In this document: piece by piece, positions 1 to 64,000 of the stretch | Position numbering within the stretch: position 1 is the stretch's first letter | How the letters are laid out: every line of letters begins with the position of its first letter | Virus record (IMG/VR): IMGVR_UViG_3300032053_000016 | Span: 43,402 to 107,401 of that record | Reading direction: 5' to 3' (one strand) | DNA: 64,000 nucleotides | Source of the DNA: a virus | Translations under genes and position numbers: made by a program | Notes under the pieces: generated by a model | Databases searched by the model: none | What the model was told of the DNA's origin: nothing | The model's input: only the letters and a program-made list of their open reading frames with translations

Positions 1-292
1 TGGGATCCACGAGTTGAGAAGCGATGATCGCTGCGATCGGGTCTGTTTCGAACCAGAAGACAGGCTCGGTCGTCAAAGTCGTGATGTTGAATATCGTTGG
101 ACCTGGGATCGGCGGGAGTGGAAAGAGTGAGTTGAAGATCTTCGTTGACGGAGATCCTCCTTGCCCATTTGCGTTGCCACTCAACAGAAGCGCAACAACC
201 TCTTCGATGTACTTGTCCTTCGCCGTCTTCGTCAGTTTGCCGTCTTTCAGCAATCCAACTCCAGTGAGGATAGGACCGTAGACTTTTGCCAT
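1..292 (-). CDS. hypothetical protein, runs off the left edge
   Basis: Manual translation: ATG at 292, just after the stop of 295..1683; MAKVYGPILTGVGLLKDGKL... stays open to position 1. Confidence 0.7.
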   Translation of the reverse strand, partial: MAKVYGPILTGVGLLKDGKLTKTAKDKYIEEVVALLLSGNANGQGGSPSTKIFNSLFPLPPIPGPTIFNITTLTTEPVFWFETDPIAAIIASQLVDP

Positions 293-294
293 TT

Positions 295-1683
295 CTACTT
301 GACCAACACCTTGCTGGCAAACGTCCCGTTCAACGCGTCAGCTCCACCTTGCGAGCCAAGCATCGTGTCGATGATCGGCGTGGCGGTGACCGATCCACCC
401 GCCCCCTTGTTGTTGACCCTCGTGCACAGGATCGCCTTGTCAGCGTCCTCACCACCCAGTAGAACAAGCCCGGTCTTCGCTGGCAACGCCACGATGTTTC
501 CATCCTTGATGAGGAACCCGGCGCATTCTGACTCTGGTGAGTCTGCCTTGGGTTGGACAAGGATCTTTGCTGTCTTTCGTGCGATCAGTCGGATGTGATC
601 GGTTTTGATGACCGTCGCGGGGCCCGGCTTCTCCTTGCTGGAGAAGTTGATCTCGAAGTTCCCGTCGGCGTCCGTGTTCATCGAAACGTACATCCTTGAC
701 AGATCAAGCGCGAAATCGGGATCGCCTTCTTCTTTGTTCTCGTCTGCTTTTCGTTTCGATCCTTCCTTCTTTCCAAGCGTGTTGGTCACTTCTTTGGGTG
801 CTGTCTTCTTGGAGCTGCCACGTCCCGCGACGATGTCGATGGTACCAGCAAGACCCTTCGCATCTTTGTCAGGCTTCCCTTTGACACGTTTGCCTTTGGG
901 TGTGGATTCGAACTCAGCTGTGCGTCCAACACGGTCAGTGCCGAGCACGATGAGCGTGTTGTTTGAACCCTGAAAGGCTGTGTCTCCTGGGCGTTTTCGG
1001 TAACGTGGGACCAGCTCATGATCTGCCACCTTGCCCGAGTCAGAGTCTTTCAGCAACTTCTCGTACGCCTTGGCGTCTGTGTCAGACGAGCTTGCGCCCA
1101 CATTGGTAGTCTCAACCTTCCCATCGCGCACGAACGTTGGCCCGTTGTCAAACCCTGGTTTTGGATCTGCTGATCCTTCGTACTTCTCGGCTGTGTCTTT
1201 TGCGCGTTCGGACACGTGGAACTTCCGGTCCGCGTGTGTGTGGTTGAGGTCGTCAACATGTCTTGGTTCCGAGATCCTGCACATCCAGAAACCGTGGTCG
1301 ATGGATTTTTCCTGCTCAAAGAACGCCCAAACATGTTCTCCAGCTTGCGCTGGCAACATGATGTGTGGCGGAAAGAACGGAAAGAGGTAGTGGTGACGTT
1401 CGTGACCGCCGGCTGACTCGTTCACCACACGCGCGATGACCGTGTTTGGAGGCATCTGCTTGAGGAACGCCGCCTCAGTGAGGCCGTACTTCCCCTGGAT
1501 GTCTTTGATTCGATCGTCGTCGAGCTCCTGTGGATCGAATATGACTTCATCGACGAGGAAACGTTTCAAAAAACGATCACCGCCAAGCGTTCCAGCTCCA
1601 AGAGCCATGGCGCCAAGTACAGAGCCAACTCGACCCTCAGCGGCTGCGGATGTCGCACTGTTTCCGGCGCTTCTATTCGTCAT
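295..1683 (-). CDS. baseplate spike/hub (gp5-like) protein
   Basis: 462 aa; PFFPPHIMLPAQAGEHVW OB-fold-like segment, RPGDTAFQGSNNTLIVLG and IKTDHIRLIAR motifs typical of large-myophage gp5-like proteins. Confidence 0.6.
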   Translation of the reverse strand: MTNRSAGNSATSAAAEGRVGSVLGAMALGAGTLGGDRFLKRFLVDEVIFDPQELDDDRIKDIQGKYGLTEAAFLKQMPPNTVIARVVNESAGGHERHHYLFPFFPPHIMLPAQAGEHVWAFFEQEKSIDHGFWMCRISEPRHVDDLNHTHADRKFHVSERAKDTAEKYEGSADPKPGFDNGPTFVRDGKVETTNVGASSSDTDAKAYEKLLKDSDSGKVADHELVPRYRKRPGDTAFQGSNNTLIVLGTDRVGRTAEFESTPKGKRVKGKPDKDAKGLAGTIDIVAGRGSSKKTAPKEVTNTLGKKEGSKRKADENKEEGDPDFALDLSRMYVSMNTDADGNFEINFSSKEKPGPATVIKTDHIRLIARKTAKILVQPKADSPESECAGFLIKDGNIVALPAKTGLVLLGGEDADKAILCTRVNNKGAGGSVTATPIIDTMLGSQGGADALNGTFASKVLVK

Positions 1684-2063
1684 CGTTTCTTGCCGATCTT
1701 TGTCGGTTCTTCCGCGAACTTGTCGTAGAGTGCATCCGCCGAGATCTCGCCGGTGTCAGCTTGATTCTCAAGGGCTGCGTTGACTAGCTCAGCCAGTTTG
1801 AGCAGCTGATCGTTCGCTCGACTCATTCTCTCGATGTACTTCGCGATGTTTGGCCCATGCAAGGCGTGTTGCTGTGCATCATCGGACACAAACCCTGACA
1901 GGTGCGTGTACATCTGGAAAGCGTAGTCACGATCCTGCAAGGCGTTGGTGTAGATGTCCTGCCACAGGATCTTGCGTTTGTCCTGTAGCGAGGTGATAGA
2001 GTCGAGAAGGTCCTTGAACCCTGCGATCTTCACGTTGATTGCTTCGTTGATTGTCGTTCCCAC
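1680..2063 (-). CDS. hypothetical helical protein
   Basis: 127 aa ORF with 4-nt overlap to the downstream gene. Confidence 0.7.
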   Translation of the reverse strand: MGTTINEAINVKIAGFKDLLDSITSLQDKRKILWQDIYTNALQDRDYAFQMYTHLSGFVSDDAQQHALHGPNIAKYIERMSRANDQLLKLAELVNAALENQADTGEISADALYDKFAEEPTKIGKKR

Positions 2064-2084
2064 GAGACTAAGGTAACACCTTGC

Positions 2085-2846
2085 TCAGAGATCGAGGATC
2101 CCGATTCGTTCAAGACGGTAACGTCTTTTGATAGACTGGAGCGCAGTTGTGAGTTGCTTGGATGTGAGCCCTGACAGTTCTCGCAAGTAAAGCAGGATTC
2201 CGCTCTTGTTTAGGATGTCAGGAGCGTTGTGACCGTTCACGAGCTCGAACAGACGTGAGATCGAATCGATGCACAAGATCTCGTTTGGGTTGGTTGTCTC
2301 ATGACGTAGTTCCCCCAACATGGCAACGATCTTCCTTGATATGATCCCGTCTGGTCGATTCTCATCCTCAAACACACGCTGAGAATCCTCCATGATTTGA
2401 GACTCGAACGGCGCGATCTGATCCTCGTCGTCGATGGAGATGAGTCTTCTAGCCTTGGTGTTCTTCTGCTTCGTACGGATGATGAGCCAGTTCTTGGCAA
2501 CGACGTTGAAATACGAGAAGGCATTTGTTCCTCTCGTTGAGTCAAACTTGTGAATGGTCTCAAAGAGAAAATGCACACAATCGAACTTCAACTCTTCAGA
2601 AGTCTCATTTGCTGCCGTGAAACGATGGATGTTGACAAGGTTGTCAACCAACGCTGTGAACGCTGGTGAGATCCTTGCCACGTAGACGATGTCACGTGCC
2701 TTCTTATCCTCGCCTAGCCCTTGGTACTCGACGATCGCGGCTTGCGTGTCAGCATTGAAGTACATGCGAGACGGATCGGTCTTGCCCGGTTTCCGCTTGA
2801 TCTTCGGTCGTGGCAACGTGGATTTTTCATTCTTGATCGGTGTCAC
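2085..2846 (-). CDS. phage RNA polymerase sigma factor (T4 gp55-like late sigma)
   Basis: YFN..TQAAIVEY and KFDSTRGTNAFSYFNVVAKN match the gp55/sigma region-2 pattern. Confidence 0.75.
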   Translation of the reverse strand: MTPIKNEKSTLPRPKIKRKPGKTDPSRMYFNADTQAAIVEYQGLGEDKKARDIVYVARISPAFTALVDNLVNIHRFTAANETSEELKFDCVHFLFETIHKFDSTRGTNAFSYFNVVAKNWLIIRTKQKNTKARRLISIDDEDQIAPFESQIMEDSQRVFEDENRPDGIISRKIVAMLGELRHETTNPNEILCIDSISRLFELVNGHNAPDILNKSGILLYLRELSGLTSKQLTTALQSIKRRYRLERIGILDL

Positions 2847-3153
2847 TTGTTGGAACCTTCTCTTCTTCTTCGGTATTCCAACTTTGAGCGAGGCGAATTG
2901 CCACAGTCATAAGGCTGGCGTGAACTCGCTTGAGCTCGTTGTGAATCTGTAACACTCTGGCATCGTTTGCCGCCAATGGCATGTCAAGGATCTTTCCAAC
3001 CACGATGTGAGCCGTGTTGATCGTGTCAAGACATGCTTCAACGGCTAAACCACCGGCATAGGCCGTGTTGTTGATCTTCAACGCTCGAAGTGTGATCAAC
3101 ACGTTACCGGTGATGCTCGCTATCAACAGAAGAGACAAGATAACGACGATCAT
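2827..3153 (-). CDS. small membrane-anchored protein
   Basis: Hydrophobic N-terminus MIVVILSLLLIASITGNVLITL. Confidence 0.6.
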   Translation of the reverse strand: MIVVILSLLLIASITGNVLITLRALKINNTAYAGGLAVEACLDTINTAHIVVGKILDMPLAANDARVLQIHNELKRVHASLMTVAIRLAQSWNTEEEEKVPTSDTDQE

Positions 3154-4349
3154 CCGCCCACCTTCATGAGCACATCATCAAAAACAGCGCTCCAAGCGTT
3201 AGCGATAGCATCTTGACTGTATTTTGCTCGAATCTTCACGCCGAGATCCTTAGCCCACTCACGTGGGATGCTGCACGACGTGTGAAACTTGCGTACGCGT
3301 CGTCTGAAATCTGATTCAGAGACCTCAGCCCACTTCGCTCCGCGTGGGAAGATCTTGTCGTCTGCACGTTCCTTGGGGATCGTCGCCAACGTGCATGGAA
3401 GGTCCACGTAACGCCCAAGACCGAGAAACTCGGTGTGCGCTGACCAACCTGTCGCGATGACGGGCAGATCACACGCAGCTGCCTCCAGTAGTGGCAACCC
3501 AAAGCCTTCACCGCGTGTCGCGCTGACCAGCGCTTTGACGTTCGGGTGACGATACAGTGCAGCGACGGCATGATCGTCAAGGTCGCCGTGCACAAGGTGA
3601 AGCTCTGGAAGCTTCTTCTTCGTGCGTGAAGTAACATCGTTGACAATGTTTCGAACCGTGTTCTCCGTGTGATACGCGTCGAACGTGGTGCTACGACCCT
3701 GATTCGTCTTCAAAAGGATGCCAACGTCTTTGTCGTCGGCGAACTCCTCAAGCAGCCAACGTATCGTGTTGTGCAAGTTCTTGCGATCGGCACGAGCGTT
3801 ATCTTGCCCTGTCATCTGCCCAAACACAAGAAACGTGAACAAGGGTAGCGGATCCAACGTTGAAGTGTCGATGTTTGCGTCAAGAAGCGCGCTCGGAAAA
3901 CTCTCAGCGATGACGTGTGCTTTTTCAACAGGAGCGGACCAACCAGCGTTCTTGAGACTGTTGAGCGCGTGCTTAGATGGCACAACAACATGATCCATAC
4001 TGTTACACGCTGTCACCCACTCAGGAACTGATTTGTCAGTTTCAACCGCAGCAGTGACACCAACGTTCACGGTCGCGAGCGTAGGGTTCCATTCATTTGG
4101 CAGCTGGAGTTGGAAGCTCACGTCAGCTTTTCTTGGCAGTGGCTTGCAGCGCATCGCGAGCGCGTTCACAAGCGGATCGCGATCGACGTTCGTGATCCAG
4201 GTCGTGTTCCCCCAATACAACGGCTCACAGTAAAGTTCGATAGAGTCAGCGGCGACGAGACGCATCAACCACTCGCCAATCTGACGTGCGTGCGTGCCGT
4301 ATCCCGACATTGTCAGGATGGGCGCGCGCAGGATGACGACGGGTTTCAC
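3150..4349 (-). CDS. glycosyltransferase, GT-B/GT4
   Basis: SGYG N-terminal motif, RKN, TRGEGFGLPLLEAAAC (EX7E); start placed at the GTG overlapping the upstream stop. Confidence 0.9.
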   Translation of the reverse strand: MKPVVILRAPILTMSGYGTHARQIGEWLMRLVAADSIELYCEPLYWGNTTWITNVDRDPLVNALAMRCKPLPRKADVSFQLQLPNEWNPTLATVNVGVTAAVETDKSVPEWVTACNSMDHVVVPSKHALNSLKNAGWSAPVEKAHVIAESFPSALLDANIDTSTLDPLPLFTFLVFGQMTGQDNARADRKNLHNTIRWLLEEFADDKDVGILLKTNQGRSTTFDAYHTENTVRNIVNDVTSRTKKKLPELHLVHGDLDDHAVAALYRHPNVKALVSATRGEGFGLPLLEAAACDLPVIATGWSAHTEFLGLGRYVDLPCTLATIPKERADDKIFPRGAKWAEVSESDFRRRVRKFHTSCSIPREWAKDLGVKIRAKYSQDAIANAWSAVFDDVLMKVGG

Positions 4350-5599
4350 TTGATCACCTTCTTGGTCCAACGTGGTCGCCTAGAACGCCAGTTGGTGATC
4401 ACGTCATCCAACCCCTTGTCCCATGTCTTGATAAGGTTGTCCATGTCAAACTCCGTGTGAGCGTAACGCATCGCTTTGAGTCCCAACTCCTTACGAACAT
4501 CAGGCTCCATCTTGTACATCTGCCAGTAAGCATCGGCAACAGACTCTGGTTTGACGATGTCTTCCACGATGTACGGCGTGGATTGGCTGCCAACAAGTTT
4601 CTTGCAGTCGACTTCAAGCGGGATGCCGTTGAACGATCCGTCACGGTAATCAATGACTTGCCGCGTCATGCCTCCTGTCTTGTTGGCAATGATGGGCTTG
4701 CCGCACATCATCGCTTCAAGCGTTCCGAGCCCAAATCCTTCAGCGTACGAGATGTTGACGACCGCGTCCGAGATGTTGTAGAGCACACGCATGTCGTCGA
4801 GGTTGAGCTGCTCACGTGAGAACACAACGTTGTTGTTGAGCTTGAGGATGTCAAGGACATGCAACAGGTTAGGCCCTTCGAAATCGTTTGGATCGGTGTG
4901 CATCAACAGCGTTGCCTTCTGATGACCCTCTTCTTGCTGGAGTTTATCAAGGAACATTCGGAAAGACCACATCACATCTGCTGGACGCTTGCGGTGCGCG
5001 TTGCGGTTGACCCATGAAACGACAAAGTGATCTGAGCGGTCTGGCAGTAGACGGTTGCGATGCATCTGCTGCTCACCGACGGGAAGCGGGTAAAAGACGT
5101 CCTTCGGCAAGGCATGTGGAGCCCACTTGACCTTCTCATCGCCGAAGATCGGCTGCAGGAAGTCGTACGTTGGACGGTTGATGCAGAAGAACATGTCGAC
5201 GATGTCGTACACGTTCCTGTTGTAGAGCGGCGGGTACTCACACTGATCCCAGAGATGGTTGTACACGATGGGGCACACCTGGTGGATCTCGTCGTGCACT
5301 TCAAACATGTTCATGAAGAACCGAGGGTCGTTGAAGATCACGATGGCGTCTGGCTTTTCGGTCGCGAGGAGCTGCCGATAGAGATTCTTGTCGCCGAACC
5401 CATCGATCGGTTTCACGCAGACGTCGATTCCTGGGACCTGGACGACGTCGTAGTTCTCGTGTTTGATGGCCGCGCCAAGTTGGCAGATCTTGTACTTGTT
5501 GGTTGCGGCGAGCCCGCACGCGAGGTAGCGACTTTGCGTGCCGACTCCTGAACTTGCGAGGAGGTTATCACTGACTAGGACAATCTTCTTCTTTGTCAT
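4346..5599 (-). CDS. glycosyltransferase, GT-B/GT4
   Basis: SGVG, NRNAHRKR, SYAEGFGLGTLEAMMCGKP. Confidence 0.9.
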   Translation of the reverse strand: MTKKKIVLVSDNLLASSGVGTQSRYLACGLAATNKYKICQLGAAIKHENYDVVQVPGIDVCVKPIDGFGDKNLYRQLLATEKPDAIVIFNDPRFFMNMFEVHDEIHQVCPIVYNHLWDQCEYPPLYNRNVYDIVDMFFCINRPTYDFLQPIFGDEKVKWAPHALPKDVFYPLPVGEQQMHRNRLLPDRSDHFVVSWVNRNAHRKRPADVMWSFRMFLDKLQQEEGHQKATLLMHTDPNDFEGPNLLHVLDILKLNNNVVFSREQLNLDDMRVLYNISDAVVNISYAEGFGLGTLEAMMCGKPIIANKTGGMTRQVIDYRDGSFNGIPLEVDCKKLVGSQSTPYIVEDIVKPESVADAYWQMYKMEPDVRKELGLKAMRYAHTEFDMDNLIKTWDKGLDDVITNWRSRRPRWTKKVIK

Positions 5600-5632
5600 A
5601 TCGCGCTGGTCCGGAATATAAGACGTTTTCGA

Positions 5633-5920
5633 TCAAGCCAAACGACGACGATCATTACAACACTCAAACGGCGTCGTCTGACGCTCCCACCAAGTGCTTA
5701 CTCGATTATCAAGTGTGCTAAGAAACGTGTGCACGTCACACTCAACACCATCAACATCCCCAGCCACCGTTTTGATCACGATGTACACGATACTGAACTT
5801 CTCAAATGGAGTGAGAGTTGGGTAATCGAACTCCCACGACTCACCTGTGCGGTCATGAATGGGTTTTCCGTCTGATAGTTTAGAGACACTCATGCCGCTT
5901 AATTCATGTTGAGCGATCAC
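5633..5920 (-). CDS. hypothetical protein
   Basis: ORF fills the gap; GTG at 5920 overlaps the stop of the nuclease gene. Confidence 0.5.
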   Translation of the reverse strand: MIAQHELSGMSVSKLSDGKPIHDRTGESWEFDYPTLTPFEKFSIVYIVIKTVAGDVDGVECDVHTFLSTLDNRVSTWWERQTTPFECCNDRRRLA

Positions 5921-6741
5921 GGGCACCACTCCGTCTTCTTGTACTCGCAGTACTTGCAGTTCCACTCACTCTTGTTTTTGATAGCCATGCCACGTTTGAC
6001 GCTGCCGACGAAGTTGTTTAGGACAGTGAGCGTGCGTTTCGACGTCGTGGGGCCGACTGACACAGGGATGAAGCTGCAGAGTTTGCCGGCCTTCGCGGAT
6101 TTTACCGCGATGATGTACGCACATTTGATACGATCGTGTGGGATGTTCGCCTTCGCAGACCAGAAGTTCTTGTACAAGGAGAGCTGATACGTGACCTTGG
6201 GATCCATCAACTTTCGCTTGTCCCACGGTCTCGACGCGGTCTTCCAGTCGATGACCCAGAAGATGGTGCCGTGCTTCTTGTCTGGCACCTCGATGATGAG
6301 GTCGATGAACCCTTTGAAGGCTGTGTCAGCGTGCTGCGCAACATCCAGGATGATGGCCTCGTAGAGGTTGTCCTCTGTCTTGTGAAGCTTCCACTCAGGG
6401 AACTTTGCGTTGAGGAATCCCATCGCCTCGACGGACATCAGGATCGCGCGTTCAACGTTCGCCTCAGGGTCAAACTTCTCACGTTCCTTCGGATCGGTGA
6501 CACGCTCTAGTTCCTGCTTGACAACCCTCAAGATCTCAACACGGTCAGGCTCCTTGCCGTTCGCTCTAGCCTCAACACAGCTGTGGAACGCGGTCCCGAT
6601 GATAGTGGCAGTTCCACGCTTATCAAGATCGATCTTCTTGACATGTTTGAGCAAATGTCGGTAGCTGCAGGTCATCCAGTCACTCATTTCACTGTATGAC
6701 ACGTGCGGCTTCCCCGTGGGGAGATGTTTGTAATCGTTCAC
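5917..6741 (-). CDS. Cas4/RecB-like PD-(D/E)XK exonuclease
   Basis: SYS..C, GTAFH, KGFIDL, IDWKT, YQLSLY and C-terminal CKYC...CP (four Cys for an Fe-S cluster). Confidence 0.9.
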   Translation of the reverse strand: MNDYKHLPTGKPHVSYSEMSDWMTCSYRHLLKHVKKIDLDKRGTATIIGTAFHSCVEARANGKEPDRVEILRVVKQELERVTDPKEREKFDPEANVERAILMSVEAMGFLNAKFPEWKLHKTEDNLYEAIILDVAQHADTAFKGFIDLIIEVPDKKHGTIFWVIDWKTASRPWDKRKLMDPKVTYQLSLYKNFWSAKANIPHDRIKCAYIIAVKSAKAGKLCSFIPVSVGPTTSKRTLTVLNNFVGSVKRGMAIKNKSEWNCKYCEYKKTEWCP

Positions 6742-6851
6742 GTAGTGAAGCTAACACTCTCACCAGAAACGGTCAGGTAGGTATGACGTGATGACGCTCT
6801 CGTTACTATTGTCTTGTGACGTCACTGTCAAACGTCTGAATAGCTAAGAAC

Positions 6852-7331
6852 ATGCTCACACGCGCGAAGTTGAACACCCTGGTGGAACGTGTTGTCAGAC
6901 GTCTAAGCGAGGCAGTCCCGCCGCCGGCGACCGCTAAGGCAGGAAACTTCCGCTACAACGCAGCTGGCGAATCCATTCCAGACGAGCAGTCGGCGACGAG
7001 CCCCACGACAGGCACGACCCCCACACAGATGCCACCGACGCAGCATCCACCGACCATGCCGGCCGCGAGAAGCACGACGCAGCAGCAGGCCGACGCGGAG
7101 ACGCAAGGCAGCACAATCAGTCGCAACCCGATGGCGCGTCCAAACACACAGAAGACCAACAAGGTCAACAACATCAAGAAGGCGCTCGACGCTCAAGGGT
7201 ACACCGCGGATCCTGCCAAAGCGAAGCATGTGACACAAAGCCTCAACGCTTGGTACGATCAGCTCGATCCGTCTGACGCTCTCGTGGCGACCGCAGACGA
7301 GCTTGCCTTGCGATTCGCTGGCGAGGGATGA
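6852..7331 (+). CDS. hypothetical protein with a Thr/Pro/Gln-rich linker
   Basis: 159 aa; N-terminal amphipathic helix ending in LSE; coupled to the kinase gene. Confidence 0.7.
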   Translation: MLTRAKLNTLVERVVRRLSEAVPPPATAKAGNFRYNAAGESIPDEQSATSPTTGTTPTQMPPTQHPPTMPAARSTTQQQADAETQGSTISRNPMARPNTQKTNKVNNIKKALDAQGYTADPAKAKHVTQSLNAWYDQLDPSDALVATADELALRFAGEG

Positions 7332-8284
7332 GACTCCTCCGAGCTCTCGTCAGAGGCATGCTTCTCGAGGACGAGGACATGCTCAAGAAATGGGCGCTGA
7401 CGAGCGGCACCCCAGTCGAGCATGAGCTTGCGAAGAAGGGCATCGTCCCGATCCAGCACGGCGCTGAGCAGACATCCAAATTGGGTAGTGGCAGAACAAA
7501 CACGGTGTTGGACGTCATTTACAAGGGACGTCGAGCGGTGGCCAGGATGTCTGAAGATATGGATGAGCTGGACAAAATGGTCAATTTTGTCTCAAAAGCG
7601 AACTCTCTTCCAGCAAAGTATCGCAAGCATTTTCCCAAAATTCTCACGACATTCGATCTCGAGATCGAATCAGAACACAGCATCGAGTACTACTACGGAG
7701 CAGTCGTTGAACAGTTGGATCCCATGCCGCCGGGTCTTGAGTTTGACTTAGACCATCAGAGTCTTGTAGGCAATTTGCAGCGTTCGCGAGCGAGCGCCGT
7801 GTTGAACAACCACAAGCTTGTTGAAGACATTGCTGACGATGCGACTGACATCAAAGATGTTCGTGACGAACTCATCACGATGTATGAACTTGACATCAGA
7901 GGGAAGCTTCTATCGTTTGTTGGCAAACCCATCAACGACTTCGATGAGTACCTCGTTGGTGTGATCGACAAGCATGCTGATGGAAGAAAATTCAACAGAG
8001 CTTACTACAAGTTTGGACGCGGGTTGCTCACGGCGTTGAGAGGCGCCACGATCCCACATGAACCAACATCGTCTAGAGCAGAGAAGCAGGTTGCGATCGG
8101 GCATCCTTCGAGGAAGGTTCGTGAATTCTATGAGTTCCTTGAAGCCCTAAAGAACGCAGGCATGGAGTGGTCTGACCTACACACTGGCAACTTCATGGTT
8201 CGACGCGAAACAGGCGACTTCGTCGTCGTCGATCCAGGTGATTTCCTAGATCTACGTGGTGAAGCTCGTGAACAGTCGTGGTGA
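7328..8284 (+). CDS. protein kinase-like (PKL fold) enzyme
   Basis: LGSG Gly loop, WSDLHTGNFM catalytic loop, VVVDPG as the DFG equivalent. Confidence 0.75.
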   Translation: MRLLRALVRGMLLEDEDMLKKWALTSGTPVEHELAKKGIVPIQHGAEQTSKLGSGRTNTVLDVIYKGRRAVARMSEDMDELDKMVNFVSKANSLPAKYRKHFPKILTTFDLEIESEHSIEYYYGAVVEQLDPMPPGLEFDLDHQSLVGNLQRSRASAVLNNHKLVEDIADDATDIKDVRDELITMYELDIRGKLLSFVGKPINDFDEYLVGVIDKHADGRKFNRAYYKFGRGLLTALRGATIPHEPTSSRAEKQVAIGHPSRKVREFYEFLEALKNAGMEWSDLHTGNFMVRRETGDFVVVDPGDFLDLRGEAREQSW

Positions 8285-8287
8285 TCT

Positions 8288-8482
8288 TCAGCGGAACGTA
8301 GCCTTGACAACCTTGCTGTTCTCGATCTCCACACAGACTCTGTCTGTGCGTTCATCTTCGGGGTAGGAGAGGAACGGCACACCGTCGACGCTGATGAGCC
8401 GGAAGAGCATGTTCTTCAGTTCGGCCACGTCCTGCGCACGCTTCTTAGACATCCCAACGAAATCAACGATCGGTGTGGTCAT
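8288..8482 (-). CDS. small hypothetical protein
   Basis: 64 aa, ATGA-coupled to the phosphatase gene. Confidence 0.6.
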   Translation of the reverse strand: MTTPIVDFVGMSKKRAQDVAELKNMLFRLISVDGVPFLSYPEDERTDRVCVEIENSKVVKATFR

Positions 8483-8970
8483 GTAGTCGACTCTACGTCG
8501 ATCGTTGGCAGTGTTGGACTCTCAGTTTCTTTGAGGTTGTCGATCAACCACTTTGCGAACGTGTCGTTGCACAGCGCCATCGGTCGGCAACTGCGTATGT
8601 GTTCGACACACTCTTCACCAGACCACCCAGTGCGCAAATGAAGTGCCATGGCTGTCACCATGCCGGATCGGTTGAGGCCGGCCATGCATGTGACAAGCAC
8701 CCTCTTGTCTTTGTCAAGCAGTTGAGCGACACGTTGTGCAGCAAGGATCCACGTCGGCAAGAAGCGCATCATGCGGTTGACTCGCACGTCATCGTCCCCA
8801 GGCGCGCAGATCACCTGAACGCCTGGGTACAGCTCTTCGTTTTGATTCTCGCCTGCTGCAAGGACGAGCACGTCAAACCCACGTTTTGCGAGCTCGTCCC
8901 CGTACGGGGGATAAGCGCCTTGATACAACCCTTCGTAGATCTGATTCACGTCGATCGATGGCATGTTCAC
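8479..8970 (-). CDS. dual-specificity protein phosphatase
   Basis: GLYQG N-terminal motif; VLVTCMAGLNRSG CX5R active site. Confidence 0.9.
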   Translation of the reverse strand: MNMPSIDVNQIYEGLYQGAYPPYGDELAKRGFDVLVLAAGENQNEELYPGVQVICAPGDDDVRVNRMMRFLPTWILAAQRVAQLLDKDKRVLVTCMAGLNRSGMVTAMALHLRTGWSGEECVEHIRSCRPMALCNDTFAKWLIDNLKETESPTLPTIDVESTT

Positions 8971-8977
8971 ACTCTAG

Positions 8978-9322
8978 TCAACGGCATGCCAACGGCAACC
9001 CTAGACAGAGTTCTTGGAACACTTCGATCGGCTCAAGAACAACGCACGTGAGATCGTCGCCCATGTCCGGCTCGTAGAAGCGTGAAATGGCTAAACCGTG
9101 TTCACTGAGCTCGCTGAGTTCCTCGGCACGATGCCAGAGCGCTCGAAGCGCTTCTTCGTCTGAGGCTGTGATACACACAACCACGTTTGAGCTGCGTTCC
9201 CAGGCCTCGAAGGTGCTTGGGTACTCACGCGCGAACGTTGCCATCCCATGCACCAACTGCGCCGCCTGTGAGCCGTGTCGCAGGTCAGCGCGTGTGACGA
9301 GGTAAAGCTTGCCAGTGGTCAT
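8978..9322 (-). CDS. peptidyl-tRNA hydrolase 2 (Pth2)-like protein
   Basis: LYLVTRADLRHGSQAAQLVH and FYEPDMGDDLTCVVLEP. Confidence 0.8.
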   Translation of the reverse strand: MTTGKLYLVTRADLRHGSQAAQLVHGMATFAREYPSTFEAWERSSNVVVCITASDEEALRALWHRAEELSELSEHGLAISRFYEPDMGDDLTCVVLEPIEVFQELCLGLPLACR

Positions 9323-9651
9323 TCAGCAGCCTCAACCTTCTCACGCTTGACGTGTGGTTCCTTCTTGATCCATATGACGAGAGCTTTTACTTCGTCGTAT
9401 ATCTCACGCGGGACAGAGTGGTACCTCCCATCTGCGATCGGCTTCAGATGCTCGGGGAACGCCCCAATGCTCCACAATCGGTCTTCCACCAAGACAGCCA
9501 ACGGGTTGTCGTTTGAGCAACGTTCCATCTTGGCGTAAGGCACACCTCTCACAAGCCCGTATGCGATGTGCTCCGCTCGACCCCACGTGTTCCACGGGCC
9601 AAACAGCTTCGTCATCTTCGCAAACGCTTCGTATTTCTTCATCTTCAACAT
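9319..9651 (-). CDS. hypothetical protein
   Basis: 110 aa; GAAAGGAAA Shine-Dalgarno-like sequence upstream; overlaps the Pth2 start. Confidence 0.7.
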   Translation of the reverse strand: MLKMKKYEAFAKMTKLFGPWNTWGRAEHIAYGLVRGVPYAKMERCSNDNPLAVLVEDRLWSIGAFPEHLKPIADGRYHSVPREIYDEVKALVIWIKKEPHVKREKVEAAE

Positions 9652-9774
9652 GGTCTTTTCCTTTCAAGTCACATCGTCACGCGTTTTCACACGGATGAGA
9701 CTCGGAGGACCACGTGGCCGATGGTTATAGCGATAGCTGGATGTTCATGATGCCTTAGATAGTAGTCTGTTTAG

Positions 9775-9852
9775 CGCGCCCGACCGGATTCGAACCGGTG
9801 ATATGAAGGTCTATTAGTCTTCATGCTTTAGGCCGGACTAAGCAACGGGCGC
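9775..9852 (-). tRNA. tRNA with an atypical anticodon arm (best reading AAT, Ile?)
   Basis: Acceptor stem GCGCCCG/CGGGCGC, D-stem GCTT/AAGC, T-arm ACCGG-TTCGAAT-CCGGT; anticodon stem TGAAG/CTTCA closes a 10-nt loop ACTAATAGAC; CCA not encoded. Confidence 0.8.
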
Positions 9853-9894
9853 AAGTGTCTTTGTTTACGGTGAAATTCGGTGTTAGCTGAGCAG

Positions 9895-9936
9895 TCTATT
9901 CTTCATGAATCAGATGCTACGTCTCTGAAGAATAGA
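9895..9936. repeat. 11-bp perfect inverted repeat (hairpin) between the endonuclease gene and the tRNA
   Basis: TCTATTCTTCA-N20-TGAAGAATAGA. Confidence 0.55.
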
Positions 9937-9939
9937 GAG

Positions 9940-10578
9940 TCACTCTGCGAAATACAACGGATTGCTCTTGAGCAAGACACGTAGACGATACATCTCGTTA
10001 CGTGACATGTTGATCCCCAGTTCGCTCAACTCTGTCTCGACCAGTAACCGCAAATCGACAGCTGGATTCGCTGCTCGAACACGGTCGATTTTCTCAGGCT
10101 GCAGCTTGTTGGTCCATGCTGACTTGATCTCTATGTAGCAATTCCAACTCTTCACCCAGAAATCCGGAAAGTACCTGTGAGACTTTCCGTTGTCATCTTG
10201 CCAACGAAGCATACCGACATGTGAAGCAAGTTCAAGTCCATGTTGCAAGGCCCAATTCGCAAACAACACTTCATACAGTCCTTGACAGCGATACGGTCCC
10301 ACTGTGTACCATTTGGACTTGTTTCCTCTTTGTGTGTTCGCGCAGAGTTTGCTGCAGAATTTCCTTGGTTGAGATTGCCAATACGATACAGTAACTCCAC
10401 ATGCCAAACACGATGATTGCTTCGTGTTTTCGACGCGTCGTCGTGCTTTAATGGAGCACGAGACACCGCAATACTGCAATGGGTTCTTGTTATACCTCCA
10501 CGCGAGATATGAGCATCCACAATAGTCACAGTTATGCGGTGTGTCTCGGTATTGCTTGTTTCTAAGTTCTTGACTCAC
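9940..10578 (-). CDS. putative homing endonuclease: Zn-finger repeats plus TnsA-like PD-(D/E)XK domain
   Basis: CDYCG..YCGVSC, CLACG..FCSKLC; HRYFPDFW..YIEIKS. Confidence 0.75.
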   Translation of the reverse strand: MSQELRNKQYRDTPHNCDYCGCSYLAWRYNKNPLQYCGVSCSIKARRRVENTKQSSCLACGVTVSYWQSQPRKFCSKLCANTQRGNKSKWYTVGPYRCQGLYEVLFANWALQHGLELASHVGMLRWQDDNGKSHRYFPDFWVKSWNCYIEIKSAWTNKLQPEKIDRVRAANPAVDLRLLVETELSELGINMSRNEMYRLRVLLKSNPLYFAE

Positions 10579-11531
10579 TTCTTCTTAGATACGGCTCGTC
10601 CTACTAAACGTTCCCAATCACGCTGAGGGCGGACTTCGAGGTTCTTCTCCCAAGCGCCGCGCATGACTTTAGGGTCAACGCCATTTTCCTTGGCGACGCA
10701 CATCAACGCATTGAGGTCCTTGATGAAGCAGCTCCCCGCCCATCCCATTGCTGACTCGCCCGTGTCATCCGCCGGCATCGGCCCAGGGACCTTCCAGTGC
10801 GAAGTTCCCAGGCGCGCGTCTAGAGTCGCGTACTCGATCACCTTGTCGTAGTCGATGTTTGCCCCATTGGCGTCGAGCGCGTTGCAGATCTGGTAGAACT
10901 CGTTCGCCAAAGACACCTTGCATGCGAGGTGGATGTTTGTGACGTATTTAACCATCTCGGCCGTCGTGCTCGACGTTTTGATGATCGGGACGTTGGGAAA
11001 TGCCGTCTCGAAGACTTGTTTCACCCTGTTGATGTGAGGTCGAGGGCCACCGAGAACGATCCGATCCTGATTCCGCATGTCGTTAAGCGCGGACGCTTCG
11101 CGGAGGAACTCCGGACAGAAGACGACTCGAAGCCCGGTGTCCTTGAAGGCCTTGTTCCAGCGTTCGGTCGACCCCGGAGGGACCGTCGACTTCACGACCG
11201 CGACGCGCTCTCCGGGGACGTTCGCGAGCTCCTTCAGCACACCTTCGACGATACTGAGGTCGGCTGAGCCGTCCTCGTACATGGGAGTAGGCACGCACAC
11301 GAAGTAGACGCCCGTGAAGTCCTTAAGAGCGGCGCATGCCGCAACGAAAATCTGAGTGGCAGTAGGCCCCACAAGGCCTGGCATGTCAGCCGCTGCGAAA
11401 CGACCATCGCCGCCTACAGCGACCTTACCGGTCTTGTCGTACACATAGACGTCAAAGCCACGTTCCGACATAACAGTGGTAAGCGAGCCGCCGACAAAAC
11501 CCTGCCCGATGACCGCGATGCTTTTCTTCAC
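10575..11531 (-). CDS. ugd: UDP-glucose/GDP-mannose dehydrogenase family protein (short form)
   Basis: IGQGFVG, VCVPTP, VKSTVPPG, PEFLRE, AEMVKY, GSCFIKD catalytic Cys. Confidence 0.88.
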   Translation of the reverse strand: MKKSIAVIGQGFVGGSLTTVMSERGFDVYVYDKTGKVAVGGDGRFAAADMPGLVGPTATQIFVAACAALKDFTGVYFVCVPTPMYEDGSADLSIVEGVLKELANVPGERVAVVKSTVPPGSTERWNKAFKDTGLRVVFCPEFLREASALNDMRNQDRIVLGGPRPHINRVKQVFETAFPNVPIIKTSSTTAEMVKYVTNIHLACKVSLANEFYQICNALDANGANIDYDKVIEYATLDARLGTSHWKVPGPMPADDTGESAMGWAGSCFIKDLNALMCVAKENGVDPKVMRGAWEKNLEVRPQRDWERLVGRAVSKKK

Positions 11532-11540
11532 ACCGGCAAA

Positions 11541-12395
11541 TTAGTCGAGGTTGGGCAAAATGGTGGATGTCCACCAATGTTCAATCTCGGCATCTTGCTT
11601 GTTGCGTTGTGGCGTGAGATCCTGCATTACTTGGAGAAGATCGTCTACGTGTTGATTTGCCCAAGCCACTGCTTTTGACTTGTTTGTGCTGCCGCTTTGG
11701 ATCGCAACCATCAAAGCCTTGAACAACGGGTGGTAAGCATCTTCACGGAAGAGATCGTCAAACGACCTTTTGGTCTTCACATCGTCGCTGTACGCTCGAT
11801 CGAACCCGTTGAAAGCGGCGTCCACGATCATGTCACGCACGTCATCGTGGCCCCAATTGCCTGGATCTCCAGCTGCAGCGATCGCCTTGTCGCCCGCCGC
11901 AAGCGCGCCCGCGATGTCGAAGCCCACGGGCCCGAGGTAGGCGGCTCTGAGGAAGTCAGGATGCTTCGCTCGCCCTGCCGTGTCAGCTTCAAGCTCGACC
12001 AGATTGGGGTTATCTTTGTTTTGATCGAAGTAGCGTTTGATTACCTGCTGCGCAGCAGGACTGACGCTGTAATCGGCAAATACACTCTTCCAATACTCAA
12101 GGGCAGCAGCTAGCAAAACGATAGAAACAACAGCATTCTCGGCGTACAGACGGTGAAGTCTGTAGTTTGCATCGTATTCACTGACAGCTTGCGCCAAACC
12201 CAACACCTTGGGGATCGGAACACCCTCGTGATTCACGATCTCGGACGTTGAGATCGCGATCAGCGATGTCATCCTGCCGTTCATGTATGACACGATCGCA
12301 ACACGGTCAAGCTGTCTGTTCGCTAGATCCATGACATTTGCTTCCTCAATGAGCTGTCGGTGGATGAGCTCACGCAGTTCGTTGAGGGTCAACAC
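11541..12395 (-). CDS. hypothetical protein
   Basis: 284 aa; N-terminus LNELRELIHRQLIEE. Confidence 0.7.
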   Translation of the reverse strand: MLTLNELRELIHRQLIEEANVMDLANRQLDRVAIVSYMNGRMTSLIAISTSEIVNHEGVPIPKVLGLAQAVSEYDANYRLHRLYAENAVVSIVLLAAALEYWKSVFADYSVSPAAQQVIKRYFDQNKDNPNLVELEADTAGRAKHPDFLRAAYLGPVGFDIAGALAAGDKAIAAAGDPGNWGHDDVRDMIVDAAFNGFDRAYSDDVKTKRSFDDLFREDAYHPLFKALMVAIQSGSTNKSKAVAWANQHVDDLLQVMQDLTPQRNKQDAEIEHWWTSTILPNLD

Positions 12396-12413
12396 ATCGT
12401 TAGGTATGTTTTG

Positions 12414-13112
12414 TCAGATGATGTTCATGTCGAGGACGCTGACGATCGCGATGTGTCGTTCGTCACCCAGATCAAGGCAAATCTCAACGTCGTTGGTCAA
12501 CCTGTTGGTCTCGTAGATCTTGAAACCACCAGCTAACGTGCCGTAATGTTGCAATCCTCCTGGAAAAGAAGGCCTGTACATAACGCAGGCCTCCAGAATG
12601 CACCTCACGTTAGGACCGACGTAGATCTTGTTGGGTGTAACCCCGTGTTGCTTGCGCAGTTCGTTGCTCGCATCGACGATGGTCTCGATGAGCGTCTCGT
12701 ACCATTCGCGAACCGTTCCGGTGAAGACGGGTCCCATTGAGAGACTCGAGGTGAGGTCGATAGGATTACCTGTGAGCTTATTGATGAACTTTCCAGGTGC
12801 GCGAGACCAGAACATCCGAAGTTGGTAGACCTCCTGCGAAGGAGGAGCAATGGATGCGATCTTCCCACAGATCATTCCCTCCATGTAAAAGAGATCAGCC
12901 TTCACATCCTCAGCCAGGAACTTCAACCGCACGGATTCAAGAACTTTTTCAGCGGCTTTCAACGAAGGCATCCTAGTGGCGTACCTGATCTCGTAGCTGT
13001 CTGCGCTTGGCATCTGAGCAGCATAGTCACAGATGTTTTCGAACGTGACGATGACCGCGTTGTCGACAAACTGATCTTCTTTGTCTTGTCTGTATCTGTC
13101 GATGAACTTCAC
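12414..13112 (-). CDS. protein with an isolated T4 gp23-like major-capsid segment in its C-terminal half
   Basis: WSRAPGKF..FTGTVREWYETLIETIVDASNELRKQHG..NKIYVGPNVRCILE..GTLAGGFKIY resembles the gp23-family A-domain region. Confidence 0.7.
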   Translation of the reverse strand: MKFIDRYRQDKEDQFVDNAVIVTFENICDYAAQMPSADSYEIRYATRMPSLKAAEKVLESVRLKFLAEDVKADLFYMEGMICGKIASIAPPSQEVYQLRMFWSRAPGKFINKLTGNPIDLTSSLSMGPVFTGTVREWYETLIETIVDASNELRKQHGVTPNKIYVGPNVRCILEACVMYRPSFPGGLQHYGTLAGGFKIYETNRLTNDVEICLDLGDERHIAIVSVLDMNII

Positions 13113-14098
13113 AAGTACCTTGTTCTTTCTATGGTGCCGCTCAAACTAGCACCGACGAACTCGTCGACAGTCTTCGCGGCATATTCTCCAACGGCCTCAT
13201 GACTCATGAGCGGTCGCAAGGCGGCAGCTCGTTTCCCAAGATCGGTGCGGATCGCTGGATGATCCAACAGATGATCAATGCGTGCTTCGAGCGTCTCGTA
13301 CTCGTAATCAGGCCCAAGTGACGCGTAGTGCTCCCATTCTTTCAGCGGCCAGCAGCAGTTGTTCTGCGGCAAGGCAAGGATGCATTTACCAAGCACTAAG
13401 AACTCGTAGAACTTGCGACTTGATACTCCAATGCCGGGGAAATCGAGACACACCTTCGTGCGATTGATGACGCTGTAGTACTCGTCTGGCGGCATGAGAC
13501 CGTCGTAGGTGACGATGTTGAGATCCTTGCGTCGCTCCTTGATCTCAAGCAGTTTTGCGTAGCCGATGCGACGGTTGGTTGGCCAGTGTTGATTGGTGTT
13601 GCGACTCTTTGGCCAGCAGTACGGCTTGTTGTGATCGTGAACCTTACCGCCAACGAAGAGCACGTCGATGTCCTGTTCGACCTTCGGAAGCGTGTCAGCC
13701 ACCTTGAAGATGCGATCCGGGTCGTTCGTCATGAGGGCAAGCGGGTAGACATCCTCCTTGAACGGGTAGAACACGCGTTGCTCGGACGTGCTCCCATGTT
13801 GAATCTTTAAGACCATGTAGTCTGTGACCTTGTAGTGGTCGATCAGGTTCTGGAAACGCGGCCAGTTGAGCTTGATGTCGAACGGGGTGCCACCCGATCC
13901 GTCGTCGCCGTCGAAGAAGCACAGGAAGTTCTTGCCGTCGCGTTCGTACAAGAAGCACGACCAATTCTTGTTCAACGTGCTGGATGACATGTTCGCGTCC
14001 TGAACCGCTTCAGGAGCGTGCTTCTTGTAGAACTTCGTCAAGAAGTGAACGAAGTGATCGCGATCGTCAATACCGTAACGCGTGATCTTGCCGATCAT
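13109..14098 (-). CDS. glycosyltransferase (GT-B C-terminal domain)
   Basis: DIDVLFVG, YYSVINRTKVCLDFPG..SRKFYEFLVLG. Confidence 0.75.
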   Translation of the reverse strand: MIGKITRYGIDDRDHFVHFLTKFYKKHAPEAVQDANMSSSTLNKNWSCFLYERDGKNFLCFFDGDDGSGGTPFDIKLNWPRFQNLIDHYKVTDYMVLKIQHGSTSEQRVFYPFKEDVYPLALMTNDPDRIFKVADTLPKVEQDIDVLFVGGKVHDHNKPYCWPKSRNTNQHWPTNRRIGYAKLLEIKERRKDLNIVTYDGLMPPDEYYSVINRTKVCLDFPGIGVSSRKFYEFLVLGKCILALPQNNCCWPLKEWEHYASLGPDYEYETLEARIDHLLDHPAIRTDLGKRAAALRPLMSHEAVGEYAAKTVDEFVGASLSGTIERTRYL

Positions 14099-14823
14099 GT
14101 TTCCCTCGTGTAGATCAGCTCTTTGCTGTGGTGGTGGTTGTCCGACTTGCGTCGACTGGTGACAGTTGTCCTAAACGGTTCGAAGGGAAGCCAGTCGGGG
14201 ATTGTGCCTGTCTTGGGACATTCGGCCTCACACACGATGACCTGCCCTCGCAGATCAGCGATTTGACCCGTCAAACGTGTGTAATCTAACGTTTTCGCAC
14301 GGTACTGGTAGTTGTACTGATACGGAGGGTCGACGAACCATGTGCCTTCAACACCAGGTTTCAGAAGCTCGAGGCCATCGACTCGAACCTTCCAGTGCTT
14401 GATGAGGTGGAACTCGCTCGCGACACGACTTCTCGTGTTCTCGGTCCACTGCCCTGACTTGTTTCCCCACGACGAGACCGTCCAGCAGCTGCCGACGTTG
14501 TTCGTTCTCTGCCACGTCTTCATGAGCAGTTCTTGACCACGGTTCATGCCGAGCTCACGCACATCCGTCCCCTCAGGGATGTTGATAGGCATCTCACGGA
14601 TGCTCGCCTCGGTGGCTTCCTCGATGAGCCACCACCACAGCGCGCACACATGCTCGTCAGACTCAGCGAGCAACACGTCTTTGCGATGGTGTCGCAACGA
14701 GTAACCAGCACTGCCCGCGAACGGCTCGATGATCATGTCATGCGTCGGCGCGGGGTAATGCTTTGCTGCTGTCCATTTCGAGCCGAACCACTTGAAGAGT
14801 GGACCTGTGATCGTGTCACTCAT
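14095..14823 (-). CDS. N6-adenine DNA methyltransferase (D12/Dam-like)
   Basis: FKWFGSK, EPFAGSA, FVDPPY. Confidence 0.85.
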   Translation of the reverse strand: MSDTITGPLFKWFGSKWTAAKHYPAPTHDMIIEPFAGSAGYSLRHHRKDVLLAESDEHVCALWWWLIEEATEASIREMPINIPEGTDVRELGMNRGQELLMKTWQRTNNVGSCWTVSSWGNKSGQWTENTRSRVASEFHLIKHWKVRVDGLELLKPGVEGTWFVDPPYQYNYQYRAKTLDYTRLTGQIADLRGQVIVCEAECPKTGTIPDWLPFEPFRTTVTSRRKSDNHHHSKELIYTRET

Positions 14824-15485
14824 GTTTTCTTCTTTCGAATCATGCTCGTCATGCTGTTGTCAGACGTGTAATCGTACGAATGTTCTTTCGGCAACCGCAC
14901 CCAGATCGTCACGTGTTTGACGTCTTGACGAAGCGTCTCGAACACGTGACGGCTCACGTACTTGCTGTGGAAATCCTTCTCGTACTTCAGTGACTCGATC
15001 ATTCTGAAGGTTGTGTGAACGAGCTTTTCGTTGTGGGCGTCAGCGGAGCAACTTTCAAGCTTTGGCAGGAAGCTCGTGTGGATGTCCTCAACAACGTAGA
15101 ACCCATCCGGCTTCACATGACTCCACAGTTTAGAAAAAGTCGACTGTTGATGCTTCATCATGTGACTACCGTCGTCAACGATAAGGTCCCATGGGCCATG
15201 CTTTTCAGAGAGTTTCACTAGCTCGTTCGTGTCGTTCGCGTCGATCTTGTGAAGTGTAACACCGTCGATGTCCCCGCAACGCTTGATGTCCAGATCGACG
15301 CCATGGATCTCCGCATTTGGAAAGTACTCACGCCACATGCGTAGACTTGCGCCAAAGAACACGCCGATCTCCAAAACCTTCAATGGCTCAGATCTGCGGT
15401 CCTCTAGTCTACGCTCGTAAACTTCGCAGTACCCGTGGTTCGCCTTGTCAGTTCCATGCTTGACAGCAATGTCGTGTAGGTTCAC
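14820..15485 (-). CDS. class I SAM methyltransferase (sugar O-methyltransferase-like)
   Basis: GTDK..HGY, LEIGV, IVDDGSH, YVVEDIHTS. Confidence 0.85.
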   Translation of the reverse strand: MNLHDIAVKHGTDKANHGYCEVYERRLEDRRSEPLKVLEIGVFFGASLRMWREYFPNAEIHGVDLDIKRCGDIDGVTLHKIDANDTNELVKLSEKHGPWDLIVDDGSHMMKHQQSTFSKLWSHVKPDGFYVVEDIHTSFLPKLESCSADAHNEKLVHTTFRMIESLKYEKDFHSKYVSRHVFETLRQDVKHVTIWVRLPKEHSYDYTSDNSMTSMIRKKKT

Positions 15486-16288
15486 TTTCTCTCCAAAATG
15501 ATGAAGTTTTGATCGTACTTCCCACTCGAGAACCTCCCGCGCTCCAACGCGTTGAACCCCTGCATCTTGTCGATGACGTCGGCGACAACAGGCTGACGGA
15601 TGTGACCGAGTGGGTCGTCAGGTTGAGGCACGCCACCGTGTGGGAGCGCTTTCACAGGGAAGGTGATCAGCACACGCGCGTCTAGACGCGTGATGTCGTG
15701 AAGGTCAGCGATGATGTTGTCTTCGGCAGTCTGATCGACATGCTCCAACACCTCGGTCAACGTCACCACGTCAAACGTTGTGTCGTACGTGTCGCGAAGA
15801 CGATCGAAGCGAACGTCAAAGTGCTTCACATCCACACCAAGCAACGTCAACAGCTTGTTGTAACAGGGTGAGAAGTCGCACGTGTGAAGGTTGAGATCGT
15901 ACCTGTAGTGATCGCGGTAGAGCAAGGCTCCGTGACACCCATGCGCTGGAGCGATGTCAAGCAGCCTTCCTGTATGTGCTGCGTTTGGAAAGAAGCGAGC
16001 GTTAGCGAACTCCGGTCGTGGAAACGTCCTCCCGTTCCTCCACGTTGGGTCGACGAACTCACGTTGAGCCCACACCTTCAACGTGTCGCGTTCGTCTGTA
16101 GAGAGCGCGAAGTACACACTCAAGAAATCGTCGAACTGCGCCTTGATCCTCGCACCCGTCTCAGCGTCCATCGTGGCGAACGCAACGAGTTCATCGTGAG
16201 AGTAAGGGCTCATGGCATCACCGCCCCAGTCGATGCGGCCATTCGCGAGCTCGGAAGCGCCGAGACGCTTGAGAATGTCGTCGTTCAT
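15482..16288 (-). CDS. class I SAM methyltransferase
   Basis: LLDIAPAHG, FDVVTLTEVLEHV, LITFP. Confidence 0.8.
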   Translation of the reverse strand: MNDDILKRLGASELANGRIDWGGDAMSPYSHDELVAFATMDAETGARIKAQFDDFLSVYFALSTDERDTLKVWAQREFVDPTWRNGRTFPRPEFANARFFPNAAHTGRLLDIAPAHGCHGALLYRDHYRYDLNLHTCDFSPCYNKLLTLLGVDVKHFDVRFDRLRDTYDTTFDVVTLTEVLEHVDQTAEDNIIADLHDITRLDARVLITFPVKALPHGGVPQPDDPLGHIRQPVVADVIDKMQGFNALERGRFSSGKYDQNFIILERK

Positions 16289-17196
16289 CAGAGGTCCTTG
16301 AACATCTTACGGTAGGGTTCCATTCCACCCTTAGAAATCTTAAAGCGTTCCACATCTGGGATGGTTGGAATTGCTTGTGAAACGTCGTCGGCGATCGCAG
16401 AATGATGAAGAACTTGTTCGGCAATGCCGACGGGTGTTGAAACGACAGGAAGACCAATCGCTCCTGCTTCAAGAAAAGCCTGAGGTCCACCTTCGTGCAC
16501 GCTTGTGACAGCGTACAGATCGGCACATTGGTAGAATTCGTTCAAGACTGGTTGTTCTGGTCGTTCGCGATACACATACGGGGTACCTGCAGCAGCGAGG
16601 CGGCCGCAAATATATTGCCTTCTCCATCCTGCCAAAAGCACCAGTGAGTTTGGATCTTGTTGATGTCTCTTGATGAAGAAATCGGCTAAAGCCTCAGGAC
16701 CCTTTTCACGTTTTGGAGACTTTTCGTCGTGTCCTTCTGTATCGCGCTGAGCCGAGAAAACGATATTCGCGTTCAAAGGCAAATCATGCTTCGCTCTCAA
16801 CACTTGAGAATCAGCTGTGCGTCGCCACATAGCATCATTCACCCAATACGGAACCTGTCTTACGGGTTTGTCTGTCAGGATTTCCAGTTGAGCTTTTGCG
16901 CGCGCGTTGTACACGTGATACAAATCGACGTGCTTGTCGCGGTCCATAAATTCTTCTCGCTCGTCAACGCCAAACTTGGAAGGGACGAGGTGGTGGATCG
17001 TGACGACGACCTTTTTGTTCGGCTTGTCTTTCAAAAGATGTTTTGGAATGACTCTCCATCTCCACTCTGAGAAAATCCAAATGATGTCAGCTTGCTCAGG
17101 TCGCATCACCGATGACTTCGGGTTGTGTTTCAACCAATCGTTTGTCAAGGTGTCACAGATCCAGTTTTCATCAGCCGGCAACATATAGATCTTCAT
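16288..17196 (-). CDS. glycosyltransferase, GT-B/GT4
   Basis: ADLYAVTSVHEGGPQAFLEA..PVVSTPVG. Confidence 0.85.
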   Translation of the reverse strand: MKIYMLPADENWICDTLTNDWLKHNPKSSVMRPEQADIIWIFSEWRWRVIPKHLLKDKPNKKVVVTIHHLVPSKFGVDEREEFMDRDKHVDLYHVYNARAKAQLEILTDKPVRQVPYWVNDAMWRRTADSQVLRAKHDLPLNANIVFSAQRDTEGHDEKSPKREKGPEALADFFIKRHQQDPNSLVLLAGWRRQYICGRLAAAGTPYVYRERPEQPVLNEFYQCADLYAVTSVHEGGPQAFLEAGAIGLPVVSTPVGIAEQVLHHSAIADDVSQAIPTIPDVERFKISKGGMEPYRKMFKDL

Positions 17197-17840
17197 TGAG
17201 CGAACCTCCATTTGAGATTTTGGTGGTGAGGTCGTGTCCCTCGACAGACCGCGCCTATGTGACCTTCGCAGTAGTCGTTCGTACGAGCAGCAACCCTAAT
17301 CGAGGAGTACGCGGCAACGAACACGTCGTCCATCGTGTAACAATCAACGCGACGACACCGTTTGCTGATCTTGCCGTATTGGGGATTGTTCGGACCAAGT
17401 TTCGAATCTCGAAGCTTCACACGCGTCTCGATCGAGATCGGAACCTTTGCTCGACGACCGACTTTCGCGCGCTCGTTTGGATCTTGGTATCGACGTCGCT
17501 GACTCAGACTCAGTTTTCTTCGAGTCTCGACAGTAGGAAGTCCACTTTCCCCACCTTTTGAACCGTTGTATCCGAAATCAGGATCGGCACTTCGACAACG
17601 TTTGATCCAACGTTGTTCAAACGCTTTTGCTTCGCTAAGCGAATCCGTTTCTTCTAGCTGTTGATGTTTCCATGCGTCAACACCGTACTTGTTGATTGCT
17701 CGATGGAAATGGTATTGGCTTCCGGAACGAGCGATCGACACATGTTTGCGCCAACGTTTTTCCATGCCTTTCGACGTCCATCCAATGTAGGATTTTCCGT
17801 TTACAAGACATGTGTGACAGTAAACAACAAACCCTTTCAT
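17193..17840 (-). CDS. GIY-YIG homing endonuclease with NUMOD motifs
   Basis: VVY..NGKSYIG, RW.KH, GYN, ETRRKLS, GPNNPQYG, YSSIRVAAR. Confidence 0.85.
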   Translation of the reverse strand: MKGFVVYCHTCLVNGKSYIGWTSKGMEKRWRKHVSIARSGSQYHFHRAINKYGVDAWKHQQLEETDSLSEAKAFEQRWIKRCRSADPDFGYNGSKGGESGLPTVETRRKLSLSQRRRYQDPNERAKVGRRAKVPISIETRVKLRDSKLGPNNPQYGKISKRCRRVDCYTMDDVFVAAYSSIRVAARTNDYCEGHIGAVCRGTRPHHQNLKWRFAQ

Positions 17841-17863
17841 GCCCGAAAGGCTAGTTTATCTGT

Positions 17864-18397
17864 ATGGACTTCTGCGAAAAATATACTTTGCTTCACCGCT
17901 TGATGACCGATCACAAACGCGAGAGCTTTGTGGAGACCGGAACGTACGAGGCCAAGATGAGTCTCAAGATGTCGGATCTGACCTCGAACGTACGATCGAT
18001 CGAACTTAGCGAAAAGCTTCACAACGAAGCTCTCGTACAAGTCAAGAAAGCAAAGAAGGACGGCGTAATCACGCTCATCTTGGGGAACAGCGCCGAGCAG
18101 CTGCCGAAGGCTCTAGACGGGGCTTCTAAGCCGCTCGTGTGGCTCGACGCGCACTGGTCTGCTGGGAAAACTGTGCGCGACGATAGTGGCAGCGACACCC
18201 CTATTGTGGCAGAGCTTCACGCCTTGAAGGAATGGGGAGGAGACGCCGTTATCGCAATCGATGACCTCTGGTGCTTCAACGGCAAGAACGGGTACCCTAC
18301 CTTTGAGAGACTACGCGAAATCGTTCGCGAGCTGTGGCCAACGGCAACGCTCACGCGAGTCGACGAGTGCGTCTGGTTCCAGGTCGATCCCGCTTAG
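17864..18397 (+). CDS. SAM methyltransferase-like protein
   Basis: FVETGTY, SIELSE, WLDAHWS, IAIDD. Confidence 0.75.
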   Translation: MDFCEKYTLLHRLMTDHKRESFVETGTYEAKMSLKMSDLTSNVRSIELSEKLHNEALVQVKKAKKDGVITLILGNSAEQLPKALDGASKPLVWLDAHWSAGKTVRDDSGSDTPIVAELHALKEWGGDAVIAIDDLWCFNGKNGYPTFERLREIVRELWPTATLTRVDECVWFQVDPA

Positions 18398-18401
18398 ACG
18401 T

Positions 18402-19172
18402 TCACGACGTCTTGTCAGCGACGCGACCCTTGTTGCGCTTGACACGCAGCTCGTTCAACTCGGGATCCTCGGGATCTTCGGGACGCTTCTTGAACTGCGT
18501 GGAGGTGTACTCACTCTCCAATTCAGCCTCTGTCATTGGGACGTAGTAGTACATCGCAAGGCTGCGTCGCGTCATGCCTTCGGGACAGGTCAACGGTTCG
18601 GGATGACCGTGGTTGGATTTCATGTCGGTGCGAAAGACGACGGTGCGGTTGAAGATCGGGAGCACCTTCGACACGCATTCCGTCATTTCCTTGTTCCAGA
18701 GTTCAAGGTTGCCGCCGTAACTCGCGTCCCAGTTCTCGTTGAGATAGACGATCATGTTGAGCTTGCGGAAAGCCTTCATCGGGCGGTGGATGTTGAAATC
18801 CTCGTGCACATCTAGCTTGCCACCTGGCTTGATCTGGTGAAGGCCACCGCCGTTGAGCGTGTGGTCTGGGACAAGGTTCTCAAGCCCGGCAAGCCGGCCA
18901 AGCTGCGCGACAACATCAGACGAGTTAGCCTCGTCGAAGAACTCGCGAAACCCAACGTCGAGCTGTGACAGATCGTTGAAGGCGAACTTTCGCTCGAGCG
19001 GGTTGTCGTACTGCCACCACTTCTTCTCCTCAACACTTGGGTACTTCGGCACAAGCGACCGCAACGCTTCGGGATCGATCAGGTTGTCGACGACGACATG
19101 CGGGAACGGATGACCGTTGCGGAACGACTCGATCATCAGGTTGGTGTCGATGCGTTTGGTGAAGAACTTCAT
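18402..19172 (-). CDS. 2OG-Fe(II) oxygenase (P4H-like)
   Basis: PFPHVVVDN, HEDFN (HxD), YLNENW..GGNLELW, NHGHP, RRSLAMYYY. Confidence 0.9.
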   Translation of the reverse strand: MKFFTKRIDTNLMIESFRNGHPFPHVVVDNLIDPEALRSLVPKYPSVEEKKWWQYDNPLERKFAFNDLSQLDVGFREFFDEANSSDVVAQLGRLAGLENLVPDHTLNGGGLHQIKPGGKLDVHEDFNIHRPMKAFRKLNMIVYLNENWDASYGGNLELWNKEMTECVSKVLPIFNRTVVFRTDMKSNHGHPEPLTCPEGMTRRSLAMYYYVPMTEAELESEYTSTQFKKRPEDPEDPELNELRVKRNKGRVADKTS

Positions 19173-19351
19173 GACTTGTATCCTGAGCACTCGAGAGCTT
19201 CGTCTGTGAACGGCGCGTACGTCAATCCTTGATCGTCAAGTGTAACCAGCAAAACCCATTCGTTTTCGCGAAGCGTGGCGGGCATCTCGCATCGCGAGCA
19301 CACATGTGTGTTGGAGTTGCGTTGCTCCTTCTGTCTGAAGTCGTGCTTCAT
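19169..19351 (-). CDS. small hypothetical protein (CxxC)
   Basis: 60 aa, coupled to genes on both sides. Confidence 0.5.
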   Translation of the reverse strand: MKHDFRQKEQRNSNTHVCSRCEMPATLRENEWVLLVTLDDQGLTYAPFTDEALECSGYKS

Positions 19352-19785
19352 GGCTTGTACTTCTCGTTCCAGGCGTTGAGAACATGTCGATAGACCAACA
19401 TGTTCGGGCGGTACTGTGGGTTGCCGAAGATCGGCGCGTCGCTGCCATTGAGCACGAGGTGAAGCGCCGCGGCAACTGCGGCCGACCGACTCTTCCCAGC
19501 AGTGCAGTGAATCACAATCTGTTGAGCGTTGGGATGTTCCAAGACAAGATCAACGATGCGTTCTCCATCTCCAGGTTGAGCGAGCGGACAGCTTTCTTGA
19601 GTCTGTCCTGGGGCGTGCTGATCCAGATCCCAAAAGAAAAGGTTAAGCCTGCCAAGGGTATGCTCATTTGTCTTGATGTTAGCTGGCTCTTCACCCGGGC
19701 AGTTGATGGAGACAATGATGTGCGGGACGTCTGATAGATCCATCGCCTCGATGAGGGGACGACTACAGACTTGGATGTCGATCAT
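19348..19785 (-). CDS. protein tyrosine phosphatase-like protein
   Basis: IVIHCTAGKSRSAA CX5R motif; PN..VY. Confidence 0.85.
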   Translation of the reverse strand: MIDIQVCSRPLIEAMDLSDVPHIIVSINCPGEEPANIKTNEHTLGRLNLFFWDLDQHAPGQTQESCPLAQPGDGERIVDLVLEHPNAQQIVIHCTAGKSRSAAVAAALHLVLNGSDAPIFGNPQYRPNMLVYRHVLNAWNEKYKP

Positions 19786-19928
19786 GACATCCCCGAACTC
19801 TTACGCTTGAAGTAAAATTCATGCTCGTGTACACCAACAAGCTCCCAACCTTGAGCTCCAAGTTTGTTGAGAATCTCACATCTTAACGAGTAGACAGAGA
19901 TGCTCGCAACATGGTATTCCCACTTCAT
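19782..19928 (-). CDS. DUF4177-like small protein
   Basis: Manual translation MKWEY...LNKLGAQGWELVGV..FYFKR (48 aa), coupled on both sides. Confidence 0.7.
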   Translation of the reverse strand: MKWEYHVASISVYSLRCEILNKLGAQGWELVGVHEHEFYFKRKSSGMS

Positions 19929-20893
19929 GGCCCAACCATGTCGTGAATCCAGTTAAATGTTGTCTCTAGACCTTCGATGAGTTTCTTCTTTGGCCGCCAG
20001 CCGAGCACCTGGTCGATGAGCAGGTTGTCGCTGCAACGACCTCTGACGCCTTGAGGACCCTTGACATGCTTGACGGTGAGCTTCTTGCTCGAGATCTTGA
20101 TGACCATGTCAGCGAGTTGGTTGATCGTCACCATCTCGTCGGAGCCGATGTTCAACGACTCTGTGTAGTCAGAACGCATGAGGCGAAGCACGCCTTCGAC
20201 ACATTCATCGACGTGGAGGAAGCTGCGAGTCTGCTTGCCGTCTCCCCACACCTCGATCTCGCCGCCGTCCTTCGCTTGCGCGACCTTGCGACACATGGCA
20301 GCGGGAGCCTTCTCACGACCGCCGTCGTACGTGCCGAACTCGCCGAAGATGTTGTGGAACCTGGCGATGCGTACGTCGACACCCTTGTTGCGTTGGTACG
20401 CCTTGTACAGACGCTCGCTGAACAGCTTCTCCCAGCCGTACTCGGAGTCCGGAGCGGCGGGGTAAGCGGAGGCCTCGGAGCACACCGGGTTGTTAGGATC
20501 AAGCTGGTTGCGCTCGGGGTAGATGCACGCCGAGGACGAGTAAAAGATCTTTGGCTTGACATTGAGAGCGGAGACTCCGTCGAGAACGTTCAAGTTGATG
20601 GTCGCCGAGTTGTGCATGATGTCAGCGTCGTTCGCGCCGGTGAACACGAATCCGGCCCCGCCCATGTCGGCCGCAAGAGAAAAAATCTCATCATGACCTC
20701 CTGCAACGATTGCGCGTGTGAAGTAGGGATCGCGAAGATCGTCGCGAATGAAAGTTTCACCTGGGCAGATTTCACGAAATTCTGGCTGCTTAAGGTCAAC
20801 AGAGGTTACATGATAACCCTCTTTGATAAGACGACGAACCAAATGTCCGCCTATGAACCCGCCTCCGCCTAAAACAAGTCCTCGTTTCTTCAT
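19925..20893 (-). CDS. NAD-dependent epimerase, GDP-mannose 3,5-epimerase-like
   Basis: GGGGFIG, LAADMGG, YSSSACIYP, YGWEK, RFHNIFG, GGREKAPAAMCRK. Confidence 0.9.
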   Translation of the reverse strand: MKKRGLVLGGGGFIGGHLVRRLIKEGYHVTSVDLKQPEFREICPGETFIRDDLRDPYFTRAIVAGGHDEIFSLAADMGGAGFVFTGANDADIMHNSATINLNVLDGVSALNVKPKIFYSSSACIYPERNQLDPNNPVCSEASAYPAAPDSEYGWEKLFSERLYKAYQRNKGVDVRIARFHNIFGEFGTYDGGREKAPAAMCRKVAQAKDGGEIEVWGDGKQTRSFLHVDECVEGVLRLMRSDYTESLNIGSDEMVTINQLADMVIKISSKKLTVKHVKGPQGVRGRCSDNLLIDQVLGWRPKKKLIEGLETTFNWIHDMVGP

Positions 20894-21609
20894 TTTGACG
20901 ATCGTCCTGCCTTTCCGTATTTTAGCAGATTGCACACAGTGGCCGGGCTGGTGTTGTGTTTAACTGCGATGTCTTTCAACATTGTTCCGTTCGCACGATC
21001 AATGCGCATGCTTTCGATGATCTCAGCCGTCCATCGAGACCTTGCAGATGCAAGCTCACTCATGACTTGTCGAAAGGCGGTCGAACGCTTTTGTCCTAGA
21101 TTGGCAAGCCTTGTTTTCTCTACGGCTTCGCGTGACCGCGGGCCCATCTTCATACCGGTGTGAGCTTTTGCAATCTTTGCTTTTGTTTCATCAGGCATGG
21201 GCCCACGAATTTTCCCGATTCGACATTCACTGTTCTTGCGTCGATGCTCTTCTGATTGTGGGACTCCTTTGTTCCAAGAGATCTGGCCACGGCGAGCGAT
21301 GCTCATCCGAAGTCGTGAAACAGCCGAGCGTTTCAGTCCTGTTTGACCACATGAGCCGCCGGCGGTGTGGTTTGCTCCCCACCCGTGGAACGTGTTGTGC
21401 AAAGCGATGAGGTCGGCCTCGAAGTCGTAAGCGGCCTGCTCGTCCTTCGTCCCGAACACTTCCTCACGATGCCAACCGTGCTTGTCGCGAATGCTCTTCC
21501 AGTGAGCGTTGTCACGTTCGCGGGTGTGCACTCGCTTGTGCGTCCCCTTTCCTACGTAAAAGGGCCTCTCATCGTCAGTGCGGTCAACGTAGACAAACCA
21601 GACGCTCAC
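20890..21609 (-). CDS. GIY-YIG-like homing endonuclease with NUMOD3 repeats
   Basis: FVY..PFYVGKG..R; SEEHRRKNS, DETKAKIA; C-terminal HTH. Confidence 0.8.
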   Translation of the reverse strand: MSVWFVYVDRTDDERPFYVGKGTHKRVHTRERDNAHWKSIRDKHGWHREEVFGTKDEQAAYDFEADLIALHNTFHGWGANHTAGGSCGQTGLKRSAVSRLRMSIARRGQISWNKGVPQSEEHRRKNSECRIGKIRGPMPDETKAKIAKAHTGMKMGPRSREAVEKTRLANLGQKRSTAFRQVMSELASARSRWTAEIIESMRIDRANGTMLKDIAVKHNTSPATVCNLLKYGKAGRSSK

Positions 21610-22400
21610 TATCGCAGAAGGTAAGCTGCCTCGGTGAGGACCCGATCCTTCGTTTTCTCGTGGCAGTGATGCATGATCCATGGATAGCTCTCCAGGATCG
21701 GCACCTTGTTGACGTGCAGGAAGTAGTTGACCGCCGTCTGTTCGGCGCAGCTCCATACCTTCGTCTTCTTGCCCGGCGCGTCCGGGAAATGAGACACGTC
21801 CGTGACGTCGACCGCGATGAGCTTCTCGCAGTACCCAACGATGTCGCCTGCGTTCGCCTGGTACTCCTTTGTCAAGCCAAGCGTGCCCATGTTGAAGATG
21901 GGGAAGTCCTCGGTGCCAAGCCCCTCACGTGCCGCCTTGCGTTCACCCCAGTACTCACGTCCACCTGAGCACATCCTCTCTCGTTTCCAGGCGATGGCCC
22001 CACGGTGAGCGAGGAGGTCATCGATCGGCTTCAGGCATGTCAGGTCGTTGTCGAGCTTCAATGCGTCGTGACGGCCATCGTGGTTCATCTCCACGATCTT
22101 GACGAGCGGCCAAAAGGAGTACCAATGCGATTGCCACTCACGGATCTCCTTCGTTAGATCGACGGTGTCGAGGTAGTCGAGCGACACGTTGTACGCCTTC
22201 AACTTGTCAAGGATGAGTCCGCAGTCGTCTGTGAAGACGCGGTAGAGCATCTTTGGGTTGTGGTGCAGGAACGTTGCGATGGATGCGGCCGTGTACGAGA
22301 AGATGTAGTCCTTGTTCTTGTACACCTCACTCGCCCAGTGACGACCGGAGTCGGTCACAGTCTTGAGGTTGTAATCAAATACCAGCGAGTAGACTGTCAC
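21609..22400 (-). CDS. putative GT-A glycosyltransferase
   Basis: VFTDD, KLDND (DxD), FNMG, AEQTAVNY. Confidence 0.6.
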   Translation of the reverse strand: MTVYSLVFDYNLKTVTDSGRHWASEVYKNKDYIFSYTAASIATFLHHNPKMLYRVFTDDCGLILDKLKAYNVSLDYLDTVDLTKEIREWQSHWYSFWPLVKIVEMNHDGRHDALKLDNDLTCLKPIDDLLAHRGAIAWKRERMCSGGREYWGERKAAREGLGTEDFPIFNMGTLGLTKEYQANAGDIVGYCEKLIAVDVTDVSHFPDAPGKKTKVWSCAEQTAVNYFLHVNKVPILESYPWIMHHCHEKTKDRVLTEAAYLLR

Positions 22401-22666
22401 TTCACGTTCTCCTCGGGTTTGTGAAGGCTGCTGACGATCGTTCCGACAAACGCGCCAACCATTGCGGGGATCAGCATCCAATGATTTGAGATGTACTCGA
22501 TCGTTGTGAACCCGCCGGCGAACACGATGATGGACGACCACACCGCAGCGCGGAGCATCTTGGTGGTCGCCAGCGAACGGATGTAAACCGACCACGCGTA
22601 ATCGACGAAAGCCGTCGCCGCGAAGACGAGGACGACCTGGAGTAGCAAGCGTTCAAACGGCGACAA
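22397..22666 (-). CDS. small multi-pass membrane protein
   Basis: Three hydrophobic segments; GAFVGT. Confidence 0.65.
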   Translation of the reverse strand: MSPFERLLLQVVLVFAATAFVDYAWSVYIRSLATTKMLRAAVWSSIIVFAGGFTTIEYISNHWMLIPAMVGAFVGTIVSSLHKPEENVK

Positions 22667-23426
22667 AGGGAGACCACACGAGCACTTGACACTCGCTCTT
22701 TTTGACGTTTTCTTGTTGGATCTTGGAGAGGCAACTCGAGGGAAGGCTGTCTTGAAGCTCGGCGAGCGAGAATTGCACGTCGGCGTTACGCGGTTGTGAG
22801 TTGTACGTCACGTAACCGCTCGCCGCGCGCTTCATGAGCTTGTCGACGTAGCCGACTTGGACGTTCTTGGTGAGCTCGGTGAGCGCGTAGTTGCTGATGA
22901 AGGCGTCGACCGGGAGCTCACCGTACTCGAACGCGCTCACGTACGCGACGTTCGTGATGCCGTACGCTCCGAGGTAACGTTTGGCGAGCGCGAGGGCCTC
23001 GGGCAAGTCGACGACAGTGTAGCTCTTCGGGGTGTGGAAAGCGTGGATCATGCGACACAGGCCTCCGTATCCGCCGCCGACCTCCACCACGTTGGCCCCG
23101 TCGAGGAGGACGCCGTTGAGGTGCATGTCGTGCACGTTCCACGCGTAGCGCAGCGTGGTGGACGTGAAAGCCTGCCCCTCGATCAAGAAGAGCCTTGGCC
23201 CGCCGACCTTGTCGTTCTGCTGGATCTTCTCGAGGTTCCCGGCGAAGAACTCCGTGCCTTTCAGCTTCGCGTGGTAGCCGAAGCCGACGCAGTCCGGCAT
23301 GCCCTCGACGATCTCGCGCACCCCGGGCTCGCGCCGGAACCAGTTGAAGACGATGTCGTCCTCGGACGCGCGCTTGAGGGCGTCGGTGTAACGCGTGATG
23401 CTTTCGTCGGACGTGAGCCAGGTCAT
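22653..23426 (-). CDS. putative sugar O-methyltransferase
   Basis: TTLRY, VVEVGGGYGG, VDLPE, ISNYALTEL. Confidence 0.85.
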   Translation of the reverse strand: MTWLTSDESITRYTDALKRASEDDIVFNWFRREPGVREIVEGMPDCVGFGYHAKLKGTEFFAGNLEKIQQNDKVGGPRLFLIEGQAFTSTTLRYAWNVHDMHLNGVLLDGANVVEVGGGYGGLCRMIHAFHTPKSYTVVDLPEALALAKRYLGAYGITNVAYVSAFEYGELPVDAFISNYALTELTKNVQVGYVDKLMKRAASGYVTYNSQPRNADVQFSLAELQDSLPSSCLSKIQQENVKKSECQVLVWSPFVAV

Positions 23427-23818
23427 GTTGCCTTGTTTTCTTTGGGGGCGGATTGCTTGAGCGCTTTCTCGACGCCGTCCAACGCGGCGCGGAGCGCTTT
23501 GCCCGCCCCGTCGGATTGCACGACCGACATCAAGACCGGCATGATGGCGAAGTACGCGTCGACCAGCTCCGCGTGCGCGGTCTGCAGCGTCTTGTGAGTC
23601 TCGGCCAAGCCTTCGCGGCCGTCCTCCAGCCCGTACCCGTACGAGGCTCGGCAGGCGTCGGGCACCCACGACCAGTCGCGGTAGAAGGATTGGTCTTCGG
23701 GTTCGCCCCTGTCGCACTCCTCCCAAGCCACTTCGCCGTTGCGGACGATCCGCATCGTGAGGTCGATCTCGTTGGGGTCATCGTGCTCGAGCGTGATTTC
23801 GAACTTGCTTTCCTTCAT
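23423..23818 (-). CDS. hypothetical protein
   Basis: 131 aa, coupled on both sides. Confidence 0.65.
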   Translation of the reverse strand: MKESKFEITLEHDDPNEIDLTMRIVRNGEVAWEECDRGEPEDQSFYRDWSWVPDACRASYGYGLEDGREGLAETHKTLQTAHAELVDAYFAIMPVLMSVVQSDGAGKALRAALDGVEKALKQSAPKENKAT

Positions 23819-24729
23819 ACGTCTCTCATGGCGTCCAGGTCGAGGACGATGTTCTTGTACTGCTTGACGATCTCGTCGATGTGGAAGCGTTGGCCGACGG
23901 CGAGCGCGCGGGCGCTCTCCATCTCCGTGAGGCTGCTGCCCTCGATGAGGAGCTCCAGGCTTTCCATCATGCCATCACGGGTCTCCTCGAAACGGCTGGC
24001 CCCGCCGCCGTGCTCCAAGTAGCTTTCGTACGGCGTGCAGACCGTGCGGATGCCGAACGACTGGAAGTTCGACAGCTTCGTGTTTGGCTTGTGCCGTTTC
24101 AGCAGCTCGGCGAACCGCGGGTTGGAGCTCAGGCTCGACTCCGCGAAGACGACGCCGACGTCGATCGTCTTCATGATCTCGACGCACTCCTCGCGCGTGT
24201 TGGGGTGGACGGAGACGAACTCGACGCCCATCTTCGCGCACAACGCTTCGATCTCCTCTTTGGCGGAGAGCTGCTCGGGCAGGCCAACGTACCCGACGCG
24301 GGCCGCCTTCTTGAGCGTGTTGACGTGCTTGTCGTAGTTGACCGTGTGGTGCGGGACCACATAGATCGGCTTGTTGTCGGCGTACGGCTCGAGGTCTTTG
24401 AGAGTCACCGTGTTGTTGACGATGTAGAAGTCGCACTCGGGGTGGGCGTACGCCGAGAGATTCTCGACCTTCGCGCCGCGGAAGAAGGCGTCCCCGCACA
24501 TTGAATCTGCGACGTCGAATCCGATTCGATGCCCGCGGCGTTTCAATTGAGCGGCTAGACCAGCGTCGTATGTTCGAATGAACAACGAGATGTCGTTTAG
24601 ACTGGTTTCACGCTCCCAATCCGTGTTGTGAACGTCGAGTACACGTGATCCTTCTCGAAGAGCATCGGCGACTTGTCGACCTCTGATGAGACCTGACGTG
24701 CGCGACAACATGCAAACGAAATTGATCAC
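23815..24729 (-). CDS. putative GT-B glycosyltransferase
   Basis: SGLIRG, FDVAD, VGYVG, KPNTKLSNFQSFG. Confidence 0.65.
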   Translation of the reverse strand: MINFVCMLSRTSGLIRGRQVADALREGSRVLDVHNTDWERETSLNDISLFIRTYDAGLAAQLKRRGHRIGFDVADSMCGDAFFRGAKVENLSAYAHPECDFYIVNNTVTLKDLEPYADNKPIYVVPHHTVNYDKHVNTLKKAARVGYVGLPEQLSAKEEIEALCAKMGVEFVSVHPNTREECVEIMKTIDVGVVFAESSLSSNPRFAELLKRHKPNTKLSNFQSFGIRTVCTPYESYLEHGGGASRFEETRDGMMESLELLIEGSSLTEMESARALAVGQRFHIDEIVKQYKNIVLDLDAMRDV

Positions 24730-25142
24730 TGTGTCGCCTTCTGGTGATTGTAGACGCGCTCGATCCAGGAACGGAACTCTGCGACGGTCTGGTTGTTCTT
24801 GGCCGCGTTGCACCTCCAACAACACGTGACCACGTTGCCCATGGTGTACGGAAGCGCGCTGTCGACCCTGTCTAGGCCGTTGATGCCTTTGGTCTTGTAC
24901 GTGTCGATGTGCCCGATGTTTTCGGACTCTTTCCCGCAGTAGTGGCACGGCTTGACGAAAAGTTCATCGGCTTGTTCTCTGGTGAGTTCCCAAGCAATGT
25001 CGCGCATGATTGCACGTCGTCGAACGCTGTCGTACTTGATACCGAGCTGCTTCCCGTACTTCGTTGTGCGTCGGTACAACCGCGGCTTGCCCTTGTAGAG
25101 AAGTCGAAGGTTCTCCTTTTCTTGCTCGGAGATCTTTCTCAT
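24726..25142 (-). CDS. HNH endonuclease
   Basis: CHYCG, GLDRVDS..YTMGNVVTCCWRCNAAK. Confidence 0.85.
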   Translation of the reverse strand: MRKISEQEKENLRLLYKGKPRLYRRTTKYGKQLGIKYDSVRRRAIMRDIAWELTREQADELFVKPCHYCGKESENIGHIDTYKTKGINGLDRVDSALPYTMGNVVTCCWRCNAAKNNQTVAEFRSWIERVYNHQKATQ

Positions 25143-25897
25143 CGCCTTCTGACGCCTCGGATGCTCGTGTCGATGTTGTACTCCTTCATCAAGCGTTCCA
25201 TGATCTCGGGGTACTCGTCCATGTTCCATTGACCCTTGTTGATGCCGGTGCAACAATACGGCCACGTCACGGAGTCGTAGTGGAACTTGCCCACCTGCGG
25301 CTCCCCGTTCCAGGTGAAGACGCCCTTGATGCCGCACTGACGAGCGCCGACGTTCCACTTCTCAGACTCCAACCATTTCTCCGACCCAACGTGGGAATAC
25401 AGCTTGATGAGCCGGCCCTTCTTCCACATCGTGGCCTGCATGCTGAACGCGTCCTGCGTGGCCATGTCGACCTCGAAGAAGTTGTCCTTCGTGTGCTTGT
25501 CGAGCGACGTGTTGTAGCCGCAGCGGATCATACGAACGAAGTCGTAGTCGGTGTCAAGGAGGTAGTCGCGGACCTTCGCGATGCGCTCGTGGACGACGTC
25601 GGCGTACAGGAAGAAGTCATCCTGTAGGTAGATGACGAAGTCCTCCTTGACGTGGTCGAGCCCGGAGAGGTACTGCTTGTAGTACGGGTCGGCGTCGTCG
25701 TGCTCGACCAGCTCGTGTCCGGCGAAGTCGAACTTCGCGCCGGACCCTTTGTCGGAGAACACGTACGACTTGATGCCGCCGAGGTGCTTCTTCAGCTGCC
25801 CGAAGTGAATCGGCCACACGTCAGCGTACTTGGACGTGGTGTAGGTGACGCAGGCGACGTCAGCGAGCGAAGACGGTGTCGAGGATCTGTTGAGCAC
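25139..25897 (-). CDS. putative GT-A glycosyltransferase (start uncertain)
   Basis: YADVW, VIYLQDDFFL, FSMQATMWKK. Confidence 0.65.
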   Translation of the reverse strand: MLNRSSTPSSLADVACVTYTTSKYADVWPIHFGQLKKHLGGIKSYVFSDKGSGAKFDFAGHELVEHDDADPYYKQYLSGLDHVKEDFVIYLQDDFFLYADVVHERIAKVRDYLLDTDYDFVRMIRCGYNTSLDKHTKDNFFEVDMATQDAFSMQATMWKKGRLIKLYSHVGSEKWLESEKWNVGARQCGIKGVFTWNGEPQVGKFHYDSVTWPYCCTGINKGQWNMDEYPEIMERLMKEYNIDTSIRGVRRR

Positions 25898-26822
25898 GGT
25901 TCTTGGCCGTATGGTAGCACATCGCATGCTCCAGACCACGCTCTCCAATGAGCTCGGGGTTGGCGTCATTGAAGACAAGGTGATGGATGCTCTTTGACAG
26001 CTCGTCTGGGGTGGACCACGACACCGCATGCTCGAAGTCCAAGAACGGGTGTGGGAACTCGACGTTGTACCGTTGATACAAGACGCACGCGCGCGCCCCC
26101 ACGGCTTCCCAGAATCGGTCACACGTGTCGCCACCGCCCCACGCATCCACAACGATCCGCGCGCGTCTCAGGTGGTCCTTGTACTCACTCGATGACAGGT
26201 CACTGCGCACAACGATGTTTAGTTTGTGTGACGCGTCGGTTGTGTCACGAAAGTTTTGGACGACCTCGATGGCCTCCTTTCGCATGCCGGTCTTTGTGTG
26301 ACCGAGTGAGCAGAGCACGTCGATGTCCTTCTCGCCTGTCATCACTACGTGACGATCGCACATTGCGAACGGGAACGGGACGACGTCGCGTGCAAGGTCT
26401 TGTGCGTATGTCTCGCGTTTGAAGTAGTGACCGCAGCGCTTGAGCATCTCTTCGTCAAGCCACGGCTCACCGCGACGACGCGACGGGTTGGTCAACGAAG
26501 CCGCGGTCTGATCGCCCGACTCCCACCCGGTGGCGGACCACTCGGATCCGTCGATATACACCGTTCGATCGCGTGGGAAATCGGAGTCAGCGACGAAGTA
26601 ACGACGAGGAGGTCGGTTGCCTCGCACCTTGCCGAAGAAGCAAAGCAGCAAGTCACTACTCTTCAATTCCTCACGGAAGGAGCCGTCGATCAGAGAATGC
26701 TTGCAGAATCCATTGCCAGGATCAGAGACAACGAGCTGGTGTCCAAGTTCAGACAGTCCCTCAAGAACCATCTCGCACAAGTAATCGCGTTTGTTGTCAG
26801 GCGTTATGCAAGCGATCTTCAT
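25860..26822 (-). CDS. glycosyltransferase (GT-B C-terminal domain)
   Basis: YIDG, YFKRE, KDIDV, GGGDTCDRFWEA. Confidence 0.75.
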   Translation of the reverse strand: MKIACITPDNKRDYLCEMVLEGLSELGHQLVVSDPGNGFCKHSLIDGSFREELKSSDLLLCFFGKVRGNRPPRRYFVADSDFPRDRTVYIDGSEWSATGWESGDQTAASLTNPSRRRGEPWLDEEMLKRCGHYFKRETYAQDLARDVVPFPFAMCDRHVVMTGEKDIDVLCSLGHTKTGMRKEAIEVVQNFRDTTDASHKLNIVVRSDLSSSEYKDHLRRARIVVDAWGGGDTCDRFWEAVGARACVLYQRYNVEFPHPFLDFEHAVSWSTPDELSKSIHHLVFNDANPELIGERGLEHAMCYHTAKNRAQQILDTVFAR

Positions 26823-27823
26823 GTTGTCATCCTCACGATGACATCGAGGTACTTCTTGCACATCGTGTCTGCGCTTAAGTCAGCGGTGAATGCTCTTCTG
26901 CTGTACGTCACGTAGTCATCTTTGATGGTCTCGAGCGCGTCCTGAAACCCTTTGACGCCGCCTACAAGCTCCTCACCGTAGCGCTGACACATCTCAACCA
27001 CGCCTCCGCCATCACCGTGGAAGATCACAGGCAAACCGCAAGCTGCGCCTTCAACATGGTGAGAACCACACGCCTCCCAACGCGCGCCTGTCACGTAGAC
27101 GTCGTGTTTACGCAACTCATCACCAAGTTCAATGCCGTACAACGGAGCGATGATCTTGGTGTGTTTTGGAATGTGTCCGGCAGGGTAGCGTCCGATGTAC
27201 GTGAATTCAAAAGCGCCGCCAACATCAATCAACTCATCGATGTGTTCGTAGAGGTCAACACCTTTTGACGGGTTATTTGACCAATGATGTGTGACGAGAC
27301 GGATCGGAGCATGTGGCTTGTTGAAGCCAGGTGGAAAAAATGTCTTTCCATCGCTGCCAGAACGTATCCGTTGCCATTCGGTCGATGTCCACCTACCAGC
27401 GTGAAAATACCTTTCATCACAGCCGTTGGTGATGACACACACGTTGCTGTGACTCGGTCGCATGTCCTTGCTCGCGTAGTAGTCGGCAACCCAACTAGAG
27501 ATGAAGACGGTCGCGTCTGCCACAGCGTTCGAACCCATGATGATGCGATCAAGCTCATCTCCACCGCGCGTCTTGCCGGTGTCGTTGACACGGTGAAGCA
27601 CTTTGACGTTCGGGTTGGATTGCTTGTAACGCGCGATGTCACCAGCGGAGAACCCACCATCCTCGTGACGAGGATCAAGCATGACGATCGCGTGGATCCC
27701 AGGTTCAAGCGTGTACACAACTTGATGCCCGATTGTTGTCAGGTAGTCGGCGAACGTGGTCGCAAAATGCGCACCTCCACCCCAAGGCGTACGACGTGGC
27801 ATCCTGTTGAAAGCGATCTTCAT
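26819..27823 (-). CDS. glycosyltransferase, GT-B/GT4
   Basis: PWGGG, ITNG, KGVD, EACGSHHVEGAACGLPV. Confidence 0.85.
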   Translation of the reverse strand: MKIAFNRMPRRTPWGGGAHFATTFADYLTTIGHQVVYTLEPGIHAIVMLDPRHEDGGFSAGDIARYKQSNPNVKVLHRVNDTGKTRGGDELDRIIMGSNAVADATVFISSWVADYYASKDMRPSHSNVCVITNGCDERYFHAGRWTSTEWQRIRSGSDGKTFFPPGFNKPHAPIRLVTHHWSNNPSKGVDLYEHIDELIDVGGAFEFTYIGRYPAGHIPKHTKIIAPLYGIELGDELRKHDVYVTGARWEACGSHHVEGAACGLPVIFHGDGGGVVEMCQRYGEELVGGVKGFQDALETIKDDYVTYSRRAFTADLSADTMCKKYLDVIVRMTT

Positions 27824-28002
27824 GCTGCCAATCTCTCAACGAGAGCGTTGAAAAGAGTGATTTGCTGCTCACGTGAGAGCCTATTCAACTTCTTCATGAA
27901 GCCGTCGAACTCCATGCTGAGCATTCGAGTCGCGTGACGATCACGCACGGCGAGAAAGTCGGCTTCGAGCTTAGCAGCGCCTGACTCGTAATCGTCGTTC
28001 AC
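27820..28002 (-). CDS. small hypothetical protein
   Basis: 60 aa, coupled on both sides. Confidence 0.5.
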   Translation of the reverse strand: MNDDYESGAAKLEADFLAVRDRHATRMLSMEFDGFMKKLNRLSREQQITLFNALVERLAA

Positions 28003-28235
28003 CCTTTGCTCCCGATCGGGTCGTTCCCGTAGCTGTTACGCTCGTGGATCAGGCCATCCTTGCTGTGGATGAAGTGCTCACCCTTGTTGAGCATGGCACG
28101 CTCTCGACCAGCTGCCTTCGCTTCCTTCTTCGTCTTGTGAACAGGCCCGAACTGCACGTCATCTTCGGTGTTGACGTACCCGTTCTTACGGTTCCCTGAC
28201 GTGTGAACTGCTTTTCCACTGGTGATCTCTGTCAT
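27999..28235 (-). CDS. DUF2188-family protein
   Basis: TKKEAKAAGRE..IHSKDGLIHERNSYGNDP. Confidence 0.8.
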   Translation of the reverse strand: MTEITSGKAVHTSGNRKNGYVNTEDDVQFGPVHKTKKEAKAAGRERAMLNKGEHFIHSKDGLIHERNSYGNDPIGSKG

Positions 28236-28247
28236 GTTTGTCTCTTT

Positions 28248-29180
28248 TCACGCAAGTCTCTGGAAGTAGTGCTCGATCGTGAGCTCAAGCCCGCGAGTGA
28301 ACGTCGTGAACCGACTAGGATCGATGTCACTCTCGATCCAGTAACGACGGTCATGTCCAAGTCGATCGGCAACAAACACAACGTTCGCGTTTGGGATCAT
28401 CCCGAGCTCACGGTAGCGATCGTCTACCTGTTTGATGATGGCGACGTTGGTGTCTGTGTAACCAGACGAGATGTTCAGGATCTTGTTTGTCACACCTGAG
28501 ACGATGGTATCACGGATCGCTCTGACAGTATCTCCCACATACGTCCACTCACGACGTTGCATGCCGTCTCCGTAGAGAGGGAAGTCCCGCACGGTGATCA
28601 TCGCCTCCAACAGCTTGGGGAGGAACTTCTCTTTGTGCTGGCGCGGGCCAAAGTTGTTCGAAGGACGAAAGATGAGGTACGGCTGCTTGTACGTGTTGTG
28701 ATACGCGAGCAACATCATGTCGGCGGCTGCCTTCGTGGCCGAGTATGGGTTGCGTGGGCGCAACGGATCAGTGGTCACGTAACCTCGATCGCAACCCAAC
28801 GCGTCACCGTAGACCTCATCGGTCGACAACTGACAGAACAGAGCGTTGTAATGACGTGCAACATCCATGAGCGCAGAAGCGCCGTGAAGGTTTGTTCGGA
28901 TGAACGGCTCGCTGTCGTTGATCGAGTTGTCGACATGTGTCTCGGCAGCGAAGTTGACGATGACGTCGAACCCACCTTGGAGAAAAACTGTGTTCATCGC
29001 ATGCTTGTCACATATATCAAGCTGTTTGAACTCGAACTTCCCCCACGACTCAGACAGGTTCTTCAGGTTGCCAGCGTACGTCAGCTTGTCAACGACGGTG
29101 ACGTTGTCACCACAGGACACGAAATGATCAACCGCGTGGGAACCGATGAAACCTGCGCCGCCTGTCAGAAGAACCTTCAT
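28248..29180 (-). CDS. rmlB: dTDP-glucose 4,6-dehydratase
   Basis: TGGAGFIGS, DKLTYAGN, FAAETHVDNS, STDEVYG, PYSATKA. Confidence 0.93.
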   Translation of the reverse strand: MKVLLTGGAGFIGSHAVDHFVSCGDNVTVVDKLTYAGNLKNLSESWGKFEFKQLDICDKHAMNTVFLQGGFDVIVNFAAETHVDNSINDSEPFIRTNLHGASALMDVARHYNALFCQLSTDEVYGDALGCDRGYVTTDPLRPRNPYSATKAAADMMLLAYHNTYKQPYLIFRPSNNFGPRQHKEKFLPKLLEAMITVRDFPLYGDGMQRREWTYVGDTVRAIRDTIVSGVTNKILNISSGYTDTNVAIIKQVDDRYRELGMIPNANVVFVADRLGHDRRYWIESDIDPSRFTTFTRGLELTIEHYFQRLA

Positions 29181-30067
29181 GCGGTCTTATCGTAGTTCTC
29201 TACGCACCAGTCGATGACCTCTTCAGCCGTGCGTGGGTGGTAGCCGGTGCTCTTCAACTTCTCGATGTTGAGCACCGTGTTTACACGCTTTACCTCGATG
29301 GAGTCAAGGTACTCCTGGTAATCGACCGGCTGTGGATCGAGCTTCGGGTTGAGCTTCACGAGCTTGACCGCGATCTGATACGGCGAGATGGTGCCTTCGT
29401 TCGCGCAGTTGAAAATGCCAGTGGCTCTGACCTTCAACAGGTGATCCACCATGTCGCAGAAGTTCTCGATGCAAGTGATGGAGTTGGCGCTCTCGATGAA
29501 CCGCGCGGGGGCTGGCACGCTCAGGAACTTCGTCAGAAGGTTCGTCTTGTATGGGATGGCGCTGACCAGCTGCCGCGGTCGCAGGATCAGCACAGGCACG
29601 TCCAGCTTCGCGTTGAGGATCATCTTGTCTGCTTCGGCTTTGGAGAAAGCGTAGAAGCTCGCCGGCGTGGGCTCGTCCTCCTCGCTGTACTCCTTTTCGG
29701 TTCCCATTCCGTCGAACACGCAACCTGATGAGATGTGGATGAGCTTCCACCCGAGTGCGTCGCAAGCTTCGGCGACGTTGAGCGCGCCGAGGGTGTTGAC
29801 CGCGTAGCATTCCTCCTTGTTGTGTTCACAATATTCAAGATTAATGAGAGCTGCTGTGTTGATGACGACGGGGTTGAGACTGTCCACCACATGGTCAAGG
29901 TCGCCCTTTGCTCGAAGGGCGAGAACTGCCTTGTCATGCGCCGCTTTCATGACCTTCGCGAGCTTCAACGGCTTGTCCGTGATCTCGATGTCCTTGTGAC
30001 CAAGAACAACGTCTCCGGGTTTCTTGAGTTGCTGCGCGAGCTTGCCGTTGCCGATGATGATCCTCAT
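29177..30067 (-). CDS. rmlD: dTDP-4-keto-6-deoxysugar reductase (RmlD-like)
   Basis: GNGKL, VINTAA, HISSGCVFDG, YAFSK; lies between rmlA and rmlB. Confidence 0.85.
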   Translation of the reverse strand: MRIIIGNGKLAQQLKKPGDVVLGHKDIEITDKPLKLAKVMKAAHDKAVLALRAKGDLDHVVDSLNPVVINTAALINLEYCEHNKEECYAVNTLGALNVAEACDALGWKLIHISSGCVFDGMGTEKEYSEEDEPTPASFYAFSKAEADKMILNAKLDVPVLILRPRQLVSAIPYKTNLLTKFLSVPAPARFIESANSITCIENFCDMVDHLLKVRATGIFNCANEGTISPYQIAVKLVKLNPKLDPQPVDYQEYLDSIEVKRVNTVLNIEKLKSTGYHPRTAEEVIDWCVENYDKTA

Positions 30068-30846
30068 TTGAACTCCTTTGTGACCTTCGAAATGAGGTCT
30101 ATGTCTTCTTTGAACGCACGATTGCGCATCATCTCAGTCGCGCGCTGGTAACTTTCATGTGTTCCAGCATCGACCCACCCGTCTTCCACACGGAAAACAT
30201 GACCAGTGTGAAACGCGGACTTGACATACGCCGAGTTGACGTCGGAGATCTCGTACTCACCACGCGCGGACGGTCTGAGCCGCTTGATGATCTGGAAGAC
30301 GTCAGCGGAGTACAGGTACAACCCAAGCACCGCGTCAGAGCTTGGTAGCACGTCAGGCTTCTCGACAATGTCTTCAAGACCACCGTCGACACCGTACTTT
30401 GCCACACCGAAACGCTTCGCGTCCGGCAACTCCTTCACAAAGAGACCAAAGTCCGTCTTCTTGTCTTGGGCAAAGAACGCGATGTCAGCCGCCACGTCGT
30501 CCACGTTTTCAAAGATGTTATCGCCGAGGATGACGGCAAATCGATCCTGTCCAACAAAGTTTTCGCATAGACCAAGCGCAGCAGCGATGCCGTTCGCGTT
30601 GTCTTGAACCCTGTACGTCATCTGACACCCGTACTCCGAGCCTGAGCCGAGCAACGACATGATCGCTCCAACATGCTCAGTGCCAGTGACAAGCATGATG
30701 TCAGTGATGCCAGCTTTGAGGAACACGTTGAGAATGTGCACGATGATCGGCACCTCACCCATCGGTAGCAACGCCTTGTTGGTCACCCGTGTCAATGGGT
30801 AGAGTCGAGAACCAGTGCCGCCTGCGAGAATGACGCCCTTCATCAA
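30064..30846 (-). CDS. rmlA: glucose-1-phosphate thymidylyltransferase
   Basis: ILAGGTGSRLYPLT..NK, LGDNIF, EKP, RGEYEISD, WVDAGT. Confidence 0.92.
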   Translation of the reverse strand: MMKGVILAGGTGSRLYPLTRVTNKALLPMGEVPIIVHILNVFLKAGITDIMLVTGTEHVGAIMSLLGSGSEYGCQMTYRVQDNANGIAAALGLCENFVGQDRFAVILGDNIFENVDDVAADIAFFAQDKKTDFGLFVKELPDAKRFGVAKYGVDGGLEDIVEKPDVLPSSDAVLGLYLYSADVFQIIKRLRPSARGEYEISDVNSAYVKSAFHTGHVFRVEDGWVDAGTHESYQRATEMMRNRAFKEDIDLISKVTKEFK

Positions 30847-31913
30847 CGCGAAATATAGCGCTTTGTTTGGGAACTACTTCGAATCGCCATCAAGAGGTTG
30901 AAGTCAGTCCACCCTTGAGATACATCGTACTTGAGACGCTGACCTCCTTGTGTGATGACATGATCAGCGAAGTTGTCGACTAGAACTTTGAGCGCTTCCT
31001 GTTGATCGTTGAGATGATCAGTCTGAGCTTCCCAAGCGTGTGTCTCCAAAAGAGGACCGTCTGGTTTGTAGAGCTCACCGAGGATCGACTGCGTCTTTCC
31101 GGCGAAGCGGCCTGGGTTGACCCTGACAAGCATGGTTGAGTGGTCGGGTCCTTCAAGAGCCACCCTGATGTTGAGATCGTTGTCGTGGTTCACGATCGAA
31201 GCGCACGACGTGTAGATGCGCAACGAGCATGGAGAACGATACTTGCAACGGTTGTAGAGTGAGCTGAAGTTGTAGATGGCCACCTCGCCGGTAGCGAATC
31301 GGATCTGCCCGCTCTCCCAGTTCTCTGTGTGTCCGTGCTGTGACACGCCGTTGCCGTCTTTGAACGACGCCATTGGGACGCCGTGCGACATGCCGCAGAC
31401 CTCGATCGGCACCTTGTCGAAGCCGATGTAGCGTCGAAGCTGCGCGAGACCATGGTACTCGAACGTGCGAAAGTCGTTGACAACCGTGTGAGGCTTGCCG
31501 TATCGGCTATGACCTAACACGTTCATCTTGAACTGCTCAGACGGCAGCCAAGGCGTCTGCTCGGCGATCTGAAAAGGAATACCCTTCTTCTCGGCCTTGG
31601 TGACCACGTCCTTGGTCCAAACAGGCGTCTCGGCCATCAACGGCTTGCCGTAATCGAGGCATCGTAAAGCGATCTCAGTGAGCGCCGAGGAGTTGACCGC
31701 GATGACGAGCGCGTCGCTCGAGCGCGCCAACCTGTCGAGATCCGCGTAACGTGTGTACCCAAACGCATCGATGAGCTTTTGGCCTTTCGCGAGGTCGCGG
31801 TTCCAGAACCCGCTCACTTCGATGTCGTTGTTGGAGTTGAGGACAGGTGCGTACATGTCGTGCACACGTTTGCCTGCTCCAACGATGCCGATTCGTAGCT
31901 TGCCAACTGTCAT
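30843..31913 (-). CDS. Gfo/Idh/MocA oxidoreductase
   Basis: LRIGIVGAG Rossmann fold; AETP motif. Confidence 0.8.
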   Translation of the reverse strand: MTVGKLRIGIVGAGKRVHDMYAPVLNSNNDIEVSGFWNRDLAKGQKLIDAFGYTRYADLDRLARSSDALVIAVNSSALTEIALRCLDYGKPLMAETPVWTKDVVTKAEKKGIPFQIAEQTPWLPSEQFKMNVLGHSRYGKPHTVVNDFRTFEYHGLAQLRRYIGFDKVPIEVCGMSHGVPMASFKDGNGVSQHGHTENWESGQIRFATGEVAIYNFSSLYNRCKYRSPCSLRIYTSCASIVNHDNDLNIRVALEGPDHSTMLVRVNPGRFAGKTQSILGELYKPDGPLLETHAWEAQTDHLNDQQEALKVLVDNFADHVITQGGQRLKYDVSQGWTDFNLLMAIRSSSQTKRYISR

Positions 31914-32083
31914 TTTTCATCCTTCAGCAGGTCGCGAACCTGCTCCAACACCTCGTCAAGTGTGTCACGTCGACTGTCCCACGCACCCTCGCGTTCAGGA
32001 TCGGAGACGTACGGGTTGCCGCCGTAACCCACTGTCATCTCATGCTCCAACCACGCTTTCAGGTACAACAGTTTGTCGTTCAT
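31910..32083 (-). CDS. small hypothetical protein
   Basis: Manual translation MNDKLLYLKAWLEHEM... (57 aa), ATGA-coupled on both sides. Confidence 0.55.
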   Translation of the reverse strand: MNDKLLYLKAWLEHEMTVGYGGNPYVSDPEREGAWDSRRDTLDEVLEQVRDLLKDEK

Positions 32084-32811
32084 CGATCCTTCTCTCTTCG
32101 CATGACGTAACGATCGTGTAACGTCGCGTGCCCTTGCTTATCAGCGAACCGCTTCTGATACTCGTGCTCAGAAGCGAACGAGTACATGACTCTGACAGAT
32201 CCGCACGGGTTCTTGTCTGCTACGACACCGTGAAGCATTGAGGACTCGAACATCAATACGCGGTCGTTCGACGACTCAAGTACCTCGTTCTCGTACTTGG
32301 AGATGAGCATCGCGTCAAAACGCTCGTCGTTCGCCATACACCGATGCGTGCCGCGCACGAACTTCAAACGTGGTTCTGGTATCTCAAACGTCGGGTAGAA
32401 ATTGATCTTCACCACGGGGGGAAACGCGCCCACGATGGGGTTGCGATCGAACTGGTACGCGTCACGGTGCCAATCTTGGTGCGGAGGACCTGGCATCTGC
32501 TTGACAACCTGAGCGTGAACGAGCGACAGCTTACGACCCACGATGTCCTCGAGCAGATACGGGAGCTCGTTCGCGAACAAGAAATCCAAGAAGATGTCGT
32601 CGTAATCGTAGACGTTCGGGCGTAGATGAAAAACGTTCTCCATCCTCTTCTCGTAGAAGAAGCCAGCACGCACGTCGTCGTTCCACAGCTTCTCGAGCAC
32701 GTCGACCATGAGCTTGCTGGATCCATGATCCACAGGCAACAGATCGAACCCGTTGGCGTAGAACCTCTCTTGCGGTAGCAGTTTCTCCTGATCGAAGTCG
32801 ACGAGTCTCAT
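32080..32811 (-). CDS. PhyH-family 2OG-Fe(II) dioxygenase
   Basis: QDWHRD, VRGTH, MLHG, R..M.Y. Confidence 0.8.
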   Translation of the reverse strand: MRLVDFDQEKLLPQERFYANGFDLLPVDHGSSKLMVDVLEKLWNDDVRAGFFYEKRMENVFHLRPNVYDYDDIFLDFLFANELPYLLEDIVGRKLSLVHAQVVKQMPGPPHQDWHRDAYQFDRNPIVGAFPPVVKINFYPTFEIPEPRLKFVRGTHRCMANDERFDAMLISKYENEVLESSNDRVLMFESSMLHGVVADKNPCGSVRVMYSFASEHEYQKRFADKQGHATLHDRYVMRREKDR

Positions 32812-33746
32812 GTTGCTACGACGAATTTTAGCACGTCTTCGTAGGCTTTCGCACACTTCACGATGTCAACAGACGACGGATCAGCACGACGACCTTCCAT
32901 CATGAGCGGCAACGTCACTGTCGGTGTGACGTGTGGAGGATTATCGTAATCAACCAATCCAAACTTGTACTCCTCATGGTCAGAGACGACGACGCCGTAC
33001 CTCTCGCCTACCAACTCCTTGGTGCCACCTTCGCTGGAGCAGATCACGAGACATCCTTGCGAGATCGCCTCAACCACGACATTTGGACAGTGATCTAGCC
33101 ATGCGAGGTGGATCATCCAGTCAGCGATGGAGTAAACCTCTGCACACAGATCGTGACGGATGCTGCCGGCGTAGAAGATGTCCTTGTCGGCCACCTGAAC
33201 GTCGGGGTTGTTACCGAGCACGATGAGGCACGAGCTTGGATGCTGCGAAGCACGGATCGACTTGAAGACTGCGATGTTGTCGATCAGACGTTTCTGCGGG
33301 TGCCAGTTCGACGAGCAGACGAAGACCTTCTTGTAACGTTTACGGATCTCAATCAACGCTTCACTTCGCAATGTTGCAGGGGCGATCTCGATGCCGTTAG
33401 GAATGACACGCCCTGATCGTGCACCAAACCACTTCGTGGTCATCTGCTTGTCGAACTCACTCTGCCAGATGACGTAACTGGCTGCGTCATACGCGGCGTG
33501 GATGCCACGGTTCATGCCGGACGCCATTTGCTCAGGTTTAAACCAGATTCCATCGAGGCGTTGCACAAACGGCTTCTTCGGATCGAGCTTCGTTGACGGC
33601 TCGATGAACACAAGGGCGGCGTCGTAGTCGTCGGGATCGGCCACGATGTGTCCAAGGTTGCCCAAAGCTATGGCAAGTCGCTTAGCGAAGCAGTTGGGTC
33701 CGGTGTGTTCGGCGTTGAAGTCAACGCCGTCAAAAAATACCTTCAC
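32808..33746 (-). CDS. glycosyltransferase, GT-B/GT4
   Basis: QRLDG, IPNG, QKR, DHCPNVVVEAISQG..GGTKE. Confidence 0.88.
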   Translation of the reverse strand: MKVFFDGVDFNAEHTGPNCFAKRLAIALGNLGHIVADPDDYDAALVFIEPSTKLDPKKPFVQRLDGIWFKPEQMASGMNRGIHAAYDAASYVIWQSEFDKQMTTKWFGARSGRVIPNGIEIAPATLRSEALIEIRKRYKKVFVCSSNWHPQKRLIDNIAVFKSIRASQHPSSCLIVLGNNPDVQVADKDIFYAGSIRHDLCAEVYSIADWMIHLAWLDHCPNVVVEAISQGCLVICSSEGGTKELVGERYGVVVSDHEEYKFGLVDYDNPPHVTPTVTLPLMMEGRRADPSSVDIVKCAKAYEDVLKFVVAT

Positions 33747-33925
33747 GCATCCTCAGCTTTCTCTAGCGATTCCATCGCCACCTGGACTCTAAGGCTCGCT
33801 CGAACGTAGCCACCGTGATCACCATTTTCTAGGCATTCAATGGCTCGACAAATGTCTTGTTTGATCTCGAACTCCAAAAGTCGAACGTACAGATCATTGA
33901 CGTCGCTGGAGGGATCCTTCGTCAT
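33743..33925 (-). CDS. small helical protein (paralog of 33894..34076)
   Basis: RAIECLENGDHGGYV. Confidence 0.55.
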   Translation of the reverse strand: MTKDPSSDVNDLYVRLLEFEIKQDICRAIECLENGDHGGYVRASLRVQVAMESLEKAEDA

Positions 33926-34076
33926 CTCTGTACCACTTTTCGATGTTTTCACAGGTTTTAACGTAGCCTTCGATGTTCCCGGCTTCCAAACACGAGATAG
34001 CGTAAAGACACTCGCCTTCCAACATGGCTTCTTTCAACCGCACGCCGAACGTCTCACGTTTCTTATCGCACGCCAC
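33894..34076 (-). CDS. small helical protein (paralog of 33743..33925)
   Basis: YAISCLEAGNIEGYV. Confidence 0.55.
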   Translation of the reverse strand: MACDKKRETFGVRLKEAMLEGECLYAISCLEAGNIEGYVKTCENIEKWYRDDEGSLQRRQ

Positions 34077-34521
34077 GACGCTTGAGCTCGTCCATGATGT
34101 CTCCCGCGAAGCTCGACTCGCTGAACAGGCCTGCGATGAGGCGGATGTCCTGCAGTGGGACGCGATCAAGCTTGCACTTCGTGTACACGGGGTGGACGTC
34201 GTGCTTCCACGTGTCCTCTTCACGTGTGATGATCGTGCTGTCACCGATCTTGATGGTCTCGTACATCTTCTGTGCGATCCAGCAACGTGCATCCTCATGG
34301 ATGTTCTGCGATCCCTTCGCGAACACGTTGTGAACGGTCTCCGACACGCAGTCGAACATCTCCTCCATGGTGTCCTTGTCAAGTTTACGGGTGCCGTCCG
34401 CGAACTTTTGGAGCTTCATCCCGAGGTGGTACGACAACACGTCTAGAAAGCGAGGGCCTCCAGGTTTGCCAACGTTGGGCGGGATGGTGACAGGGTGGCG
34501 TGGTTTGGGTTCGTCGTTCAT
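34063..34521 (-). CDS. hypothetical protein
   Basis: 152 aa, coupled ORF. Confidence 0.65.
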   Translation of the reverse strand: MNDEPKPRHPVTIPPNVGKPGGPRFLDVLSYHLGMKLQKFADGTRKLDKDTMEEMFDCVSETVHNVFAKGSQNIHEDARCWIAQKMYETIKIGDSTIITREEDTWKHDVHPVYTKCKLDRVPLQDIRLIAGLFSESSFAGDIMDELKRRGVR

Positions 34522-35249
34522 GTGATAAATCCTCTTTTACGCAAAAATTCCGCTTCTTCTTTTTGAAAGCGAGCGTCGTCAGTCTGAAATGTAGCGGGGC
34601 TCATGTCACAACGGTAAGCGTACATTGTGATCGGCACGTGAACGCGTTTCTTAGCAAGTGCGAGCACCGGCAAGTAGATCGCTTGGTCGCCGGCACGTTT
34701 GATGTACTCGCCGTCAGCGCCGCGGTAGTTGGCGTCGAAGACATGTTTTGACACGCTCTTCTTCCAAGTCTTGAAGTGACTAGAGACCCATGGGTGTTTA
34801 TACGGGTCAACGCCAGACGGCAATGCTGCCGAGATGTTTTGGTTTGTGATCCCGTTCTGATCAAACCAGCGATGATTGCTCCAAGCAGCCTCTAGATCTG
34901 GGATCTTTTCGTAAGCAGTCGCCATGATCTCAAGTGCGTTGAGGTCACAGAGGTAGTCGTCTAGGTCGAGACGGCAGACGATATCGTCATCATCCATCTG
35001 CGACATGGCTAGGAGAACGTTGTATACCTCCCATCGCCGTTCCTTGTTGCGAACGACGCTGACTTTGTGTTCGATTCCAAGCCACGTAGAGTACGTTTCG
35101 ACTTGGTCAGCGGTGCCGTCAGTAGAGCAATCGTCCACGATCACCGCGTACCAATTGGTGTAGCTTTGACCGGCCATTGAGACAAGCGTCTGCCACATGG
35201 TCTTGACGCTGTTACGTGTGGGGATAGCGAAGGCGAATGTGACGCTCAT
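34518..35249 (-). CDS. glycosyltransferase family 2
   Basis: IPTRN, QSYTNW, VDDCSTDGT, RLDLDD. Confidence 0.9.
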   Translation of the reverse strand: MSVTFAFAIPTRNSVKTMWQTLVSMAGQSYTNWYAVIVDDCSTDGTADQVETYSTWLGIEHKVSVVRNKERRWEVYNVLLAMSQMDDDDIVCRLDLDDYLCDLNALEIMATAYEKIPDLEAAWSNHRWFDQNGITNQNISAALPSGVDPYKHPWVSSHFKTWKKSVSKHVFDANYRGADGEYIKRAGDQAIYLPVLALAKKRVHVPITMYAYRCDMSPATFQTDDARFQKEEAEFLRKRGFIT

Positions 35250-35398
35250 TTACACTCACAAGCTGGACAGCGTTTAGACTCGATCGGTTGTTCGGTGATC
35301 TTGATCATGCACACTGCTCCCTGGTACGTTGCCTTGCATTCAAACACCGAGGTGTTGTGATGACAGCCGATAAGAAACAAAAACACGAGAAACTTCAC
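35246..35398 (-). CDS. small Cys-rich putative lipoprotein
   Basis: Manual translation MKFLVFLFLIGC-HHNT...CPACECK; lipobox LIGC. Confidence 0.5.
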   Translation of the reverse strand: MKFLVFLFLIGCHHNTSVFECKATYQGAVCMIKITEQPIESKRCPACECK

Positions 35399-35568
35399 GG
35401 TGAACCATCGTTCAACTCACGCAGTAGCGCGATGAATTCCTCCAGTGTAGCGTAGTCACATCCGGCTGCGCCCGCAGCCGAATACACTTCATCAAGATCT
35501 GACAGCAACCCATCCACATCTTCGGGCGTGAGGTGGATGTCACCCTTGTCATCTGCGTAGACGTTCAC
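35395..35568 (-). CDS. small acidic hypothetical protein
   Basis: Manual translation MNVYADDKGDIHL... (57 aa), GTGA-coupled. Confidence 0.5.
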   Translation of the reverse strand: MNVYADDKGDIHLTPEDVDGLLSDLDEVYSAAGAAGCDYATLEEFIALLRELNDGSP

Positions 35569-36341
35569 CAGTCCCAGGTCTCCGACACCACACTCAGCTT
35601 CGCCTTGTTGGCGACAGCGCCTTCACGTGTGAGAAGCAGTTGCCCGTAACGGATCTTCTCGTCTGGCCAGCGACGATCGTCAAAGAAGACGCGACGATCC
35701 ATGATGATGAGCTCACTGCTCACGTCGGCAGGCAGATCGCACTCCTCAAGCGCTTCGTGCACCTGGATCGCAGCGTCGGTGCCCTTGTCCATGTGCCAGT
35801 CGTCGAAGAGGCAGAAGCAGGACCACATGTCTTTCACACCCTCCCAGTCGCCACGGACCGCAGGAGCTGTGTGATCACCGTCGATGAACACGAGATCGTA
35901 CTTGTCGTTCATCTTTGGCAAGACGTCAGCCGACTTCCCACGCGCAACCTGAATGCGACTTGTCCACTCCGTTGGGAACATCTGCGCGATCATCTGCATG
36001 TGTTGATCGTCTAGCGCCGGCTCAACCACCATGACCTGCCCGTCGTTTCCAAGCTCAGCGAACGCCTTCGCGGCGCACAACGCGGAGTAACCGCGGCCGA
36101 ACCCGATCTCAAGGTACGAGTCAAGCTTGTACTTCTTGATGAGCGAGTAGATGAGCAATCCACGCTCGAGGTTGGGTTTGAAGAACGCGCCCACTGTGCG
36201 GAACAGTTCAGAGTTAGGATCACGGAGCTTCTTCGCGGTGGCTTCTCCAATGTAATCGAACTCCCCTAACGAGAGGGATTCAACCGGCATGCTGATCTCG
36301 GCGAGCTTGTCTTTGATGTTGACGTTCTTGTTGGGCTTCAT
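35565..36341 (-). CDS. class I SAM methyltransferase (Methyltransf_24-like)
   Basis: LEIGFGRGYS, YDLVFIDGDH, FDDW. Confidence 0.88.
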   Translation of the reverse strand: MKPNKNVNIKDKLAEISMPVESLSLGEFDYIGEATAKKLRDPNSELFRTVGAFFKPNLERGLLIYSLIKKYKLDSYLEIGFGRGYSALCAAKAFAELGNDGQVMVVEPALDDQHMQMIAQMFPTEWTSRIQVARGKSADVLPKMNDKYDLVFIDGDHTAPAVRGDWEGVKDMWSCFCLFDDWHMDKGTDAAIQVHEALEECDLPADVSSELIIMDRRVFFDDRRWPDEKIRYGQLLLTREGAVANKAKLSVVSETWDW

Positions 36342-38362
36342 GTGTTACTCGTGACGGTAGTTCGCTTCTTAGGCAAGATCCCGAGGTTTTGTAGTTCTTC
36401 CGGAGGTCTGACGTCCTTCAATGTCATCCACGGTGTTTTTTGTCCAAGATATTTGGAGTGCCAGACGTGACCACCCGTCTTCTCTGCAAGCTCCTTCGCT
36501 CGCTCCTTGATGTCAAGATCGGTGACATCGCTCCACGCTTTGTCAAAGAACATGTTGGTCTCCGCGGTGTCAACGTACTCCTTGCCCTCAAGGACGTTCC
36601 AGTGACGCGTCCAGAAGTCACGGTAGAGGCGGATCTTACGCTCGATGTCGAGCCAGCTGGCGTGGTACACAGACGGCACATTCTGCACGACACGACTGAA
36701 CCAGTCCTCGTACATGAGCAACGCCTTCGGGTCGCCTGTCAACGCTAGACGACGAATCTGCTCCATCTCGTTCGTGAGGAAGCCGAGAAACACGATCGGC
36801 TCGCCGGTGTTGACGTCGATCGGGTCGCAACCGTCTGTGCCAGGCAAGGCAACAAGGCGACCTTCCGCATCCTTGGATCGCAGGTGAACTGGCACGCCGT
36901 GCCCGATTCGCGGGGAGTTACGGCTGACGCGCCACTTCCACGGTGTGACATCGAGTCGCACCTTGTCAAGTCCACCCCAATACTCGACGACTGGGAGTGA
37001 CAGCATAGGGACCGCCTTGGGGAAGTTGCCGACGAGCTCGCGAACCTTCTTCCAGTCCTCCTTACGCACGAGCTCGTCGACGTCCATCTGCCAGACGAAG
37101 TCGCCGGTGCAACGCTTGCGTGCTTCGGCCTTCTGCATGCCGTCGAAGAGGGCGGAACGAGGGTCGGACCAGTCACGCTCGACAACATGAACCTTGAGTC
37201 GCGACTCGTGATTCAGTTCAATCGAATGTTCACCAGGCTCTTTTGCATTCGGCAGCAGGTTCGAACGTTGAAGCGCGTAGAGTTTGTCACGCGTTTCATC
37301 TGTGGATCCCGCATCAACCACCACGACCTCGTCGCAGAAGCCAAGCATCGACTTGATGCACTCCTCGAACGGGTACTCCTGCTTCACGCAGTTGAACGTC
37401 GTCGCGTAGCCGGACAGTGTCACCTCCTTAGCCATCGAGCGCGCCGTTGCGCGCCAGAAGACCGCTGGAGCCCCTCGAAGGTACTCCTCGATGTGCGTCA
37501 GGTCATCAGTGGCGAACCACGATTCTTTGGCGTGTTGAACGTGGTCGTTGAGTCTCAACTCGCAACCGAGCAACTTCGCTTCAATGACGAGGCGAGGGCA
37601 TGTGTCGCCGCCGGCTGGGCAGAACACGAGACCCTTCGCGCCAGCGAGCTTGCGCAGCATTTGATCGTACGAGACGCCGCCGATCAGCTCGTAATCGAGC
37701 TCGTCACGTTCAGCGTTGTACACCGACAGTTCGGTGCCTTTCACCCACGAAGTAGACTGGAGGATCAACCACTTGTCAGACTTGACGATGCTCTCTGATC
37801 GAAGTGCTTCGATCGTGCGAAAGAAGCGGTCGTCGAAGACGCTGGAGAGCACGGTGTTGGGGTAGTCAACAAGGAACGGGAAACGGTCGTGGTAAGTCTT
37901 CTGCTGCTCTTCACTCATCCACCAGGTGTGCTCGGCGGCAGACATGAAGCTGGAGACGACGTTGCCAAGCTGAGTCGTGTGACAGTCACACGGCTTGCTC
38001 TCGTTGAGCTCATGTTTTTCAACCGATCGGTACTTGCAGAACTTGTAATCACACTCCACGATCGAGTAACGAAGGTTGGTCGCGATGGAAGGAAAGAGCT
38101 GGGACTTCAGGCTCGAGTAGTTCCCGAACACCCAGAACTTCTTTGCTCCCTGTTTGATGTGCTCGATCGTGAGCTCTGAACAGAGCATCTTGTGCACCTT
38201 CAAAGGTGCAGCGTCGATCAACGCTTGAAGCGTCAACTCGGCGCCTCCAATGAGTTGCTCAGGGTAAGCGTCCGACACGAAGACGATCTGAGCGTCCTCC
38301 GGAAGGAGCGTGTTGAAGTTAAGTTTCGCGAATAGGGATCCGTCTTGTCTCACGCCTGTCAC
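36338..38362 (-). CDS. two-domain glycosyltransferase (GT-B plus GT2)
   Basis: N-terminal half GGAE..DTCPRLVIEAKLLG; C-terminal half VVDAGSTDET, QMDVDE. Confidence 0.88.
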   Translation of the reverse strand: MTGVRQDGSLFAKLNFNTLLPEDAQIVFVSDAYPEQLIGGAELTLQALIDAAPLKVHKMLCSELTIEHIKQGAKKFWVFGNYSSLKSQLFPSIATNLRYSIVECDYKFCKYRSVEKHELNESKPCDCHTTQLGNVVSSFMSAAEHTWWMSEEQQKTYHDRFPFLVDYPNTVLSSVFDDRFFRTIEALRSESIVKSDKWLILQSTSWVKGTELSVYNAERDELDYELIGGVSYDQMLRKLAGAKGLVFCPAGGDTCPRLVIEAKLLGCELRLNDHVQHAKESWFATDDLTHIEEYLRGAPAVFWRATARSMAKEVTLSGYATTFNCVKQEYPFEECIKSMLGFCDEVVVVDAGSTDETRDKLYALQRSNLLPNAKEPGEHSIELNHESRLKVHVVERDWSDPRSALFDGMQKAEARKRCTGDFVWQMDVDELVRKEDWKKVRELVGNFPKAVPMLSLPVVEYWGGLDKVRLDVTPWKWRVSRNSPRIGHGVPVHLRSKDAEGRLVALPGTDGCDPIDVNTGEPIVFLGFLTNEMEQIRRLALTGDPKALLMYEDWFSRVVQNVPSVYHASWLDIERKIRLYRDFWTRHWNVLEGKEYVDTAETNMFFDKAWSDVTDLDIKERAKELAEKTGGHVWHSKYLGQKTPWMTLKDVRPPEELQNLGILPKKRTTVTSNT

Positions 38363-38567
38363 TCTAGCAGCTGATCGCTGGGTAGTAGGCCGAAACCTTC
38401 GGTTTCATGTGACTACGCTCAATCCAGTACTCTTTAAATCTGATCTTCTTAAGAGATCGATCTCCCTTCAAATTTCTCTGATCGAGAGCCTGATAGCTCA
38501 TTACAATCGAAAAGGCGGTTGGGTGGGGTCGGAGGATCTAAGGGACATGTTGTCGCGTATGTAGAGA
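38363..38567. promoter_or_regulatory. divergent intergenic control region (strand switch)
   Basis: Longest non-coding gap in the window; AT-rich core, clustered GATC sites, TACAAT near 38502, TATGTA at 38558. Confidence 0.5.
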
Positions 38568-39041
38568 GTGATGCCTCCTCGCCGCAAGCTATCCGACGAC
38601 GATCTGGAGTTTCTTGTAAAAGAGATCCACAGTAAACTTGACGGAGTCGTCTTCAACGGCGGGTTCGAAACGTTGGTTTCTAACGTCCAGATCATCCAGA
38701 AGACGCAGGAGGAAATGCTGGTCAAGATGGAGGACGTTCACAAGGTCATCTACGAGCCAGACGATGGTCTCTTCGCTCGCGTGAAGAAAGTGGAGACGAA
38801 CCACGATCACGAGTTAGCACCCCTGCGCCGCGAGGTTGACGATCTCGACAAGTGGCGTGAGAAGCTTCAAGCGCAAGACGGGTTGTTCGAGATGGCAGTT
38901 CAAGCTCACAAGGACGTGAAAGAGTTGAACGCGTGGAAGAAGCGCATCATCGCTCTCGTCGTCGCAGCAGCTAGCAGCACGCTTCTCATGGGTCTGAAGA
39001 CGTTCTACGACCTCATGAAAGACCACGTATCGCTGCACTAA
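38568..39041 (+). CDS. coiled-coil protein with a C-terminal TM helix
   Basis: Heptad pattern followed by IIALVVAAASSTLLMGL. Confidence 0.65.
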   Translation: MMPPRRKLSDDDLEFLVKEIHSKLDGVVFNGGFETLVSNVQIIQKTQEEMLVKMEDVHKVIYEPDDGLFARVKKVETNHDHELAPLRREVDDLDKWREKLQAQDGLFEMAVQAHKDVKELNAWKKRIIALVVAAASSTLLMGLKTFYDLMKDHVSLH

Positions 39042-39050
39042 CATGCTCAC

Positions 39051-40256
39051 GTGAAGTTGAGCAAAGCTTCGATCGTTGAGGGGGTGACGGCCGCGAAAGC
39101 CTACACGGGTGGAGGCGTCACGATCGTTGGCAGAGACTCTCTGTCAAGAGTGGCTGTCGTTGGGCCAATGGGCCTACTGCTGAACACGCGAGCGCCTGAC
39201 GACCTAGATGACGGCGCAGTGCACCCGTTCCTGATGGCGTTAGAGCACGCTCGCGTTAGCGAGACGCAAGGCCCTGGATCGCTACGTGCGAGCGTCGTCT
39301 ACGCTGACAGGCTTCTTCGAGGAGCCTCGCCAGCGTCACGTGAGCTGACTGGTCGCACGTTCACTCGCGCCGACGTCGCGCGCGTGGCTGGAGGCATCCT
39401 CGACGCCGACGATGTTGAGGCGATGACGGTGTTTGTTCAAGACGCAGGCGCTAGTCGGTACATTGTTGAGCGACAGCCGGCGAGAGCAGACAGCGTCGAG
39501 TTCGTTGACAGCTACGAGTTCAAACACACATCGAAATCCATCGATGGCACGGTGTGCATGGACGGCGCTCGAGTGTTGGTCGCAGACGGCTACATCGAGA
39601 CAGTTGCCGAGATCCACGGCGTGCTTGACCGCTGCGCGAAGGAGGGTGAGAGACTGCTTATCTGCGGTCGTGGATTCTCGGATGATGTGATGCACACGTT
39701 GGCCGTGAACCGTTCACGTGGGACATTGGTGGCGTACGCGTTGACCTTCCCGTTCGACGATACGGATGCGAACACGCTGGTTGACGTGGCAACGATCGTG
39801 GGAGGAGACGTTGTTTCCTCTCTCAAGGGCCAGTTGTACTCAGCTGTCGATGTGACCGCGTTGCCGCGCGTTCCATACGCGCGTTTGCGCGGGCAGACGT
39901 TAGATTTCCGTGGCGAAGGCACGGCTGAACGTGCGGCAGCAGTGCTCCTTGGCGTTCAGAGCAAACTCGCTGAGTCCGAAGACCCAGTGCGTTCCATCCT
40001 TGAACGTCGCGTGAGACGCCTCTCAGGGGCATGCATGATCGTGCGCTTGGAAGATGGAGTCAACCACCTCTCACGTGTGGAGGCTTGGGATCTCGCGCTC
40101 AGAAGCCTGCGAGCCGCGACACATGGCGTCGTGGACGCGACTGACAACGAAGCTTGGCCTGGACGCGACGTGGTGCCGTTGAGCTCGGTGGCCATGGCCC
40201 ACGAGACGGCACGCAAGCTCGTTCGAGCGTTAGAGTCGCTGGATTCTTATGTCTGA
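39051..40256 (+). CDS. divergent GroEL/chaperonin-like protein
   Basis: Apical-domain signature VLVADGYI..LLICGRGFSDDVMHTLAVNR..LVDVATIVGGDVVS; ERRVRRLSG. Confidence 0.75.
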   Translation: MKLSKASIVEGVTAAKAYTGGGVTIVGRDSLSRVAVVGPMGLLLNTRAPDDLDDGAVHPFLMALEHARVSETQGPGSLRASVVYADRLLRGASPASRELTGRTFTRADVARVAGGILDADDVEAMTVFVQDAGASRYIVERQPARADSVEFVDSYEFKHTSKSIDGTVCMDGARVLVADGYIETVAEIHGVLDRCAKEGERLLICGRGFSDDVMHTLAVNRSRGTLVAYALTFPFDDTDANTLVDVATIVGGDVVSSLKGQLYSAVDVTALPRVPYARLRGQTLDFRGEGTAERAAAVLLGVQSKLAESEDPVRSILERRVRRLSGACMIVRLEDGVNHLSRVEAWDLALRSLRAATHGVVDATDNEAWPGRDVVPLSSVAMAHETARKLVRALESLDSYV

Positions 40257-41225
40257 TCAGCTAACAGGCGCGGCGGCCGGCGGAACGTTGCCAGGGCCAA
40301 GCTTGTTCGACGGCTTCGCGGGTACCTGGATGTCCATCAACCCCTTGGCTTTTGCCAAGGCTTGGATCACCTTGTTCGCAGCATCCTTGTCGACCCCTGA
40401 CTGGCTAGCGATGAAGTACGCGATGTCGCTGATCTTCGCAGCGTCAGTTGTAGCGTCAAGGCGTTTGTTGGCGGTTGGAGGAGCGACCTGCGATGGTGTC
40501 GGGGCAATTGCACCCTTTGTGGCTGCCGCTGCTTGTGTTGGAGCAGTCGCGGTCGTGCCTGTGGTGGGAGCTCCGCTTGCTGCCGGGGTTGGAGCAGCCT
40601 GGCCCGCAGTCGCGGGTTGAGCAGTCTGCGCCGGTGGAGCCGGTGGCGCAATTTGTGGAGTAGCAGCGATCTGCTGCGCATTCTTGAAAAGCATTTGCGG
40701 ATTTGTGTTCTGCAGCAACTCTTGAGCGGCTGCCTTGACGTTCATGACGTACGGCAATTTGCCGAACGCTTTCGTCATGATGGCGATCAATTGTTCTTGC
40801 TTCTCGGCAGGAACTAACTCTAACATGGATTTCTGGTTTTCCTGCTCCATGCCAGCTGGGACGAAACCCTTTGCAAGCGTGGGGATGTTTGCCAAACCGG
40901 CACGGATTCCATTCGCAAGATTCACTGCTTTTGCGACAGGATCTCCGCCAAGCCCAAACACATTCTTGATACCTTGCTTCAACCCACCTTGGATGTAGTT
41001 GTGAAGTTCGTTCGTCGCCTTGTCGATGGCCATGTTGAAGAGGTCAGCGTTAGGTGGAACAAGGTTTTTGAGCTTCGCTAATGCATCCTCATACTGCTTC
41101 ATTTTTGCAGGATCAAGTCCAGCCTCCGTGAGTTGGGAAACACCTTCGCGTGGTGTTCGCTGTTCGTAAACGTTCTTGAGCGTGCGATCCTTGAGCCTGA
41201 TCATGTTGGTAACTAGCCGATTCAC
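40257..41225 (-). CDS. hypothetical protein with an Ala/Pro/Thr/Gln-rich region
   Basis: 322 aa; the only minus-strand gene in the plus-strand block. Confidence 0.7.
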   Translation of the reverse strand: MNRLVTNMIRLKDRTLKNVYEQRTPREGVSQLTEAGLDPAKMKQYEDALAKLKNLVPPNADLFNMAIDKATNELHNYIQGGLKQGIKNVFGLGGDPVAKAVNLANGIRAGLANIPTLAKGFVPAGMEQENQKSMLELVPAEKQEQLIAIMTKAFGKLPYVMNVKAAAQELLQNTNPQMLFKNAQQIAATPQIAPPAPPAQTAQPATAGQAAPTPAASGAPTTGTTATAPTQAAAATKGAIAPTPSQVAPPTANKRLDATTDAAKISDIAYFIASQSGVDKDAANKVIQALAKAKGLMDIQVPAKPSNKLGPGNVPPAAAPVS

Positions 41226-41242
41226 GACGTAAGATAGACATC

Positions 41243-41509
41243 ATGCAAAAGCAACGCAATGCGGCCGAGAAATCCCTTCTTGAGATGGCAGAATCCATCA
41301 AGACGGTCGTCGATCAACGTCTCTACGCAGCGCTTGGTGAGTCCGGTGTGGAACGACAGAAGTCCCACAAGATCCTCGCGATCGTCAACGCGGCGATCGA
41401 TGAGACCTACGGACGTTCTGCTAAGCACTTCGATAAGACGCTTGATACTCTTGTGAAGGCAGTCCAGGAGGACTGCCAGCTCAAGGGTTCCAAAAGCGCG
41501 AACAAGTGA
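41243..41509 (+). CDS. hypothetical protein
   Basis: 88 aa, first of a co-oriented run. Confidence 0.6.
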   Translation: MQKQRNAAEKSLLEMAESIKTVVDQRLYAALGESGVERQKSHKILAIVNAAIDETYGRSAKHFDKTLDTLVKAVQEDCQLKGSKSANK

Positions 41510-41524
41510 AAGCTGGGTGAAACG

Positions 41525-41998
41525 GTGGCGAAACATGGTGTCAAACATCTTGTTAAATGCGTCTGTGTACTTCCGCAGCTGAGCAAGCAAAAGGATCCAC
41601 CGTCGCACGAGTTCACGGTCTTCTCGATCTACGACGACGATCCCGAGGATTTCGAGACGTCGTTCGTGCAGTGCGACAACTGCAGTGTGATTCATAAGGT
41701 CACGGACGTCTGTGTATCCTCCATCTTACGTGGCCGTGACGAGATGAAATCGATCGTCACGCTTGACGACGTCAAAGGATCGGTGCCGTCTAAATTGGCA
41801 GCCATCCTCGATCAAAACAAGGTGGATCTGCCAACGTGGCAACAGGTTGCCTGGATCGTGGAGACCAAACAATGGGGCGCTTACGTCATCCTAACATCCG
41901 AATACGTTGATGGAGCTCGTCAAGGAAAGATCATGACGATCCTTGATGACACTCTCTACAAGATCAGCAACTTCACAAACGAGACAGCAACAAGATGA
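41525..41998 (+). CDS. hypothetical Cys-containing protein
   Basis: CVC..CDNC..H. Confidence 0.7.
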   Translation: MAKHGVKHLVKCVCVLPQLSKQKDPPSHEFTVFSIYDDDPEDFETSFVQCDNCSVIHKVTDVCVSSILRGRDEMKSIVTLDDVKGSVPSKLAAILDQNKVDLPTWQQVAWIVETKQWGAYVILTSEYVDGARQGKIMTILDDTLYKISNFTNETATR

Positions 41999-42231
41999 AC
42001 GAACAGAACATCGGCAACTCCGACGGTGACAAGAAGGTTCAAGACCTGCAACTCTGCCGTGATGTGGTGCATGAGATCATGAACCTCAACCCATCTCAAA
42101 CCCAAATACTGATGGTGATCCAACTACTTGGATGTGAACTGCTTCACCACGAACAGATGGTTGAGGTGGTCGCAATGACCAAAGAGTTCATGAAGGGTCA
42201 GAATGCGTTGTTCATCCCCGACGAAGAGTAA
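41995..42231 (+). CDS. hypothetical protein
   Basis: 78 aa, coupled. Confidence 0.6.
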   Translation: MNEQNIGNSDGDKKVQDLQLCRDVVHEIMNLNPSQTQILMVIQLLGCELLHHEQMVEVVAMTKEFMKGQNALFIPDEE

Positions 42232-42253
42232 AGAACGTACCAGCTTGTGAAGC

Positions 42254-42844
42254 ATGGGACGTTCAACAGTCATCAACGGCAACGCGTCGCTCGGATCTGG
42301 CGACGAATCAACGGCGATCCAACTCGCTGAACGCATCGTGTACCTGGCTGGTGAGGTGAACGAGCAGGCCATCGCTCACGTGACAGCAACGATCATCGCG
42401 TTGGCAAATTTAGACAAAACGTCACCTATCAAGCTCATAATCAGCACGTATGGAGGTTCCGTCGATGAGATGTTTAGCCTCTACGACATCATCAAGTACG
42501 TTCCATGCCCTGTTCACACGATCGCGATAGGCAAGGTGATGTCAGCTGGTGTTCTCCTCGTCGCATCTGGACAGAAGGGAAGTCGACTCATCGGTCGTTC
42601 CACACGTCTGATGATCCACCCGATCTCGGCCGGTCAAGAAGGCACCGTCTTCCAGTTGAAGAACGAACTGTCTGAATCTGTTCGTATGCAAGCTTTGATG
42701 GAAGAATTACTTGCTGCAAACACGAAGATGACAAAGACACAGGTTGCATCTCTCATGAAAAAAGGGTGTGACACGTACATTACTGCGAAAGAAGCAGTGA
42801 AACTTGGCATCGTTGATGCTATCTTTGAAGCACGGGAGAAATGA
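42254..42844 (+). CDS. clpP: ATP-dependent Clp protease proteolytic subunit
   Basis: STYGGSV, VMSAG (Ser), LMIHP (His), DTYITAKEAVKLGIVD (Asp). Confidence 0.92.
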   Translation: MGRSTVINGNASLGSGDESTAIQLAERIVYLAGEVNEQAIAHVTATIIALANLDKTSPIKLIISTYGGSVDEMFSLYDIIKYVPCPVHTIAIGKVMSAGVLLVASGQKGSRLIGRSTRLMIHPISAGQEGTVFQLKNELSESVRMQALMEELLAANTKMTKTQVASLMKKGCDTYITAKEAVKLGIVDAIFEAREK

Positions 42845-42845
42845 T

Positions 42846-43055
42846 ATGGAAGGCACACTGAAAGAAAAGATCGACGCGCTCAAGAACCTGCTCGACTCGC
42901 TGGACGATGACGTTCAGAAGAGTGATGAGGGTACGCTCGCAGCTGGTGGGCGGGCGCGAAAGCTGCTTCAGGAACTCAAGAGGCTTGCGCAAGACGCACG
43001 ACTCTTCTGTCTGGAGCGTGATCACGTTCGCAAGACGACCGCGAAGACCTCGTAG
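42846..43055 (+). CDS. histone H1-like Hc1-family small protein
   Basis: DVQKSDEGTLAAGGRARKLLQELK resembles the Hc1 pattern K..GNKAAGTRARK. Confidence 0.7.
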   Translation: MEGTLKEKIDALKNLLDSLDDDVQKSDEGTLAAGGRARKLLQELKRLAQDARLFCLERDHVRKTTAKTS

Positions 43056-43090
43056 TAGACATCTGACGTGGAGGCGTACTTAAACAGGAA

Positions 43091-43507
43091 ATGCCAGCCC
43101 CTAAAGCCTTCCTCCGCGACATGCATGACTTCAAGCTCGATCCCAAGGTGGCCTACACAAAAGGCCACCTTGGGCCTGACGGTCGCATGAAAGACACGAG
43201 AACTAGCGACGCAGTTGAACCTGTTGTCACACAAGTTCTTGAACCGTTCACAAATGTCGATGCCACCGCAATCGATCCAGATGAGCCTATGAGATCTGGT
43301 CTTGTGTACACATCCTCAGATGAAATCGTTACACCGCTTGAGACCGTTGAAGTTCCTACGGTCACGATCAAGGCGTCAACGAAAACGAAAGTAAAGTCGA
43401 GCAAGAAATCGACTGCAGTTGTTACGAATACTACATCTGGAGAAGACAACAGTGGTAAAAACGCGGTCGAATCGGACGATGAGAAGCCAGAGTCTACCGA
43501 AGACTGA
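43091..43507 (+). CDS. hypothetical low-complexity protein
   Basis: 138 aa; Ser/Thr/Lys/Glu-rich tail. Confidence 0.6.
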   Translation: MPAPKAFLRDMHDFKLDPKVAYTKGHLGPDGRMKDTRTSDAVEPVVTQVLEPFTNVDATAIDPDEPMRSGLVYTSSDEIVTPLETVEVPTVTIKASTKTKVKSSKKSTAVVTNTTSGEDNSGKNAVESDDEKPESTED

Positions 43508-44843
43508 TCAGCGTAAGACTTTCATTCTTGACACAAACGTTTTCCTCAGTGACGTCGACGCGATCGGCTCGTTTGGGGACAACGATGTGGTCATTCCACT
43601 TGCTGTCTTAGAGGAGTTGGATTCCAACAAGAAGCGAATGGACGAGGTGGGTCGTAACGCACGTTCGGCATGTCGAAAGCTCGACGCGCTTCGTGACGTT
43701 GGAAGTCTGCATGATTGGGTCCCTCTCCCTAACGGAGGTCGGATCTGTGTTATGCAGAACAAGGCTGACGCGAAATCCATCCTGCCGTCTGAACTCCACA
43801 GCGACAAGAACGATAACCTGGTCATTGCGTGTGCGCTTCAACTCAAGGATAGCGATCCCATCGTTGTGTCGAAAGACATCAACGTTCGTGTGAAATGTGA
43901 TGCACTTGGTGTCATTGCTCAAGACTACTTGAAGCAGCGTGCAGCCGACATGGCTGAGAACCTCTACACAGGCGTGCTTGTCACTCCACTCGACGACGAT
44001 CTTGTCGCCACTGTGTGGGCGACTAGGCAACTAGACATCGACGACGTGCCTCACGACACACATCCCAACCAGATCGTCGTCATCCCACGCAGTGGTGATG
44101 CAGCGACCACGACAGTTGTCCGTCACATGAACGGCAAGTATCGTCTTGTAAAGGAACATCGTGACGTGTTTGGGCTTGAGCCACGTAACAAGGAACAGAA
44201 CTTCGCTCTGGATCTGCTGTTGGATGAGAACGTGAAGCTTGTCACACTGGTTGGCCCCGCCGGATGTGGAAAGACCTTGATCGCTCTCGCGGCTGGGTTG
44301 CAACAGACGCTTGGTGCACATCCGATCTACGACAAGCTCGTTGTGACCCGTCCTATCGAGCCGCTCGGTCGCGACATTGGATTTCTTCCTGGAACATTTG
44401 AAGAGAAGATGGCGCCATGGATCGCGCCGATCCGTGATAACCTTGGCTTCCTACTCTCTCACAAGGGGAAGAGTGGTAAGAAAGGAGCCAAGGATATCGA
44501 AAGCGATCCGTACATCAACATGCTCTTTGAGCAGAAGAAGATCGAGATCGAGGCTGTCGCGTACATTCGTGGGCGCTCCATTCCAAACTCGTTCATCATC
44601 ATCGATGAAGCGCAGAACCTCTCAGTCCACCAACTCAAGACGATCATCACACGCTCAGGTGAGAACACGAAGATCGTTCTCTGTGGTGACGTGCATCAGA
44701 TCGATGTCACGCACATGGACGCCGTCTCCAACGGTCTGTCGTACGTGGTTGAAGCCTTTAAAGACGAAGAAATGGCTGGTCACGTCACCTTGATCAAGGG
44801 AGAGCGCTCAGCATTGGCCACGCGTGCAGCTGAACTGCTGTGA
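43479..44843 (+). CDS. phoH: PIN-domain PhoH-family ATPase
   Basis: ILDTNV, VLEELD, VSKDINVR (PIN); GPAGCGKT, IGFLPG, RGRS, DEAQN (PhoH). Confidence 0.93.
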   Translation: MRSQSLPKTDQRKTFILDTNVFLSDVDAIGSFGDNDVVIPLAVLEELDSNKKRMDEVGRNARSACRKLDALRDVGSLHDWVPLPNGGRICVMQNKADAKSILPSELHSDKNDNLVIACALQLKDSDPIVVSKDINVRVKCDALGVIAQDYLKQRAADMAENLYTGVLVTPLDDDLVATVWATRQLDIDDVPHDTHPNQIVVIPRSGDAATTTVVRHMNGKYRLVKEHRDVFGLEPRNKEQNFALDLLLDENVKLVTLVGPAGCGKTLIALAAGLQQTLGAHPIYDKLVVTRPIEPLGRDIGFLPGTFEEKMAPWIAPIRDNLGFLLSHKGKSGKKGAKDIESDPYINMLFEQKKIEIEAVAYIRGRSIPNSFIIIDEAQNLSVHQLKTIITRSGENTKIVLCGDVHQIDVTHMDAVSNGLSYVVEAFKDEEMAGHVTLIKGERSALATRAAELL

Positions 44844-44875
44844 AAGCTTGATGTTGGTTATCTAGAGTCGTCTCA

Positions 44876-45808
44876 ATGGGGCTACTCGATCCTAAGTCAC
44901 GTGTTCTAGACGTTGTGTTGACCGATCAGGGTCGAGAAGCGTTGGCACGCGACGCGTTCAAGATTGCTTACTACAGTCTGACAGACGCGACGACGTTTTA
45001 CGAGCTCGACGTAAGCGGATCGTCTGACGTCACTGTGCGGGTGCATGCTGAATGCTCCCCAAACACTCCACAGGACGTCATCAGCCTGTTGACGGATGAC
45101 GCAGGGCAGGTGACGCGTGTGCGTTCTACGGCAATGCCTACTGGCTCTGTTTACGGTGGACACATCCTACAAGGCGCTTACCAAGATGAACGCATCTTGT
45201 CGGGTAGTGCCTTTGCTTCGATGGCCGGGCTCATTCTGTCTTCGTCGCTGGACAACCTGAAGAACAACTACGTGCTTGGAACGGTGGATGAGTTTTTCGA
45301 GGATGAGGAATTTAGGCTTGGTCCAAGTCACGTCAATTTCTCGTTGAGTGTGGCAGATGATCCAACCCACCTGAACACAGCAAATGTGTCAGATCTTGAA
45401 GGTTTCATTCAAGATCCACTGCTAAGTCACGTTCCCAACTTCCAGTACCTGCCTCCTATCAACAAGCGAACCTCTGACGAGGTGCCTGTGTCTCTTCTCG
45501 GTCAGTACTCAGCACTTGGTGGCAACATCCAGATGGATTTCAACGATGTTAAACTGGAGATGAGCGCTGCACGTAACGTCGGAAACGTGCGTACATTCAC
45601 GTTTGATCCAGCACCACGAACGAACAACATCCATTTGCAGTTCTTTGAGCAGACCAGCGCTGGGATGACGAAGTTGGACGTGATCGATTTTGGCACGTAC
45701 CGTGGCGACGCAGGCGCGCCGGTTCGCGTGGTGTTCGTAGGCAAGGTGTACTGGGACGATTACGACGTCGAAACCTTTGTCAGGCTCTTCACGATCACGT
45801 TGGAGTAA
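44876..45808 (+). CDS. putative virion/baseplate protein
   Basis: N-terminus MGLLD..DVVLTDQGREALAR, shared with 56233..56949. Confidence 0.6.
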   Translation: MGLLDPKSRVLDVVLTDQGREALARDAFKIAYYSLTDATTFYELDVSGSSDVTVRVHAECSPNTPQDVISLLTDDAGQVTRVRSTAMPTGSVYGGHILQGAYQDERILSGSAFASMAGLILSSSLDNLKNNYVLGTVDEFFEDEEFRLGPSHVNFSLSVADDPTHLNTANVSDLEGFIQDPLLSHVPNFQYLPPINKRTSDEVPVSLLGQYSALGGNIQMDFNDVKLEMSAARNVGNVRTFTFDPAPRTNNIHLQFFEQTSAGMTKLDVIDFGTYRGDAGAPVRVVFVGKVYWDDYDVETFVRLFTITLE

Positions 45809-45812
45809 GAGA

Positions 45813-48218
45813 ATGTACATCCACCTTCAAACATCACACCAAGTCGTCACGCTACCAGACGATTTTCTCACTCTCAAACAGATCGATGGTGAGGATCTCG
45901 TTTTTGAACTGAAGTACCTTTTTGATCAAGAGGTAGGGATCAAACAGGGCATCACGAGCGTGAGCGTCGAGATCGCAAAGAATTCTCCGCCGAAGTTCGC
46001 GTCAGATGATCCAAACATCGTGCGTGGGATCCAGCAGCAAAAGGGTATTCACACGCGACGAATCACGAACTACATCAAGAATGATCTCGTCACGACAGTC
46101 GCGAGTGATCCTACTAAAAACGTGAACAACGAGATCGTTCCTCTTTACAAGCGTGGGTTCAACTCAACGCAGATCCCACAGCTTTTTTCTCGCAGGTTGA
46201 AAGCAGTTCGTCTTCAAGATGCAAAGAACCCGATCACTCTTGTAAACGCACAACACGATGTTGGCGAAGAAAGCTCGGAACAGAAGATCGCCGAAGAGCT
46301 CTTGATGCTTGGCGCAGATCCCAGCATGTCATACGAGGAAAATGATCTTGGGTTGTCGTTGAACGAGAGTCATAACGGCACACATCGTGCTAGTCCATCG
46401 GTCTTCACCACCAAGGTTCAGAAGACGTTGTACAAGTATAAAATGCTACCACATCTGAAGCCCATCGAACAAACATCGCCAGGTGAAGTCGGTGTCGTTA
46501 TTTTCGATGACAGCGCAACACCCGATCAGTTCGTAACGGAACGTGTAACCGTTGACGGTCGTCACGCCGAAGTAAAAGACAAGATCAGGTTCACGCTGCC
46601 TGCTACAAGTCCAGATAGACTCACACTGATCCTGAAGGCAAAGGATTCATCTGGCGTGACAATGCAGATCCTTGAACGTGTGTTCCATCCACGTGAGTAC
46701 ATCAAGTACTTCAGCATTCCTACGATCGCTCCGATTGTCAAGTTGAGCAATCAAACTGACAAGACGTACGGCATGCTTAGCATCAAACAGGTCGATCCAG
46801 TTGCCACACATGTTCGTGTTTACAAGCGTGTGTATGATCACTTCACGGTCAACGACGAACAATACACTCTTGTGAATGAGTTCGATCTAGTTCCATCAAA
46901 TGGTTGGAAATACATCCCAGTGGAGATATCGTTGGGCAACACGAACATCTACCGTGTGGTCCCGCTCAGCGCGCTTGGCATTCATGGTTCAGACTTTGCA
47001 ACCATCGTAGTCAAGCCTAAAATGCGAAATCCAGCGATAAAACGCGTCGTTGTCACGACGAAACCACAGCTACAGAGCGTGTTGCTAGAGGTGTCAAAAC
47101 TCCCATCAGACTGCGTGTCGTTTCAGATGCTACGTGAAGATGTGACACTTGACAAAGGAACGCGCGTGTTTGTTGAAACCCCTGTGAGAACAGAAAGCAA
47201 CGATCCTAACCATGTGTACACGCTCACTGACATAGGCGTCAAACAGAACCATGTGTACGCTTACCACTGTCGCATCTTCAGGAAGACAGGAAGTCACGAG
47301 GATAGGTTGGCGACCCATTACGAGCACGTCGCGCTCGTTGAGAACGTCGTTGAAACAAAGATCGTTGATACGATGTTGCAGCTAACAAACTCAGGTTACG
47401 ACGTCCAGTTCACCATCTCCACCACAGTTGTGAGCACGAACGTTGATCAGATCAAGCAGATGCTGGAACGTCAAGGTTTGTACGAGATATTCAAGGATGA
47501 CGTGGCAGATGTTCGCGATCAGCTTGCGAAGCTGATCGCTCATAACGTGAAACGAGTTGATTTGACTACAGGCGACGTTGAGGATTTCGGGACTGTCACG
47601 GCAGATAAATTCTCTGATCTCACATCACGAAATGTGACAGGCGTCTCTGAACTACGTTTAGGTCACAAGTACCGATACATCGTGACCGCTCTTTTACGCA
47701 CCCCCGAAACGCTGTTGGAGTCGTTCATCAAGACATCGCGTGACACGATCACCGGACGTGATTACTCGTACAGTCCGTTCAAATTCCTTCACCCTGTCGT
47801 AGCAAAATACGGGAACATCGTGACTCCAAGCTCAATCCGCACGAACTACTCCAAAGATCCCATGACATTTGGAGAGATTGGCAACCACACTACGGTTGAG
47901 ATCGCGCTTGACAAGCAGAACTCAATCATCACGTCTGCTACACGTGTGAAGAAAGGAAGCGACGTTGATGTGCTTCAATGGGTGCTGGTTGGCCCTTCTA
48001 AGGACGTTGATCACTTCCAGATTGTCGTTGAACACGGTGGGAAGAAGACGACCGTCGGCAAAGCAACGTGCGTGCCAGAGACCGACAACTTCTTGTATGT
48101 GCGACGTCTAGATCAAACAGAAGTTGGTCTTGATCTGAAGTACTACGTGTGTCCTGTGTACCACGATTACGTTCGCGGTCGCGAAATCCTTGTGGCAAAC
48201 ACCGAGGGCAGCTCGTGA
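45813..48218 (+). CDS. large putative virion structural protein (beta/Fn3-like domains)
   Basis: About 800 aa, beta-rich, with Y.YRV-type motifs; same operon as 44876. Confidence 0.55.
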   Translation: MYIHLQTSHQVVTLPDDFLTLKQIDGEDLVFELKYLFDQEVGIKQGITSVSVEIAKNSPPKFASDDPNIVRGIQQQKGIHTRRITNYIKNDLVTTVASDPTKNVNNEIVPLYKRGFNSTQIPQLFSRRLKAVRLQDAKNPITLVNAQHDVGEESSEQKIAEELLMLGADPSMSYEENDLGLSLNESHNGTHRASPSVFTTKVQKTLYKYKMLPHLKPIEQTSPGEVGVVIFDDSATPDQFVTERVTVDGRHAEVKDKIRFTLPATSPDRLTLILKAKDSSGVTMQILERVFHPREYIKYFSIPTIAPIVKLSNQTDKTYGMLSIKQVDPVATHVRVYKRVYDHFTVNDEQYTLVNEFDLVPSNGWKYIPVEISLGNTNIYRVVPLSALGIHGSDFATIVVKPKMRNPAIKRVVVTTKPQLQSVLLEVSKLPSDCVSFQMLREDVTLDKGTRVFVETPVRTESNDPNHVYTLTDIGVKQNHVYAYHCRIFRKTGSHEDRLATHYEHVALVENVVETKIVDTMLQLTNSGYDVQFTISTTVVSTNVDQIKQMLERQGLYEIFKDDVADVRDQLAKLIAHNVKRVDLTTGDVEDFGTVTADKFSDLTSRNVTGVSELRLGHKYRYIVTALLRTPETLLESFIKTSRDTITGRDYSYSPFKFLHPVVAKYGNIVTPSSIRTNYSKDPMTFGEIGNHTTVEIALDKQNSIITSATRVKKGSDVDVLQWVLVGPSKDVDHFQIVVEHGGKKTTVGKATCVPETDNFLYVRRLDQTEVGLDLKYYVCPVYHDYVRGREILVANTEGSS

Positions 48219-51200
48219 GCATCACCGTGAGGAAATCGGCTGTCACCGCAGCCTCCATCTCCATCCAACCAAAACCACTTGTTTCAACGTCTGCAATCGT
48301 CTCAACTACCACTAGTCAAAAACTGTCCATAACGAACATTTTGGCATCGTTGGCTGTAGCACCTGCAAAATCAAAGTTCTCGTTCGATCGCTTCGACTTC
48401 AAGGCAATCTACACAGGGTTGTACCTGACTGCACCTGATCGTCGTTACAACGATGAACTCCCACATTCGACAGCAAAGTTCACAGCGTTCGAAGAACTAA
48501 GCGGCATCGCTTCCTCTAGGCCAGACATCCTCAGCGTTTCCGAGTTCAAACCACTGTTTGAAGGAAACAACAGTGGATTCACAGCTGCAGGTGAGTTCAT
48601 GGATGCGCAAGTAAAGCTGATGAACCTACGGCATGAAGCTGTCGTCACACTCGTCAACGATCTCAAGAAGGACGAGAAGTTAGCGGAACAACTGGATCAG
48701 ATCGAACGCGATTTCCTTCTACATGTGGAGAACCTGAAATCACAAGCAGATTTCTTGGTCAGCTTGCAGAAGTACATCCAACGCCTCAGCAACCTTCTTG
48801 ATCTGCGTGACACCGGCACAAAGATCGATGCTGCTGCTCTGTTGGCCCAGTACTACTCGTCAATCTACAACAACGTCACGTCGGCAAAAGATACGTTGCC
48901 AATCTTCACGTACGCTGATCTGCTTGGACAGCATGGTTTTGACAAGAAAAATGTGAATGGGTTCAGCAGCACCAAGATCCTTCTTCAAACGCTGTTTGAG
49001 GCGAAAAAGATCCTTAGAGCAGGCAGTGATTCCCTAGTGAGTGTGGATGTGTCTCTCGCTGCGAAAGACAAAGACGCGTCAACGATCAATCGACGTGTTT
49101 ACAGCGATCCACACGTGAAACTCGGAAAAATCACAGACTTCCCAAGCTTTTCAGACGTTGCAACGTTTGGGATCCATAACTCAGACACCAAACGAACGTC
49201 GTACGTGAAGCAGTTGGAAAATGGTTTCCGTGCCATCGACACTGTGTATGCAGGCGCGTCTTCAGACGAGATCGCTTACACGCTAAAATTGCGGACATTT
49301 GCCCGTGAAGCGTCGTATTCTAAAGCGTTGAACGATCCCGCGGTGTCAACTCTGTTGTCGCAGTACGGCTACCAGCTCAGCACAACTGTTGGAAATCAGC
49401 AACTGTTTGATGCAGTTTACGGACAACTAGGAAGTCGCATCACCGACGATCGAACAGGTGTGAACGCGAACTCGTTGAGTTCGATCGCCTCTCGGATCGT
49501 CGGTGACGTCTCTGTGCTCACCTACGAGGTCGATTATCTCGAGGATGATCAGGGGAGCGTGTTCACGCCAGGCGCAGCATTTTACATTGGCTCCACGGTC
49601 AAACCAAGTGACAACGGGTTCTCTATCGACAACGCAGCTGCTCTTGTGTCAAGACTGTCAACGATCATCGACAAATACGTGGATTTTGTCGGAAAATTCA
49701 ACATCCTACCGCGTGTTGGAAACATCCTTAACACGCAGTCTGAAACGCAGTTGATCACCGATCCTTCGTTGATGACCAACGCGTTGTACAGCATCTTTGT
49801 GGAAAGCGACGGCAACCACTTGATGAACGACGTGGAGGATAATCCAATAGTCAACCTCTTCGCAGAGGCAGCCACGAACGCGACGTTGCGCGCGAACCTG
49901 CACCTGTACATGTGTTGCGTTGGCAACGTGACAGGCGATGGCTTGGTGGACGCCGTTGGTGCTCGTGAGAACGCCGGCGTGAGTCTGAGTCAGGAATCGT
50001 TGAACGCGGCAGCGGCCGCTGAGAATCGCAATGCGGCCATCAGCCCAACGATTGACAAGCTCATCAACAACTGTATCTCTTACTACAAGAGCATCACGAA
50101 GGATTCTGCAGGAGCAGCCAAGATCGAACACTCGTTGAAGAATTTCAACGAGCAAGGTCCATTGGCTCGATCGATCGCCTACGTGGTTGCGGTCTACGGA
50201 ACATACAAGAAGATCGCGGAATCTAGTCCAACACGTTACTCACACCTCACAGACAACATGATGGTCGCACTGTCAGTGCAAAGCGTGTTCGACACCGCAC
50301 GTCGCTACGCCTCGGCAGGTGTGAGCCAAAATGTTGCGATGTTGGCGAACCAGAACTTTGCAGCAGTCGCCAGCAGCAAAGGTTCGTTGGTCGCAAGTCT
50401 CTTTGGATCGCAAACGACGACTCAACACGTCGTTGCTGCTCCCACCACGAAGACGACCGCGAAAGCTCTTGGTCGTGTGAAGTTGCCAGCTCAACCAACC
50501 GTCGCTGTCAAGGCGCCCGTGCTGAGTAGGGCAAGGATCACCACAAAGTTGCCTTTGAAGCAAGCTGTGTTGGCAAGGTTGGATCGTGAAGAAACGCTTT
50601 CCATTCGCACAGCGTTGGCTCCTCTCAACGCGATTCGAGTCGTTCGTGACGGGTTGAAGGATTACGTTGTCTACCTGCAAAAAGCAGACAGTGTCAAGAT
50701 GATCAACGATATCTTGGCGGTCGTTGGCGATCGAAAGCTTGTTGAACTGTTAGGTGATCGTGGGCAAGTACAACTGCTCTACAACACTGTGGAAGGCATT
50801 CTTGAGAAGATCGATCCGGCGTCGACAACAAACGCAACTGTCACCAATCTTGTCGATGTCACGTCTCTAACACGTTCGGTCGATCCGGCCGAGGATCTGA
50901 AGATCTTCGATGACTCCTTCATCACAAGCAAGACGCTTGATGTGCTTAAGGCTGTCTTTTCGAACGCGAAGTACAACATCGCGCGAGGCTCAAACATTCG
51001 TGTCATCACCTTTGGTCTTCCACATGGCTTCGCGGCGAAGTTAAGGAACAAGTTCAAGTTGACAAGCTTTGCCGAGCAGGTAAACAGCAAGTTGAAGCAG
51101 AACGACGTGGTGATCGCAGACGTGTACAAAGTCGACGTTCGTTACCCCGATCTTGTCTTCAAGCCGATCTCGCGCGTGTTCGAGCTGAGCCGTTTCCCAG

Positions 51201-52066
51201 TGCGTAACGAGAACAGCTTCAAGAAGGCGGGCGTAGGCATGTCTCTTGAAGACGCGTTGGATGCCGTTCCAACCAGAGATTACACGAACATCGACTCGCC
51301 TGTCACGACAACAGACGTGCCTCAATTTGGATCTGGCGCGAACGTTGCGTACGACTTCTTGACAAAACTTGATCGTTTGAGCATGATCCGTAACCACACA
51401 ACAAGCTACATGCTCGAGCTCTACTTTCGCATCTTGACTGGCATCCCGTTGAGCGAGCGCGAGCTTTACATTGCCGATCCCGATGAAAATGATCGTCCTA
51501 TGCCGTTCATCGTGCGTGCCGTGTTGAACAACATCACCGAAAAGACATTCAAGGCTCCGCCGCCTCCACCGACGCCGAAAGTTGTGCCTCCTATGCTCGC
51601 TACTGCGAAATTAGCAGAAAAAGGAAAATGGTCTGCTGTCAACGGGAAGTTCGACGTCAAAATTGAGAGCAATGGTGCTACAAGATACCTCGTGGGAACG
51701 AAAGCACACGCCGCGGCGATCGCACCGTTGGCCGGTAAAAAGACAGTGTACATCGATCATGCCACTTCTGGCAAATACATGATGTCACCCAAGCTCTTCG
51801 AACGTGTCTTCTTTGTGGACATCGATCCTGACGACTACGAGATCGATCACGACGAGACATTCAAGACCGAAGCGGGTCGCAAAATGTTCACACAGTTGCA
51901 GCAAGCCGGCGAAGTGGTGACCATCACCAACAGTTTCGAACAGGCTAATTCGCTGTCACGCGACACCTACAAGCTCAAAGATCACACGATAGAAAAACAG
52001 ATGATCTTCGAGAAGTACTTCATCACCGTTCGATCCTACGCGCCACTCCCTGTGAGGTCAATTTGA
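48215..52066 (+). CDS. very large hypothetical protein, probably virion-associated
   Basis: About 1280 aa, coupled on both sides; no catalytic motif recognised. Confidence 0.6.
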   Translation: MSITVRKSAVTAASISIQPKPLVSTSAIVSTTTSQKLSITNILASLAVAPAKSKFSFDRFDFKAIYTGLYLTAPDRRYNDELPHSTAKFTAFEELSGIASSRPDILSVSEFKPLFEGNNSGFTAAGEFMDAQVKLMNLRHEAVVTLVNDLKKDEKLAEQLDQIERDFLLHVENLKSQADFLVSLQKYIQRLSNLLDLRDTGTKIDAAALLAQYYSSIYNNVTSAKDTLPIFTYADLLGQHGFDKKNVNGFSSTKILLQTLFEAKKILRAGSDSLVSVDVSLAAKDKDASTINRRVYSDPHVKLGKITDFPSFSDVATFGIHNSDTKRTSYVKQLENGFRAIDTVYAGASSDEIAYTLKLRTFAREASYSKALNDPAVSTLLSQYGYQLSTTVGNQQLFDAVYGQLGSRITDDRTGVNANSLSSIASRIVGDVSVLTYEVDYLEDDQGSVFTPGAAFYIGSTVKPSDNGFSIDNAAALVSRLSTIIDKYVDFVGKFNILPRVGNILNTQSETQLITDPSLMTNALYSIFVESDGNHLMNDVEDNPIVNLFAEAATNATLRANLHLYMCCVGNVTGDGLVDAVGARENAGVSLSQESLNAAAAAENRNAAISPTIDKLINNCISYYKSITKDSAGAAKIEHSLKNFNEQGPLARSIAYVVAVYGTYKKIAESSPTRYSHLTDNMMVALSVQSVFDTARRYASAGVSQNVAMLANQNFAAVASSKGSLVASLFGSQTTTQHVVAAPTTKTTAKALGRVKLPAQPTVAVKAPVLSRARITTKLPLKQAVLARLDREETLSIRTALAPLNAIRVVRDGLKDYVVYLQKADSVKMINDILAVVGDRKLVELLGDRGQVQLLYNTVEGILEKIDPASTTNATVTNLVDVTSLTRSVDPAEDLKIFDDSFITSKTLDVLKAVFSNAKYNIARGSNIRVITFGLPHGFAAKLRNKFKLTSFAEQVNSKLKQNDVVIADVYKVDVRYPDLVFKPISRVFELSRFPVRNENSFKKAGVGMSLEDALDAVPTRDYTNIDSPVTTTDVPQFGSGANVAYDFLTKLDRLSMIRNHTTSYMLELYFRILTGIPLSERELYIADPDENDRPMPFIVRAVLNNITEKTFKAPPPPPTPKVVPPMLATAKLAEKGKWSAVNGKFDVKIESNGATRYLVGTKAHAAAIAPLAGKKTVYIDHATSGKYMMSPKLFERVFFVDIDPDDYEIDHDETFKTEAGRKMFTQLQQAGEVVTITNSFEQANSLSRDTYKLKDHTIEKQMIFEKYFITVRSYAPLPVRSI

Positions 52067-53925
52067 GCACATCTAAACCTTCAAGTGAGATCCACGTCAT
52101 CGACGTTCCTGACGTAGGTGGGTTCACCTCGCGTTTCGTGTACAACTACCACATCAAGGATGAAGGCACGAACGGAGCTGCTGGCGTAGCGCAAGCCTTG
52201 CTGACGAAACCAGGCGAGTACTTCGACGCACACATCGTTGACTACCTTGCGATGGCAAAAGCGCCACGCTACGTGGTCTTCACATGGAGTCCTGTCAGTT
52301 ACCGTGATCGGTTGTACGGACAGTCACCGTACTTCCAGGATGATGAGATCCCCAAAAATTACGTGCGTGACAACCTCGCAAAGGTGTTGAGCGAGGAGCA
52401 TTTCGCGTCCGACAAGTTCACAAGCTACAACATCAGTGATCAGAGCATTGATCGCAAGCTGTACTCGTACATCTCAGCATCAGCAAATGTGCTCAACTCG
52501 CAACGTCAGAACGCTTCGACGCAACGTGGTCTCGCGTTGCAGACGAACGAGCTCACGTCAAACCAGGTCGACTACCAGTTCCTTTCCAAGTACCTTGTGC
52601 AGCCAGCTGAGGACGGTGCGTTCTTTTACACACGTGACTCGCAACGTGTACGCAACGATGTTGTGAACAAGCTCAAGGATTTCAACATTCAGGTTCAACT
52701 CAACAACAACATCATCCACACGTTGATCAAGCGCGCGATCGCATTTCCAGAGTCAACGTTTGACAGCGTTCACCTGCCGATGTACGAGGTCTCACGTAAG
52801 TTGCAAGGGAAAGCGCAGACACGCGGCATCAGAGACCTCAAGGCCGACGACTACAGAACCGTTGCCCCGGCGTACGTGAAGTTGAAAGCAATGAAATCAG
52901 CTGATCCAGGCCTTGCAACGCACGCTCGGATCGTTGGGTACATCATCAACCGGTACGAGATCTTGGGCGATGGACGATCAGTCGCCTTGGACCCGATCGT
53001 CATAGAGAACCCCAAAGCGTCGTCGACAGTTGACTTGAACGTGAAGTACTACGCGAGGTACCAGTACACTGTGCGTTCTGTGGCAGAGTTTAGCATCCCC
53101 TCAATCGTGGAGGATACAAACGAACTGGTGGTCTCGAAGTTCCTCATCGCCTCACGTCCAAGCGCACCACTAGTCGTGTCGTGTGTTGAGCTTGTGCCAC
53201 CGCCGGCGCCGGCTGACGTGCGCTTCACATGGAACTGGGACACAGATAAACTCTTCATCAGTTGGTCGTTTCCACCCAACCCGCAACGTGACATCAAGCA
53301 GTTCCAGGTGTTTCGACGTCGCAGCACCACTGAACCGTTCGAGCTTGTGAAACAGATCTCCTTCGACGATTCCACGGTGCCTGCGCCTTACGCTGAACGC
53401 CCTGATCCACGTCATGTAGAGGATGTCACGAACCCAAAACTCTGTTGGATCGACGACGAGTTCACACGTGATTCAAGCTTCATCTACGCGCTTGGCAGTG
53501 TAGACGCACATGGAATGGTCTCGACGTACGGTCCGCAATCGCAGGTGTCTTACCTCAAGTACCGTAACCGTCTGTCTGTTTCACGTGTCTCACCAGGCGG
53601 TGCGCCACGCCCGTACCCAAATATGCATCTACGTGTTGACACGTTTGTCGACAGCGTGATCGAATCCAAGAAGCACACGATGAAGGTTGCCTTCGTCCCC
53701 GAACACAACCTGATCATTGACAAGAACAACAACGACCTTGGGTTCATCAAGACAGAGGACAAGGGTGGTCACTACAAGATCCTAGCGATGAACACGGATC
53801 TAGCGACAGCGCAGGTTGTGGACATCGTGATCAAGGATCAACGTCCAGCTGACGTTGTCCAAAAGCCACCGAGCGCTGTCGCGATCCCGGATTACGGGAA
53901 CACGCTCGCGAAAAGTCTGAAGTGA
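52063..53925 (+). CDS. putative virion structural protein with Fn3-like domains
   Basis: YQYTVRSV; PPPAPADV..ISWSFP..FQVFRR..YALGSVDAHG. Confidence 0.6.
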   Translation: MSTSKPSSEIHVIDVPDVGGFTSRFVYNYHIKDEGTNGAAGVAQALLTKPGEYFDAHIVDYLAMAKAPRYVVFTWSPVSYRDRLYGQSPYFQDDEIPKNYVRDNLAKVLSEEHFASDKFTSYNISDQSIDRKLYSYISASANVLNSQRQNASTQRGLALQTNELTSNQVDYQFLSKYLVQPAEDGAFFYTRDSQRVRNDVVNKLKDFNIQVQLNNNIIHTLIKRAIAFPESTFDSVHLPMYEVSRKLQGKAQTRGIRDLKADDYRTVAPAYVKLKAMKSADPGLATHARIVGYIINRYEILGDGRSVALDPIVIENPKASSTVDLNVKYYARYQYTVRSVAEFSIPSIVEDTNELVVSKFLIASRPSAPLVVSCVELVPPPAPADVRFTWNWDTDKLFISWSFPPNPQRDIKQFQVFRRRSTTEPFELVKQISFDDSTVPAPYAERPDPRHVEDVTNPKLCWIDDEFTRDSSFIYALGSVDAHGMVSTYGPQSQVSYLKYRNRLSVSRVSPGGAPRPYPNMHLRVDTFVDSVIESKKHTMKVAFVPEHNLIIDKNNNDLGFIKTEDKGGHYKILAMNTDLATAQVVDIVIKDQRPADVVQKPPSAVAIPDYGNTLAKSLK

Positions 53926-53932
53926 CGCTATC

Positions 53933-54211
53933 GTGGAAGGTGTGGAAATACCTCAAGTCCCTTGCTGCTCACATCAGATCTTCGCGTTGGTGGATGTGGA
54001 CGTCACGGTCCACCGTGTGGATCCTGACTTAGAGTTCGTCGTGTGCTCTCACTGCAACAGCGGATGGATCCGAGACGTTTCAGCGTGGACACGCTTAGAC
54101 GAATCCATGACACGATTGAACGTGCGAATAGATGCCTTGGGTGTACACATCAAGAAGATGGTAGACAGCACTAATGAGCTCGCGGCCGCGTTGCTGAAAG
54201 CAGATACGTGA
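53933..54211 (+). CDS. hypothetical protein
   Basis: 92 aa; CxH..CxxC followed by a coiled coil. Confidence 0.55.
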   Translation: MEGVEIPQVPCCSHQIFALVDVDVTVHRVDPDLEFVVCSHCNSGWIRDVSAWTRLDESMTRLNVRIDALGVHIKKMVDSTNELAAALLKADT

Positions 54212-54717
54212 GCCTTCTCATCTTACACGAGCCAGGCAACCGAGAAGCCTTGGCTGACATCCTCGGTGACATACAGGCACCATTGGTGGAGAAACCAACC
54301 GAGGAATGGCTCACGACGCTCGTGGCGTGGATGGTTGACGAGCAGCCAGACGACGCTCGCGCGATCTACGTGTCGAACGACGCTACGTTCGCCGACGCGT
54401 TGCAGCTCACATGCGATGTTGGCGCTCGGTTGGAGGCTGAACTAGCTGGTAGGTTCAAGAAGATCGTCCCTGTTGAGGGAGCTGTCATCCCATTCACCAG
54501 CCTTGATGGGGAACTATCGGCCTGTGTGGTCGATAACGTCAAGCTGACGATCATGAGCGAGGATCCAAGGGAGATCACCTGCGCGCTCGCTGCCGAGATG
54601 CTGAAGGCCGATCCATCGCACGACACCCTGTTCATCCGTCAGCTGATCAGGAAGTACACTGTGTCAGCTGGGTTTAGTCGTTACGACACACGTTTCGCAA
54701 CCGCGAAGACGGCGTAG
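54208..54717 (+). CDS. hypothetical protein
   Basis: 169 aa, coupled. Confidence 0.6.
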   Translation: MSLLILHEPGNREALADILGDIQAPLVEKPTEEWLTTLVAWMVDEQPDDARAIYVSNDATFADALQLTCDVGARLEAELAGRFKKIVPVEGAVIPFTSLDGELSACVVDNVKLTIMSEDPREITCALAAEMLKADPSHDTLFIRQLIRKYTVSAGFSRYDTRFATAKTA

Positions 54718-54726
54718 TTACAAGGC

Positions 54727-55035
54727 ATGGACGAACAAGCTCTTCGAAAGTACGTGCGCACGATCTTGGAAGGTGCGATGAGCGAATCGATGACCGACAA
54801 GCAGCTTCTGCAGAAGGTCGACAACGGCCCGTTCCACTCGATGCCGATCGATGAACTCTCTCCAGAAGAGGTTGAGGCGGCTGAGACGTTGACGATGCGC
54901 GGGTTGCTCCGTCGCATGCCGGCGACAAACCGCTTCCCTGAGCGTTTCGTGCTCACCGCCGGAGGCAGTCACGCAACCGGCACGTTCGCCTCAGACACAC
55001 TTCACGACGAGAAGCCACGCCGTCGACGATACTGA
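54727..55035 (+). CDS. hypothetical protein (possible winged helix)
   Basis: N-terminus ALRKYVRTILE; L..RGLLRR..FVLTAGG. Confidence 0.6.
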   Translation: MDEQALRKYVRTILEGAMSESMTDKQLLQKVDNGPFHSMPIDELSPEEVEAAETLTMRGLLRRMPATNRFPERFVLTAGGSHATGTFASDTLHDEKPRRRRY

Positions 55036-55069
55036 AGACAGCTAAAGTGACGGTCATGAGAACCTGGCT

Positions 55070-55351
55070 GTGACCGACGAGTACGCGTTGCTGATGGCCT
55101 TGGTTGAGCATGCCGAGTCAGGCGAGACTGCCTACGAGCTGAGCGTCGACGTCGAGCACGTCGAGCAGACAGATGACATCTACCGCACGTGCTGCGCCGT
55201 GTACGTTGACGGGGAGCAAGCGTTCTTGATCGACATGAAAGAGCTGTCCACGTGGCTGATCTCGCCGAGCAGGCTGAGGCCTTTCGGCAACGTTTACATA
55301 CGAAACAGACATCGCAAGGATTTCAGGCTTGAAGACGAACCGATGAAGTAG
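55070..55351 (+). CDS. hypothetical protein
   Basis: 93 aa ORF. Confidence 0.55.
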   Translation: MTDEYALLMALVEHAESGETAYELSVDVEHVEQTDDIYRTCCAVYVDGEQAFLIDMKELSTWLISPSRLRPFGNVYIRNRHRKDFRLEDEPMK

Positions 55352-55695
55352 GTTCTTGACATGCGTAAGACCAAACTGCAGCAACTGCGGATGTCGAAAT
55401 GCGAGAACAAGCTGTTCTCCTGCAGCGTTCATAAAATCGCCGAGAAGGCTGACGAACTCAACGAGCTGTTCAAGGATGGATGGCTCACTGAGGAGACGCA
55501 GGTCGTCGGCGACACGTATCTTGTGCTCTTGAAGAAGGAGCATTCCGGACGCAAGGTGTTCTACGTCGACGTGGGCAACATGGCGCCGGAGGAGGTCACA
55601 GCGTACATGGATCGTGTGAAGGAGCTGACGTCTAACCCGGACAAGGATAGCGACTTCTACATTCCAGGCAGGTGATCGCGTAGGTTCTTGACATG
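55348..55695 (+). repeat. 16-bp direct repeat GTAGGTTCTTGACATG at 55348-55363 and 55680-55695
   Basis: Exact match; each copy ends on the ATG of consecutive genes. Confidence 0.85.
55361..55675 (+). CDS. small protein ending in a T4 gp20-like portal clip fragment
   Basis: RKVFYVDVGNMAPEEVTAYMDRVK..DFYIPGR matches the portal motif RRVFYxDxGNxP...DYxxPxR. Confidence 0.7.
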   Translation: MRKTKLQQLRMSKCENKLFSCSVHKIAEKADELNELFKDGWLTEETQVVGDTYLVLLKKEHSGRKVFYVDVGNMAPEEVTAYMDRVKELTSNPDKDSDFYIPGR

Positions 55696-55974
55696 ACGGA
55701 CGCTATGACCATGCTGCTCAACCTGATCACCCTCGCTGAATCCGACCCGACAGCGATCAAGCTTGAGGTGAGCCGTACGTACTACGATCCAGAGGACTTC
55801 ACGCCACGTAAGACGGTGAGGGTTGACGGCTCTCAGGTGTGCGTCGTGGAGCTTGCAGACGTGATGGAGGCGTCGAAGGACTGGCCCGCTCTGCGACACG
55901 AGACGCTAGAGAAGTACATGCCAACGTTGAAGCCGGGGATGATCCCGGTGGGGGAGCCGGTCGAGGACTCGTGA
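55693..55974 (+). CDS. hypothetical protein
   Basis: 93 aa ORF. Confidence 0.55.
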   Translation: MTDAMTMLLNLITLAESDPTAIKLEVSRTYYDPEDFTPRKTVRVDGSQVCVVELADVMEASKDWPALRHETLEKYMPTLKPGMIPVGEPVEDS

Positions 55975-56223
55975 TCGTCTACCTGATCACGTGCACCGTC
56001 AACGGGAAGGAGTACGTGGGCGTCACGTGGTCTCAATCGACACCCTGTGCACGTTTACGAGAACGATGAGCATGTCGCTACCTACCTCAGGCTAGAGTTC
56101 GTAGCTGAAGACATGAGAGTCAGTCTCAAAACTTTGCGCAACTGGTTGCGCTCTGGGAAGGATTTCGGTGCTCGTCGGTACGTACGAGACGAAAGTACTA
56201 TCAGCGCATTGCGCTCTAAGTAA
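55971..56223 (+). pseudogene. internally deleted GIY-YIG homing endonuclease remnant
   Basis: VIVYLITCTVNGKEYVGVT in one frame; NUMOD1-like PVHVY..VATY..AEDMRVSLKTLRNWL in another frame. Confidence 0.7.
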
Positions 56224-56232
56224 AGGTAACTA

Positions 56233-56949
56233 ATGGGCTTCTTGGATTCGAGCACAAATAACGTGATTGTGGACTGCGTTTTAACCGACGTGGGCCGCCA
56301 ATTCCTCGCCCGAAACGACGGTAGTTTCTCGCTCGTCAAGTTCTCGCTCGGCGACGACGAGGTTGACTACACGAACGTTCGAAAGTACGGTCGCACCGTC
56401 GGCAAGGAGCGCATCGAGAAGCTCACCCCGGTGCTCGAAGCCCTGACGAACCAGTCGTACGCGATGAAGTACAAGCTCATTAGCGTCTCCAACCCCAACC
56501 TTGTTCGACTCCCTCGACTGTCCCTGTCTGGCGACTCGAACGTCAACAGCTCGACCGGCGTCGTCACGCTTGGCCGAACGACGCAGAAGACGTCCGCCAT
56601 CTCCGTCGAGCAGACGATCCAAGGTGAGTCCACGATCGACGTGGAGTTGCGTGATCAAGTGTTTCAGGTCGAGATGAGCAACCTCTTCCTACAGGTGCTC
56701 CAGAGCACGCCGGACACGACAGACGGCCAGCAACGTTCGACCTACTTGCTCCCTCGCTCTCCTAGCGAGAACAGTCAAGGTGGATCCAGCTTGCAGTTCA
56801 CGCTCGCTGCAAAGAGCATCCCAGACGCGCAGTTCACCGTCTACGGGTCGACCGCCAACAAGAACATCATCTCGACGTACGTGCGTGTCACCGGCCTGCA
56901 ATCAGGCGCGGTGCTCGAGTACAAGGTCAACATCAACAAGTCCATCTGA
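56233..56949 (+). CDS. putative baseplate/tail structural protein
   Basis: MGFLD..DCVLTDVGRQFLAR..KFSLGDDEVDY. Confidence 0.65.
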   Translation: MGFLDSSTNNVIVDCVLTDVGRQFLARNDGSFSLVKFSLGDDEVDYTNVRKYGRTVGKERIEKLTPVLEALTNQSYAMKYKLISVSNPNLVRLPRLSLSGDSNVNSSTGVVTLGRTTQKTSAISVEQTIQGESTIDVELRDQVFQVEMSNLFLQVLQSTPDTTDGQQRSTYLLPRSPSENSQGGSSLQFTLAAKSIPDAQFTVYGSTANKNIISTYVRVTGLQSGAVLEYKVNINKSI

Positions 56950-56999
56950 TGAAGAAGAACGCAAGCAACCAGAGCTACGGATCGTTTTAGCTTCCCGTC

Positions 57000-57773
57000 G
57001 TGGCGCTGATCTACCGGATCGACAGTAAGGAGACCGGCTTGACGTACGTCGGGCAGACTGTCTTGCCGCTTGACGAGCGGTGGAAGGCTCACGTCGCGTA
57101 CGCTTGGTGGGTCATTCGTCACATGCCGGAGAAGGACACCCACTTCGCGAGGGTGATCAGAAAGCACGGCGCGAAGACGTTCGTGCCGAGCGTTATCGAG
57201 GAGACGGCGGTCGAGTTGCTGAACGAGCGTGAGATCCACTGGGTCGCAGAGCTTGGGACCTTTGAGAACGGATACAACTCGACGAGGGGTGGCGGCGGCC
57301 GAAGCGGGTACGAGTGCTCCGAGGTGACGAGGGAGAAGTTGCGTCAGGTCCAGTTGGGTAGGAAACACACTGACGAGACGAAGGCGAAGATCTCGGCGAA
57401 GAAAAGCGGCGTGAAACAAGATCCAGCGATTGTTGAGAAACGAGCTTTCGCAAATCGAGCCGCCGGGCATAAGCGTTCTGATGAGGTCAAGCAAAAGATT
57501 CGTGCGTCGAACGTTGGACAGACGCGAACGCTTGAAATGAGAGCTAAGATGGCAGCATCGGCCAAGGGGAGAGTCCTGTCAGAATCGACAAAGAAGAAAC
57601 TCGGTAAGCGCGTTAGACAACTGACGAAGGAAGGCGTCCACGTTCAGACGTTTGATACGCTCACTGAAGCAGGCCAAGCGACAGGCTATTCGAAGGGCGC
57701 CGTATGTAACAACATCCGCGACCCGAAGCGTTTCCCGCTGAAGGACGTCATCTTCGAGCACGTGACTACGTAA
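57000..57773 (+). CDS. GIY-YIG homing endonuclease with NUMOD3/NUMOD1 motifs
   Basis: LIY..YVGQT..RW..H; LNERE; GYNSTRGG; HTDETKAKIS; FDTLTEAG. Confidence 0.88.
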   Translation: MALIYRIDSKETGLTYVGQTVLPLDERWKAHVAYAWWVIRHMPEKDTHFARVIRKHGAKTFVPSVIEETAVELLNEREIHWVAELGTFENGYNSTRGGGGRSGYECSEVTREKLRQVQLGRKHTDETKAKISAKKSGVKQDPAIVEKRAFANRAAGHKRSDEVKQKIRASNVGQTRTLEMRAKMAASAKGRVLSESTKKKLGKRVRQLTKEGVHVQTFDTLTEAGQATGYSKGAVCNNIRDPKRFPLKDVIFEHVTT

Positions 57774-57785
57774 GGGACACAGAAC

Positions 57786-59024
57786 ATGGCAATTTACAAG
57801 GAACTCGCGTCGGATAACATCAAGGTTGCCAAGAGCTTCTTGTCGCAATTAGTTGAGGTTTTGCAGCAGGACATCTCCGGCTCCTCCACCCGTAAGAAGT
57901 ACCAGCACTTCGTCACTGGCGCGGGTGTCGCCCCTGGCGTCACATCCTCGCTGTTTCAGACCGTCCACGACCAGGACTTCACGATCCAGACGACAAATCC
58001 GCAGTTCGACATCACGGTCGGCCTGTTCGCTAGCGGCACGATCGCGTCGACCATCAAGACCGGCACAGACTCGGCTGGCAAGCTGCTTTTCCCTTCAAAC
58101 TCGCTGATGATGCGCGAGAAGGTGGACATCTACCGACAGTTCGCACAGCTGTTGCTTGGAGATGCCACACTGCAGTTCACAGCGCCGCTTGACTCGACAA
58201 CAGCAACTGACGCGATCGACGCCGCCATGTTCGTCAGCTTTCGTCGGTTGTTCGCGCGTGACAAGATCAAGCGTGAAACGTTCGCGTTGAAGTTCCATTA
58301 CTACGCGAACGTGTCTGAGCACAACCAAAGCCACCCTGGGAACATCGCGACCGTCATCTCAGGGTCAGAGCTCACCGGCGCTTACATCTACACAGACGTT
58401 GGCAGCGCTAACAACCGCAACGTCAGCGTTGGCGGAGAAGTTGGCAGCGTCGTTGAATCCTCCAACACGTCGAACACGGTCGGGTTGCTGTTCTACGACC
58501 GTGGCATCGCCGTCCTTGACCTTGCGAAGCTCATGAGCGGCAGTCAACGCGCTTCTGGATCTGTGAGCACTGTTGGTCCTGGCGGTTTGCACGGCCTTGG
58601 TGGCGGTGCCCAAACGATCGGCGGCACATTTGCAGACAACTCTAACGCGACCTTCATCCCCGACTTCATGACCAGCGGCTCGATCGATGACATCGTCGAT
58701 CACCTCTGTTCGGTTCGGTTCCACACGGGATCCGTCACCGCGATCACGTTCCAGAACGTCACGAACATCAACTCCACGCTGATCTCTGTTCAAGCTGGAC
58801 CTGACGAGTTCAACTACTCGAGCAACCCGACGTTCCGAGACACCGACGATCGCATCGTTGTCATCGAGGCTGGCCAGGAAGACATCTCACAGACGTTCGT
58901 GTTCGTCACAAGCGTTGGGTTGTTCGACGCGAACGACAACCTGCTCGCGGTGGCCAAGCTGAGCCGTCCGGTTGAGAAGAGTCCTGAACGGGGATTGAAC
59001 CTCAGAGTACGTTTGGATTATTGA
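57786..59024 (+). CDS. putative baseplate wedge/tail-fibre attachment protein
   Basis: EFNYSSNPTF..VTSVGLFDANDNLLAVAKLSRPVEK..RVRLDY. Confidence 0.65.
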   Translation: MAIYKELASDNIKVAKSFLSQLVEVLQQDISGSSTRKKYQHFVTGAGVAPGVTSSLFQTVHDQDFTIQTTNPQFDITVGLFASGTIASTIKTGTDSAGKLLFPSNSLMMREKVDIYRQFAQLLLGDATLQFTAPLDSTTATDAIDAAMFVSFRRLFARDKIKRETFALKFHYYANVSEHNQSHPGNIATVISGSELTGAYIYTDVGSANNRNVSVGGEVGSVVESSNTSNTVGLLFYDRGIAVLDLAKLMSGSQRASGSVSTVGPGGLHGLGGGAQTIGGTFADNSNATFIPDFMTSGSIDDIVDHLCSVRFHTGSVTAITFQNVTNINSTLISVQAGPDEFNYSSNPTFRDTDDRIVVIEAGQEDISQTFVFVTSVGLFDANDNLLAVAKLSRPVEKSPERGLNLRVRLDY

Positions 59025-59039
59025 AAGGACACGGGCCTC

Positions 59040-61409
59040 GTGTCCATCAAACGTCTACCTCCTGAAGCGATCGAGACATTCTCGATACTTCTACACCCAA
59101 AGAGAGCGTACGTCTCATCGTCTTTAGGGGTAACAGGATCGCTCAAAATCTTCTCGAACCCATCGGCTCGCGAGAAAGACATCTTCTTGCCGTCGGCGTT
59201 CGTTGACACAGCACGTTCGTCGAACACGCTGGAGTCCACCCTTCGAGCATTGCAGGTGAAGGTCGCTGGCGGAACGTCAAATGTTTCAGAAGCGATGCAG
59301 TCGTACCTTGATCAGGTAAATTCCACGCCTACATCCGCCAAGAACACGATGGACTTGGAGATCCTACGCCACGCTCCAACGACACTGTACACGATCAACA
59401 CCGCCAAGAAACTGTTCGTGCAAGATAGTCTGATGCCGTACTACCGTGTGCATAGGCCGAGCAACAACTGGGCGTACGTCAACTACCACAGCGTCAACTT
59501 CTTCACGAGCGACACAGTCCCAAGCGACGCGGCTTGGCTCTACCCGAATGTGCGTGACGCTGAGTACCCGAGTGGTTGCTACTCGCCGACTGGCAGCTTC
59601 ACCTTCGAACTCCACGTCAACCCACGTTACACGGCTGACGTGACCAGCTCGTACAACGCAGGAACGATCATCCACCTGTCGTCGAGCTACGTGCTTTCGT
59701 TGGTGTCTGGATCTTCTCGTGGCCGCGACGGCAACCCTGACGCCTTCCGTCTGCTTCTGCAGCTGTCAGGGAGCGCCGACGTTCAACCGAGTCAGGTCAC
59801 ACCCGGCGTCGGTAACGGTGTGTACGCTTACCTGTCCGATGACAACAGCTTGCGTCTCAACAACTGGCACCATGTGCTTGTGACGTGGGGCACGAGCAGG
59901 AACGATCAAGGCACAGGTAGTTTCTACGTCGACGGCGTCCAGAAGGGCGTGTTCGTCTTCCCTGGCAACACGATCCTCCCGCCTGTTGCGACAAACGACG
60001 TGCTTTGCCTCGGCAACTTCTACGAGGGGTCGAACACAGGACCCAGCATCCAGGCCAGGTTCTTCACGACAGACACCGCCGCACGTGAAGGTGTGCATGA
60101 GCTAGACGGCACGTCGGGGGTGAACTACCCTACCTCGTTCAAGTTCAGACACCAGTTGAACGCGGAGCTGCATGACGTCAGCATCCGTGACGAGTACCTG
60201 CCGTCGACTAAGGCCAAAGTGCACGGCTCGGTGACCGTGAAGAAGGCGCCACCCACGGCGGACAACTACCTGTTCTACGTTCCTCCGTTCTTCGTCCCGG
60301 GTTCACCGACGTTGACAGAAGTTGACGGATCTGGCGGACTGCTCATCTCTCCTTTCCACGCGCTGGATGAGAGCAGCAAGCATCCGTTCTCGGCCCCGAT
60401 GTCCTTTGGCGTCGCCGGTCGGTACAACAGTCTTGAAAACTTCACACGGGACTTCGCGACGAACCGTCACGCGCGTGTTCTCCACTTGACAGCGAGCCAG
60501 TTCCTTGACACCACGCCAGGTGCGTTGACATGCAACGATTACCTCTACGCAACAGCCAGCGTGAGGTTGCGTAACCTCAACGTGCTCCCATGCGACGATG
60601 GTAACTTCTGTCCGAACTTCGAGATGGCATCCGTGTTGGATCTCGTCGACGAACCACGTTTCGTTGATGACATTGGCTCGCCAGATCCTGCGCTCATCTC
60701 GTTACGCAAGATGATCTCTGGCTCGATCTACTCGAGCTTGTTTCACCAGACCGGCTCGTTGTTCTCAGATGTCGTGAGACTGCTGCCGGAGTCTGGATCG
60801 CTGTCGCCCACCGTTGTGCCTTCAGGGCTGTACGCTGTGTACCAACGCACGCAGGACGCGTCCTCGAACGAGGTTGTGTTCTTCGACATCAGCAACCTGT
60901 TCTTCGGCGAACGCATCCGTCCGGGTTCGTTCATCATCACAGATCCTGCCATGTCGGGATCCAACGGTCGCGTCTCCATTCGTCTTCAAGACGATGGCAA
61001 CGGTGGGCTCTTTCGTGCTGACAGCGTCACGCAACGCGCCATGTGGAACCACGTCGGCAACGTCTTCTACGAGGAAGGCGTTGTGACTATCAAGTCACCC
61101 GCGTTACCGTTCTTCGGCGCCGAAGGGTTCGAGATCGAGTTCGAGGGTGAGAAGGCAGTGCACACGACAAAGATCAGCGTGCTTGTTGATGCGACATCGT
61201 ACAACACGTCGTCGAACCCGTCGTGGAGCCCGACGATGTCAGCGTCCTTCGACGCGAATCGTGACCCTGAGAATCAGAAGTTCGTCACGATCAGCGGTGT
61301 CAACTTCCACGACGAGAATCTGAACATCGTGATGAGAACGCAGTTGGCGCAGCCTTTGGTCAAGCGTCGCGGAGATCGTTTTTTGATAAGAGTGAAGTTC
61401 GACTATTAG
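59040..61409 (+). CDS. LamG/ConA-domain virion protein
   Basis: SFTFELHV, NNWHHVLVTW, FYVDG; C-terminus paralogous to 57786..59024. Confidence 0.7.
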   Translation: MSIKRLPPEAIETFSILLHPKRAYVSSSLGVTGSLKIFSNPSAREKDIFLPSAFVDTARSSNTLESTLRALQVKVAGGTSNVSEAMQSYLDQVNSTPTSAKNTMDLEILRHAPTTLYTINTAKKLFVQDSLMPYYRVHRPSNNWAYVNYHSVNFFTSDTVPSDAAWLYPNVRDAEYPSGCYSPTGSFTFELHVNPRYTADVTSSYNAGTIIHLSSSYVLSLVSGSSRGRDGNPDAFRLLLQLSGSADVQPSQVTPGVGNGVYAYLSDDNSLRLNNWHHVLVTWGTSRNDQGTGSFYVDGVQKGVFVFPGNTILPPVATNDVLCLGNFYEGSNTGPSIQARFFTTDTAAREGVHELDGTSGVNYPTSFKFRHQLNAELHDVSIRDEYLPSTKAKVHGSVTVKKAPPTADNYLFYVPPFFVPGSPTLTEVDGSGGLLISPFHALDESSKHPFSAPMSFGVAGRYNSLENFTRDFATNRHARVLHLTASQFLDTTPGALTCNDYLYATASVRLRNLNVLPCDDGNFCPNFEMASVLDLVDEPRFVDDIGSPDPALISLRKMISGSIYSSLFHQTGSLFSDVVRLLPESGSLSPTVVPSGLYAVYQRTQDASSNEVVFFDISNLFFGERIRPGSFIITDPAMSGSNGRVSIRLQDDGNGGLFRADSVTQRAMWNHVGNVFYEEGVVTIKSPALPFFGAEGFEIEFEGEKAVHTTKISVLVDATSYNTSSNPSWSPTMSASFDANRDPENQKFVTISGVNFHDENLNIVMRTQLAQPLVKRRGDRFLIRVKFDY

Positions 61410-61436
61410 GCCATACCCAACAGCATACTTAGAGGA

Positions 61437-62411
61437 ATGATCAAAGAAATCAAGATTCTTCCTCGTATTGCTAAAGGCGCACCTGGCCTTCCTCCTCGAC
61501 AGCTCATCCTCGAATGCGATCATTGTCACTCGACATTTGAACGTCTTTACGCGACCGATCGCGCGAAGCAAACCAAACACTTCTGCTCTTCAACTTGCGT
61601 CTACGCTGGCCGTGCTGCTAGTCCGCTTCACGGTCGGAAGACGACCCGATCTTGCTCGCAATGCGGGAAAGAGATCACACGAGCAACTTCACACATGGAG
61701 AATCAAGACATCCTTTGTGATCGTGAATGCTTCAAGTTGTGGAAGGTGGCAACCACTCCGCCTGAACAAGTAGCTGCGATGTCAACCCCTGAAGCTCGCG
61801 CGAAGTCGAAGGCTACCCTCATCAAGCAACGTTCGGCACCAGGGTACGTCCACTCGATGCTTGGTCACGTCCATGGAGACGAATCACGAGCGAAGATGCG
61901 CGAATCAGCCGTTGGCAAGCACGACGGAGCTCTCAACGGGATGAAGGGGCGAAAGCATCGCGAGGATTCGAAGGAGAAGATGTCCGACGGTCACTCGCAG
62001 AACCTTGTCGATGGCAAAGGGTTTGTCTACGGTGGCAATGGACACATGAGTGGGTGGCACACGTCATTCAAGGGCAACAACGGCGAGAGGATGTTCTACC
62101 GCTCGTCGTGGGAGAGGGACATGATGCTCCACCTGGACTCGAACGACGACGTCCCTTCGTACGGGTACGAGTGCGTGCGCATTCCGTACTACGACATTGA
62201 CAACCACAAACGCAACTACGTCCCTGACTTCCTCGTCACGCACGCGAGCGGCCGCCGCGTCCTCGTCGAGATCAAGCCGAAGCAGTTCCTCAACAACGAG
62301 AAGACGAAGCTCAAAGCTGAGGCAGCTCGCGCCTACTGCTCCGCTAACGGCATAGACGTCTACGAGATCCTCACAGGAGAAGACCTACGATCAAGACAGA
62401 TCGTCAAGTGA
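61437..62411 (+). CDS. putative homing endonuclease: Zn fingers, NUMOD3 and a gp4/TnsA-like nuclease
   Basis: CDHC..FCSSTC, CSQC..CDREC; HREDSKEKMS; YRSSWE..IPY..YVPDF..VEIKP. Confidence 0.75.
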   Translation: MIKEIKILPRIAKGAPGLPPRQLILECDHCHSTFERLYATDRAKQTKHFCSSTCVYAGRAASPLHGRKTTRSCSQCGKEITRATSHMENQDILCDRECFKLWKVATTPPEQVAAMSTPEARAKSKATLIKQRSAPGYVHSMLGHVHGDESRAKMRESAVGKHDGALNGMKGRKHREDSKEKMSDGHSQNLVDGKGFVYGGNGHMSGWHTSFKGNNGERMFYRSSWERDMMLHLDSNDDVPSYGYECVRIPYYDIDNHKRNYVPDFLVTHASGRRVLVEIKPKQFLNNEKTKLKAEAARAYCSANGIDVYEILTGEDLRSRQIVK

Positions 62412-62818
62412 AGAAGATCAAGAAGCCACGACGCAGGAAGCGTGTCTCCCGTCGAGCGAAACGCGGCACCCACACCTCACCGAAGGGTGGCACGTTCACT
62501 TACAGGTCGGGATGGGAGCTGAGGTACGCGCTCTACCTCGACGCGGACCCGGACGTGCTCTCGTACCGTTACGAACCGTACAGCATACCCTACGTGTCGA
62601 ACGTGAGGACGGGCAAGGTGCGCCGGTACCACCCGGACTTCGAGGTGTTGAGATCTGACGGCACCCTGATCCTCGTGGAGATCAAACCAAAGAAGAAGAT
62701 GACGCTTCTCAAGAACGTGAAGAAGTTCGGTGCTGCGCAAGCCTTCTGTCTCTTGCGTAGCATGACGTTTTCGGTGATCACAGAAGTTGACTTGAAGGCT
62801 CTAGGTTTGATGAAGTGA
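62408..62818 (+). CDS. T4 gp4-like head completion nuclease (TnsA-like fold)
   Basis: YRSGWE..YEPYSIPY..RRYHPDF..VEIKP..K..AA. Confidence 0.75.
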   Translation: MKKIKKPRRRKRVSRRAKRGTHTSPKGGTFTYRSGWELRYALYLDADPDVLSYRYEPYSIPYVSNVRTGKVRRYHPDFEVLRSDGTLILVEIKPKKKMTLLKNVKKFGAAQAFCLLRSMTFSVITEVDLKALGLMK

Positions 62819-63357
62819 GAGTGCTTGGATTAGATCTTTCGACATCGTGTGTGGGTTATTGCGTTCTCGAATCCTCAGACCTCTCCATCGTCGAACTCGG
62901 CCACATCTCGCTGAAGAAGATCGACGGCCTGTTCAACAAAGTTGACAGTGTCGTTCCAAAGATCCTCGTAATCCTCGATAGTCTGAACGTTGACAGGTGT
63001 GTAATCGAGGAGTCCGTACAGGCGTTCACCCCCGGGTTCTCGTCCGCGCACACGATCCTCACGTTGGCCAAGTTCAACGCGCTCGTCTCATACGGCGTCA
63101 GGAAACAACTAGGCGACGCAAACATCTCGTTCGTGAAGCCAGGCGAAGCGCGGAAGACGTGCGACCTTGTGATGACGACGAAGAAGAAGGCAGGAGTTGG
63201 GCAAAAAGAACAAACATTTCAACAGCTCACCGCTCCTAACGGCCTTCTATCGCACATCACGTGGGACATGACTAAGACAGGCAAGGTGAAGCCAGAGTCG
63301 TACGACAGAGCTGACGCGTTCGTGGTGGCCTTTCACGGCGCGACGAAGCAGAGGTGA
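62815..63357 (+). CDS. ruvC: RuvC-like Holliday junction resolvase
   Basis: VLGLDLSTSCVG, VIEE, KEQ, DRADA. Confidence 0.8.
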   Translation: MRVLGLDLSTSCVGYCVLESSDLSIVELGHISLKKIDGLFNKVDSVVPKILVILDSLNVDRCVIEESVQAFTPGFSSAHTILTLAKFNALVSYGVRKQLGDANISFVKPGEARKTCDLVMTTKKKAGVGQKEQTFQQLTAPNGLLSHITWDMTKTGKVKPESYDRADAFVVAFHGATKQR

Positions 63358-63378
63358 CAGAGACCTACGATCGCGTCA

Positions 63379-64000
63379 GTGATAACCGTCTCGCAGAAGT
63401 ACGAGCTGCTCGTGAAGCTGCTCGGGCCTGGCGACATCGACAGCCGCGCGATCAACGCGCAGTTCTGGTGCCCGTTCTGCAAGCACCACGACGCGAAGAA
63501 GCGCAAGCTGGCCGTCCGCCTCGCTGACGGCATCACACATTGCTGGGTGTGCAACTGGTCAGCGAAGAGCCCAACGCGGCTCGTTCCAGTCTTCGGCGCA
63601 CGTCACCTGTTGGCCGAGCTCACAGCTGCGTTCGGAGACGGAGGCACCGTCGTCGAGGATGAGCCGATCGAGAACGTCGCAGACGCCGAGTTGCCGTCCG
63701 ACTTCTCGCTTGTGTGCGATGAGATCGACAACGGCGTGCGCCACCCAGACAAGCTCGACGCCATCAGCTACCTCGAGAAGCGTGGCGTGTCGTACAGCAC
63801 CGCCAAGTACCTTCGCCTCGGGTTGTCGACCACCGGAGCGTTCCGACGACGCGTCGTCTTCCCCTCGTTCGACGGCGACGGCGCGCTCAACTACGTCACC
63901 GCGCGAGCCATCGACGACGCGACAACATTCAAGTACTTCAACACGCAGAGGCAACGCTCTGAGCTCGTGTTCAACGAGGTCGACGTGGCGTGGAACCGTG
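63379..64000 (+). CDS. DNA primase (gp61/DnaG-like), 5' part, runs off the right edge
   Basis: Manual translation: CPFC..HCWVC zinc finger, YLEKRG, RRRVVFPSFD..LNYVTARAI..KYFN. Confidence 0.85.
   Translation, partial: MITVSQKYELLVKLLGPGDIDSRAINAQFWCPFCKHHDAKKRKLAVRLADGITHCWVCNWSAKSPTRLVPVFGARHLLAELTAAFGDGGTVVEDEPIENVADAELPSDFSLVCDEIDNGVRHPDKLDAISYLEKRGVSYSTAKYLRLGLSTTGAFRRRVVFPSFDGDGALNYVTARAIDDATTFKYFNTQRQRSELVFNEVDVAWNR

Follow-up and report, generated by a model that had tools for sequence, protein, structure and literature searches.

A gene in the 64,000-nt window (the whole stretch of DNA analysed here, which belongs to a large T4-like phage that is uncultured) is predicted, from its sequence and structure model, to encode an autonomously folding copy of a single domain of a major capsid protein (MCP), namely the A (axial) domain of the gp23 type, joined to an orphan N-terminal domain. 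This is a real gene under selection, not debris, and its 232-residue product probably works by imitating the head protein.

A free-standing A-domain of a gp23-type capsid protein

The reading frame runs from 12414 to 13112 on the minus strand, exactly where the earlier note had placed it, and encodes 232 amino acids and a stop from a GTG start; the sequence AAGG lies 5 nt upstream of it. In the four nucleotides GTGA (13109..13112, minus strand), as read directly in the sequence, this start shares letters with the stop of an upstream glycosyltransferase-like gene, which suggests that the two genes are translationally coupled. The AF2 model of the protein (pLDDT 93.9, pTM 0.83) divides into an orphan N-terminal domain (residues 1–92; 12837..13112, minus strand) and the A-domain (residues 93–232; 12417..12836, minus strand). 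The database entry P0001 is identical to the protein, and full-length relatives (P0002–P0007 and P0009) share 33–54% identity with it by phmmer. P0001 is also encoded on a 259,843-bp contig. PHROGs held no family for the protein, searches of PDB sequences by phmmer and with the family profile returned chance matches alone (YmzC, calpain), and its ESM Atlas scores of 0.81–0.82 are below the useful range.

The resemblance of the protein to capsid proteins is far above chance. A phmmer search of 5.8 billion proteins identified dozens of capsid proteins bearing PF07068, the gp23-type Pfam family of HK97 fold, at E-values of 1e-20 to 1e-24 and with 48–52% identity across residues ~100–201. A capsid HMM made from 40 environmental gp23-type MCPs matched the protein with 120 bits (E 6e-36), and the same set of MCPs matches T4 gp23 at E 5.6e-28. 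The PF07068 model itself gave E 0.045 and 13.6 bits, not reaching its cut-off of 24.4, and this match spans profile positions 217–296 of 376 only. Residues 91–232 of the AF2 model superpose on residues 313–521 of T4 gp23 (PDB 5vf3, 6uzc and 7vrt) with Z 11.4–11.7 and an rmsd of 2.7 Å over 109–117 residues, and the alignments cover this part only, in line with the claim that the remaining HK97 fold is absent. T4 gp24 (PDB 1yue) matches model residues 90–231 with Z 9.8, and in Foldseek searches of BFVD the best matches of the A-domain are gp23-type MCPs (E 4e-7). The closest MCPs are environmental T4-like proteins of ~600–680 aa (stop-to-stop frame). One match, in the 484-kb GenBank phage LR756508, proved to be that phage's own 555-aa-frame capsid gene and not a fragment gene. 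These results agree with the gp23-family resemblance proposed earlier for residues ~101–232; the extent of the domain had to be corrected, as the homology reaches the very C-terminus with an internal deletion of ~41 residues after residue 221. The protein and gp23-type MCPs thus have common ancestry, the same fold (Z 11.7), near-identity at residues 101–150 and the same C-terminal heptapeptide, V-L-D-M-N-I-I (residues 226–232; 12417..12437, minus strand). In contrast to an MCP, the protein consists of one MCP domain only, with an excised P-domain excursion and an added orphan N-domain; it evolves many times faster, occurs sporadically, and is encoded in a sugar operon instead of a head module.

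Loss of the lattice-joining elements and the orphan N-domain

The N-arm, the E-loop/I-domain, the spine helix and the P-domain are all absent from the 232-residue protein. Alignment against MCPs places the junction of the missing ~41-residue P-domain excursion between residues 221 and 222 (12447..12452, minus strand), and the MCP blocks GYVYAPYVP, LIVTPTIFAP and EDFTPRKGVMTRYGKKMVRSDF, which lie beyond query position 221, are missing in each of the 38 fragments. Since every lattice-joining element is gone, the protein cannot build or complete a shell. Structure alignments, the deleted P-domain block and an N-domain unlike capsid elements all show that the HK97 fold is incomplete. Like the protein, T4 gp24 is a gp23/MCP paralog kept for a job other than forming hexamers; however, gp24-type vertex proteins are full-length paralogs with a complete HK97 fold that form the pentameric vertices, whereas the protein has the A-domain alone and no lattice position is possible for it.

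The N-domain comprises a helix (residues 3–32), a strand (39–45), a second helix (51–67) and a hairpin (70–87). This alpha/beta domain has pLDDT 82.5 when folded alone. Its best Foldseek match in the PDB has E 0.06, and the best hit of a wide VIA-align search (Z 6.9 at an rmsd of 6.6) is at background level. An exhaustive phmmer search of 1.84 billion representatives found the domain in P0001, P0002 and P0004 only, and a search of viral contigs with the domain alone returned no relatives. By these comparisons residues 1 to ~92 resemble nothing known, as had been suspected. We considered whether the N-terminal 30-residue helix could be a relocated spine helix, which would make the protein a miniature complete HK97 fold. 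This was rejected, as the capsid alignments begin only at residue ~90 and no capsid element is matched by the N-domain on its own.

Mosaic conservation of the A-domain

The conservation of the A-domain is strongly uneven. The invariant core of the family (residues 101–150; 12663..12812, minus strand) covers a strand, a long loop and the first two-thirds of helix a5, and carries the signature WSRxPGKF.NK.TG ... GP.FTGTVREWYETL.ET..D..N. Within it, the identity is 0.64 between fragments, 0.71 between fragments and MCPs, and 0.77 between MCPs, and about 28 positions reach an identity of 0.85 or more with the MCP consensus. Over residues 151–226, the corresponding values are 0.28, 0.30 and 0.84. 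Of the A-domain positions that are invariant in MCPs, the 232-residue protein has lost about half, and its C-terminal residues L227, D228, M229, N230, I231 and I232 match the MCP consensus in 0.58–0.89 of fragments. The median dS of residues 101–150 against 181 MCP genes is 1.5. Because synonymous sites have diverged to this degree, the conservation of the segment reflects selection on the protein, and gene conversion was ruled out as its source.

The conserved polar residues R135, E136, E139, T140, E143, T144, D147 and N150 line one face of helix a5, opposite its hydrophobic face, and this polar stripe is kept also in short forms of the family without the N-domain. The two main A-domain helices are the major subunit interfaces of a facet (PMC8346489); in T4, the core of the capsomer is made up of A-domains, and the gp24-bypass mutations that fall in a short helix are located at the intracapsomer interface (PMC9546572). 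This gp24-bypass helix aligns with query residues 167–174. From the pattern of conserved residues, we infer that the conserved a5 face is a putative interaction surface. Residues 101–150 could, alternatively, simply be the best-packed part of the fold.

The gene lies among sugar-modifying genes

The gene lies outside any head-morphogenesis module. As the earlier note described, its surroundings are accessory and not a head operon. The neighbours are glycosyltransferase, methyltransferase and sugar-dehydrogenase genes. The upstream neighbour (329 aa; 13109..14098, minus strand) is glycosyltransferase-like, with a PF13524 match (E 5.6e-4, 20.3 bits) below the 25-bit cut-off, and a PF13524-like gene takes the same position in L002, one of the other two long-form loci. 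The rest of the upstream co-directional run (14095..17211, minus strand) holds a D12-like methyltransferase gene, two SAM methyltransferase-like genes and a group-1 glycosyltransferase gene, which overlap or abut at their ends; a promoter and terminator scan inside the co-directional run gave no sites above chance. On the other side lie an ORF of 284 aa (11541..12395, minus strand), which has no Pfam or PHROG match, and a gene of the UDP-glucose/GDP-mannose dehydrogenase family (318 aa; 10575..11531, minus strand; PF03721, 6.5e-28; PF00984, 1.4e-17). The dehydrogenase matches the N-terminal and central Pfam domains only, with no match to the C-terminal domain. The 284-aa ORF occurs in the source phage only, with no counterpart in L001 or L002. 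Several homing-endonuclease-like ORFs also lie near the gene, and homing-endonuclease activity is abundant in the genome. Elsewhere in the window, a 93-aa ORF (55693..55974) constitutes a capsid-piece mini-gene.

All three long-form loci have a truncated UDP-glucose-dehydrogenase-like gene beside the fragment gene, inside sugar operons. The dehydrogenase of the window is 69% and 65% identical to the genes that directly follow the long-form homologs of L001 and L002, respectively, while the fragments of these loci share 33–35%. The dehydrogenase neighbour is absent at short-form loci. A very divergent short form in G001, a related genome, adjoins two GT4 genes, one of which matches the Pfam entry 'GT4-conflict', together with genes for a PfkB kinase, a DegT aminotransferase, a GDP-mannose dehydratase and an epimerase. 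Two other short forms are found near head genes, 2–7 kb from the MCP gene. Independent support for the sugar link is thin: the context is known for about four lineages, and two of these show it. The strongest contextual clue, which the earlier note had missed, is nevertheless this conserved association with genes for sugar-nucleotide enzymes and glycosyltransferases. The island enzymes could modify DNA or the host envelope instead of the capsid, and the co-location may just reflect two accessory genes in plastic regions.

An old and fast-evolving family under purifying selection

The fragment family is rare, old and fast-evolving, with ~40 divergent members that have intact reading frames. Its N-terminal additions vary, and the short forms have no N-domain. 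In the tree, the fragments form a distinct paralog clade, separated from the MCPs by one branch (SH-aLRT 99), with end branches of 0.3–4.9 in fragments versus 0.01–0.2 in MCPs. Repeated recent duplication from each phage's own MCP was rejected, since the fragments are one clade and do not group with the MCP of their own genome. For the one measurable ortholog pair (L244/L246), the dN/dS is 0.093, compared with 0.015–0.03 for core structural neighbours and 0.07–0.18 for accessory neighbours. Judged from this single pair, the family is under purifying selection and not decaying; the comparison of homologs that had been proposed as a check thus revealed no neutral decay.

The phage that carries the window is related to large phages of known gene content. 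The 789-aa ORF of the window has full-length homologs in G001 and G005 with 41–42% identity, so the source phage is their kin. G001 (318 kb, 93% complete) encodes one gp23-type MCP (L026, 8672..10570) and two fragment genes (L158, 9549..10055; L157, 9349..9837), and it alone carries the fragment gene among five large related genomes. Absence from the other four indicates that the gene is dispensable for head assembly. The MCP of the source phage was not found in the 107-kb record, including by an MCP HMM search, and its match to the fragment is therefore judged from relatives. In a metagenome scan with P0011, a single true relative turned up, on a contig of 1.8 kb, and the other matches were MCPs; scanning with the two short forms of G001 yielded identical copies and one 85% ortholog only; and a back-translated pattern of the EGEIEVLDMNII tail, found in the main short-form cluster, had 0 matches in viral contigs.

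The fast evolution of the family and the homing-endonuclease-like ORFs nearby would suit a remnant without function, left behind when part of a capsid gene was duplicated, for example through a homing endonuclease. We give this explanation practically no credence, and a pseudogene is effectively refuted: the frames stay intact across the divergent members, the domain-precise deletion is common to all fragments, the AF2 confidence is 93.9, the dN/dS is 0.09, the protein-level conservation persists despite saturated synonymous sites, and the N-terminus is conserved and translationally coupled.

Possible functions

We tentatively favour, as possible rather than probable, a mimic that does not assemble, that binds the MCP of its own phage and that may be linked to glycosylation. 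The fragment would imitate, on one side only, the part of the MCP that forms capsomers, and its most likely partner would be the MCP of the same phage, either during head assembly or before it. It may bind an MCP subunit in the manner of a neighbouring subunit and leave no face to which further subunits could add. For the long form, the N-domain and the operon position suggest that a capsid-docking module could be coupled to the glycan enzymes of the island, for instance as an adaptor or escort in the glycosylation of the capsid, or as an add-on that itself bears a glycan. Unless regulated, however, such a cap could harm the phage whose MCP it binds. The earlier note had also proposed a non-assembling mimic, one that titrates capsid sensors, poisons competitor capsids or modulates head assembly. 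The autonomous A-domain, the loss of the lattice elements and the purifying selection speak for such a mimic, and the earlier proposal as a whole is supported in part. On the points that could have overturned that proposal, the gp23 link proved significant, decay was not seen and the capsid or vertex fold is incomplete.

The target could instead be a host receptor, which we regard as somewhat unlikely. The free A-domain would then show the surface that host receptors read on monomeric MCP, and would occupy the receptors but lack the contacts through P-domain and E-loop that activation requires, thereby blunting capsid-triggered abortive infection. Sporadic presence, with two copies in the only carrier among the five large genomes, is a usual mark of conflict genes; the long end branches, the variable N-terminal additions, the accessory-island locations (one with the 'GT4-conflict' match) and an MCP-like surface kept while the rest diverges are consistent with this as well. 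However, an A-domain that keeps the recognised surface could equally trigger the sensor, the one measurable pair shows purifying and not diversifying selection, and the repeated placement beside sugar enzymes is left unexplained. The earlier note had named Lit and CapRel as relevant sensors, but both fit poorly, and a Lit/Gol or CapRel decoy specifically was rejected: the Gol peptide of T4 lies near gp23 residues 93–122, outside the A-domain. Both systems detect the MCP through short motifs (preprint 10.64898/2026.01.04.697583). Avs7/8/10 are reported to bind the capsomer-forming interface of the A-domain, a domain of which the family retains part. That single-domain A-domain copies are competitive antagonists of such receptors for the capsomer-forming face of monomeric MCP, perhaps including further capsid-piece mini-genes, is an unlikely idea; if true, they would represent the first decoys derived from a virion protein, and the 93-aa ORF may join the set. 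A counter-defence review of November 2026 lists no phage-encoded capsid mimic or decoy, and thus offers no precedent (PMC13728456). If the decoy reading holds, DSAD1, which acts against DSR2, is a functional analogue in that it competes with a virion protein for an immune sensor (PMC11087589); DSAD1 is no copy of the sensed protein, whereas the fragment is an MCP A-domain copy for which sensor binding is only proposed. The same one-sided conservation would fit a chain terminator directed against co-infecting relatives, a dominant-negative cap that poisons the capsomers of competitors sharing the conserved MCP. The MCPs of the clade are very uniform (0.77–0.84 identity), and one mimic could hit many competitors, but the carrier's own equally conserved MCP (shown for G001) would be poisoned too, with no immunity mechanism evident. 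We know of no precedent for capsid poisoning by phages proper, the known cases being satellites that remodel helper capsids, and we consider such a weapon very unlikely. Among satellites, the PLE protein TcaP reportedly remodels the helper capsid and Ccm of SaPIbov5 is said to be an MCP homolog. Such hijackers are likewise accessory and act on the helper's HK97-fold MCP via capsid-like or capsid-binding surfaces; they differ in being satellite-encoded, redirecting capsid size and being complete or scaffold-like, whereas the fragment is phage-encoded and a single domain.

Two further explanations start from the sugar operon. The protein may be a structural partner of an enzyme in the style of the Family 4 A-domain encapsulins, stabilising or organising the dehydrogenase or glycosyltransferase, perhaps as an oligomer. 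Family 4 proteins (PF08967/DUF1884; Andreas & Giessen 2021, PMC8346489) are stand-alone HK97 A-domains of ~100 residues encoded beside an enzyme gene, and the GAPDH of Pyrococcus furiosus forms a stable complex with its A-domain partner. The protein shares this free-standing fold, matching PF0899 of P. furiosus (2pk8) with Z 8.2 and an rmsd of 2.8 Å over 85 residues (model 133–228), and the adjacency of an NAD-dependent dehydrogenase without its usual C-terminal domain at the three long-form loci points in the same direction. Nevertheless, the explanation appears quite improbable. A dehydrogenase conserved at 65–69% beside a fragment at 33–35% is not what one would expect of an obligate partner, there are short forms with no dehydrogenase neighbour, and the 284-aa ORF separates both genes in the window; moreover, the conservation of an MCP-specific surface, beyond the mere fold, is left unexplained. 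There is also no sequence relation to PF08967, which gave no match to the protein at E up to 1, and the family profile misses 2pk8 at E up to 10. Family 4 is cellular, found in thermophilic Euryarchaeota and Bacteroidetes, whereas the fragment family arose separately from a phage gp23-type MCP, keeps MCP-specific surface residues, has variable N-terminal additions and shows an enzyme link that is not universal. Alternatively, the protein could be a minor virion or decoration protein, whose A-domain docks on assembled capsomers and whose N-domain is displayed on the head, possibly glycosylated. Decoration proteins are likewise dispensable, sporadic and fast-evolving, and both the sugar-operon context and the family members near head genes would agree with such a role. 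On the other hand, we know of no decoration protein derived from an HK97 A-domain, and the short forms would have nothing to display. The conserved segment also corresponds to the inside of the capsomer core in T4 and not to the outer surface (PMC9546572). Virion glycosylation by phage-encoded glycosyltransferases is known in mycobacteriophages, according to work cited in PMC11256854, but on balance a decoration role is distinctly improbable.

Implications for HK97-fold proteins and large phages

Capsid proteins of the HK97 fold are known for building shells, and reports of free-standing A-domains come only from a few thermophilic cells. The fragment family shows that phages themselves have produced a one-domain version of their head protein, retained it and let it diversify. 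The retained stretch contains one of the two A-domain helices reported as subunit interfaces, and the elements for assembly have been discarded; the preservation of the one together with the loss of the others suggests that the protein acts by imitation. The MCP could be the target, for assembly control or for the delivery of a modification such as glycosylation, or host sensors could be, and either target would represent a new principle. The repeated placement in glycan islands provides a lead on the purpose of the sugar-enzyme clusters that are widespread in large phages.

Sequence and fold of the excised A-domain

The 232-aa ORF at 12414..13112 (-) begins with a GTG start codon that overlaps the stop codon of the upstream gene (GTGA), with AAGG five bases upstream, and its N-terminus (MKFIDRYRQ...) is kept in relatives. 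The gp23-like resemblance proposed in the earlier note is real despite a weak Pfam score. The Pfam Gp23 model matched this query below threshold (E 0.045; 13.6 bits against a cut-off of 24.4 bits), whereas dozens of PF07068-bearing capsid proteins, among 5.8 billion proteins searched, matched it at E 1e-20 to 1e-24 and are 48-52% identical to it across residues ~100-201. Furthermore, the query scored 120 bits against a custom capsid HMM built from 40 environmental gp23-type major capsid proteins (MCPs), and one of the environmental MCPs matched T4 gp23 at E 5.6e-28. By direct reading, the match starts at FWSRAPGKF and continues to the very end of the protein, VLDMNII, a sequence in which MCPs end as well.

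The AlphaFold2 model of the query (pLDDT 93.9, pTM 0.83) was computed from an alignment of 33 family members. Its residues 91-232 superpose on the axial domain of T4 gp23 (residues 313-521) with Z 11.4-11.7 and an rmsd of 2.7 Å over 109-117 residues. Weaker structural matches were obtained with gp24 (Z 9.8) and with PF0899 (2pk8), an A-domain protein that occurs on its own (Z 8.2); further HK97-fold capsids as well as encapsulins score Z 7-10. Foldseek agrees with the assignment. In an alignment of 38 fragments (members of the non-capsid family) and 94 MCPs, an MCP block of ~41 residues (...GYVYAPYVPLIVTPTIFAPEDFTPRKGVMTRYGKKMVRSDF...) following query position 221 is absent from all 38 fragments; we take it to be the excursion of the MCP back into the P-domain. 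Since this block is missing and none of the structural alignments extends upstream of query residue ~90, the query is a cleanly excised A-domain rather than a truncated capsid protein. Residues 1-92 form a helix, a strand, a helix and a hairpin, which fold confidently alone (pLDDT 82.5). A structural search with this N-domain gave no match above background, and phmmer, run exhaustively over 1.84 billion representatives, found no occurrence outside the fragment family.

An old paralog family with mosaic conservation

About 33 clusters of non-capsid relatives were found in the database, comprising query-like long forms (232-241 aa), short forms without the N-domain (132-167 aa) and a few with other extensions; further members were recovered in the fetched loci. 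The FTGTVREWYE motif alone is not diagnostic, as the family profile gave a chance-level match in the PDB to the Calpain-1 catalytic subunit (E 0.45) that rests on a shared FTGGVTEWYE-like string. Fragment genes are rare: of five large genomes searched in full, one has them, and among about 200 MCP neighbourhoods they occur in two. In a tree of the shared core, built by a quick method and with many long fragment branches, a single branch (SH-aLRT 99) separates MCPs from fragments, and fragments fall apart from the MCP encoded in the same genome. The end branches measure 0.3-4.9 substitutions per site for fragments versus 0.01-0.2 for MCPs. The fragments make up a paralog family that is old and evolves fast.

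One MCP-like segment has been retained across the family. Across residues 101-150, identity is 0.64 between fragments, 0.71 between fragments and MCPs, and 0.77 between MCPs; across residues 151-226 the corresponding values are 0.28, 0.30 and 0.84. The MCP consensus is kept in at least ~0.6-0.85 of fragments at about 28 positions in 101-150 and in the last six residues; elsewhere the fragments have lost many of the residues that are invariant in MCPs. Helix a5 has one face made up of conserved polar residues (R135, E136, E139, T140, E143, T144, D147 and N150), opposite a conserved hydrophobic face, indicating that a surface, and not the core alone, is conserved. This polar surface is equally conserved in the short forms. 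The synonymous sites of the segment have diverged from those of every one of the 181 MCP genes sampled (median dS 1.5, minimum 0.73), which rules out recent gene conversion as its source and shows that selection on the protein maintains its similarity to MCPs. The main contacts between subunits of a facet are reported to be made by the two principal helices of the A-domain (PMC8346489). In T4, A-domains form the capsomer core, and interface-modulating gp24-bypass mutations lie in a short helix (PMC9546572) that aligns to query residues 167-174.

The sole close ortholog pair with available DNA, two short forms outside the lineage of the query, is 85% identical with a dN/dS of 0.093, compared with 0.07-0.18 for accessory neighbours and 0.015-0.03 for core structural genes. 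The lineage of the query itself appears to be under constraint, judging from its conservation pattern and intact frames. In conclusion, the query gene is under selection and encodes a capsid A-domain that is autonomous and unable to assemble.

Recurrence among sugar genes

The query sits in a tight co-directional run in the window. It is preceded, in order, by a group-1 glycosyltransferase, two SAM-methyltransferase-like genes, a D12-like methyltransferase and a glycosyltransferase-like gene, and followed by a 284-aa unknown, a UDP-glucose/GDP-mannose dehydrogenase-family gene (10575..11531, -) with N-terminal and central Pfam domains only, and an endonuclease-like gene. Two other loci, L001 and L002, contain long-form homologs with just 33-35% identity to the query. 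In both, a dehydrogenase-family gene (L001 2712..3629; L002 10700..11680) directly follows the long form and is 65-69% identical to that of the window; in all three loci the dehydrogenase-family gene next to the long form (305-326 aa) has the N-terminal and central Pfam domains alone, and the C-terminal domain usual in such enzymes found no match. The long form is preceded by a UDP-galactopyranose mutase in L001 and by a glycosyltransferase-like gene in L002, where a DegT aminotransferase and a formyltransferase also occur.

Besides its MCP, the 318-kb T4-like genome G001 (93% complete) encodes two short, very divergent A-domain proteins, at about 209.3-209.8 kb (L157 9349..9837) and about 145.0-145.6 kb (L158 9549..10055) of G001:C1. 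One, independently of the long-form loci, lies inside a glycan island with two GT4 genes (one matching Pfam GT4-conflict), a PfkB kinase, a DegT aminotransferase, a GDP-mannose dehydratase and an epimerase. Its companion is 7 kb away from the MCP gene, with a head-tail adaptor-like gene close by; a short form in another locus, L131, lies 2 kb from an MCP gene. The recurrence of the fragment family among sugar genes is firm.

Homing-endonuclease-like ORFs (HNH/TnsA-like, GIY-YIG+NUMOD3, TnsA-like+NUMOD3) occur at 9940..10578 (-), 57000..57773 (+) and 61437..62411 (+) and at L001 18..863, and one abuts the sugar operon both in the window and in L001. Just downstream of the operon in the window, ARAGORN called a tRNA-like gene (9774..9852, -) with an unassignable four-base anticodon (aata).

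The phage and a second candidate capsid piece

The 64-kb window forms the end of a 107-kb IMG/VR record whose completeness was judged to be 29%, and carries genes for RtcB, an RNA ligase, a sigma factor, DNA methyltransferases and PhoH as well as a GroEL-like gene. No capsid gene was found in the 107-kb record. The window has a 789-aa ORF (59040..61409, +) with a ConA-like lectin domain (PF13385, 1.4e-8); its full-length homologs (41-42% identity) in the genomes G001 and G005, which have gp23-type MCPs, lie about 17-19 kb away from the MCP gene. On this sequence evidence the phage is kin to these large T4-like phages and probably has an MCP of the gp23 type too. A 401-aa ORF (39051..40256, +) matches a GroEL-like chaperonin family of phages (phrog_5725) at E 1.5e-15, over residues 167-332 only. 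Folding of T4 gp23 requires GroEL, and this ORF may have a bearing on how the capsid protein of the phage folds.

A scan of the record with the MCP HMM revealed a conserved 93-aa ORF (55693..55974, +) with the motif SRTYYDPEDFTPRK. Between its residues 22-42 (IKLEVSRTYYDPEDFTPRKTV) and the gp23-type MCP segment VPLIVTPTIFQPEDFTPRKGV, 12 of 21 positions are identical (pairwise E 4e-5; MCP-HMM E 0.016). The MCP stretch in question is the P-domain segment that the A-domain gene has lost. Two conserved homologs (88-94 aa, 62-71% identity) keep the motif invariant. With this ORF, the phage may have a second mini-gene that encodes a piece of the capsid protein.

Possible functions of the fragment

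A dead remnant is effectively excluded. Action as an immune decoy, rather unlikely overall, gains plausibility from the reported binding of Avs7/8/10 to the capsomer-forming interface of the A-domain; phage-encoded capsid mimics or decoys are absent from a review of counter-defence (PMC13728456), so that a decoy would be without precedent, and it would leave the sugar context unexplained. A partner for an enzyme, in the manner of Family 4 encapsulins, to which the fold match PF0899 belongs, is less likely still, a decoration protein is less likely again, and a poison acting between phages is the least probable of these. We tentatively favour a mechanism in which the fragment, as a one-sided mimic, would bind the MCP of its own phage and, in the long form, would be coupled to the glycan enzymes.

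Follow-up and report, generated by a model that had tools for sequence, protein, structure and literature searches.

Why would a virus maintain a protein of 104 residues in which a short piece of a phage portal is joined to a small, unrelated domain? The gene that raises this question lies in the window, a stretch of 64,000 nucleotides at the end of an IMG/VR virus contig of 107,401 bases. At the 29% completeness that CheckV estimates for the contig, the whole genome would measure several hundred kb. The initial annotation, made from the letters alone, had read the product as a mini-protein that displays the portal clip and had proposed that it serves as an immune decoy or a packaging regulator.

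A conserved and selected small gene

The open reading frame list and its translation place the mini-protein gene (P0001) at 55361..55675 on the + strand, with an ATG start, 104 codons and a stop, and its sequence is as originally quoted. Conserved homologues were looked for and found. A word-indexed search of 5.8 billion proteins returned eight full-length homologues of 103–108 aa, close to the 104 aa of the query and 59–99% identical to it, and the 40 invariant columns of this close family are distributed across both halves of the protein. An exhaustive HMMER search, run on 1.84 billion cluster representatives, added further full-length relatives of 97–106 aa (P0010–P0016), and the distant relatives fall into ~8 clusters at 50% identity. 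The same exhaustive search found no long protein containing the whole P0001 unit. Four of its long hits (P0019, P0021, P0022 and P0027) are repeat proteins that carry the GW...YLFLLKK hairpin motif by chance, and a hit in L068 is spurious: it falls inside a tail protein, and PF07230 matches no portal on that record.

We found no match to P0011 in IMG/VR and no copy of the mini-protein in cultured phages, either by blastn of the region or by tblastn with P0001, P0018 and P0020. With P0023 as the query, tblastn against cultured phages returned only true portals, from Rak2-like, Atu_ph07-like and other jumbo phages. The ESM Atlas gave no lead for the mini-protein, with scores of 0.83 or less.

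Compared with the 66%-identical G001 copy (L002:10001-10312), the gene shows 30, 21 and 53 differences at codon positions 1, 2 and 3, respectively, and a dN/dS of 0.14–0.16 at a dS of ~2, in a selection analysis that covered three DNA sequences; the family is under purifying selection by this measure. A 99%-identical gene with identical flanks is present in an independent metagenome contig (L062), and a 99%-identical copy of the protein is also encoded on a contig of 259,843 bases. An antisense reading frame (55118–55543) overlaps the gene, and both the homologues and the codon-position pattern support the + frame. Taken together, the homologues of constant length, the invariant columns, the low dN/dS and the independent L062 copy exclude a decaying gene, a misassembly and a chance reading frame. 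The mini-protein gene is a conserved, selected and free-standing gene and not a broken portal.

Homology of the C-terminal module to the portal clip

The initial annotation had recognized a portal signature in residues 64–104, and Pfam, PHROG, hhalign and BLASTP all place this resemblance beyond chance. The Pfam profile Portal_T4 (PF07230) aligns residues 64–90 with profile positions 206–232 of 433 at an E value of 2.8e-4 and with a score of 20.2 bits, under the gathering cut-off of 22.9. The profile is matched in the same place by 9 of 9 close family members and by 14 of 18 members of the wider family, with a best E value of 5.5e-6, and PHROG 213 ("portal protein") matches P0001 at E 4.6e-4. 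The same holds in an alignment against true portals, as proposed beforehand: with 14 of them, taken from viral contigs, hhalign pairs the mini-protein family at a probability of 98.4% and an E value of 7.6e-15, laying residues 60–104 on portal consensus positions 253–314. The alignment carries a gap of ~17 residues, which is the shortened loop that had been noticed earlier. In BLASTP, a stretch of 40 aa (residues 48–87) is 45% identical to the portal of G001, the nearest relative phage (E 5e-8). A profile search of PDB sequences sets residues 49–92 ungapped on T4 gp20 267–310, with query numbers equal to gp20 numbers minus 218. On the strength of these alignments, residues 60–104 (55538..55672, +) are homologous to the clip of T4-type portals. 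We rejected membership of the portal family itself, given the score below the cut-off, an alignment confined to residues 60–104 and the absence of the wing, both stem helices, the tunnel loop and the crown, from which the dodecameric channel is built.

To number the module on gp20, we combined the ungapped HMM alignment, a portal-to-gp20 alignment and the published domain limits, which place the clip at 279–358 and the stem at 255–278 and 359–377 (PMC4493910). The strand RKVFYVD (residues 64–70; 55550..55570, +) corresponds in the alignments, read against those limits, to gp20 R282–D288, the first clip strand. It is followed by the tip, where G72-N73-M74-A75-P76 (55574..55588, +) falls on G290-N291-M292-P293-A294 in the ungapped HMM alignment, and by a helix at residues 76–91 (55586..55633, +) that the AF2 model and the HMM alignment equate with clip helix α6. 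The C-terminal strand DFYIPGR (residues 98–104; 55652..55672, +) is paired with gp20 D333–R339 by hhalign and the portal-to-gp20 alignment. The clip signature is present with its strand R[RK]V[FW]YxDxG, its tip, helix α6 and the strand D[YF]xxPxR, and the identification of the segment as portal clip is borne out from the first strand to the return strand that ends at R339. The hairpin formed by gp20 311–327 (~17 residues) is absent, and the mini-protein terminates at R104, the equivalent of R339.

Conservation is uneven along the module. Residues K65–V71 are invariant in the close family, as are D98, I101 and R104; conservation lies in the strand and on the helix face that is buried. The tip region (72–81) is the most variable stretch of the module.

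A small scaffold domain

The N-terminal scaffold domain (residues 14–60; 55400..55540, +) is predicted by AF2 to adopt a β-α-β-β fold with a strand at 14–22, a helix at 23–38 and strands at 42–49 and 52–60; with an 18-sequence alignment, pLDDT is 76–92 across these residues. Beyond them, the AF2 monomer is unstructured at 61–75 (the clip strand has a pLDDT of ~50), helical at 76–91 and disordered at its end. An unstructured clip strand beside a folded helix and N-terminal domain would be consistent with pairing of that strand with a partner. Since a β-α-β-β domain is joined to the clip segment, the predicted architecture is that of a small scaffold domain with a displayed clip segment.

The first reading had called the N-terminal part DUF4177-like, a resemblance that may extend to the fold and that fails for the sequence. 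The best viral fold matches of the domain, in BFVD, include DUF4177/DUF1737 proteins, with TM scores of 0.80–0.85 by target and an rmsd of 1.0–1.2 Å over ~49 residues at weak E values of 0.004–0.2. In sequence searches, the Pfam profile DUF4177 (PF13783) matches 0 of 18 family members at E values up to 10, and hhalign pairs the domain with the 48-aa reading frame at 19782–19928 (−), its supposed counterpart, at a probability of 6.5%; on these two results we rejected DUF4177 membership by sequence. The contig holds no paralogue of the domain. PDB matches to the better AF2 model are limited to generic β-α-β-β arrangements with Z scores of 6.2 or less, and a Foldseek search of the PDB with the first, poor model ranked a phage portal (9nwm_A) first at E 0.049. 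The 48-aa reading frame has a sub-threshold DUF4177 match of its own (E 7.5e-5) and lies between a phosphatase-like gene (19348–19785; DSPc, E 5e-5) and a 336-aa reading frame (19925–20935) that, by eye, we take to be epimerase/dehydratase-like.

The true portals of related phages

We found no full T4-type portal, terminase or gp23 in the contig. The related 132.5-kb contig G001 carries the mini-protein gene at 59.2 kb, a T4-type large terminase (TerL) at 78.2 kb, a full portal at 80.4 kb and a gp23-type major capsid protein (MCP) at 88.9 kb, and in related contigs this TerL–portal–MCP head module stands ~20 kb downstream of the mini-protein gene. By synteny, the head module of the window phage sits just past the contig end.

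Over a 28-residue clip core, the mini-protein shares 11–15 positions with the portals of its own clade (G001, L071 and L072); with distant T4-like portals the number reaches as many as 17. It retains the general YMxRV consensus where the clade portals have YMEAAK. Because the module is no closer to the clade portals than to distant T4-like ones, we regard it as an old or a horizontally acquired copy of the clip, and we rejected a recent copy of the clade's own portal. The initial annotation had spoken of a phage recycling pieces of its own structural genes; derivation from a portal stands, and a recent self-copy does not. The equivalents of T4 R295 and K296 are acidic in the mini-protein (E77 and E78) and likewise in the clade portals.

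The portal genes of this group have a further feature at the clip. The G001 portal (L056:106-2685) is 860 aa long. Within its clip, a precise insertion of 173 residues separates RYAPL from SIEEDYW; portals 83% and 75% identical to that of G001 (L071:3001-5061 and L072:931-2991) lack the insertion. The insertion has Hint/intein-like features, namely a TxxH-like block and an end of the form ...LLRN followed by Ser, and an unusual first residue, Pro. Two proteins from a public library (P0030 and P0032) start with an intein C-terminal block (..HNFxADGxVxHNT) and continue into the portal stem and clip, an architecture which implies that inteins also occur directly upstream of the conserved portal region in other phages.

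A shuffled accessory island

The mini-protein gene lies within a run of closely packed genes on the + strand. It has large genes of 813, 1305 and 620 aa, none with a family match, to one side; to the other come a 238-aa gene, a gene for a GIY-YIG homing endonuclease, a 412-aa gene and a 789-aa gene with a LamG domain. The immediate neighbours are a 93-aa gene upstream (55070..55351, +) and a 93-aa gene downstream (55693..55974, +) that are paralogues by BLASTP (32% over 59 aa, E 7e-7), and homologues of the downstream copy occupy another relative position in L002 and L063. In the window, the order runs from the first 93-aa gene through the mini-protein gene, the paralogous 93-aa gene and a decayed endonuclease to the 238-aa gene. 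Both types of 93-aa paralogue precede the mini-protein and 238-aa genes in L063, and different small genes flank the mini-protein gene in L002, which makes three gene orders in all. Of the island's small genes, the mini-protein gene is the best conserved, at 66% identity against 34–59% for the others, and the large genes flanking the island are 77–91% identical.

Paralogous small genes of 73–108 aa, of a type with the pattern MTD..LL.L...AES...KLEVSRTYYDPEDF, are scattered around the mini-protein gene. They include both 93-aa genes of the window (55070–55351 and 55693–55974) and two genes of L002 (9305–9526 and 10607–10897), and they have no family match in Pfam or PHROGs.

A repeat search found a 16-nt direct repeat, GTAGGTTCTTGACATG, on either side of the mini-protein gene. 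The first copy (55348..55363, +) includes its start codon and the second (55680..55695, +) that of the gene at 55693–55974. A pattern scan of the 64-kb window found these two exact copies only, and both are also present in L062. That the repeat brackets the mini-protein gene suggests a recent rearrangement via the gene-start sequence. A similar sequence, TAGGTTTGCGAC, precedes a GTG start in L002.

The island also contains homing endonuclease genes. An intact GIY-YIG/NUMOD3 gene (57000–57773, +; PHROG 314, E 4e-32) is missing from the otherwise 99–100% identical L062, which has the 238-aa and 412-aa genes side by side; it is a presence/absence polymorphism of a mobile gene. A second GIY-YIG gene at ~55975–56223 (+) is decayed. 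Its N-terminal YLITCTVNGK is found in the reading frame at 55839–56069, and its C-terminal 58 residues, in the frame at 56047–56223, are 86% identical to the end of an intact 300-aa endonuclease of L002 (12663–13565).

We found no T4-type late promoter, and no sigma-70-like promoter or terminator near the mini-protein gene above shuffled expectation. Given the tight packing of the genes, the mini-protein gene is likely to be co-transcribed with its neighbours.

Other clip-module proteins and a capsid-derived gene

Small proteins built on the clip are not confined to this family. Contig G002 (L041 227–451) encodes a 74-aa protein with a clip module 1.1 kb upstream of its own 898-aa portal, and G003 (L057 1441–1734) encodes a 97-aa protein that matches Portal_T4 positions 154–225 at E 4.6e-9; the two are otherwise unrelated and share the motif RKVFYVD[VI]G. 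The G003 protein also retains the preceding stem-helix motif LLEDAAVIY, and its gene adjoins a 178-aa reading frame that, judged by eye, is presumably peroxiredoxin-like.

Many more small proteins with the strand-tip-helix module, either single or as a tandem pair, came out of the search of cluster representatives, among them P0017, P0018, P0020, P0023, P0025 and P0033. Several of these small clip-module proteins match the uncharacterised PHROG 23805 and PHROG 12349. P0010 scores an E value of 1.8e-3 against PHROG 23805, and two-module relatives score 1.8e-10 to 5.3e-7; P0001 has an E value of 0.31 with PHROG 23805 and of 0.091 with PHROG 12349. Since the module recurs, once or twice, in small proteins of unrelated context, the pattern points to the strand-tip-helix module itself as the working unit.

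The window also holds a gene derived from a capsid protein, as had been claimed for position 12414. The reading frame at 12414–13112 (−) encodes 232 aa, of which residues 99–200 are 49% identical (E 7e-33) to the gp23-type MCP of G001. Its N-terminal ~98 residues are unrelated, and the Pfam profile Gp23 matches at no better than E 0.045. It is a capsid-derived partial gene.

Candidate functions of the mini-protein

Very probably, the mini-protein contains an exapted portal-clip module that is under selection, and most likely it mimics, as a free-standing protein, the outward-facing side of the clip. In such a mimic, the β-α-β-β domain (residues 14–60) would carry a 45-residue copy of the clip that lacks the inner hairpin, and the mini-protein would be a competitor of the assembled portal for whatever docks there. 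Its most likely partner would be the large terminase, and we tentatively predict that the mini-protein binds it. Binding might restrain the phage's own terminase for as long as proheads are not ready; alternatively, it might block that of a T4-like phage infecting the same cell. The clade does possess the partner machinery, as G001 has the mini-protein gene together with TerL, portal and MCP.

We put the terminase first because its binding in T4 is the only experimental precedent for a free piece of the clip. In T4, gp20 residues N291, M292, R295 and K296 touch the terminase gp17, and mutating them abolishes packaging (PMC4493910). A 24-residue peptide of gp20 (288–311) binds gp17 and inhibits packaging in vitro, according to work cited in the same paper (PMC4493910), and residues 70–93 of the mini-protein, which comprise the tip and the helix, are the positional equivalent of the peptide as it is described there.

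Several observations weigh against the terminase as partner. The tip that would contact gp17 (72–81) is the most variable part of the module, and the conservation of the strand and the helix face could be purely structural. With E77 and E78 at the positions of R295 and K296, the contact chemistry of T4 is not directly transferable. A further point is location: the gene lies among homing endonucleases in a shuffled accessory island, outside the head module. Terminase binding also leaves the capsid-derived mini-gene of the same genome unexplained. The island position and the capsid-derived gene would fit a role in anti-immunity at least as well.

Such a role, argued by analogy, would be that of an immune decoy: the clip piece would fill the trigger site of a portal sensor of the Avs4, Avs11, SpbK or RAZR type without activating it. 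We consider this possible, if somewhat unlikely. The portal is a known trigger of Avs4, Avs11, SpbK and RAZR, and there is a precedent for a phage protein that occupies a trigger pocket and so inhibits the sensor: DSAD1 inhibits DSR2 by occupying its tail-tube-binding pocket (PMC10973363). The mini-protein gene lies in a variable accessory island and evolves faster than its structural neighbours, its exposed tip is hypervariable, and the same genome contains a gene derived from the capsid, the other main sensed protein. However, Avs sensors are described as reading folds over extended interfaces, for which a 45-residue piece may be too small, and we saw no matching of the tip to the clade's own portals in particular.

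The same surface of the clip also receives the neck. In T4, the C-terminal arm of the adaptor gp13 docks on α6, the clip strand and R339, inserting between two clip α6 helices and against the clip strand (PMC12929587). A module that bound the arm of a gp13-like adaptor could act as its chaperone or postpone its docking, and the mini-protein retains the helix, both strands and the terminal arginine (R104, equivalent to R339). Proteins with two tandem modules could, moreover, imitate the groove between adjacent clips. A housekeeping role in assembly is nevertheless ill-suited to a position in a shuffled accessory island, and we judge regulation of neck attachment or head completion improbable. 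Quite improbable, too, is that the mini-protein poisons or caps portal assembly, with its free clip strand pairing with portal monomers and hindering the dodecamer, for example that of a competitor. The invariant strand RKVFYVDV is near-universal in T4-like portals and would make for a broad inhibitor, and the clip strand is unstructured in the AF2 monomer, but the phage's own portal would be threatened as well.

That the gene is a non-functional by-product (a portal exon piece copied by endonuclease or intein traffic, a chance fusion, or a decayed or misassembled portal) is very unlikely indeed: the intact and decayed GIY-YIG endonucleases of the island (57000–57773 and ~55975–56223) and the inteins in or beside the same portal region (P0030, P0032 and the G001 portal) speak for it, and against it stand a constant length of ~104 aa at 59–99% identity, invariant residues in both halves, a dN/dS of 0.14 at saturated dS, three gene orders, independent assemblies and a full portal elsewhere in relatives. 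Given those inteins in or next to this part of the portal gene, endonuclease or intein traffic is a plausible original route by which the clip piece was copied.

Comparison with known systems

The portal clip is a hub of the head, met by the packaging motor, by the neck and by several immune sensors of bacteria. A natural copy of the clip would, if it proved to be a regulator or inhibitor, be the first to act at the portal–terminase interface, and if it proved to be a decoy, the first one against immunity that is itself a part of the trigger. The clip-derived and capsid-derived genes together point to a reusable trick in which a recognized surface is excised and displayed on a small scaffold. 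It is conceivable, though doubtful, that T4-headed jumbo phages keep "self-mimic" mini-genes, selected fragments of those surfaces of their virion proteins that are conserved, sensed or docked on, as competitive decoys against sensors or against the assembly of rivals, with the portal clip at 55361 and the capsid piece at 12414, each on a small unrelated scaffold, as candidate examples. Were this so, they would represent a general and undescribed class of accessory proteins built from pieces of their target's natural ligand. In limited literature searches, we found no description of natural portal-clip mini-proteins or of portal mimics or decoys.

The nearest known structure is the T4-type portal gp20 (PF07230; PDB 3JA7 and 6UZC), with which the mini-protein has a colinear clip and the motifs RKVFYVDVG, YMxRV and D[FY][FY]IPxR in common. 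In contrast to the portal, the mini-protein has only 45 of ~500–900 portal residues; it is without the wing, stem helix α7, tunnel loop and crown, and the hairpin 311–327 is deleted. An unrelated N-terminal domain is fused to its module, and its gene lies outside the head module. Residues 70–93 are equivalent to the gp20 peptide 288–311, and N291 and M292 are kept as N73 and M74. As cited, that peptide is a synthetic laboratory reagent that binds gp17, whereas the mini-protein is the product of a natural, selected gene, with acidic residues in place of R295 and K296.

Among small proteins, members of PHROG 23805 and PHROG 12349 and the relatives P0017, P0018, P0020, P0023, P0025 and P0033 share the strand-tip-helix module and are matched by PHROG 213 in the same region. 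Proteins of the PHROG 23805/12349 type differ in their N-terminal contexts, and several have two tandem modules where the mini-protein has one. DUF4177/DUF1737 proteins have in common with it the predicted β-α-β-β fold and the motif LNxLxxxGW, but the mini-protein has no match to their HMMs and the Foldseek E values are weak.

The closest parallel in logic may be DSAD1 of SPβ-like phages, in which a small phage protein likewise replaces a virion protein at a binding site (PMC10973363). The two differ in origin: no homologues are known for the fold of DSAD1, which does not derive from the tail tube (PMC10973363), whereas the mini-protein carries a piece homologous to the very virion protein that it would mimic. 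We describe the mini-protein as a domain-level derivative of the portal that possibly acts in the manner of known trigger and ligand mimics.
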